DNA of 32,000 nt, from positions 4,929,390 through 4,961,389 of the forward strand of contig NZ_CP063785.1 of NCBI RefSeq assembly GCF_025860405.1, read 5' to 3'. This document shows, in pieces, positions 1 through 32,000 of the stretch (the stretch's first letter is position 1; the number at the start of each line of letters is the position of its first letter). The position numbers and the translations under genes were made by a program. The notes beneath the pieces are model-generated. The model was not told the origin of the DNA. It made no database searches and saw only the letters and a list, made by a program, of their open reading frames with translations. Origin of the DNA: Tolypothrix sp. PCC 7712. GTDB lineage: Bacteria; Cyanobacteriota; Cyanobacteriia; Cyanobacteriales; Nostocaceae.

Positions 1-720
1 CCGTAAAGCAGCGGGAACTAGTTTACCTATAGGCGCAAAAATAATTGCCGCATCTAAAGGTTCTGGGGGTAATTCCTCTGAGCCTCCAGCCCAAACTGCA
101 CCTAATTGACGGGCGAATTCTTGCCCTTCGATATCACCACCACGAGTAAAGGCAAATACTTGACGCTGTTGATAGCGGGCTAGTTGAATCAATATATGGG
201 CGGCTGAACCAAAGCCATAAAAGCCAATTTTTTCTGCATCGCCAGTCATGCGATAAGCACGATAACCAATTAAGCCGCCACATAACAAAGGTGCAGCTTG
301 CAAGTCAGGGAAACTGGGGTCTAGAGGAAAGCAGAAGCGATGGTCAGCAACAGTGTAATCTGCATAACCACCGTCAATATTGTAACCTGTGAATTCAGCA
401 TAATCGCAGAGATTTTCACGATGGGAAAGGCAATATCGACAGCGATCGCAAGTGTGACCTAACCAAGGAACACCAACCCGCTGACCAATAGTAAATTGCT
501 CAACGCGATCGCCTTTTGCCTCTATAGTACCGACTATTTGATGCCCAGGTATTAACGGTAATTTGGGGTGAGTCAATTCTCCATCAACTATGTGCAAGTC
601 TGTGCGACAAACAGCACAAGCGTGGATGCGAATTAATACTTGCTCGGGATTGGGTTTCGGCATTGGTAAGTCTGCTAATCGCAGGGGTTGGCGTGGTGCC
701 TCTAGTATCATTGCACGCAT
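1..720 (-). CDS. zinc-dependent alcohol dehydrogenase (MDR family); the C-terminus runs off the window
   Basis: My own minus-strand translation from the ATG at 718-720 gives MRAMILEAPRQPLRLADLPMPKPNPEQVLIRIHACAVCRTDLHIVDGEL..PGHQIVG..CDRCRYCLSHRENLC..GFGSAAH. The catalytic-Zn ligands and the structural four-Cys loop are present. The frame stays open to position 1. It is absent from the ORF track because it is truncated. Confidence 0.85.
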   Translation of the reverse strand, partial: MRAMILEAPRQPLRLADLPMPKPNPEQVLIRIHACAVCRTDLHIVDGELTHPKLPLIPGHQIVGTIEAKGDRVEQFTIGQRVGVPWLGHTCDRCRYCLSHRENLCDYAEFTGYNIDGGYADYTVADHRFCFPLDPSFPDLQAAPLLCGGLIGYRAYRMTGDAEKIGFYGFGSAAHILIQLARYQQRQVFAFTRGGDIEGQEFARQLGAVWAGGSEELPPEPLDAAIIFAPIGKLVPAALR

Positions 721-789
721 AATTAATGAAGAAAAGTTTTCTACTTTTATTTTCTGTCTAGAGGAGTCCTGAGTCCTGAGCCAAAAGTT

Positions 790-817
790 GTAGAGACGCG
801 ATTAATCGCGTCTCTAC
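790..817. repeat. 28-bp perfect palindrome GTAGAGACGCGATTAATCGCGTCTCTAC; a dispersed hairpin repeat and likely terminator of the hydrolase gene
   Basis: The sequence is its own reverse complement. It lies 51 bp past the stop of the 868..1818 gene. Related copies occur at 23501-23525 and, truncated, around 12073-12088. A GAGTCCT heptamer run precedes it (763-779). Confidence 0.7.
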
Positions 818-867
818 TCAAAAGTTAAAAGTTCTTCCCCTTGTCCCCAGCAGTCTCAATGTGCAAA

Positions 868-1818
868 TTAAATGCTTAAAAGCTGAGTATTTCCTAACAC
901 CCAATCTCGTAAAAGAGAGTTAACTTGGTCTGGTATTTCATCATGAGGACAATGACCCGCAGATAGAAAATGTTCTTGTAGTTGTGGGTAATATTGGCGA
1001 AACTTTTGAGAACGTTCTCTAGCATTCATCCAAGGATCGGCTTCTCCCCACAACAACAATAAAGGACAAGTTAATTGTTTTAGCAATACATCAACTTTTT
1101 CTCCTTGGGGAGTACTAAAAACTGACACAAACACATCCAATGCACCAGTATCGTAAGCTGGTCGATAAATTTCTTCTATTAACTGGTCTGTGATTGCAGT
1201 TTTATCTAAATAAACTTTCTCTAGGGTTTGGCGAATTACCCAACGTTGGCGCACATATTGAAATAATAAAAACTGGGCTAAAGGTTGCTGAAACATCCAC
1301 TTCACACCATCCCCTAGCAACTTTTGCAATCCTGATTCTTGTTTGGGAGGCTGAATTTGTGATTGCAAAGCTTCCGGTTCAGATGTTGGTTTTTCGATGC
1401 TAAAGGGGCCTGCACTGTTGAGTAAAACTACACCAGCTGCACTATCGGGGTATTGTGCTGCAACGCACAAAGAAGCATAACCACCTAGGGAGTTTCCTAC
1501 TAAAACTGCTTTTTGACCAATGATTTCATTAATAAAATCGTGCAGTTGGTCGCGCCACAAGTCGCCACTATAATCTAGCTTCGGCTTGGCTGAACGTCCG
1601 AATCCTAATAAATCGATCGCAAAAACTTGAAAATCTTGGCACAGTCCTGTGATATTTTTGCGCCAGTGGTCTGTAGAAGCACCAAACCCATGTACTAATA
1701 ATAAGGGTGGACGTTGCGCTTGTTGCTCTCCGGCTCGTACATAGTAAACTTTATGCCCGCGCCATTGCCAGTATTGGCCAGGTATAGGAGTGGTAGAAGG
1801 CGCTGTTGTTACCTGCAT
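868..1818 (-). CDS. alpha/beta-fold hydrolase
   Basis: 316-aa ORF with the oxyanion motif HGFGAS, the nucleophile elbow GNSLGG and a C-terminal catalytic His (GHCPHDE). Confidence 0.85.
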   Translation of the reverse strand: MQVTTAPSTTPIPGQYWQWRGHKVYYVRAGEQQAQRPPLLLVHGFGASTDHWRKNITGLCQDFQVFAIDLLGFGRSAKPKLDYSGDLWRDQLHDFINEIIGQKAVLVGNSLGGYASLCVAAQYPDSAAGVVLLNSAGPFSIEKPTSEPEALQSQIQPPKQESGLQKLLGDGVKWMFQQPLAQFLLFQYVRQRWVIRQTLEKVYLDKTAITDQLIEEIYRPAYDTGALDVFVSVFSTPQGEKVDVLLKQLTCPLLLLWGEADPWMNARERSQKFRQYYPQLQEHFLSAGHCPHDEIPDQVNSLLRDWVLGNTQLLSI

Positions 1819-2019
1819 GATTTAAAGAAATGTGAAGTAGCTGTTAATAATTGTAATGCAGTATTTTCCGGTGCTGAGTTTTGAGTGCTGACTAAAAAAT
1901 ACAAGTCTCTTAGGACTTATATTTGATATGTAGTGTGTGTAGTAACGCAACGCACCGATGCACTATCAACAATTCAAAGTCCTGTACCCTCAGCGATAAC
2001 ATATATTACTGAGCTAACT

Positions 2020-2145
2020 CAATACTTGTCGGTTAAGGGCAAAAGGGGAAGGAGAAAAGGGGCAAGAAAAAACCTTTAACCCTTACCCTTTCACCTTTTC
2101 CCCAAACCAAATTAAGAGTTGAAAATCCTTAACCGAGCAGTATTG
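2020..2145 (+). mobile_element. 126-bp MITE, copy 1
   Basis: The imperfect 19-bp terminal inverted repeats are CAATACTTGTCGGTTAAGG and CCTTAACCGAGCAGTATTG. It is flanked by the perfect 10-bp direct repeat TGAGCTAACT (2010-2019 and 2146-2155). Three more copies are in the window. Confidence 0.8.
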
Positions 2146-2202
2146 TGAGCTAACTACTTCCCCTGTTTCCAAAGCGATAGGGTATTTTTTCATTGGAAGT
2201 CA

Positions 2203-2589
2203 CTAAAGACGACCAACATAGGTGTATCCCCATTGATCGTTGTCATCTCCGCGATTAAAAATTGCTGCGACTTTAGCTGACAATTCTCCCAAACTAAAAG
2301 GCTTGTTTAAGTAGCCATCAGCATTTCCCAGTGGCTCCAAATTCCTAGTCAACATGAGTACAAATACATCGCTATTGCGGTGCATTTCGTCACAGAGTTC
2401 ATAACTATCCAAATCTGGTAAAGTTATGTCTAAAATCACCAGATATGGCTTAAAGCTCTCGAATAGAACTTGTGCTGTCTTACCATCTGCTGCTGCTTCC
2501 ACTTCATAGTTCAGCTTAGTTAAAAAGCGTTGAACTAAATTCCGAACTGCTAGGTCATCATCAACTACAAGTATTTTGCCAGAAGTCAT
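2203..2589 (-). CDS. single-domain response regulator (CheY-like receiver)
   Basis: 128 aa with the acidic pocket VVDDD, the phospho-acceptor context VILDITLPDLD, and a conserved Thr (MLTRN) and Lys (YLNKPF). Confidence 0.85.
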   Translation of the reverse strand: MTSGKILVVDDDLAVRNLVQRFLTKLNYEVEAAADGKTAQVLFESFKPYLVILDITLPDLDSYELCDEMHRNSDVFVLMLTRNLEPLGNADGYLNKPFSLGELSAKVAAIFNRGDDNDQWGYTYVGRL

Positions 2590-2878
2590 ATTTAAGGGTT
2601 CAGAAAATTAGTAATGCAAAAACTGTATCAATTGAGTAGGGTGTGAAAAATACAAGTACGGTTATGAATTATACAAATTAAAACAATGTTTATACCAATT
2701 CAAAATTAAGAATCCAGACAGGACAAGATTTTGGGTTTGTATATCTGCCACATTCTTTTTTTTAATTGGTATTAAAATCTAAACTACATCCGTTAGCTTA
2801 GTAGCTGCTCTTTCTCACGATACAAGACAAGCAAGGCAAAATCGGGCAATTTATAAAGTAGTGCAAATATCTTAAATT

Positions 2879-3292
2879 ATGGACGCAGCTAAACGCCTTG
2901 CTACTCTTAACCGCATCCGCAAACTCAGTCGCCTCATGGACACATCTATACGCATTCCGGGAATTGGATTTCGTATTGGTATAGACCCAATTATTGGACT
3001 AGTTCCCGGTGCTGGTGATTTAATTAGTACAGCGTTTTCTGCGTACATTATCTTTTTAGCTACAAGATTTGGTATACCACGCCAAGACTTAGCGAAAATG
3101 ATTTTCAATGTGGGTTTGGAAGCAGTTGTTGGTACTGTGCCTTTAGTAGGTGATTTATTTGACGCTTTTTACAAATCTAATATTCGCAATTTGGACATTT
3201 TAGAGCAACACCTGAGCGTGGTTGAACCAGAAATTACAGAAGCGCCTGTTTATGCAGCAGCTAGGGATGAGGCACTAGAAGCGAGAGGCTAG
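2879..3292 (+). CDS. DUF4112-family small membrane protein
   Basis: 137 aa containing IDPIIGLVPGAGDLISTAFSAYII and VPLVGDLFDAFYKSN, the duplicated Gly-Asp motifs I associate with DUF4112. Confidence 0.7.
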   Translation: MDAAKRLATLNRIRKLSRLMDTSIRIPGIGFRIGIDPIIGLVPGAGDLISTAFSAYIIFLATRFGIPRQDLAKMIFNVGLEAVVGTVPLVGDLFDAFYKSNIRNLDILEQHLSVVEPEITEAPVYAAARDEALEARG

Positions 3293-3544
3293 AGATGAGG
3301 ATGTGTTTTCAAACCCCATAAATGAAAAATCTGGTAGCGCGCATCTCATAGGTTATTAGTGGACAAAAGTTTCGTATTAAGAATTACAAATTACGCATTA
3401 TATTGTTGCTTTTGGACACATTTAAAACTGGCTGAAGCGAACTCCTGATGTGAAAACAATCACAGTAGTATGAAATACAAGGTTTGGAACAACATCTAGT
3501 CCTAACTCCAGCCTCTACTTAAAAAGCTGAATCCAAATATTCAA

Positions 3545-3583
3545 AACAACCTCACACATTTATGGGGTTGTTCTTTATTATTT
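3545..3583 (+). terminator. possible rho-independent terminator
   Basis: The stem AACAACC (3545-3551) / GGTTGTT (3566-3572) is followed by CTTTATTATTT. It sits about 250 bp downstream of the DUF4112 stop, so it could close a long 3' UTR or a small RNA. Confidence 0.35.
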
Positions 3584-3646
3584 ATGAGGTTGTTATTCTT
3601 TTAAAAAAGGGAAAAGGGGAAAAAGACACATCAATGATATTCTAGA

Positions 3647-3740
3647 GGGCACGGCATCCAAAATTTTTTGGCAGATCCAATATCTTACTGGTGCCGTGCC
3701 CCTACAAAGAATTTATCTGTCGCAAATGTTATTTGAATTG
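3647..3740. repeat. dispersed hairpin repeat (GGGCACGGCA...TGCCGTGCCCCTAC family), copy A
   Basis: The core GGGCACGGCATCCA-N-ATCTTACTGGTGCCGTGCCCCTACAAAGAATTTATCTGTCGCAAATGTTATTTGAATT is near-identical to 31392-31485. Partial relatives lie at about 9673-9700, 10815-10845 and 31310-31350. Confidence 0.7.
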
Positions 3741-3766
3741 GTATCAGAACTCGGAACTCAGCACTT

Positions 3767-4999
3767 TCAAGCAGTGACTAATCTGGTATTTTGCAGTGGC
3801 ATTTTGACATCGGTATCTTGGTAAATTTCTGCATTTAGGGGTCTATAGATTAATTCATACCAAGCATGACCGACTTGTGCATCAAATCCTTGTGGTTGAC
3901 CGCGCATAAATAGATGTAGGCATTTTACAGATTTACCTGGTAGCAACTGCCAAGAAAAACGGCTTGTATTTTCTTCGTATGGGTGTGCGATCGCTTCTAT
4001 ATGTAAATTAGTTGCTAAACCGTAAGCTGCATAAGGGTCTGTTGTGGAACCAACAGCAAACCAATCGGGTACAGGGAAGACTTGCTCTATGTCTTGTGTT
4101 TGACCAAGATTCATGTGTGCAAAATATTCTACACCAAAGTCAAGATTGACTGTTTCTGAACCTTTTACCCTGTCTTCTTGGGCTTTGGGTTTTCCTTTAA
4201 TAAATAATTCTTCAATCAAATAATCTGCACCAGCATATAAACTAATTACCCGATAAAGTTCACAGACTAAATGGCGATTTTGACCTGTTACTGGATCTGG
4301 CCCCATATAGTCGAAGGGTTCGGAAGCAATGGTAATAGTTGCACGTACAGGGCCGCTAGATTGAGATACCAGTCGATAGGAATGATTGAACAAAGAGACT
4401 TGATAATTAGGAGATTTGGGAGAAGCAATTCCTGGTAAATGGAGTTTACTTACCTGCATACAGCGCTTTTCTGGATCTTGTCCCAACCATTCACCCATTG
4501 CGGCGCGAAATGGATCGAGAATTTCTTGATGATCTAACTGGACGCTGCTGGCTGAACCAGAAAACCAGTTGCGTTCGTTGTCTTCAGGTGCGGGGATGAA
4601 ATTAAACCAAATAATCAGACGGTTATTCACAAATCTGACTCCCCGTTCTCGCCCATCACCACCGTAAACTACTTCTAAGTATGGTTCACCTAGTCCAGGT
4701 GGTATGGGTTTACCTCTATCTAAACGAATGAAGGTTGAAGCTAAGACATGATCTTCCGTTCCTGGGGGAATGGGTTGAGATAGATGAAAAACTAAGGTGT
4801 CACGGGAAGGATCTTCTGGATCAATGCGGTCGATTTGGGCTTTGAGAGGTTGATGTGTTAAGTCGCGGAGGTCGGTTAATACGAGTTCTGTGGGCGAAAT
4901 TTGAAATTTTTGGGCGATCGCTTGCCAGGGTATAGTAAAGTTACCGCTACGCCAATAATTTGAGGGATTAAAAACAGTTAATAAATTCAGGGATGGCAT
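3767..4999 (-). CDS. hypothetical protein (410 aa), no family recognised
   Basis: Long uninterrupted ORF with an ATG start and cyanobacterial codon usage. I could not identify any motif. Confidence 0.6.
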   Translation of the reverse strand: MPSLNLLTVFNPSNYWRSGNFTIPWQAIAQKFQISPTELVLTDLRDLTHQPLKAQIDRIDPEDPSRDTLVFHLSQPIPPGTEDHVLASTFIRLDRGKPIPPGLGEPYLEVVYGGDGRERGVRFVNNRLIIWFNFIPAPEDNERNWFSGSASSVQLDHQEILDPFRAAMGEWLGQDPEKRCMQVSKLHLPGIASPKSPNYQVSLFNHSYRLVSQSSGPVRATITIASEPFDYMGPDPVTGQNRHLVCELYRVISLYAGADYLIEELFIKGKPKAQEDRVKGSETVNLDFGVEYFAHMNLGQTQDIEQVFPVPDWFAVGSTTDPYAAYGLATNLHIEAIAHPYEENTSRFSWQLLPGKSVKCLHLFMRGQPQGFDAQVGHAWYELIYRPLNAEIYQDTDVKMPLQNTRLVTA

Positions 5000-5155
5000 G
5001 AGTTTGCCCTCCTAGGAGTTTTATATATTTTTGACCCTAGGAGAAAAAGTTGAGGAACTCGTGAGGAATGGCCAGAATAGACAATTTTTGTGATTAAGTA
5101 AGAGGAAAGTAACTTACAGTACTAACAAAACAACCTATGAGGTTGTCGCTGTTCT

Positions 5156-5545
5156 ATGACTCAAACTGATTCTCAACAGCCCATTAAGACTGCGGCTAAG
5201 ATTCTAGAACTTTACGCAGCGGGAAAACGGAACTTTACTAAGGCGGAACTGGGTAAGGCTAATTTACAGGGGGTTGACATCAAAGGTGTTGACCTCAGCT
5301 ATGCCGATTTAAATCATGCTAATCTCAGCGGTGCAAATCTTCGAGGTAGCGACTTGAGTTTTGCAGATTTGAGTCGCGCTAATCTCCAAGATACCGACCT
5401 GCGGGGTGCTTTGTTATTTTCAGCTAATCTCCGCCAAGCTAATTTAACAGGTGCAAAGTTAGATAAAGCCGATTGCGATCGCAATACTCATTTCCCCAAA
5501 GATTTTGACCCAGTTCAAGCAGGTGTGCAAATTAAGGAGGGATAA
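5156..5545 (+). CDS. pentapeptide-repeat protein
   Basis: 129 aa with consecutive A(D/N)Lxx pentads: ANLQGVDIKGVDLSYADLNHANLSGANLRGSDLSFADLSRANLQDTDLRGA... Confidence 0.9.
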   Translation: MTQTDSQQPIKTAAKILELYAAGKRNFTKAELGKANLQGVDIKGVDLSYADLNHANLSGANLRGSDLSFADLSRANLQDTDLRGALLFSANLRQANLTGAKLDKADCDRNTHFPKDFDPVQAGVQIKEG

Positions 5546-5572
5546 GAAATACTCGCTTCGAGGAGTAAGTAA

Positions 5573-5622
5573 GTTAACTGTTGACTGTTAACTGTTAACC
5601 GTCAGCAGTCAACAGTCAACAC
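5573..5622. terminator. inverted STRR heptamer block (TTGACTG/TTAACTG facing CAGTCAA); probable bidirectional terminator
   Basis: GTTAACTGTTGACTGTTAACTGTTAACCGTCAGCAGTCAACAGTCAACAC forms an imperfect long hairpin. It sits between the convergent stops at 5545 and 5633. Confidence 0.55.
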
Positions 5623-5632
5623 TATTTAAACT

Positions 5633-6649
5633 TTAAGGACATTCAGTATTTGTACATTGGCGTTGGCAAAGTAGCAAGCCAAACCATGCTTGCGGATCAG
5701 TCCATACTTGTAACGCTTGAAATGCATGGTTTTCTAAAACCGAAATTAATGTGGGGATGTGGAATTTTCGGGAGATTTCGGTGCGGATTGTTTCTCCTGC
5801 TTGTAAGGAAATTTCTAAATCTAAAGCTTCTAGGAAAACGGTTTGATTAACCAAACTCCGCAGATGCATTTCAATTTGATTGCTTTCTTGATTATAAAAA
5901 GCCCAGTGAGCAAAATTGTTGAGTGAGAAATTACCCTGAAATCTTTGATTGATGTGGTTGAGGATATTCAGATTAAAAGCAGCAGTTACTCCTTGAGAAT
6001 CGTTGTAAGCTGCTTCGATAATTTCTACCGACTTTTGTAAATCTACACCCAATAAAAAGAATTCACCGGGTTTTAATGCTTGTTGCACTTGGGTGAAAAA
6101 TTTGTGAGTTTGTTTGTCATTTAAATTGCCTAAAGTACTTCCTAAGAAAATCAACATCCGATTTTCTAATTCTGCTGAGGGAAGTTCGGCTAAGGCTTGT
6201 TCGTAAGTTCCAGCTAAACCGCAAAGTTTTAATTTGGGGTATTGTTCAAGCAAATCTAAAGCAGTTGTTTTGAGGATACCGCTACTAACATCTATGGGGT
6301 AATATTGTAGTTCTTGAACTACCTCACTATATGCTTCGAGTAACAGGCGAGTTTTGCGAGAACTACCACTACCTAATTCTATTAAATGACAAGAGCCTGT
6401 CATCTTAGCAATTTCAGCAGCGTATGTTTCTAAAATTGCTTGCTCGGTGCGAGTGGGATAGTATTCTCTTAGGTCACAAATCTGCTCAAATAGTTCCGAA
6501 CCCCGATCATCATAGAAGTAACGACAAGGCAAAGTTTTGGGATTTTGAGTCAATCCCGCCATAATATCTGCACCTTCATCGACTGATGCGATCGCTGAAT
6601 TTAAATTAATCCAACGCAGGCGTGAATGCTCTTTATTTTCCGTCTTCAA
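5633..6649 (-). CDS. egtD: EgtD-like SAM-dependent histidine N-alpha-methyltransferase
   Basis: 338 aa. The N-terminal block GLTQNPKTLPCRYFYDDRGSELFEQICDLREYYPTRTEQAIL and the SAM loop IELGSGSSRKTRLLL match the EgtD family pattern as I remember it. Confidence 0.75.
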   Translation of the reverse strand: MKTENKEHSRLRWINLNSAIASVDEGADIMAGLTQNPKTLPCRYFYDDRGSELFEQICDLREYYPTRTEQAILETYAAEIAKMTGSCHLIELGSGSSRKTRLLLEAYSEVVQELQYYPIDVSSGILKTTALDLLEQYPKLKLCGLAGTYEQALAELPSAELENRMLIFLGSTLGNLNDKQTHKFFTQVQQALKPGEFFLLGVDLQKSVEIIEAAYNDSQGVTAAFNLNILNHINQRFQGNFSLNNFAHWAFYNQESNQIEMHLRSLVNQTVFLEALDLEISLQAGETIRTEISRKFHIPTLISVLENHAFQALQVWTDPQAWFGLLLCQRQCTNTECP

Positions 6650-6750
6650 TTTTCTGCTCTCCTGGGGTTTAAGTGAAGGATAAAGTCTGAATGTTCAAGA
6701 ATTAAATAAGTAATTTTATATTTATCCTTGATACTTCAGACTTCAGCTTT

Positions 6751-9459
6751 TTATACTAAAGCTATTTCTTGACCTTTTTTATCTATCTCAGGTTGCTGAT
6801 TTTGGGCTTCATATTCACCAAATTGCTGTATGAGTTTGGCTACTAAACCTGTCCATCCTGTTTGATGACTTGCACCGATTCCTGCGCCGTTATCACCATG
6901 AAAATACTCGTAAAACAAAATTAAATCGCGCCAATGTGGATCGGTTTGGAATTTTTGTGTATTACCATAAACAGGTCGTTGTGCAGCAGAATTTTGCAAG
7001 AAAATTCGGATTAATCTTTGAGAGAGTTCCGAGGCAACTTCCCAAAGCGTCATCATTTTACCAGAACCTGTAGGGCATTCCAATTGGAAATCGTTCCCCA
7101 AATAATGATGAAATTTTTGCAGTGATTCTATGAGCAGAAAATTCACTGGGAACCAAACAGGGCCACGCCAGTTGGAATTACCACCAAATAAGCCACTGCT
7201 GGATTCTGCGGGTTCATAATCTACGCGAAATTGGCTGCTATCAACATCAAAAATGTAGGGATGTTGGCTATGAAATTTAGAAAGGGCGCGAATACCGTGG
7301 GGGCTAAAAAACTCGTTTTCATCGAGCATTTTTTGCAGTATACTTTTGAGTTTGTCCCGCGAGACAATTGCGAGTAATCTTCTTGCACCTATGCCTTTAG
7401 TTTCCATACAGGCGACATTTTGCCGTAAGTCTGGGCGATTTTTAATGAACCATTCCAAGCGACTTTTAAAGCCGGGGAGCAGATTAATAGTTTCTGGTTC
7501 CAGAGTTTCAATAGCAAACAGGGGAATTAGCCCTACCATTGAGCGAACTTTTAAGGTAATTTGTTTTTCTGCTAAATGTAGTACATCGTAGTAAAAGCCA
7601 TCTTGCTCATTCCACAAACTAGCTTCCAGTTCGCCAATTTTATTCATCGCATCGGCGATGTAGAGGAAATGTTCAAAGAATTTAGTGGCGATGTCTTCAT
7701 ATACAGGATTAGTTGTTGCTAACTCTAGGGCGATCGCCAACATATTTAAGCAATACATCCCCATCCAACTAGTACCATCAGATTGGTCAATATGTCCGCC
7801 TGTAGGTAAAGTAGCGCTACGGTCAAATACTCCTATATTATCTAACCCTAAAAATCCCCCTTGAAAGACATTATTACCTTCAGCATCTTTGCGATTTACC
7901 CACCATGTAAAATTCAGCATCAATTTCTGAAATACTCTTTCTAGAAATTGGCGATCGCCCTTACCATATATTTTTTGTTCTATCTTATAAATTCGCCAAG
8001 TTGCCCAAGCATGAACAGGCGGATTAACATCACTAAATTTCCATTCATAAGCCGGAATTTGCCCATTAGGATGCATATACCATTCCCGCGTTAACACATC
8101 TAATTGATATTTGGCAAAATCAGGGTCAATTATTGCCAAAGGAATAGTATGAAAGGCTAAATCCCAAGCTGCAAACCAAGGATATTCCCACTTATCAGGC
8201 ATAGAAAGTATATCTTCATTGTAGAGGTGAAACCATTCATGATTTCTGCCTTCTTGCCTTTCTGGTGGTGGGGGTGGTGTATTGCGATCGCCTTTGAGCC
8301 AATCTTCTAAAATGTAGTGATAAAATTGCTTACTCCACAGCATCCCCGCAAATGCTTGTCTTTGCACATTTCGCATATCTGCACTGAGGGGAAATGGCGT
8401 AATGCGCTGATAAAATGCATCGGCTTCTTGTTTTCTAGCCAAGAAAATAGCATCAAATTCGGAGTTAAATGGCTCAAATAAATTTGGTATATCACTTAAG
8501 CGTAATTTGACAGTTTGGGTTTCCCCTGCACCCACTGTTAGCAGATAATGAGGTGCAGCTTTTGTCCCAAATTGCTCGGGATTTACTGCCTGTTTGTTAC
8601 CTGAGACAATATATTCATTAATGCCATCTTTCACATAGGCAGAGGTATTAGGAGAGCCAAATAATCGCTGATTATTGGTTTCATTTTCTGTAAACAAAAT
8701 TTCGGTTGCTGTTTGACAATACAACCATCTATTATCTAAAGTAGCATGGGAAGCTTCGATAATTTGCCAACTATTAGCGGAGTTTACTTGCTTCAAGTGA
8801 GGTTTATTAGTATCTCCATTCCAAGACCAAGTATTACGAAACCACAGTGTAGGTAAGAGGTGCAATGTTTTAGTTTCGGGGCCTCTGTTAGCTACATGAA
8901 TTTGAATCAGAATATCTTCAGTAGAATTCTTGGCATATTCTACAAAAACATCAAAATAGCGGTTTTCATCAAATATACCTGTATCTAATAGTTCAAATTC
9001 TGGTTGAAGACGATTGCGGTGTTGATTTTCTGTAACTAATTGTGCATAGGGAAAAGCGTTTTGGGGATATTTGTACAACGCCTTCATGTAGGAATGAGTG
9101 GGTGTACTGTCCAAATAAAAGTAATAATCCTTGACATCTTCGCCATGATTACCTTCATTTCCCGTCAAGCCAAAAATTCTTTCCTTGAGAATCGAGTCTT
9201 CACCATTCCAAAGTGCGATCGCAAAACATAGGCGTTGATGATTATCCGAAATCCCAGCAATTCCATCTTCACCCCAACGGTAAGCCCGAGAACGCGCCTG
9301 ATCGTGGGTGAAGTAGTCCCAAGCCGCACCATTATGGCTATAATCTTCTCGTACCGTTCCCCATTGGCGATCGCTTAAATATGGCCCCCACCTGCGCCAA
9401 TGCGCTTCATGATTCCGGGCTGCTGCTAATCTGATTTCTTCCTGGGTTGAAGTTGTCAT
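6751..9459 (-). CDS. GH63-like (MGH1/YMR196W-type) glycoside hydrolase, commonly annotated as 'glucosidase'
   Basis: The N-terminal signature is [48 protein letters not shown], followed by a long (alpha/alpha)6-barrel-like C-terminal half. The track ORF starts at a TTG (9534). I prefer the in-frame ATG at 9457-9459 ([11 protein letters not shown]). Confidence 0.7.
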
Positions 9460-9617
9460 CAGTATCACCCTGTGCCTACCTGCACAATAATTGAGTTCCT
9501 TGATTTGCTGTCTGGAGTATCTTGTACTCACCAAATATCAGGCTGAGTTGCGACTTAAAATATTCTAGAAATTAGCCCAACATAAATACAGCATATACTC
9601 AGGAAAAACTCAGAATT

Positions 9618-9655
9618 ATTGGTAATTGGTAATGGGTAATTGGTAATTAGTAATT
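9618..9655. repeat. STRR heptamer array (GGTAATT variants)
   Basis: TTGGTAATTGGTAATGGGTAATTGGTAATTAGTAATT read directly from the sequence. Confidence 0.8.
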
Positions 9656-9733
9656 TTAAAAACACCCAAATTATGATCAGGGCACGGCAATGCCTGTGCC
9701 CCTATGTACTTCATTGTATGTTATTGTGTTGGC

Positions 9734-9946
9734 TTAAATTGCTAGACAGGCTTTCAAGGAATAACCGAATATTCTAGAAACCTGGCGACGACATATCGGA
9801 CATTTGTTGATATCCGGTTGATCTGGTGTAGCACCGATTGGTTGCCAATAAATTTTACTAGTTCCATTGGCGGTGATTTCGACTTCCATGCGGTAACGAA
9901 TCTTCTTCTTGCAAACCAAGCAGGGCTTTTCACTGTATTGCAGCAT
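9734..9946 (-). CDS. small putative zinc-ribbon protein (70 aa)
   Basis: Two CxxC pairs (CLVCKKK ... CPICRRQ). The ATG at 9944-9946 has AGGA about 11 nt upstream. The track's longer version starts at a TTG. It is short, so coding is uncertain. Confidence 0.4.
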   Translation of the reverse strand: MLQYSEKPCLVCKKKIRYRMEVEITANGTSKIYWQPIGATPDQPDINKCPICRRQVSRIFGYSLKACLAI

Positions 9947-10317
9947 ACTTAAATCCTGTCGTAACAAAACTGAAACTTGATAGCCGTGTCAATACTTCTA
10001 ATTGAAGTCTTTATTTGTCAGCACTTAACAGGAGTAATATGCAGATTTTTAATTATTTTAAAAATTCGATATTCATGTTAATAAATAGTCATTGACAGTG
10101 ATAAAATCTTAACTTTTTATCTTTGCTTTGGTGGCTAAAGTTTGCAAAATGACCTATTTGCTATCTTGTCTATAAGCATTTTTCAGCAAGCCCTACGAGA
10201 AATATCGGAATCCGATTTCATTTCTGAAAAATTTCAGCCACAGATGCGTTACGCGATCGCTAACGCATCCTACGTAATCCTAATTTTAAAAAAGAATACA
10301 ACAGATTTTAGGGGCAG

Positions 10318-10499
10318 TGGTGTCAACTTAACGTGAAACCCGCTTGTTTGCAAGGTTTCGCCCTCACCCCCAGCCCACACTGAGAGGGGAGCAAGAGATT
10401 TAGTTCCCCTTCTCCTGCGGGAGAAGGGGTTAGGGGATGAGGGCGCGAGGTATTTGTACAACGCCCGCCCTATATCGCTTTTAGCTTAAGTTGACACCA
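10318..10499. mobile_element. 182-bp MITE-like element bounded by perfect 14-bp inverted repeats
   Basis: TGGTGTCAACTTAA (10318-10331) faces TTAAGTTGACACCA (10486-10499). The interior carries the G-rich block CCCCTTCTCCTGCGGGAGAAGGGGTTAGGGGATGAGGG. I could not define a clear target duplication. Confidence 0.55.
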
Positions 10500-10507
10500 A
10501 TGGGCAC

Positions 10508-10786
10508 CAATACTTGTCGGTTAAGGGGAAAAGGGGAAGGGGAAAAGGGGCAAGAAATGAAAAACTCCACCCACAAGGGGATGGAGTTTTTGGGCATGGG
10601 GAATCGGGCATGGGGCATGGCGAAGAAATTACCAATGCCCAATGCCCCAAGCGGCGGGGCGGCTGTCCCTCTCCACCCACAAGGGGATGGAGTTTCCCGC
10701 CGCTTTCAATAAACCTTTAACCCTTACCCTTTCACCTTTTCCCCAAACCAAATTAAGAGTTTAAAATCCTTAACCGAGCAGTATTG
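10508..10786 (+). mobile_element. 126-bp MITE, copy 2, interrupted by a 153-bp nested insertion
   Basis: It has the same termini as copy 1 and a perfect 10-bp target duplication, CAATGGGCAC (10498-10507 and 10787-10796). Removing 10558-10710 restores exactly 126 bp. Confidence 0.8.
10558..10710. repeat. structured 153-bp insert inside MITE copy 2
   Basis: It contains two direct copies of the hairpin CTCCACCCACAAGGGGATGGAGTTT. It also has a GGGCATG/CATGCCC-type heptamer hairpin and a GCGGCGGG/CCCGCCGC stem. Confidence 0.6.
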
Positions 10787-11050
10787 CAATGGGCACTGCC
10801 TTGCTCTCTAAAATATATTGATGTGTCGCAAACATTATTTGATTGGGAATAAGTTTTAAAAATCAAATATGAGTTCTATAGCAAATGCGATCGCATTTGT
10901 GATTTCAGCGATCGCATTTGCTGCTTTGCGCTAAATTACGCAAAACTAAGATATTTATCGGTGTTAAAAGTAACCACACAGGCGGTGCGGTATCAACTAT
11001 GAATAGAAGAAACACTAGTACAAGTCGATTCTTTCTTTTTACTTTTTACT

Positions 11051-11105
11051 CCTGCGGAGTTCGCCAGTTGCTTTATGCCGGGGAACCCGTCCACCGCACT
11101 GGCTC
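11051..11105. repeat. 55-bp hairpin element flanked by a perfect 10-bp direct repeat
   Basis: ACTTTTTACT occurs at 11041-11050 and again at 11106-11115. The enclosed sequence contains the inverted repeat GCCAGT...ACTGGC. It lies just downstream of the HEAT-repeat gene stop. Confidence 0.5.
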
Positions 11106-11144
11106 ACTTTTTACTTTTGCCTTTTTGTACTAGTCCCTAGTTCC

Positions 11145-11903
11145 TTAAAACCAACCTTCTTGTTCTAAGGTTTCGATTAACTGTAAACCACGGGGATCGC
11201 CTACACCTAATAGTGAGGCTTTAGCGTCTTCTCTCACACCTAAGTCTTTGTCTTCAGCAAAAGCTTGAATCAAAGCGTCGATAGCTGTGGCGTAAACGAT
11301 ATTAGATGGAAGTTCGCGGCATAATTGCCCAATTGTCCAAGCGCAGTTACTCCGAACTGCGGCTACGGGGTCTTTGACTAAGGCTTCAATTAATGGTGGA
11401 ATTGCGCCTAAAACTGCCTCATAACCGACTTCTGCCATCTGTGCTAAGGCACTAGCAGCCCACAAGCGCACTGCGGAAATATCAGTTATTAAAGCATCAG
11501 TTAGGGGGGCTAAGGAACGGCGATCGCGGCAGTTTCCTAAAGCCCAAACTACACCTTTGCGGACATAGCCGTTCCAATCTCGGTTGAGTTGGTGAATTAA
11601 CGGCTCTACTGCATCTTTACTGGGATTGCGCCCGATCGCATAGGCTGCACTCACCCGCACTAACGGACAGGTATCAGTTAACAGCCGGATGAGATGGGGA
11701 ATTGCACGTGCATCTTCAATGTCACAAAAAGCACGTGCCGCTAGCATTCTTTGCTGCGGTTGGTCATTTTCTAAGAGAACTAGCATCACATCGGGATCTG
11801 GTTTTACCACTTCTGACTCAGCAGTTAGCGGCTCCATTCGATCCAAGGGACTTTCTAGCTCGTCTTCTATATCAAGTAGGCTTAGGTCGTCTTCGTCATA
11901 CAT
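11145..11903 (-). CDS. HEAT-repeat (PBS-lyase HEAT-like) protein
   Basis: Repeated units include RMLAARAFCDIEDARAIPHLIRLLTD..PLVRVSAAYAIGR, YVRKGVVWALG, AVRLWAASALAQ and AAVRSNCAWTIGQ. The track start (11948) is a TTG inside an AAATTCA repeat. I use the ATG at 11901-11903 (MYDEDDLSL). Confidence 0.8.
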   Translation of the reverse strand: MYDEDDLSLLDIEDELESPLDRMEPLTAESEVVKPDPDVMLVLLENDQPQQRMLAARAFCDIEDARAIPHLIRLLTDTCPLVRVSAAYAIGRNPSKDAVEPLIHQLNRDWNGYVRKGVVWALGNCRDRRSLAPLTDALITDISAVRLWAASALAQMAEVGYEAVLGAIPPLIEALVKDPVAAVRSNCAWTIGQLCRELPSNIVYATAIDALIQAFAEDKDLGVREDAKASLLGVGDPRGLQLIETLEQEGWF

Positions 11904-12107
11904 AATAGTGCAAGAAGGCAAACCCCAAGAGGGGAATTCAAAATTCAAAATTCAAAATTCAAAAAAATAGGAATTTTCTACCAGTTTATTAGAGCTTAAG
12001 CAATTGTCATATTTTTTCTTAAAGTGTGTTAAAGGTCAATAATCCAAAATTTTTGGACTTTTGACTTTTGTATGCGATTAATCGCGTCTTTGTGACTCTT
12101 GTCCAGC

Positions 12108-12629
12108 CTATTTTTCCATACTGAGTGATTTTACCATCCACAGGGATTGAGTTTGATAACCAAGTTGATGATAAAGATTCAATGCTGGTTGGTTAGATTG
12201 AAATACTTGTAACCCAAGTTGGCGATCGCCTCTTTGAATCGCCCAATTTTCCACGTACTTCATCAACGCTGTACCAATACCCCGCCGCCGATGTTCTGGC
12301 AAAACATAAAGCAGAAAAATATGAGCATGACGACTTCCCGTGACTTGATCGATAGCATTTCCCACCCATAAGCAAGCGACGGGGGATAGGGGGGATGAGG
12401 GGGAAAATATTTTCTTTTCTCCCCCTGCTGCCTCTGCTCCCTCTGCTTCTTCTACCCACCACAAGGGGGTTTTACTAGAGAAGTACTGCTCGACTGTTTG
12501 GGCGAGATGGGAAAAATCCGCCTGGGGAAAGATATCCTGGTAACTGCGTTGCATAAACTTTACCAGTAGCGCTCGATCTAAGCTGGAACCGGGGCGGATG
12601 TTGTACCCTGGTAGCAGTTGGTTAGGCAC
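12108..12629 (-). CDS. GNAT-family N-acetyltransferase with a repeat-derived in-frame insert
   Basis: The acetyl-CoA motif is LYVLPEHRRRGIGTALM, followed by the C-terminal LYHQLGY. It starts at a GTG (12627-12629). The low-complexity segment AEGAEAAGGEKKIFSPSSPLSP is encoded by G-run/CT-run repeat DNA (about 12378-12455). Confidence 0.8.
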   Translation of the reverse strand: MPNQLLPGYNIRPGSSLDRALLVKFMQRSYQDIFPQADFSHLAQTVEQYFSSKTPLWWVEEAEGAEAAGGEKKIFSPSSPLSPVACLWVGNAIDQVTGSRHAHIFLLYVLPEHRRRGIGTALMKYVENWAIQRGDRQLGLQVFQSNQPALNLYHQLGYQTQSLWMVKSLSMEK

Positions 12630-12783
12630 TGTGAATACTTGACAAAATTACCCCTACCTCTTCAATTGGTGCAGGTGCAGCCATATCGGAAGGTAAAAAT
12701 ATTCTGGCGCTGACTGCTACAAGGGCGAAGATAAATACTAGCACTACAAGCAAAGGGGCGATGTATTGACGAAAAATAGCCAT
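12622..12783 (-). CDS. candidate 53-aa single-pass membrane protein (below the ORF-track cutoff)
   Basis: My own translation from the ATG at 12781-12783 gives MAIFRQYIAPLLVVLVFIFALVAVSARIFLPSDMAAPAPIEEVGVILSSIHSA. Its TAA stop (12622-12624) overlaps the GTG start of the GNAT gene within AGTGCCTAA. Confidence 0.35.
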   Translation of the reverse strand: MAIFRQYIAPLLVVLVFIFALVAVSARIFLPSDMAAPAPIEEVGVILSSIHSA

Positions 12784-12900
12784 ATCTGTATGTGAGGGAG
12801 CAAGGTACTATCTACGAACTTAGTTGTAGATTTGTAAAGTTTTCTTGGTTTATTTTAGCGATGTTCAGGAGATAACTCACAAAAAGTTATTAGGTAGAAG

Positions 12901-13314
12901 TTACCGGCGATCGCGATCCAAATCTTCAATTACTTTCTCAACATACCAATTCTCCGTCATTCCCGGATAATTCTCTCTGGCTTGTTCAATTAAGCGTTCA
13001 GCAGTGTCTATATCACCATCTAGCCGCGCCACGAGATCATTTCTCAAATCGTTATGAGCAAGGAATTCTTGGGCTGTTTGTTGTGTGATTTCACTATTGA
13101 AGCTATTAAATGACTGTACTTGCTGGCGGCGCAATTGCCAAAATAGAACATAGTACAGTGTGCCAAAAATTAAAATTAGGCTGAGTGTTCCCAGAAAGGT
13201 GAGCAGGTTAAAGGGCAAAAATTGCAAAACCAACTGTGAGAGAACGTAGCCTAATAGTAGGCCAGTAACCAAAAGGATAAACGTGCCGACAATAATTACT
13301 ACTTGGTTCCCCAT
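12901..13314 (-). CDS. hypothetical two-TM membrane protein
   Basis: 137 aa with two hydrophobic helices followed by a charged helical tail (AERLIEQARENYPGMTENWYVEKVIEDLDRDRR). Its start overlaps the ampG stop by 16 nt, which suggests an operon. Confidence 0.6.
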   Translation of the reverse strand: MGNQVVIIVGTFILLVTGLLLGYVLSQLVLQFLPFNLLTFLGTLSLILIFGTLYYVLFWQLRRQQVQSFNSFNSEITQQTAQEFLAHNDLRNDLVARLDGDIDTAERLIEQARENYPGMTENWYVEKVIEDLDRDRR

Positions 13315-14591
13315 ACATCCTCTTCTTCTTCCTCAAGTCCTGGTCTTGTAATTGCCACTGGTTGAGGGTTCCAGGGGGCAAAAATTGGTAATAGCAATAA
13401 TCCTGGCACAGCAGCAACGATAGTAATGATGAAAAATAGCGGCCAACCCGTGTTTTGTGCGATCGCCCCACCGGGAGATGCGAGAATATCGCGGCTGACA
13501 GCCATCAAGCTAGAAAGTAAGGCATACTGAGTTGCCGAAAACTTCTGGTTACACAAACTCATTAAAAATGCCACGAAAGCTGCTGTTCCTAAACCACCAC
13601 AGAACTGTTCGATGTTGATGGCTAAGACCATAGCTTGATAGTTTTTCCCAGTGTAAGCAAGAGACAAGTAAGCAAAATTACTCACAGCTTGTAAAACGCC
13701 AAATACCCAAAGCGAACGGTTGATGCCAATTCTACTCAAAATTGCACCGCCTGCCAGTGCCCCCACAATGGTAGCGATTAATCCCATCCCTACCTGAATT
13801 GCCCCAATATCGGTTTTGGTAAAACCAACTTGCAGCAAAAACGGGGTAGTCATATTGCTCAGTAAAGCATCACCCAGCTTGTAAAGGGTAATGAACAATA
13901 AAACCAAAAAGCCTTGAATTACTCCTCGGCGTTGAAAAAATTCACCGAAGGGTAAAATGACAGCATCTGTTAATGAGGCGGGAGGGCTAATTGCTTCTGG
14001 TTCTGGTGCAAATAAAGTCGCAAAAATCCCCAATACCATCGTACCTGCCATCAACAAATAAACCGATGACCAAGGGATTCTATCAGCCAGGATTAATGCT
14101 AAAGCACCAGCCACTAACAAAGCGATGCGATATCCCAAAATGAAAACCGCCGCCCCAGCCCCCATTTCCAGCTTTTCTAAAACATCGGTACGGTAAGCAT
14201 CAGCAGCAATATCTTGTGTTGCGCTCAAAAAAGCAATAACTATAGCGTTAATGGCTAGCAGCTGTAATGCTTGTTTAGGTTGCTGGAATGCCATAATTGC
14301 GATCGCTACTGTTAAAGCCAGCTGCGTCACCACTAACCAACCCCGCCGTCGTCCCAAAAATGGCATGGTAAAGCGATCGAGAAACGGCGACCACAAAAAT
14401 TTTAACGAGTAAGGCAAACTAGCGAGGCTAAACCACCCAATAGCAGCCAAATCCACCTGTTCCACAGTCATCCAAGCTTTCAAGGTATTACCGATTAATA
14501 GCAACGGTAACCCTGATGAAAACCCCAGAAACAATAAAGCCGCCATCTTGCGGCTACCAAAAACATCCAATAGCGATCGCAGTGGATTCAT
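13299..14591 (-). CDS. ampG: AmpG-family muropeptide MFS permease
   Basis: A multi-TM MFS protein with the N-terminal block FLGFSSGLPLLLIGNTLKAWMTVEQVDLAAIGWFSLASLPYSLKFLWSPFLDRF typical of AmpG. The track start (14615) is a GTG. I prefer the ATG at 14589-14591 (MNPLRSLL). Confidence 0.85.
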   Translation of the reverse strand: MNPLRSLLDVFGSRKMAALLFLGFSSGLPLLLIGNTLKAWMTVEQVDLAAIGWFSLASLPYSLKFLWSPFLDRFTMPFLGRRRGWLVVTQLALTVAIAIMAFQQPKQALQLLAINAIVIAFLSATQDIAADAYRTDVLEKLEMGAGAAVFILGYRIALLVAGALALILADRIPWSSVYLLMAGTMVLGIFATLFAPEPEAISPPASLTDAVILPFGEFFQRRGVIQGFLVLLFITLYKLGDALLSNMTTPFLLQVGFTKTDIGAIQVGMGLIATIVGALAGGAILSRIGINRSLWVFGVLQAVSNFAYLSLAYTGKNYQAMVLAINIEQFCGGLGTAAFVAFLMSLCNQKFSATQYALLSSLMAVSRDILASPGGAIAQNTGWPLFFIITIVAAVPGLLLLPIFAPWNPQPVAITRPGLEEEEEDVWGTK

Positions 14592-14682
14592 AATTTCGTT
14601 TTGGTCTCTCCTCACCTGTTGCGAATTGCAGTTATCTTGCCATTACTAGAGGATTTCACGCAAATCGGGAAAGTGTTGGGTG

Positions 14683-14780
14683 TTGACTGTTGACTGTTGA
14701 CTGTTGACTGTTGACTGTTGACTGTTGATTGTTGACTGTTGATTGTTGATTGTTGACTGTTGACTGTTGATTGTTGACTG
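14683..14780. repeat. STRR array, 14 tandem heptamers (TTGACTG/TTGATTG)
   Basis: Read directly: 98 bp is exactly 14 units. The 62-aa track ORF 14612..14800 (QQSTVNS repeats) is simply its translation. Confidence 0.9.
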
Positions 14781-14803
14781 GAGATGAGAGGAAATAACAA
14801 ACA

Positions 14804-14858
14804 CCCAATTACCCATTACCCATTACCCATTACCCATTACCAATGCCCAATGCCCCAA
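14804..14858. repeat. second STRR array (ACCCATT/CCCAATG heptamers)
   Basis: CCCAATTACCCATTACCCATTACCCATTACCCATTACCAATGCCCAATGCCCCAAT. It abuts the stop codon of the methyltransferase gene. Confidence 0.85.
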
Positions 14859-16307
14859 TTACACTTGATAAACTTCATGCCCCCTAATTTCTACACCATG
14901 TGCAGCGAGACATTTTTCCCAGCCTTCACGGGTGCCAATTTCGCTTTTTTGCTGGAGTAGCCCTAGTTGCTGTTCTTGTTGGGTGAGTTTCGCAAATTCT
15001 TCGTAGAGTGGATAGTTTGGCGTGACAAAAGTTTCTTTACGGTGCAAAATTGGCGGATTGGTTCGGGTCTCGTAGTCGCGGTGAGTGATTCTGAGGGTTA
15101 GGAAGTCAATAATGATACTGGCTTTTAAGGCAGGGTGGGGGTCTGTGTCGAATTCTGGGTAAAAGAGATAGCAAATTTGCGGTTTATCAGTGCAAAATTT
15201 GATTAAAGTGGCACCATCTACACGCCCGATGGTACGGCTGGCGCAGCCTTCATAGATTCGCAGTAAAGCATCGAGTTCTGCAAGAGCAGAAACATGGACA
15301 TATAATGCCCCACGGGTATGTTTACCTATTTTGCTTTTTTCGCAAGCTGTTTGCACTACCCTGGGTTGTCCTAAGCTAAACAGTTTTTGGTCGGCGACTC
15401 CACAAGCTTCTTCGTAACTGCCAAAAAAGGCTTTGATGTCATGACGAATTTCTAGGGCGAGTTTCTGCCATGAGGGGCGTTGTTCAAAGTGGGTGAGGGC
15501 GAGATAAACTTGGATATCCAGAGAACGACGATAGGCGATCGCATCCCATTCTGCTTCATCGGTAGCTTGTAATACTACACCAAAGGCACGACGGAAGTTA
15601 CCAAATTCACTCAGTAGTTCCTGTTCGTTGCTCAATTCTCCTTTGACTGGTAATCTCCCGCGTTGGGTGAAAAAAGCCATCAATGGTGCCAGTAGTTCTT
15701 GGTAATCTTCAAAGCGCTTGCTGGGAATGCGAACTCTGGGCGTAGAAGTGCGAGAAAAGAAGCGGATGGCTTTGAAACTTTGTTTTTCGGCTTCATCGCG
15801 AAAGACAAAATAAACACCTAAAGCTACGGGTACAGCATCTACATTCAGTACCTCATCAATGTAACTTTTCAGTTCTTCTTGCTCGTAATATTTCTGAAAA
15901 GTATTGCGCCGGGTAACAATTCCATCACTGTAAGCTAATTGGGTTTTACTTGGGGCGTTAACTAAAACTTGTGCAGCGACAATTAAGACTTTGCGGGTGA
16001 GTTCCCAAGCTTTAATTAAGCTTTCCCGGCGTTCTTGAGTATCTTCAATAACATTGAGGACATAACCCAAATTCACAACATCGGCGGCGGTGATTTCATC
16101 CTCAGGATAATAATAAGGATCCCAGCCGCCACTGGTATAACCTAAATTTGCCACGCGCTGGACATCACCACCGTAGCCGCAACCGTAGTCAAAGAAAGTC
16201 GTTTCCTGATTGAGGATTGACCATTCTATAGCTAATCGTACCGGACGAGAGATATCAGTACGTGCGATCGCAGCTCTGTGACGCTCAATTTCTAACGCTT
16301 CAGGCAT
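14859..16307 (-). CDS. DNA phosphorothioation-associated putative SAM-methyltransferase (N-terminal class-I MTase plus about 350 aa of unknown sequence)
   Basis: 482 aa. SAM motif I is FFDYGCGYGGDV, followed by VVNLGYVLNVIED. The C-terminal region ends ...NPPILHRKETFVTPNYPLYEEF, which I recognise from the dnd-linked methyltransferase family. It lies 43 nt downstream of dndE on the same strand. Confidence 0.7.
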   Translation of the reverse strand: MPEALEIERHRAAIARTDISRPVRLAIEWSILNQETTFFDYGCGYGGDVQRVANLGYTSGGWDPYYYPEDEITAADVVNLGYVLNVIEDTQERRESLIKAWELTRKVLIVAAQVLVNAPSKTQLAYSDGIVTRRNTFQKYYEQEELKSYIDEVLNVDAVPVALGVYFVFRDEAEKQSFKAIRFFSRTSTPRVRIPSKRFEDYQELLAPLMAFFTQRGRLPVKGELSNEQELLSEFGNFRRAFGVVLQATDEAEWDAIAYRRSLDIQVYLALTHFEQRPSWQKLALEIRHDIKAFFGSYEEACGVADQKLFSLGQPRVVQTACEKSKIGKHTRGALYVHVSALAELDALLRIYEGCASRTIGRVDGATLIKFCTDKPQICYLFYPEFDTDPHPALKASIIIDFLTLRITHRDYETRTNPPILHRKETFVTPNYPLYEEFAKLTQQEQQLGLLQQKSEIGTREGWEKCLAAHGVEIRGHEVYQV

Positions 16308-16310
16308 AAT

Positions 16311-16340
16311 ACAGTCAACAGTTAACAGTCAACAGTTAAC
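16311..16340. repeat. STRR heptamers filling the dndE-methyltransferase spacer
   Basis: ACAGTCAACAGTTAACAGTCAACAGTTAAC belongs to the same heptamer family as 5573-5622 and 14683-14780. It ends 3 nt from the ATG of the methyltransferase. Confidence 0.85.
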
Positions 16341-16350
16341 TAATATCCTG

Positions 16351-16737
16351 TCAATCTTTTAGCGCTAGTTCCATTAAATCTTCAATTTTCTTGATATTTG
16401 GATCACCGGCTAAGTAACCAATTCCCCGATGTAAATGCAAGCGAAATTGAGTAGCGAGGGTTTCTTTATCGGTGGCGTAACCGTCATTGTGACACCTTTG
16501 CTTGAGCGCGAGGAGAAGGATCTCGGACATATCGCCACCAAAAACGCGCCAGGTTAATTCCACATTGCTATCTTGGGGGATGGGTACAGGGGAAGGTGGT
16601 GTGGGTTCTGCAAGAGAACGACAAAAAGCCCAACGACATAATATATTCCATTGGTCAATTTTTGTACTGCGGCGCAGTTTAAGTAATTGGTCTTTAGCTG
16701 TTTGAGAAAGTTTAAATCTTTCGATAGGTGATTCCAT
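16351..16737 (-). CDS. dndE: DndE-like DNA sulfur-modification protein
   Basis: 128 aa with RFKLSQTAKDQLLKLRRSTKIDQWNILCRWAFCRSL and LATQFRLHLHRGIGYL. Both the size and these motifs match DndE (DUF1832) as I remember it. Confidence 0.75.
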   Translation of the reverse strand: MESPIERFKLSQTAKDQLLKLRRSTKIDQWNILCRWAFCRSLAEPTPPSPVPIPQDSNVELTWRVFGGDMSEILLLALKQRCHNDGYATDKETLATQFRLHLHRGIGYLAGDPNIKKIEDLMELALKD

Positions 16738-17133
16738 AAATTAAAACTAAAACTAAGACTCTATGATTATGCTTTCACATAATTAATGCTACTGACAACA
16801 TATTAGAGTTTTTGTATAGTATTGGACTAAGTATATAAAATATTGTTAATCTAACAAGAGCAAAACATATTAAAAATAACTTCTTAGCCAAAAAGCAAAA
16901 ATGCTCTGTAAATATTTTGAACCTTAGTTAAGCAAAGCTTAGTTCTGACTACGTTAACGAGCAATAACAGTCAGTGATAATACACCTCAGTTGATGATTC
17001 AGCTTGGTTAATCTCTTAGAGAGAGAAGAAAATTTTTTTGTATCTCTTTTGTTACCATATAGAATAAAGTTAAAGCCCAGATAAAAATCGTTCATTATAG
17101 CCAAAAAGTATACAAATAAACTCTTTTGTAAAT

Positions 17134-17514
17134 ATGTCACAATTTGTTTACATAGTTAGAAGTGGAGAAACTAACAGATATAAAATTGGGATGACTAAGA
17201 ATATCTATCAAAGATTTAAAAAATTACAAGGAACAGATGCACCTTATTATATAAACTCAATCCATCATATAAAAGTAATTAATAGTAGAGTTATAGAAAA
17301 GTATTTACATAATAAGTATAAAAGCTATCAGGTAAAAGGTGAATGGTTTGAACTGAATGAAAATCTAGTAAAAAGTGTTGTAAAAGACATGGATTTTCAA
17401 GGAATTCTTCAACTAGCAGCAGAATTAAGCATTGAAGAGCTTCTTGAATTGCAAATGGAACTTATTAAATTATGCCACTCTAAAATAGCCCAAACGAGCG
17501 AAATACACTGTTAA
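17134..17514 (+). CDS. GIY-YIG superfamily protein of the T5orf172/MUG113 type
   Basis: 126 aa with FVYIVRSGETNRYKIGMTKNIYQRFKKLQ ... IEKYLHNKYKSYQVKGEWFELNEN. It is antisense to the flanking dnd genes, and its codon usage is very AT-rich. Confidence 0.7.
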   Translation: MSQFVYIVRSGETNRYKIGMTKNIYQRFKKLQGTDAPYYINSIHHIKVINSRVIEKYLHNKYKSYQVKGEWFELNENLVKSVVKDMDFQGILQLAAELSIEELLELQMELIKLCHSKIAQTSEIHC

Positions 17515-17569
17515 AAGTAGTGATTAGCATAAAAAAACAAAAATTAGTCCTAATTAATCAACAATACTA

Positions 17570-17818
17570 TCAGTAACAATTGAAAAAATTAGACGATTTA
17601 TTTTTACATGATGCCACAGAGGCAATTTCTCTCTGTATATCTAAATCATTAGCCATTGCAGCTAGTTGTTGATTCATGGATTGCACATTAGCCAGTTGAT
17701 GAGATAATTGTTTCTTTTCTTGCACTTTGCTTTCGATACGTTCTAGGAGCCATTCTAGTTCTTCTAATGACAGATTACTTAAGTCACGCTCTATTTCTTT
17801 TAGATATGGTGAGATCAT
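17570..17818 (-). CDS. hypothetical 82-aa coiled-coil protein
   Basis: MISPYLKEIERDLSNLSLEELEWLLERIESKVQEKKQ... starts at the ATG at 17816-17818; the track's TTG extension is not needed. It is co-oriented with dndD and dndE. No family recognised. Confidence 0.45.
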   Translation of the reverse strand: MISPYLKEIERDLSNLSLEELEWLLERIESKVQEKKQLSHQLANVQSMNQQLAAMANDLDIQREIASVASCKNKSSNFFNCY

Positions 17819-17935
17819 AACTGCATATACCTTTGCCAAATGTTGTTAGATATATTGTAAATATCTGAGAGGAAATCAATTGCGATTACTTCTTCTGGTA
17901 ATCAGCTCATCACTCGATTATTTAGAAGAAAAATA

Positions 17936-19918
17936 TTACCAGAAATATTTATTGTTGATCACTGTGGTTTGACGAGTAGCAGAGTTGTAATCTAGGAGAT
18001 ATTCGTGAGCGATCGCTTCATTTTCTCTCAGTGTCTCAACTTCTTTTTTACCAATTTCTGTATCCGTAGAAAGCAAAATTACCTGGTGGCTGGCGGAGGG
18101 AAAGTACCGTTCTACAAGGTTACTGCGGTGGGATGAGTCGAGTCTGCCAAGGGGGGTGTCAATTGCTACTGGTAAGCGGCGACCGGAGACTCTAGCTAAA
18201 CCCCAAAGAAATGCGATCGCTAGTAGTTGTTTTTCGCCAGCAGAAAGGCGATGTTTGGGGACGGGTTTACCGTTTAAGTCGTACAGCGACAGGCTGAAAG
18301 TGTTGGTGTCAATCGCGACGCGATGAACTAAATCAGATTTATGTAACAGATAGCGGAAACATTCTGTGACTTCAACTTCTAATTTGTTGAGTTTTCTCAG
18401 AGTTAATTTCTTGCGGAAAAGTTTGAGGGTTTCTTGGACTCTCACCGCAGATTCAATAATATGTCCTTTGTTTTGAAGTTTAAGACTTGTATCTGTGTAG
18501 TTTTCTAAGTCTTTTTTAGTATTTTCAATCTCCGTTGCTAATTCATCTAAGCGACGTTTGGTAATTTCCCAAGCAGCTTTAGCTTCTGCAACTTGCTGTT
18601 GTGCTTGTTGTAATTCATCAACTAATCTTTGATATTCTTCCGGTGAGGCTGCGGTTTGAATTTGTCTTTCTAAGGTGATAATCTCTTCTTCTTGAGAATT
18701 CAGCAGCGTAATTTTATCTTTCGCTTTGGTTTTGGCATATTCCAAGTGATGATGGATGACATTATCTAATTGATGTAGGGTTTCTGTGTCAGCTAATAGC
18801 CAAGGTTCAGCAATGGCGGCGTTATCTAAATCTTGATTTTCTTGGGAGATAAATTCTTTAATTTGAGTCACTGCTGCTTGTTCAATAGCTAATTGATTAA
18901 TCAAATTGAGTAGCTTTTTATCTCTTTCAATTAATAAATCATGTGCCACTTTCGCTTGTTGAATGCGGAATTCCTCTTCACCTTGGTTATAAGCCTGATT
19001 TAATAGCGGTGTAATCAATCCTAGAGGTAAAAATTCGGCAGATAAATCACACAACGATTGGCGGATTTTTTCTGTTTCGGTGATTCTTTCTTGCTTTTTT
19101 TTCTCTAATTGGCTGCGTTCTCCGGCAATTTTGCCACCCTCAGAAATAAATTTATGTACAGCTTCCTGCTGTCTAGCTTCGGCGGCGGTTAAATTCTCTT
19201 GGAGAGATGTAATTGATTGGGATTCTTGATGATACGCCTCTTGTAATTCTTGCAACTTCTCTTCAATTTCTTCAATATTCGCTAAATCTTTAGTATCAGC
19301 CAGTTCCTTGCGTTTGCGATTGACTAAAATATCTAAATCTACCGCTAATCTATCGGCTAACTCTAAACCTAAAAGTCCGCTAATCGCATCTACTACAATT
19401 GGCGGTGGTATTTCTTGTTCTGCGAGTTCTTTAACTTGTTCGCCATCAAATAAAAATAAGTTAGATATTCCTACAGGTAGGAGATTTTCAATATATTCAT
19501 CCCAAATATTTACTAAAGCTGTATCTAGCCATTCATGGGCATCTAAAATACCTAAATGGTCTTTACCATCTTTAGGATTTTTTTCCCAAGTACGGACAAC
19601 GCGGTATTTTACTGGCTTGTCATTTTCGATATGTTCAAAAAGTAATTCAATGCGTGTCTTTTCTACTGGATCGGTTTTGCTATTAACGCATTGAGTGAGG
19701 AAATCGCTATAACTTAAATTACCACGAGTGGAACATTGAGCGCGATGCCCATAAAGTGCCAGGCGAATTGCGTCCATGAGGGTGGTTTTTCCGCCACCAT
19801 TCATTCCACCTAACAGAATAATTGGGCGAGAATTTTCATGATTTCTGGGGTCAAGATTGATTACTTGTTTACCAGCGTAGGGGCCAAAGTTTTGTAATAC
19901 GAGTTCGAGAAATATCAT
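17936..19918 (-). CDS. dndD: DndD-like SMC/ABC-type ATPase
   Basis: 660 aa. The N-terminus reads LVLQNFGPYAGKQVINL...RPIILLGGMNGGGKTTLMDAIRLALYG (P-loop). A long central coiled coil follows. The C-terminus carries LSAGEKQLLAIAFLWGLA and LPVAIDTPLGRLDSSHR. Confidence 0.85.
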   Translation of the reverse strand: MIFLELVLQNFGPYAGKQVINLDPRNHENSRPIILLGGMNGGGKTTLMDAIRLALYGHRAQCSTRGNLSYSDFLTQCVNSKTDPVEKTRIELLFEHIENDKPVKYRVVRTWEKNPKDGKDHLGILDAHEWLDTALVNIWDEYIENLLPVGISNLFLFDGEQVKELAEQEIPPPIVVDAISGLLGLELADRLAVDLDILVNRKRKELADTKDLANIEEIEEKLQELQEAYHQESQSITSLQENLTAAEARQQEAVHKFISEGGKIAGERSQLEKKKQERITETEKIRQSLCDLSAEFLPLGLITPLLNQAYNQGEEEFRIQQAKVAHDLLIERDKKLLNLINQLAIEQAAVTQIKEFISQENQDLDNAAIAEPWLLADTETLHQLDNVIHHHLEYAKTKAKDKITLLNSQEEEIITLERQIQTAASPEEYQRLVDELQQAQQQVAEAKAAWEITKRRLDELATEIENTKKDLENYTDTSLKLQNKGHIIESAVRVQETLKLFRKKLTLRKLNKLEVEVTECFRYLLHKSDLVHRVAIDTNTFSLSLYDLNGKPVPKHRLSAGEKQLLAIAFLWGLARVSGRRLPVAIDTPLGRLDSSHRSNLVERYFPSASHQVILLSTDTEIGKKEVETLRENEAIAHEYLLDYNSATRQTTVINNKYFW

Positions 19919-19999
19919 TTATAAGAATTAATGTAGGATTTAGGAAAATTACTCAGATAGAAAGATACAAGAGAAAAAGAACGGTAATTTTAGATAATT

Positions 20000-20073
20000 G
20001 TAGGTTGGGTTAAACGCAGTGAAACCCAACATTTTTACGTCTTTGTTGGGTTTTGTTCCTCAAACCAACCTAC
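20000..20073. repeat. Nostocales-type hairpin repeat (GTAGGTTGGG...CCAACCTAC)
   Basis: GTAGGTTGGGTTAAACGCAGTGAAACCCAACA...TGTTGGGTTTTGTTCCTCAAACCAACCTAC lies in the divergent spacer between dndD and the STAND locus. Confidence 0.7.
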
Positions 20074-20287
20074 AGAGGTTAAGTTTTTTGATGTTAACTG
20101 AACGGTATTGAATTATAAAACAACGGGATGGACATTTATCATCAAAAATGTTGGGTACTCAATTCCAAAATGCGAGAAAATCTCCGTTACCAGAGTAAAT
20201 ATTAATTGATTTGGATGATTTATTACCAAAACAGTTGAGCTAGATTACAATCTCCATCAGCATAATCTCGTATTTATTGCCGAAAAT

Positions 20288-20725
20288 ATGGAGCCTGTGA
20301 CACTCACTGCTGCGGGAATCGCCACCCTAGTGTTTACCAAAGCTTTTGAAACCACTATAGAGAAAGCAACAGAAAGTGTTCTGAAAAAATTGGAACAGCT
20401 TCGCCAGAAGATTTTGCAGAAATTCAAGGGTACGCCCAGGGTAGAAGCAGCTTTGGTAAAAGTACAGCAAGGCTCACAGGAAGATTTAAATGTGGTGGCT
20501 GCTTATTTGCAAGAGGCGATGAACAACGATCCCCAATTTGCGGAAGAGGTGAAAACCCTTGCCACAGAAATTCACCAAGAAATTAATATTGGGAAGGTGG
20601 AAGGCAAGAATGTGCAGAATGTTTACGGTGGCGAGGCTTTTCAGTCTAATGATGCTAAGGCTCCCACAATTCAAGGGGGTAGTGGTCACACTATTAATAT
20701 TACCTATAATAATTCCCCTGATTGA
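20288..20725 (+). CDS. 145-aa helical N-terminal module of the STAND locus, ending at an in-frame TGA
   Basis: It starts at an ATG. A hydrophobic first helix (VTLTAAGIATLVFTKAF) is followed by amphipathic helices and a G/N/Q-rich tail (GKVEGKNVQNVYGGEAFQSN..IQGGSGHTINITYNN). It shares a reading frame with the NB-ARC ORF, and the TGA at 20723-20725 is the only stop between them. Confidence 0.65.
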   Translation: MEPVTLTAAGIATLVFTKAFETTIEKATESVLKKLEQLRQKILQKFKGTPRVEAALVKVQQGSQEDLNVVAAYLQEAMNNDPQFAEEVKTLATEIHQEINIGKVEGKNVQNVYGGEAFQSNDAKAPTIQGGSGHTINITYNNSPD

Positions 20726-20785
20726 CTAAAGTCGCCTGAACGGGAACAGGTAAAGTCTCATCCCCAGGGTGAAATACCGCAAAAT

Positions 20786-22870
20786 TTGCCCCTGAGTGGG
20801 GTAGTGGAATTTGTGGGACGTGGGGAAGAATTGCAAACACTCCAGCAGATGTTGCAGCAAAATCAACAAGTAGCCATTGCGGCTATTGCGGGGATGGGTG
20901 GAGTTGGCAAAACAGAACTGGCGTTGCAATATGCCATTGAGTACCGCGACAATTATCAAGGTGGAATTTGCTGGTTGTTGCCCAAATCTGGGGATATTGG
21001 GGTGCAAATTGTCCAGTTTGCGAGAACGCAGCTAGATTTAAACCCGCCAACAGATGTAGATTTACCCGCGCAAGTGCAATTTTGCTGGCGGCGTTGGCGT
21101 GAGGGTGATGTGCTGCTGGTGTTGGATGATGTTGCTGATTATCAGGAAGTTAAACCTTACTTTGTGTCGCTATCTTCTCGGTTCAAAATCCTGATTACTA
21201 CTCGCCAGCAGTTGGGGCGCATAGAAACATTATCTTTAGATGTGCTGCAACCAGAGGCGGCGCTGGAATTATTAAAGTCAATTATTGGGGCAGAAAGGTT
21301 TGAGCGGGAAAATCAACGCCACCCCCAGGTAGCATTACAGTTATGTGAGTGGCTGGGATATTTGCCTTTGGGTTTGGAGTTGGTAGGGCGGTATCTGGCG
21401 CGGAAACCAGATTTATCTTTGGTAGAAATGCTGGAACGCTTGAAGAAACAGCGACTAGAACAACGCGCCCTTAAGAAAGCAGAAGCCGATATGACAGCAC
21501 AACGGGGTGTGTTAGCAGCTTTTGAGTTGAGTTGGCAGGAATTAGAGGAAGATGATCAACAACTGGGCTGTTTATTGAGTGTATTTGCAGCCGCACCTAT
21601 ACCTTGGGTGTTGGTAGAACAGTGTTTACCAGAGGAAGATGGGGAAGATTTAGAAGAAATTAGGGATGATAAGTTGTTGAATTTGTATTTACTCCAGCGT
21701 AAAGGTGAGGGAATCTATCAACTACATCCCCTGTTGCGGGAGTTTTTTCAATATAAGCTGACAGGGTTAGATAAAGCAGAGGGATTTAAGCGAAGTTTTT
21801 GTGGAGTAATGGTAGCAGTTGCTAAAGATATTCCTGACACTCCCACACTTCAGCAAATTAAAGATGTCGCCCCCGCCATACCTCACTTGATAGAAGTAGC
21901 AGACAATCTCATTCAGTATGTCAGCAATGATAATATAGTCAACATTTTCACAAAGTTGGGTGAATTTTATGAGGATCAGGGATTATATGAGCAAGCAAAA
22001 CCTTGGTACAAGCAGTGCCTAATCATTAGTCAAAAGCTCTTTGGTTCTAAGCATCTATACGTTGCTCAAAGCTTCAACAATCTAGCGGAACTCTACAAAT
22101 TACAAGGACGCTACACAGATGCTGAACTCTTATTGTTACAGGCCGTGGAACTTACACAAGTCCTTTTTGGAGAGGAAGATTTATTCGTTGCCACTAGTCT
22201 CAACAATCTGGCTGAACTCTACAAATTACAAGGGCGTTACAAAGAAGCTGAACCCATATTTTTACAAGCTTTAAAACTAAGACAGCATCTGTTGGGAGAG
22301 GAAGATTCATTAGTCGCTACTAGTCTCAATAATCTAGCTGAACTCTACAAGTTGCAAGAACGCTATACAGAAGCTGAACCCCTACTTCTAAAAGCTGTGG
22401 CAGATTTTCAAAATCTACTGGGATATGAGCATCGATTAGTTGCTACTAGTCTCAACAATCTGGCAACGCTCTACTTTTTACAAAGACGTTATATCGAAGC
22501 TGAACCTTTGTTTTTGCAAGTTTTAAAATTAAGACAAATCCTGCTAGGAAAGGAACATCCTGAAGTTGCTCAAAGTCTCAACAATATAGCCGAACTTTAC
22601 AAACTACAAGGGCGTGATACAGAAGCTGAAGTGTTATTTTTGCAGGCTTTGGAACTAGAACAACGCTTGCGAGGAAATGAACATCCTAATGTTGCTATTA
22701 GCTTTAGTAATCTAGCCTTTCTCTATATGTCACAGCATCGTTACACAGAAGCTGAACATCTATTAAAGCAAGCCTTATATATTTGTGAATGCAGTTTGGG
22801 GATAGGTCATCCCAAAACAATAATAGTTCGGAGCAATTACGCAATTTTTCTAAGGCAGGCATATCGTTAG
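20786..22870 (+). CDS. NB-ARC/TPR STAND NTPase (NLR-like); start codon uncertain
   Basis: It carries FVGRGEEL, the Walker A IAGMGGVGKTELA, the Walker B LLVLDDV, ILITTR and a GLPL-type motif (LGYLPLGLELVG). Seven 42-aa TPR units of the form VATSLNNLAELYKLQGRYxEAEPLxLQAL follow. The track start is a TTG inside the conserved NLPLSG motif. The first in-frame ATG is at 20849, and GTGs lie at 20804 and 20813. Confidence 0.8.
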   Translation: MPLSGVVEFVGRGEELQTLQQMLQQNQQVAIAAIAGMGGVGKTELALQYAIEYRDNYQGGICWLLPKSGDIGVQIVQFARTQLDLNPPTDVDLPAQVQFCWRRWREGDVLLVLDDVADYQEVKPYFVSLSSRFKILITTRQQLGRIETLSLDVLQPEAALELLKSIIGAERFERENQRHPQVALQLCEWLGYLPLGLELVGRYLARKPDLSLVEMLERLKKQRLEQRALKKAEADMTAQRGVLAAFELSWQELEEDDQQLGCLLSVFAAAPIPWVLVEQCLPEEDGEDLEEIRDDKLLNLYLLQRKGEGIYQLHPLLREFFQYKLTGLDKAEGFKRSFCGVMVAVAKDIPDTPTLQQIKDVAPAIPHLIEVADNLIQYVSNDNIVNIFTKLGEFYEDQGLYEQAKPWYKQCLIISQKLFGSKHLYVAQSFNNLAELYKLQGRYTDAELLLLQAVELTQVLFGEEDLFVATSLNNLAELYKLQGRYKEAEPIFLQALKLRQHLLGEEDSLVATSLNNLAELYKLQERYTEAEPLLLKAVADFQNLLGYEHRLVATSLNNLATLYFLQRRYIEAEPLFLQVLKLRQILLGKEHPEVAQSLNNIAELYKLQGRDTEAEVLFLQALELEQRLRGNEHPNVAISFSNLAFLYMSQHRYTEAEHLLKQALYICECSLGIGHPKTIIVRSNYAIFLRQAYR

Positions 22871-23009
22871 TACTTATCTCGCTTTAGAGTAGTAATAAAT
22901 TTATGGGTGCATACGAGAATGGAGAGATTAGCAGAGAGACTTAAGAGTTTTTTCTAAGACTAGTTGTGATGTGATCATGATATGCGCTATCTCAAATACC
23001 AACTTTCGT

Positions 23010-23156
23010 GTTCTGAACTCGAAGTTTCCTGTTTCAAGTGAGAATGTTCCTGTTTCAAACGAGAACGTTCTGGTTCCAAGTGAGAATGTTCCTGTTTCAA
23101 ACGAGAACGTTCTGGTTCCAAATGAGAATGTTCCTGTTTCAAACGAGAATTTTTCT
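23010..23156. repeat. tandem array of seven 21-bp units (42-bp super-period) containing the palindrome AGAACGTTCT
   Basis: The units alternate between GTTTCAAACGAGAACGTTCTG and GTTCCAAGTGAGAATGTTCCT. Boundaries fall at 23010, 23031, 23052, 23073, 23094, 23115 and 23136. Confidence 0.85.
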
Positions 23157-23186
23157 GTTCTGAGGTGGAATGATGGAGTTATGAAG

Positions 23187-23488
23187 GCGATCGCTCTGTT
23201 AAAATTCTCTGTTGTCTGGTGTGCGATCGCAATTCCGCAGATGACAGCAGTCTGATTTTACTGAATCAGTGCGATCGCTCTGTAAAAATTCTCCGTTGTC
23301 TGGTGTGCGATCGCAATTCCGCAGATGACAGCAGTCTGATTTTACTGAATCAGTGCGATCACTCTCTTAAAATTCTCCATTGTCTGGTGTGCGATCGCAA
23401 ATCCGCAGATGACACTAACCTGATTTTATGGAATCAGTGCGATCGCTCTTGTAAAATTCTCCGTTGTCTGGTGTGCGATCGCAATTCC
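23187..23488. repeat. 84-bp tandem repeat, about 3.6 copies, two HIP1 sites per unit
   Basis: Units start at 23187, 23271, 23355 and 23439. Units 1 and 2 differ at two positions. Unit 3 is more diverged. Unit 4 is truncated after 50 bp. Confidence 0.9.
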
Positions 23489-23500
23489 TCAGCCTATCTT

Positions 23501-23525
23501 GTAGAGACGCGATTCATCGCGTCTC
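23501..23525. terminator. hairpin repeat GTAGAGACGCGATTCATCGCGTCTC (same family as 790-817)
   Basis: It lies 10 bp past the stop of the 23535..24101 gene, at the end of the repeat-filled convergent spacer. Confidence 0.6.
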
Positions 23526-23534
23526 CCACAGTTA

Positions 23535-24101
23535 TTAATTATTTGCTGGAACTAGTTGCACATCTTCACAGGAACCACCTGTCAGGCTATAGTCATCCAC
23601 TTGAACCCAGCTATCCTGACCTAAAGCCCAAAATCCTGTGAAAATATTGTACACAGTTTCATTGCCAGTTCTAAACGATAGTGTCATAGGTGTGTAGCGA
23701 GGTAAACTACCAAACTTGATTTCGGAAAAAACCTTCTGTTGAGCATCTCGCACTCCAAAATAACCATCTGTAACATTGCCTGATGTGCGGATATATGCTG
23801 TTAACTTATATTGAGTGTTGGGTTGGAGTCTGACGCGTTGACGAATACCATTCCATCCCGAAACATTCCGCATCCAGACATTATTTTTACCCCTATTGCT
23901 GTAGCCTAATCCAATATCAACGCCAACTCTACCTTCCCCAACCCAAGGACTGCTGATTCTTTGGCTAGCTTGTGCTTCAAAGTCTCCACCATTTAGGGGA
24001 GCAGCGCAAGAAGCTGGAGTTTTAGTAGAAGGGAAACTCAGGGAAATTACAGCAGTGATGAATACTGCTATTTTGCTGAGAGGTAACTGTTTACTAGTCA
24101 T
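23535..24101 (-). CDS. secreted protein with a CBM4/9-like (galactose-binding-like) jelly-roll domain
   Basis: 188 aa with an N-terminal signal peptide (IAVFITAVISLSF). The NGGDFE..W..G opening motif, YKLTAYIRTSG and a C-terminal VQVDDYSL are typical of CBM-type beta-sandwiches. Confidence 0.55.
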   Translation of the reverse strand: MTSKQLPLSKIAVFITAVISLSFPSTKTPASCAAPLNGGDFEAQASQRISSPWVGEGRVGVDIGLGYSNRGKNNVWMRNVSGWNGIRQRVRLQPNTQYKLTAYIRTSGNVTDGYFGVRDAQQKVFSEIKFGSLPRYTPMTLSFRTGNETVYNIFTGFWALGQDSWVQVDDYSLTGGSCEDVQLVPANN

Positions 24102-24307
24102 TTAACTTTATACCTTTACTTAAGATAATTCCGTAAACTGCTGAGTATATAATAGGTTCGCCCTTAGCAGCTTTATGCAAATTATCTATGTTGCAGGTAA
24201 GAAGTTATCGTCAGCCGAGATGATTGCGAAAATTATTTGCTGAGGGAGGAATTAGGGAAGAGAGAAGAAGGAAGAAAAGCTGAGGTAAGACAGAGTTTCC
24301 GGAAGCA

Positions 24308-24532
24308 TCAAGAATTGGATGGTTTATCTTTTTGGACTTTTTTAATTAATGCCATATAGACATTAACTTCACTCACTTCTACATCATGTTCAACTCTAGT
24401 TACTTTCCATTGTTCCTTTTTGAGGTAAACTTCCTCTCCCACTCTGGGTATAAATTGTAAATCATAAAACTTTTTAATATACTCTTTTTCGTTTTCTTCC
24501 CATAAAATTACCTTGGCTACTTCTTTAGACAT
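24308..24532 (-). CDS. hypothetical 74-aa protein
   Basis: ATG-initiated ORF, lysine/glutamate-rich and AT-rich. No recognisable family. Confidence 0.4.
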   Translation of the reverse strand: MSKEVAKVILWEENEKEYIKKFYDLQFIPRVGEEVYLKKEQWKVTRVEHDVEVSEVNVYMALIKKVQKDKPSNS

Positions 24533-24730
24533 GGTTAATGTTTATCCTTTGTTGTTAGTAAGCTCCATATAGGAGTTTGATGACATCCACCTGGCAAGTT
24601 TATCTTACTAATTCCACATCAGAAGGTAGTTAAAACCACATTATTTACTAATATTCATTAGCCCGCGTATTATTGACTCTAAATCTAGAGTAGAGATACT
24701 CAATTTTTATATATAAATCATCATAAATTG

Positions 24731-24753
24731 AGGATGCATTAATAACGCATCCT
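24731..24753 (-). terminator. possible terminator hairpin of the GNAT gene
   Basis: AGGATGC (24731-24737) pairs with GCATCCT (24747-24753). It overlaps the TAG stop by 2 nt, and an A/T-rich tract follows on the minus strand. Confidence 0.35.
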
Positions 24754-25249
24754 AATTGGTCGTGGGAAGCAAATTTTTACTCATTTTACTAACTGGAACA
24801 ATCATCCCTTTTTTTAAGTAATGAGGCGCTCTTTCGATAAATTTAAAGCCTAATCTCCTATAAAATCCTTCGGCGTAAAGGCTAGCCGTTGTAATTACCT
24901 TTTCTATACCTTGCTTGCTTGCTGTTTCGCAAAAATGATTAACTAAGGCTCTACCAACACCTTGCCCTTGGTGCTTAGGATGCACGTATAATGCTATCAG
25001 TTCATCAAAAATGTAACTAGTGAATCCCACAATTACATTTTTATCAACAGCAACCCAGCAATTTTTTAATTTCATACTCCTGAGAATATTAACACCGTCA
25101 GGTTGGTCGAGGTAGTTTCGCCAAGCTAACAGTTCTTCTTCAGAATATAAAGTTGCTGGTAGCGCTTTAATAGCAGCAATATGAATTGCACTCATACAGC
25201 AAGCATCTGTTTCGATAGCAGGACGAAGAAATTGGTCGTTAGCGCTCAT
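24752..25249 (-). CDS. GNAT-family N-acetyltransferase
   Basis: 165 aa with LYVHPKHQGQGVGRALV (the Q/RxxGxG/A acetyl-CoA loop) and FYRRLGF. Confidence 0.8.
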   Translation of the reverse strand: MSANDQFLRPAIETDACCMSAIHIAAIKALPATLYSEEELLAWRNYLDQPDGVNILRSMKLKNCWVAVDKNVIVGFTSYIFDELIALYVHPKHQGQGVGRALVNHFCETASKQGIEKVITTASLYAEGFYRRLGFKFIERAPHYLKKGMIVPVSKMSKNLLPTTN

Positions 25250-25755
25250 GATTATTAATTCGTAACTCGTAATTACGTGAGTTAAGGGTGCTTGGAGGTG
25301 AGAAGTTCAACGCCAGCACAGATTGTAATTAATATTGAGATAGATGCGGAGTGGTTGGGGGTAGCTGTTACCTTACCAGTACAGAGAAGCAAGCTATAGG
25401 TAGTTTCTCTGATAAAAGAAGGATAGGACTTGCAGCAGGTTATTATCAATGCAGACTTAATGTGTTGAGATGGGAATAAAGATATAGGTTTGGTTATAAA
25501 ACATTTAAAGCGCGATCGCAATCTGTAAAAAAGCTCACTTTTGAGCTTGATTGTGTATCTGCATCACCTGGATGTCAGTACAAAAGCAGTTTTTGGGGTT
25601 TATTACAAATAGATAAGTACTGCTACGTAGAATTGCAAAATATCAATATTTTGCGGCAAAGCTCAGTATATCTAGGAAAGTTTTATGCCCCTAATTAGCT
25701 TAAGATTGCTATAGATACTTTGCTGAATCTCCCCATTTTTAATAAGGGAAATCAA

Positions 25756-27045
25756 ATGTCTAATTTTGAGCTAGTACTTAAGCTATTGTTACAACTAACA
25801 ATAATTTTGGTGACTTGTCGCATCGTAACTATTATTGGCACACGATATCTCAAACAAACCGATGTTGTTTGTGAAATGATTGCGGGCGTTATGTTAGGGC
25901 CATCATTACTGGGTTTAATTACCCCAGATGTACAGCAATGGTTATTTCCTAAAGCACCAATCTTATTGGCGACGGGAGCTAAAATTCCCAATCCTTCGAT
26001 GTCTATTCTCTTCGCTATCAGTCAGATTGGGTTAGTAATTTATATGTTTTTGATTGGCTTAGAATTTAATACTGATTTAATTAAGCAACGTCTTAAAAGT
26101 GCAGGTTTAGTCTCTGCTGCCGGGATAATTGCACCTTTTTGTTTAGGCGCGATCGCAGCTTTTTTCTTATACGGTAAAGGTGAACTTTTTAAAGCTGGTG
26201 TAACTCCTTGGGCTGCAGCTTTATATTTGGGTGCTTCTATGTCGATTACCGCATTTCCTATGTTAGCAAGAATGCTTTATGAACGAGGAATTGCGAAAAC
26301 AACTTTTGGTACTTTAGCTTTAGCCGCAGGTTCCATAGATGACGCAACTGCATGGTGTTTACTCGCTATTGTATTAGCCAGTTTGAATGCTAATTCGAGT
26401 ATTGCCGCTTTTGCGATAGGTGGTGGTATTGGCTATGTTTTATTAACAATTTTTGTGGGTAGACCTGCTTTAACTATTTTTACTCGCATCACAAATAAAG
26501 ATAATGGAGTGACAATTCAAACATTAACTTTAGTACTCACAATTGTAATGTTTGGTGCTTGGTTTACCGATGCCATTGGTATCTATGCAGTCTTTGGTGC
26601 GTTTATTTTAGGCACAGCAATGCCGCGCGGTGAATTTGCCGAACAAATACGCGATCGCACAGAATTTTTGACAACGGGTTTTTTATTACCAATATTTTTT
26701 GTCTTCTCAGGATTGAATACACAAATAGGATTAGTAAATACACCGACTTTGTGGGCAATTACATTTTTGATTATTGCGATCGCAATTCTTGGTAAAGGTA
26801 TTGCTTGTATGCTCGCCGCCAAATTCGCTGGCGAAAGTTGGCGAGAATCAGCAACAATTGGTGCGCTCATGAATGCTCGTGGTTTGATGGAGTTAATTAT
26901 CCTCAATATAGGTTTGGAACAAGGAGTAATTACGCCAACTTTATTCACTATCATGGTTATTATGGCAATCGTAACGACATTAATGGCATCACCACTAGTT
27001 GCCTATTTGTTGCAAGGTACGAGGTATGAGAAATCTCTGGCTTAG
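25756..27045 (+). CDS. CPA2-family cation:proton antiporter (membrane domain only)
   Basis: Multi-TM protein with EMIAGVMLGPSLLG, LFLIGLEFN, SITAFPMLARML, GSIDDATAWCLLA and NARGLMELIILNIGL. I use the ATG at 25756 (MSNFELVLKLL), preceded by AAGGGA, rather than the TTG at 25720. Confidence 0.85.
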   Translation: MSNFELVLKLLLQLTIILVTCRIVTIIGTRYLKQTDVVCEMIAGVMLGPSLLGLITPDVQQWLFPKAPILLATGAKIPNPSMSILFAISQIGLVIYMFLIGLEFNTDLIKQRLKSAGLVSAAGIIAPFCLGAIAAFFLYGKGELFKAGVTPWAAALYLGASMSITAFPMLARMLYERGIAKTTFGTLALAAGSIDDATAWCLLAIVLASLNANSSIAAFAIGGGIGYVLLTIFVGRPALTIFTRITNKDNGVTIQTLTLVLTIVMFGAWFTDAIGIYAVFGAFILGTAMPRGEFAEQIRDRTEFLTTGFLLPIFFVFSGLNTQIGLVNTPTLWAITFLIIAIAILGKGIACMLAAKFAGESWRESATIGALMNARGLMELIILNIGLEQGVITPTLFTIMVIMAIVTTLMASPLVAYLLQGTRYEKSLA

Positions 27046-27085
27046 GGGTTGGGGATTGGGGATTAGGGATTGGGGATTAGGGATT
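27046..27085. repeat. STRR heptamers (GGGGATT/AGGGATT)
   Basis: GGGTTGGGGATTGGGGATTAGGGATTGGGGATTAGGGATT follows immediately after the antiporter stop. Confidence 0.85.
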
Positions 27086-27167
27086 CTAAATTAATTTAGT
27101 GTTTTCAAAATAGGGATTGCAAGGGAAGAGAGAGAAGAAAGCAGAAGAGAAATGACACATCACTCTG

Positions 27168-27278
27168 CAATACTACCGGTTAAGCGTTTTGAACCAAAAA
27201 TTGGTTTTGGGGAAAAGGTTAAAGGTTTTTTCTTTCCCTTTTTCCATTCCCCTTTTTCCCCTTTACCGACAAGTGTTG
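27168..27278 (-). mobile_element. MITE copy 3 (111 bp, degenerate, inverted orientation)
   Basis: Its termini are CAATACTACCGGTTAAG... and ...CCGACAAGTGTTG. The perfect 10-bp duplication CATCACTCTG occurs at 27158-27167 and 27279-27288. Confidence 0.75.
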
Positions 27279-27410
27279 CATCACTCTGCTATTACCAATT
27301 ACCAATTACCCAATGCCCCATGCCCCATGCCCCAGTATAAAAAGGTTGACATTTTTGAGTGTTATAAAGAATCATCTTAGGGAAACCGGATAGTCACTTG
27401 CGAGGAAACT

Positions 27411-29588
27411 ATGCACACAGTAATACTCGTTCTGTTTGAGGTGCTGATTGTTATTGGACTGTCTCGGCTAGTAGGACTGGGATTTAAGTCAATTAAGCAA
27501 CCGCTGGTAATTGGAGAGATTGTCGCTGGGATTATGCTCGGCCCTTCTCTATTTGGTTTGATAGCTCCATCAGCAGCAGCTACCGTATTTCCGCCTGAAG
27601 CAGTTCCTTTTTTAAATGTGCTGTCTCAGGTGGGACTGATATTTTTTATGTTTCTGATTGGCTTAGAACTGAATCCCAAATATCTCAGTGGACAATTAGA
27701 AACAGCAGTTTTGACTTCTCATGTCAGCATTTTGGTGCCGTTTTCTTTAGGAACGCTGCTCGCAGTGTTGCTTTATCCTCTGGTTTCAAATGCTAGTGTT
27801 TCTTTTACCGCCTTTGCCCTATTTTTGGGCGCGGCGATGTCAATTACCGCATTTCCGGTACTGGCGAGAATTATTACAGAGAACAACTTGCAAGGAACGC
27901 GCTTGGGAACCTTGGCGTTAACTTGTGCGGCGGTGGATGATGTGACGGCTTGGTGCGTGTTAGCAGTGGCGATCGCAGTTGCTCGAGAAGGTAGTATTAT
28001 CAGTGCCTGGCCGACAATTGTCGAAAGTATTCTCTACATCGGCTTTATGCTAACTGTGGGGCGTTGGTTCCTGCAACGGCTGGCTACCTACCACCAACGC
28101 ACGGGACGCTTAAGCCAAATGGTAGTAGCGTTAATTTACATGGGAGTGGTGGCTTCTGCCCTAATTACCGAATTAATTGGCATTCACCTGATTTTTGGCG
28201 CATTTTTACTAGGTGCAGCCATGCCCAAAAATGCAGATTTAGTCAGGGAACTGGCAGAGAAAACCGAAGATTTTGTCTTAGTATTTCTGCTCCCAATATT
28301 CTTTGCCTATAGCGGCTTGCGGACGCAAATTGGCTTGCTCAACCGTCCAGAATTGTGGTTACTGTGTGCATTAGTTTTAGCAGTTGCGATCGCAGGTAAG
28401 TATATTGGTACTTATGTTGCAGCTCGTGTCAGTGGAATTAATAAACGGGAAGCCTCAGCCCTTGGTTGGTTGATGAATACTCGCGGTTTGACTGAGTTAA
28501 TTGTCCTCAATATTGGACTCGAGTTAGGTGTGGTTTCACCCTTACTATTTACCATGCTGGTGATTATGGCATTGGTAACCACATTTATGACTTCACCACT
28601 GCTGGAATGGACTTATCCCAAAAAGCTGATCAGGTTAGATGTAGTCGAACCAGAATTAGAGGAAGAAACTGATACACCAGCCAAAGTTGGCGAAGAATAC
28701 CGAATTTTAGTGCCAGTTGCTAATCCTAGCACCCAAAAAGGCTTATTACAGTTAGCAGTTGCGATCGCACTCAACTATCGTCAATCTGCTGTGGTTCATC
28801 CCCTGAGTCTGATTGAGTTTGAAGAAGACTATGCTTTTGAAAGTACACCAGTTGAAGCTAATCGCTTAATTGCTCAACGCCGCCAACAGCTAGAAGAGTT
28901 AATTAATACTCTCGAACCTTCAACCGCTCGTGCTTATGTACATCCTATTATCCGCACCTCCAGCAACGTTGCTAGAGAAACTGCCCAGATTGCCCAAATT
29001 GAGCAACCTAACTTGATTTTAGTCGGTTGGCACCGCCCAGCTTTTAGTAACAATCGCTTAGGTGGGAGAGTTGGTCAAATTCTGACTACTGCACCCGTAG
29101 ATGTAGCAGTATTTATCGACCGGGGAGGAGAAAGACTAGAAAGCTTGCTAGTTCCTTATTCTGCGAATATTCATGATGATTTAGCCTTGATACTAGCCTT
29201 AAGACTGCTGATTAACAAAGATACCTGTATGTTGCGGATTTTACAGGTACGCTCAGAAAATCAGGTTAAGGACGAAATGAGTCACGAATTACAAATCATG
29301 ATGGAGCAATTACCAAACACTGTACGCGATCGCATCGAAATTCAGATAATTGAAGCTCCAGATCCAATCCAAGCTGTAGTTGAAGCTTCCGAACTGGTTG
29401 ATTTGACAATTGCTGGTACTAGCCGCGCTTGGGGTATCGAACGCCAAACCCTAGGAAGATACACAGATGAACTCGCTATTCAATGTCGTTCTTCACTGCT
29501 GATTACCCGCCGTTACAGTCAAGTCACCTCACATTTAGCCTCAGTACTTCCTGAAGTGAGTAGTCCAGAATCCGTAGCTAGGAGCTAA
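27411..29588 (+). CDS. CPA2-family cation:proton antiporter fused to a C-terminal cytoplasmic USP-like regulatory region
   Basis: 725 aa. The membrane half is paralogous to 25756..27045 (EIVAGIMLGPSLFG, FLIGLELN, SITAFPVLARII, AVDDVTAWCVLA, NTRGLTELIVLNIGL). A soluble tail of about 310 aa follows, with tandem YRILVPVANP... / LLVPYSANIHD... modules. GAGGA lies 5 nt upstream of the ATG. Confidence 0.85.
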   Translation: MHTVILVLFEVLIVIGLSRLVGLGFKSIKQPLVIGEIVAGIMLGPSLFGLIAPSAAATVFPPEAVPFLNVLSQVGLIFFMFLIGLELNPKYLSGQLETAVLTSHVSILVPFSLGTLLAVLLYPLVSNASVSFTAFALFLGAAMSITAFPVLARIITENNLQGTRLGTLALTCAAVDDVTAWCVLAVAIAVAREGSIISAWPTIVESILYIGFMLTVGRWFLQRLATYHQRTGRLSQMVVALIYMGVVASALITELIGIHLIFGAFLLGAAMPKNADLVRELAEKTEDFVLVFLLPIFFAYSGLRTQIGLLNRPELWLLCALVLAVAIAGKYIGTYVAARVSGINKREASALGWLMNTRGLTELIVLNIGLELGVVSPLLFTMLVIMALVTTFMTSPLLEWTYPKKLIRLDVVEPELEEETDTPAKVGEEYRILVPVANPSTQKGLLQLAVAIALNYRQSAVVHPLSLIEFEEDYAFESTPVEANRLIAQRRQQLEELINTLEPSTARAYVHPIIRTSSNVARETAQIAQIEQPNLILVGWHRPAFSNNRLGGRVGQILTTAPVDVAVFIDRGGERLESLLVPYSANIHDDLALILALRLLINKDTCMLRILQVRSENQVKDEMSHELQIMMEQLPNTVRDRIEIQIIEAPDPIQAVVEASELVDLTIAGTSRAWGIERQTLGRYTDELAIQCRSSLLITRRYSQVTSHLASVLPEVSSPESVARS

Positions 29589-29592
29589 AGAA

Positions 29593-30114
29593 ATGAATAA
29601 TTTCAAATTAAAATCTTTAGGCTTTTATGGAGCAACAATAGCTGGAGTTCTCATTTTATTTAAAGCTGTGAGCGCTTACGGGGAAAGTAATCTCAAAGCT
29701 CCTCCCGTAATCAATGGTTCCTATCGTCTTACTTTTGATGAAAAGCTACCGAACTGTAATCCAACAGAAGCCCCAATTCTCAAAATTCAACAATCAGGTA
29801 TTTATGTAAATGCTTCTTTATTAGCAGCAGATGCTAACTCTGAAAATACTACCAGCAGTGAAAAAAATCATTCTCTCTCAGGTGATTTAAACAACCAAGA
29901 ATTGACCTTATCTGGCAAAGTTGATGGTTCAATCCTGTGTAATATTGCTTCCACTCAAAATGCACCTTTTCACTCAGCTAAAATGCAAATGCAATTACTG
30001 GATAAAGGTAATTTTGCTGGGCAATTAACCGTTAGTGGTAGTTCGCAAAGTTTCAAATTTACGGCGATACCACAAAAAACACAGGGAAAATCACAGTCAG
30101 TTAAAAAGCATTAA
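29593..30114 (+). CDS. hypothetical exported or membrane-anchored protein
   Basis: 173 aa with an N-terminal signal/anchor (LGFYGATIAGVLILFKAVSAYG). The ATG is 4 nt after the antiporter stop, and AGGAG sits inside the upstream gene, so translation is probably coupled. Confidence 0.55.
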   Translation: MNNFKLKSLGFYGATIAGVLILFKAVSAYGESNLKAPPVINGSYRLTFDEKLPNCNPTEAPILKIQQSGIYVNASLLAADANSENTTSSEKNHSLSGDLNNQELTLSGKVDGSILCNIASTQNAPFHSAKMQMQLLDKGNFAGQLTVSGSSQSFKFTAIPQKTQGKSQSVKKH

Positions 30115-30247
30115 AAGGAGGATGATGAAAAATTAAATTAATTGAGATTTATCTGTCGAAATTCTCTGTTGAGATGAATCAAAATAATCATCCTAATCTC
30201 AAAACTCTAAATCTAGTAGAGAGTTTTTCAATCAAGAGCTAACAATC

Positions 30248-31195
30248 ATGGTCAAAGGTGTGAGGAATAGACAATTTTTTCAATTCTACAAGCAGATTTT
30301 TAATATCAGCTTGTTGGGTATGTCCACAGTAATAATTCTAGAAACTGGTAGTAGTATTGCTCAACCAGCAGCAAAACAAATAAGACCGCCCTATTATCCT
30401 AATTTACCTGTGCAACCTGCTACCACAAATGTGACAGGCTCACTAGCTAGGCTGGATAATTGGCACTTTTCTCCAGAAGCTATGCAACTGGAATTTACGC
30501 TATCAGCAGCTAGAACTCCTAAATACTTTTATCTAGCTCAACCTGCACGCATTGTTGTAGATTTACCCAATACCAAATTAGGGTATGTTCCCACTCAACA
30601 AAATTATTCCGGTAAGATTCAGAGAGTTCGCATTTCTCAATTAAATGCAGGTGTGACTCGCATTGTTTTAGATTTAGCACCAGGAAATTCTTTAGATCCC
30701 AATCAATTAAAATTGCAGCCTACTTCTAAGAAAAACCCGAATCGCTGGGTTTTACGTCCTGCTGTTACTGGTTCTCAAAACTCTGTCAAACCAGGATACT
30801 ATCCGCAGTTACCTAATAATTTACCTGTAAATACTCAACCTCTAAATCTACCTCAAATCCCATCTAACTATCCACCAACACCCATTAATCAATTACCAGT
30901 AAGTAATAACCAACAATCACCATTTTTTACTTTACCCCCACCTGTCAATAACTTACCTCCAATAAGTAATAACCAGTCGCAACCCTTTGTGACTGTACCG
31001 CCTCTCACATCTAACAACTCACCACAAATACCAGTTAATCTTCCAGCGCCAATTGTGCCAAATCAACAAGTGAATTTTAACAGCCCTGCACCTGTTATCA
31101 GTCCTAATTTTCCTGCTCCTATAATTCCCAATTCTCCACCAAATATTGGGGAGGCTCAGGTGGTTGAATTTGGTCAACCTATTCCTAGTAGATGA
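30248..31195 (+). CDS. AMIN-domain protein with a Pro/Asn/Gln-rich C-terminal tail
   Basis: The block LEFTLSAARTPKYFYLAQPARIVVDLPNTKLG...RVRISQLNAGVTRIVLDLAPG matches the AMIN fold signature. No amidase or secretin domain follows. The C-terminal 130 aa are low-complexity (LPxxxNN / PAPI repeats). Confidence 0.7.
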   Translation: MVKGVRNRQFFQFYKQIFNISLLGMSTVIILETGSSIAQPAAKQIRPPYYPNLPVQPATTNVTGSLARLDNWHFSPEAMQLEFTLSAARTPKYFYLAQPARIVVDLPNTKLGYVPTQQNYSGKIQRVRISQLNAGVTRIVLDLAPGNSLDPNQLKLQPTSKKNPNRWVLRPAVTGSQNSVKPGYYPQLPNNLPVNTQPLNLPQIPSNYPPTPINQLPVSNNQQSPFFTLPPPVNNLPPISNNQSQPFVTVPPLTSNNSPQIPVNLPAPIVPNQQVNFNSPAPVISPNFPAPIIPNSPPNIGEAQVVEFGQPIPSR

Positions 31196-31391
31196 TGTTT
31201 GAATTACAGGAAATTAACCGCCGATACAAGGCGATAAAATGATTTTTCTTGATAAAAAGAATGGCTGATGGTACCAGAAATAAATAAAGGTCAAAAATCA
31301 CTATTTGTAAAATCCACTGTAGGGGCAAGGGCAATGCCGTGCCCTTATAATTTACCATTTTGAAAAAAGAACGCGACAGATGGGCAGCCAG

Positions 31392-31485
31392 GGGCACGGC
31401 ATCCACAATCTTGTGGTGTATCAAATTATCTTACTGGTGCCGTGCCCCTACAAAGAATTTATTTGTCGCAAACATTGTTTGAATT
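31392..31485. repeat. dispersed hairpin repeat (GGGCACGGCA family), copy B
   Basis: It is near-identical to 3647-3740 apart from the loop segment. An inverted partial copy sits at about 31310-31350. Confidence 0.7.
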
Positions 31486-31622
31486 ATTATTATAATTATC
31501 TGTACCTCACAAACTTGTAATCTGCTGTATTTTTATATATTAATAAACTCCAAAAAATATCAAATTTATAATAATAGAAATACATAAGGACACAACATTG
31601 TTGTGCCCCTATATATCTGTTG

Positions 31623-31748
31623 CAATACTGCTCGGTTAAGGATTTTAAACTCTTAATTTGGTTTGGGGAAAAGGTTAAAGGGTAAGGTTTAAAGGTTTTT
31701 TCTTGCCCCTTTTCCCCTTCCCCTTTTCCCCTTAACCGACAAGTATTG
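31623..31748 (-). mobile_element. 126-bp MITE, copy 4 (inverted orientation)
   Basis: CAATACTGCTCGGTTAAGG...CCTTAACCGACAAGTATTG. The perfect 10-bp duplication ATATCTGTTG occurs at 31613-31622 and 31749-31758. The 91-aa track ORF 31496..31771 is its translation. Confidence 0.8.
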
Positions 31749-31840
31749 ATATCTGTTGTATTCTTTTTCAAATTGGTAACAATTATCCAATTCCACCAAA
31801 TTAAAACAGCTTTCTTTCCCCCTGCTTCTTCAGTGGAATT

Positions 31841-31999
31841 TTAGAATCTATCCGTTTCTTGAGATGGCGCAACTGCTCCAGGTTGAGACATAAAGAAGTT
31901 TTGCGCGGCTTCATTTTGGTATATGCATCTAATATCAGGCTTGTCAGTATCTAAGTTACCTGTAAAACCAAAAGTATTTAGGCGATTTTTACATTCTCT
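31841..31999 (-). CDS. 3' end of an unidentified ORF entering from the right edge
   Basis: My own translation gives ...RECKNRLNTFGFTGNLDTDKPDIRCIYQNEAAQNFFMSQPGAVAPSQETDRF, ending at the TAA at 31841-31843. It is open to the window edge. No family recognised. Confidence 0.3.
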   Translation of the reverse strand, partial: RECKNRLNTFGFTGNLDTDKPDIRCIYQNEAAQNFFMSQPGAVAPSQETDRF

Positions 32000-32000
32000 T

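Follow-up and report, generated by a model that had tools for sequence, protein, structure and literature searches.

A conserved in-frame stop codon with a downstream RNA element suggests programmed readthrough between Bell-like effectors and NLR-like NTPases of cyanobacteria

A single in-frame UGA separates a small Bell-like protein from an NLR-like STAND NTPase in the window, the 32,000-nucleotide stretch of Tolypothrix sp. PCC 7712 DNA analysed here. Together with a downstream RNA element, this stop recurs at 115 distinct junctions from many filamentous cyanobacteria, 65 of them from genomes and 50 from metagenomes. Comparison of these sequences suggests programmed stop-codon readthrough, which would yield a free Bell-like effector and a minor effector-motif-NLR fusion, and we put the probability of this reading at about 0.68. 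Readthrough was among the causes listed in the original prediction, and it is the option that the comparative data back. The RNA structure beyond the stop and the connection to Bell/BASS amyloid signalling come in addition to what that prediction had noted.

All features described here lie on the forward strand. ORF1 (20288–20725) runs from the ATG at 20288 to the TGA at 20723–20725 and encodes the short termination product of 145 aa. The next listed ORF, that of the NTPase, extends from a TTG at 20786 to 22870 in the same frame; in the window translation the two are offset by 498 nt, or 166 codons. Translation of 20288–22870 meets one stop only, with the junction reading ...NITYNNSPD*LKSPEREQVKSHPQGEIPQNLPLSGVVEFVGRGEELQTL, and so confirms the shared frame and the lone TGA first noted from the ORF coordinates. 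Past the stop, a read-through linker of 28 codons without a conserved start codon (LKSPEREQVKSHPQGEIPQNLPLSGVVE; 20726–20809) leads into the STAND NTPase body (20810–22870, stop TAG 22868–22870). The body begins with the FVGR preamble (20810–20821) and places the window protein in the NB-ARC/TPR NLR-like class, with an NB-ARC domain (about 20828–21487; PF00931, 3.6e-16) carrying the Walker A motif GMGGVGKT (20891–20914), followed by seven TPR_12/TPR_10 stretches in Pfam (array at about 21917–22795; TPR_12 1.8e-91, TPR_10 2.3e-72). The candidate starts named earlier (TTG 20786, GTG 20804, GTG 20813 and ATG 20849) are all present, and initiation at ATG 20849 would indeed delete the FVGR block. 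Gene callers differ over the NTPase start, giving products of 688 aa and 694 aa. In a scan for promoters and terminators, promoter-like and terminator-like matches were not commoner than in shuffled sequences; no terminator was found between ORF1 and the NTPase ORF, and a promoter-like match at 20683–20710 did not exceed expectation.

The stop itself is strictly maintained. TGA-C is found at 109 of the 115 junctions and TAG-C at the other six; the search for a sense codon at this site, proposed as a check on the original prediction, found none. All 65 genome loci, which were collected by protein homology alone, carry TGA-C. A metagenome scan with a pattern that omitted the stop returned 52 TGA, 12 TAG and no sense codon, and its six further matches were unrelated GC-rich chance hits. 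The base at +4 is C in 115/115 junctions; the metagenome search pattern imposed it on 50 of these, and the 65 genome junctions, where it was unconstrained, all have C. The codon after the stop is CTA in 66 and CTG in 43 of the 115, and the base at –1 is a pyrimidine in 113. The switches from TGA to TAG argue, at the level of sequence, for selection for 'stop-ness' and not for one particular codon. Across the window, genes end with TAA (10), TAG (5) or TGA (4). Genome-wide reassignment of TGA is ruled out: under table 11 no window gene is broken, and the four that end with TGA include dndE. Estimates of dN/dS, compared separately for the two halves as the original prediction had proposed, were below 0.3 or reached it only at the upper end (0.10–0.21 for ORF1 and 0.15–0.30 for the NTPase, at dS values up to about 2), and on these values both halves are under purifying selection. 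The recurrence of the in-frame stop arrangement is far above chance.

The conserved context (TGA then C, 20723–20726) is followed by an 8-nt spacer, CTAAAGTC (20726–20733; consensus CTNNAGYC), and by an RNA structure. Stem 1 is a hairpin at 20734–20751, formed in the window by GCCTG (20734–20738), the loop AACGGGAA (20739–20746) and CAGGT (20747–20751), and the spacer between stop and stem measures 8 nt in every register found. The stem was predicted independently by RNAalifold. Across the alignment 97.5% of cells pair, and sliding the partner lowers this to 10–40%; both sides have changed in 36 cells, the pair types include CG, UA, UG and GC, and 24 arm combinations occur. In the metagenome matches, the two stem positions that the search pattern did not specify are paired in 41/43 and 43/43 cases, compared with about 30–32 after shuffling. 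G-U cells (42) outnumber A-C cells (6), an excess that points to sense-strand RNA. By this comparative evidence, stem 1 is a conserved 5-bp hairpin with compensatory changes.

The hairpin probably forms an H-type pseudoknot, through a second stem (20742–20764) in which the loop bases GGGA (20742–20745) would pair with TCCC (20761–20764), leaving an L3 of 9 nt. Stem 2 pairs in 91.8% of cells and lies in exact register in 85/116 junctions, compared with 2.1 when the tails are shuffled. Compensatory variants exist (CGGA:TCCG in L058, AGGC:GCCT in L060, GGGGGC:GCTCCC in L062 and CAGA:TCTG in L061), but they are few and the stem is mostly invariant, so that its support is weaker than that of stem 1. 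A covariance model of the element gave one match per locus, at the junction only, in 748 kb of flanking sequence, which rules out a dispersed repeat or mobile element, and gave no match on two-gene loci whose NLR has its own start. Folded singly, the window element is no more stable than shuffled sequences (z = –0.45) and favours an alternative pairing that is not conserved in other loci; structural support for the element is comparative only. A search of 20200–21000 against Rfam returned only a spurious lncRNA match (E = 2.7).

Frame 0 is preserved beyond the stop. It stays open for at least 200 codons in 96/115 junctions and reaches the contig end in seven more, and the downstream ORF closes before 200 codons in 12. 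The downstream STAND NTPase is in frame 0 in 115/115. Frames +1 and +2 close within about 10–14 codons in all 115 junctions, which rules out +1/–1 frameshifting at the stop. The position of FVGR varies by whole codons only (codon 24, 25, 26, 29, 31, 32, 35 or 41), and indels within the RNA element are –3, +3 and +3, plus one compensating +1/–1 pair in L026. The first 14 linker codons are constrained at the nucleotide level (position entropies 0.62/0.47/0.54), and codons 15–24 show a coding-type wobble excess (0.99/0.88/1.36) resembling that of the NB-ARC region. The junction is fused in frame to varied NTPases (NB-ARC-TPR, NACHT-HEAT, NACHT, NB-ARC+APAF1_C and TANC1-lid type), and the upstream module also varies, being an alpha/beta-hydrolase in L122. 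Frame conservation could largely be inherited with an element of fixed length, in which case the number of independent in-frame events is about ten, not 115. The junctions thus bring together a stop kept as a stop with interchange among stops only, conserved in-frame coding downstream, a leaky context and a 3' structure at a fixed short distance. Readthrough has been linked to UGA, to C at +4, to the UGA-CUA context and to a structure lying a few nucleotides downstream (8 in MuLV; PMC7026636).

The product of ORF1 is clearly, from its sequence conservation, a stand-alone protein: its homologues measure 135–167 aa in 83/83 cases, and an exhaustive profile search of the family gave 738 clusters, nearly all of 130–155 aa. 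The AlphaFold2 model shows a helical bundle over residues 1–105 (20288–20602), with helices at 8–16, 19–26, 29–45, 50–60, 64–80 and 82–105 and a pLDDT of about 85 over residues 30–100. Residues 107–145, GKNVQNVYGGEAFQSNDAKAPTIQGGSGHTINITYNNSPD (20606–20722), form a predicted-disordered region (pLDDT below 50 over residues 102–145) that holds a candidate BASS-like amyloid-signalling motif; this motif matches the N-terminus of the NLR of a two-gene relative, L068, at 13/23 positions (E = 2e-5). Bell proteins have 120–140 aa with an all-alpha domain of about 100 aa, modelled as a bundle of roughly five helices, and a hydrophobic N-terminal helix, with position 2 or 3 acidic (Dyrka et al. 2020, bioRxiv 10.1101/2020.01.06.895854). 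The window protein has the size and the all-alpha model, with helices over residues 8–105, and it also has the N-terminal trait (MEPVTLTAAGIATLVFTKAF); E2, P3, T7, A8, I11, A12, T13 and L14 are nearly invariant in the family. We call the domain Bell-like, an assignment made by these described features and without a profile match to founding Bell sequences such as ONI86675.1. Pfam, NCBIfam, PADLOC and PHROGs returned no family for ORF1, and Pfam, NCBIfam and PADLOC hold no Bell model. Foldseek of the model against the PDB gave nothing better than E = 2, so the fold search neither confirms nor denies a HeLo/MLKL/Bab-like ancestry, and the family profile had no meaningful match among PDB sequences.

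Relatives of ORF1 that end in TAA, TAG or TGA-A are organised differently. Their NLR begins at an ATG 7–30 nt downstream, in frame 0, 1 or 2 (the exception is L078, with its first start at +129 and first ATG at +135), they have no RNA element, and the small protein's motif is repeated at the start of the NLR. This repetition of the effector's C-terminal motif at the adjacent NLR N-terminus is seen in L067, L068, L070, L071, L073–L075 and L077–L079, and on sequence such a locus is a classical Bell/BASS amyloid-signalling pair. At the window locus, the frame of the NLR begins from the TGA and contains no second motif copy; the motif would be duplicated only by way of the predicted readthrough product. 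The true all-in-one fusions P0186, P0188 and P0222 do not have the RNA element either, and P0098, the sole 'fusion' bearing the element's peptide, has a TGA in its DNA.

An unlikely alternative is that two proteins are made without any fusion: ribosomes would terminate at the UGA, the RNA element would position them, and the NTPase would restart at a non-AUG codon, such as the Ile/Val codon 17, TTG 20786 or GTG 20804. The stand-alone nature of the small protein suits this scheme, as does the fact that paired Bell and NLR genes usually overlap or are tightly coupled (Dyrka et al.). A conserved Ile/Val codon (AUA/AUU/AUC/GUN) lies 17 codons past the stop and is in principle a weak non-canonical start; the window and about 40% of junctions have some TTG or GTG before FVGR, and the shared frame may in part be accidental, frozen in by an element of fixed length. 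Against it, no canonical start is conserved. Between stop and FVGR, 49/87 FVGR-bearing junctions have no in-frame ATG, GTG or TTG, the first candidate start is the Walker A Met in 11 of the 87, and Shine-Dalgarno-like sequences before the NTPase are rare. Where an NLR starts at an ATG of its own, the 'IP' motif lies inside the protein, which makes it a piece of the domain preamble and not a start. All indels in or after the element preserve the frame, including the +1/–1 pair, and NTPases of unrelated families all follow in frame. Furthermore, restarting would give an NLR without the signalling motif, which all relatives with independent initiation have. A functional split into two genes, another option of the original prediction, therefore holds for the small protein, which is conserved on its own, but not for an NTPase without conserved start, ribosome-binding site or signalling motif of its own. 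An NTPase with a proper start and ribosome-binding site occurs only in the subgroup that has neither the in-frame TGA-C nor the RNA element.

It is less likely again that the locus is an ordinary two-gene operon whose hairpin regulates the mRNA, as a processing site, stabiliser, attenuator or protein-binding site, and whose frame is meaningless. Short conserved hairpins are common between co-transcribed genes, and this stem is small and has no U-tract on its 3' side. Such an operon leaves unexplained the fixed 8-nt spacing from the stop, the preserved frame and the startless NTPase, and it sits poorly with a stop that is always TGA-C or TAG-C where window genes mostly use TAA. The junctions have no conserved NTPase start and a frame fixed at 0, unlike an ordinary bicistron, and the element is missing from true fusions and from every locus whose NLR comes with an ATG and motif of its own.

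Selenocysteine insertion at the UGA, with the hairpin as a bacterial SECIS, is very improbable. The layout is shared with bacterial selenoprotein genes, whose coding sequence has a conserved hairpin no more than about 10 nt past an in-frame UGA, and here too the loop has G residues. In contrast to those genes, six junctions from at least two lineages have TAG with the same structure, no homologue has Cys at the position, and the site is a disordered interdomain linker and not a redox centre. There is no matching Rfam family, and the probable pseudoknot is not a SECIS feature. Cyanobacteria, not reported to decode Sec, appear in the selenium-utilisation surveys consulted only with selD/ybbB (selenouridine) or an orphan selD (PMC1273633, PMC5029168). 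A recent nonsense mutation, a pseudogene or a sequencing error in a single 860-codon gene has next to no probability, even though all-in-one Bell-NB-ARC fusions occur elsewhere (P0186, P0188): the exact 145-aa product is found on 13 contigs from at least four independent assemblies, the stop is present in every relative with the junction at dS up to about 2 with both halves under purifying selection, and true fusions have no conserved element.

Under programmed readthrough, the locus would be one translational unit. Most ribosomes would stop at the UGA (20723–20725) and release the 145-aa protein, a Bell-like bundle with a C-terminal amyloid-type signalling motif. Favoured by the weak UGA-C(UA) context and the structure 8 nt downstream, a minority would decode the UGA, presumably with a near-cognate tRNA, for example tRNA-Trp, and go on in frame to give a product of about 860 aa, with the same Bell domain and motif atop the NB-ARC/TPR sensor. 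If the locus works like two-gene Bell/BASS-NLR systems, the rare fusion would oligomerise in response to a ligand and so cluster its motifs, which would then template the abundant free effector, leading to membrane action and cell death. Readthrough would both fix the effector:sensor ratio and guarantee an identical motif in the two partners. From these sequences we infer the occurrence and frequency of readthrough, the inserted amino acid, the amyloid behaviour of the motif and a role in cell death or defence; the mechanistic step draws on viral and eukaryotic signals by analogy. For bacterial 70S ribosomes, we know of no chromosomal gene in which readthrough stimulated by a structure has been demonstrated. 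The hydrolase-type upstream module of L122 has no obvious amyloid motif, and the templating rationale may not be general.

A bolder version, which we consider rather unlikely, is that stop, spacer and pseudoknot make up a portable bacterial recoding cassette whose readthrough is regulated, where the favoured reading takes it as constitutive. Readthrough might respond to RF2/RF1 availability, to translation stress, to phage takeover or to a factor binding the conserved GGGAA loop. The level of decoding would then set the amount of sensor-effector fusion, and with it the threshold or trigger of an amyloid-propagated suicide response. A literature search on readthrough in bacterial NLR, BASS and cyanobacterial systems and on Nostoc punctiforme locus tags found no report.

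The closest known systems are the Bell/BASS-NLR pairs (Dyrka et al. 2020), whose motif duplication on the NLR is shared by the ORF1 relatives L067–L079. In contrast, the NLRs of the window and the 114 other junctions have neither a motif copy nor their own start, and are joined in frame through a conserved TGA-C or TAG-C and an RNA structure. The screen of Dyrka et al. was for motif pairs and would miss such junction loci; their text makes no mention of stop codons or readthrough. Experimentally studied relatives include Bab/Agp in E. coli (10.1101/2024.11.07.622273) and fungal HET-S/NWD2.

As a signal, the junction resembles that of MuLV gag-pol (UAG, 8-nt spacer, H-type pseudoknot; PMC7026636) in its leaky stop, its spacer and its compact probable pseudoknot, and in the prediction of two products with a common N-terminus and a set ratio. 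It also shares UGA and the C at +4, within CUA or CUG, with viral and eukaryotic UGA-CUA contexts (PMC7026636). Whereas MuLV is a virus, the junctions form a bacterial chromosomal family, served by 70S ribosomes and RF1/RF2 and known here from sequence; their stems are shorter (5 + 4 bp) and have no sequence similarity to the viral ones. The predicted readthrough product has the effector-NOD-repeat architecture of all-in-one NLRs of fungi and bacteria, found naturally in the cyanobacterial proteins P0186, P0188 and P0222, which share its Bell-like domain and motif, but the readthrough protein would be the minority product of an ORF that mostly gives free effector. In dnaX, a –1 frameshift stimulated by a downstream structure yields tau and gamma. 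The coat/A1 pair of coliphage Q-beta arises by UGA readthrough (PMC7026636). Both are fixed-ratio pairs with a shared N-terminus, as predicted here; the junctions differ from dnaX in that the predicted event is readthrough and not frameshifting, from Q-beta in being a cellular gene family and not a phage, and from both in having a dedicated conserved structure in a system of the immune or cell-death type.

Annotation pipelines now split such genes and assign the NTPase arbitrary starts. If confirmed, readthrough at these junctions would be, to our knowledge, the first widespread case of structure-associated programmed readthrough in bacterial chromosomal genes, and would make more than 100 natural sequence variants of a recoding signal available for study. 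A large class of 'startless', motif-less cyanobacterial NLR-like receptors would have its expression accounted for, and a third NLR/effector architecture, in which one ORF gives both proteins, would join the two-gene amyloid pairs and the all-in-one fusions.

On the forward strand, the small upstream gene (ORF1) runs from an ATG at 20288 to a TGA at 20723–20725 and encodes 145 aa; the next listed ORF, from a TTG at 20786 to 22870, encodes an NTPase in which seven TPR_12/TPR_10 stretches follow the NB-ARC domain. Translation of 20288–22870 gives one stop only, which confirms the original prediction that the two ORFs share a frame and are separated by a single TGA. Sequencing error, one of the causes offered there for this stop, is refuted. 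The exact 145-aa product occurs on 13 contigs and is encoded in independent assemblies (GCA_002368275.1, GCA_015207145.1, GCA_000300115.1 and one Logan run), and the TGA is thus not a read error. A recent nonsense mutation is likewise excluded, since the stop is kept in relatives and the two halves, compared separately between orthologues at dS values up to ~2, are both under purifying selection (dN/dS 0.10–0.21 for ORF1 and 0.15–0.30 for the NTPase). The same selection rules out a pseudogene. The window's own genes end in TAA (10), TAG (5) and TGA (4), and the standard code reads them without interruption. Two gene callers place the NTPase start differently (688 aa versus 694 aa). Public annotations of the identical locus (L151–L154) give 694 aa from TTG 20786 or 688 aa from a GTG at 20804 in the GVG region, and a Logan assembly has the NTPase in two pieces of 489 and 192 aa; automatic annotation of these genes is therefore unstable.

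The locus adjoins a phosphorothioation-type cluster on the reverse strand (14859–19918) that comprises dndD (best PADLOC match PbeC), dndE and a dnd-associated methyltransferase, and is interrupted on the forward strand by a GIY-YIG-like T5orf172/MUG113 gene (17134–17514). Neither dndB nor dndC was seen among the window ORFs scanned. This setting looks like a defence island. Directly 3′ of the NTPase, at 23026–23492, lie two tandem-repeat arrays, with a 42-nt unit repeated 2.8 times (97% matches) and an 84-nt unit repeated 3.6 times (91% matches), the latter carrying copies of GCGATCGC (HIP1). These arrays account for the repetitive ‘ORFs’ at 22971–23641.

ORF1 itself has no family match in Pfam, NCBIfam, PADLOC or PHROGs. 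A 5.8-billion-protein index gave 83 homologues, every one 135–167 aa long, with 34–100% identity, from Tolypothrix, Nostoc, Calothrix, Scytonema, Microcoleus and other genera; an exhaustive profile search returned 738 clusters, nearly all of 130–155 aa. Judged by this sequence conservation, the ORF1 protein is a conserved stand-alone product. Members share a hydrophobic N-terminal helix, in which residue 2 is Glu, and a helical body, and the AlphaFold2 model of ORF1 consists of a helical bundle (residues 8–105) and a disordered tail (residues 102–145). Fold and sequence searches of the PDB were uninformative. A hydrophobic N-terminal helix and a helical body are features of the Bell domain as described by Dyrka et al. 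The ORF1 domain matches that description and is called Bell-like on the basis of these published features, not of profile homology to the founding members.

Eighty genome loci encoding ORF1 relatives were retrieved. In 65 of them, the window included, a TGA followed by C closes the small ORF, a long downstream ORF continues in frame with no further stop, and the other two frames close almost immediately past the stop. Metagenome contigs were scanned with a pattern built from the conserved sequence 3′ of the stop, the stop itself being left out. TGA precedes 52 of the 70 matches and TAG 12; the other 6 are unrelated and arose by chance in GC-rich sequence. A sense codon occupies this position in no genuine instance. 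The original prediction had raised TGG, CGA, GGA or another sense codon in orthologues, and only stops were found in genome and metagenome junctions. After pooling and de-duplication (n = 115), the stop and next base read TGAC in 109 junctions and TAGC in 6, the +1 codon is CTA in 66 and CTG in 43, and base –1 is a pyrimidine in 113. Frame 0 remains open for at least 200 codons in 96 junctions, runs off the contig end in 7 and closes before 200 codons in 12; frames +1 and +2 are closed in all 115. The 12 early-closing junctions (L007, L027, L036, L058, L059, L063, L064, L083, L087, L107, L116 and L123) may represent decay, misassembly or short alternative extensions, those of L063 and L064 being 140–154 aa without Pfam domains.

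The other 15 genome loci comprise two damaged or truncated junction-type loci (L066 and L069) and 13 two-gene relatives (among them L067, L068, L070–L075 and L077–L080), which are 41–55% identical. In these 13, the ORF1 homologue ends in TAA, TAG or TGA-A. They serve as a natural control, in which the downstream NLRs use frames 0, 1 and 2 with no bias and the RNA element is absent. Ten (L067, L068, L070, L071, L073, L074, L075, L077, L078 and L079) carry at the NLR N-terminus a clear copy of the motif found at the C-terminus of the small protein (MTQINQDNAKGWQTKVEGGTVYQGDINIHHAP against MNQSNQDNAKGWQTQVEGGTVYQGDISIYNSP in L077; EVWNVIGKAEKNEFIDNKAPIIKDNTGTINISYGQPP against EQWTVTGNAERNVYIDNKAPIIPGNQGTVNITYGQLP in L068). 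In most of the ten an ATG lies 7–30 nt past the stop; in L078 a start first appears at +129 and an ATG at +135. A motif shared by the effector C-terminus and the NLR start is the defining arrangement of the Bell/BASS–NLR amyloid-signalling pairs of Dyrka et al. Residues ~107–143 of the window protein are of the same type as the L068 motif, with 13/23 positions identical to the L068 NLR copy (E = 2e-5). The two-gene order of ATG, motif, a short linker ending in PPNN and IPxxGxxxFVGR is collinear with the window order of Bell, motif, stop, LQSPERERAKLNPPNN and IPxxGxxxFVGR. The window-type NLR thus lacks exactly what a readthrough product would supply.

As originally proposed, the downstream ORF has no convincing start of its own: of the 87 junctions in which an FVGR preamble can be recognised, 49 have a stop-to-FVGR stretch devoid of in-frame ATG, GTG and TTG, the first candidate in 11 of the 87 is the Met of the Walker A loop, and SD-like sequences are rare. 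The window TTG at 20786 aligns to TTA in several orthologues. Codons 1–14 past the stop have position entropies of 0.62/0.47/0.54 with no wobble excess, a nucleotide-level constraint. Codons 15–24, which precede any conserved start, have a wobble excess typical of translated sequence (0.99/0.88/1.36), in agreement with the NB-ARC region (1.0/0.67/1.38). Termination–reinitiation or non-canonical initiation, for which a conserved Ile/Val codon 17 is a candidate site, appears unlikely to us and fits poorly with the length changes across junctions. FVGR is located at codon 24, 25, 26, 29, 31, 32, 35 or 41 past the stop, and all these changes preserve the frame, as do indels within the RNA element that follows the stop (–3 in L024, L027 and L032; +3 in L034, L035 and L062). 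In L026 a +1 change in the loop is offset by –1 about 25 nt further on, a pair to which we give limited weight because the assembly is presumably an old draft. Reinitiation also agrees poorly with the in-frame joining of unrelated NTPases: the modules found 3′ of the stop and element are NB-ARC–TPR at most loci, NACHT–HEAT, NACHT, NB-ARC with an APAF1-type helical domain and a TANC1-lid type NTPase. Moreover, the ‘IP’ motif is internal in NLRs that have their own ATG, and reinitiation would give an NLR without the signalling motif. On the 5′ side, most junctions have a globular domain of one Bell-like superfamily, with several different C-terminal motifs (...GSGHNITFN, ...KNVFQGNTFNGTNIF, ...AQTQTIDQRNSTFNI, ...YAQGNIRIDRQDIHI and ...GGTHTHNYNT). 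In L122 (JAAUYH010089630.1, junction ~1610–1660) the TGA and element instead follow a 285–309-aa alpha/beta-hydrolase of DUF676/PGAP1 type (weak DUF676/PGAP1/Abhydrolase_6 matches, ~1e-4), which leads in frame into a P-loop protein and has no obvious amyloid motif; the cassette is hence not tied to a single effector type.

The RNA element begins exactly 8 nt past the stop with a 5-bp hairpin on the forward strand, stem 1 (GCCTG 20734–20738, loop AACGGGAA, CAGGT 20747–20751), which RNAalifold predicted unprompted. Across 64 sequences, 97.5% of cells pair, compared with 10–40% when the partner is slid by 1–3 columns, and 36 cells carry two-sided changes. Individual pairs include CG, UA, UG and GC, and 24 different arm combinations occur. 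At the two stem positions not fixed by the search pattern, 41/43 and 43/43 metagenome sequences pair, against ~30–32 after shuffling. The covarying changes alter amino acids (P/S, R/Q/P, A/V/T), so that the constraint acts on RNA, and the excess of G-U pairs (42 cells) over A-C (6) points to the sense-strand RNA. A probable stem 2 would join GGGA in the loop (20742–20745) to TCCC (20761–20764), 9 nt past stem 1, in canonical H-type pseudoknot geometry. It is mostly invariant, with same-register compensatory variants in L058 (CGGA:TCCG), L060 (AGGC:GCCT), L062 (GGGGGC:GCTCCC) and L061 (CAGA:TCTG). The hairpin is kept at TAG-C junctions (L084, L086, L091, L094, L099, L115, L133, L134, L137, L140, L146 and L149, and also L061 5448–5510), and L061 has other bases throughout both rebuilt stems, stem 1 being GTCGA/TCGAC. 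L117 and L145, sister NLRs of the TAG-C loci, have nearly identical downstream sequence but TGA. The window element alone folds no better than shuffles, and the evidence for structure is therefore comparative. The element has no Rfam match; its covariance model gave one match per locus in 748 kb, at the junction only, and none in any two-gene locus whose NLR has its own start. It also matches in L066 (5376–5482), possibly a damaged copy or an error of MAG assembly, whose small ORF is frameshifted, and in L069 (295–345), whose small ORF is truncated at the end of the contig. That the hairpin is regulatory and unrelated to decoding seems to us quite improbable, as it would leave stop identity, spacing and frame unexplained.

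Bell-like domain and motif also occur fused to NB-ARC–TPR in one polypeptide (P0186, 957 aa; P0188, 967 aa; P0222), and the element's peptide is absent from these three proteins. The sole long protein with ‘W’ followed by LNSSERDRTKLTPP is P0098, entered as a 386-aa Bell–NB-ARC ‘fusion’ that has Trp at the junction. At DNA level (L155 917–919) this codon is TGA, and the Trp apparently stems from a metagenome gene caller that translated TGA as Trp; anyone searching for fused homologues could be misled by entries of this kind. The fusion architecture is thus workable, and wherever the element occurs a stop accompanies it. Further stop-less fusions join Bell-like domain and motif to modules that by eye are TIR-like (FFSYSHKDE...), CHAT-like plus TIR-like, or GUN4-like (P0085, P0108, P0185, P0099, P0114 and P0198), and the Bell-like helical domain may serve as an adaptor in other architectures.

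The combined sequence evidence points to programmed stop-codon readthrough, the one among the originally offered causes that the comparative pattern favours. A conserved stop with characteristic context, structure and frame is the signature by which programmed readthrough is recognised in viruses and animals. Here the stop is kept as a stop with TGA/TAG interchange, in a weak context and with an 8-nt spacer before a covarying structure; the frame is preserved, an independent start is lacking and coding-type evolution sets in right past the element. UGA followed by C at +4 and then CUA/CUG is the weakest known stop context, and the window layout mirrors the murine leukaemia virus order of stop, 8 nt and pseudoknot (PMC7026636). 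A selenocysteine UGA is very improbable, as TAG variants exist, no Cys homologues were found and cyanobacteria are not among the Sec decoders in two selenium-utilisation surveys (PMC1273633, PMC5029168).

The free and readthrough products would be about 16 and 97 kDa in size. The junction peptide of the readthrough product would be APTIQGGSGHTINITYNNSPD-X-LK, with X, expected to be Trp for a UGA, at the stop position. The data show the comparative pattern; that readthrough occurs is inferred from it, and its frequency, the inserted residue, the amyloid nature of the motif and the target of the defence are likewise inferences. Each of the three components, Bell/BASS pairs, all-in-one NLRs and structure-stimulated readthrough, is already known on its own. 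An effector–sensor readthrough cassette is not mentioned in the Bell/BASS paper, in the two Aravind-group surveys of these conflict systems or in recoding reviews, and as far as established, a conserved readthrough cassette that ties effector to sensor in bacterial chromosomal genes is a new combination. One ORF would yield two products, an abundant free Bell-like effector with its motif and a rare effector–motif–NLR fusion. On the model of the two-gene relatives, oligomerisation of the NLR would let the fusion nucleate the free effector.
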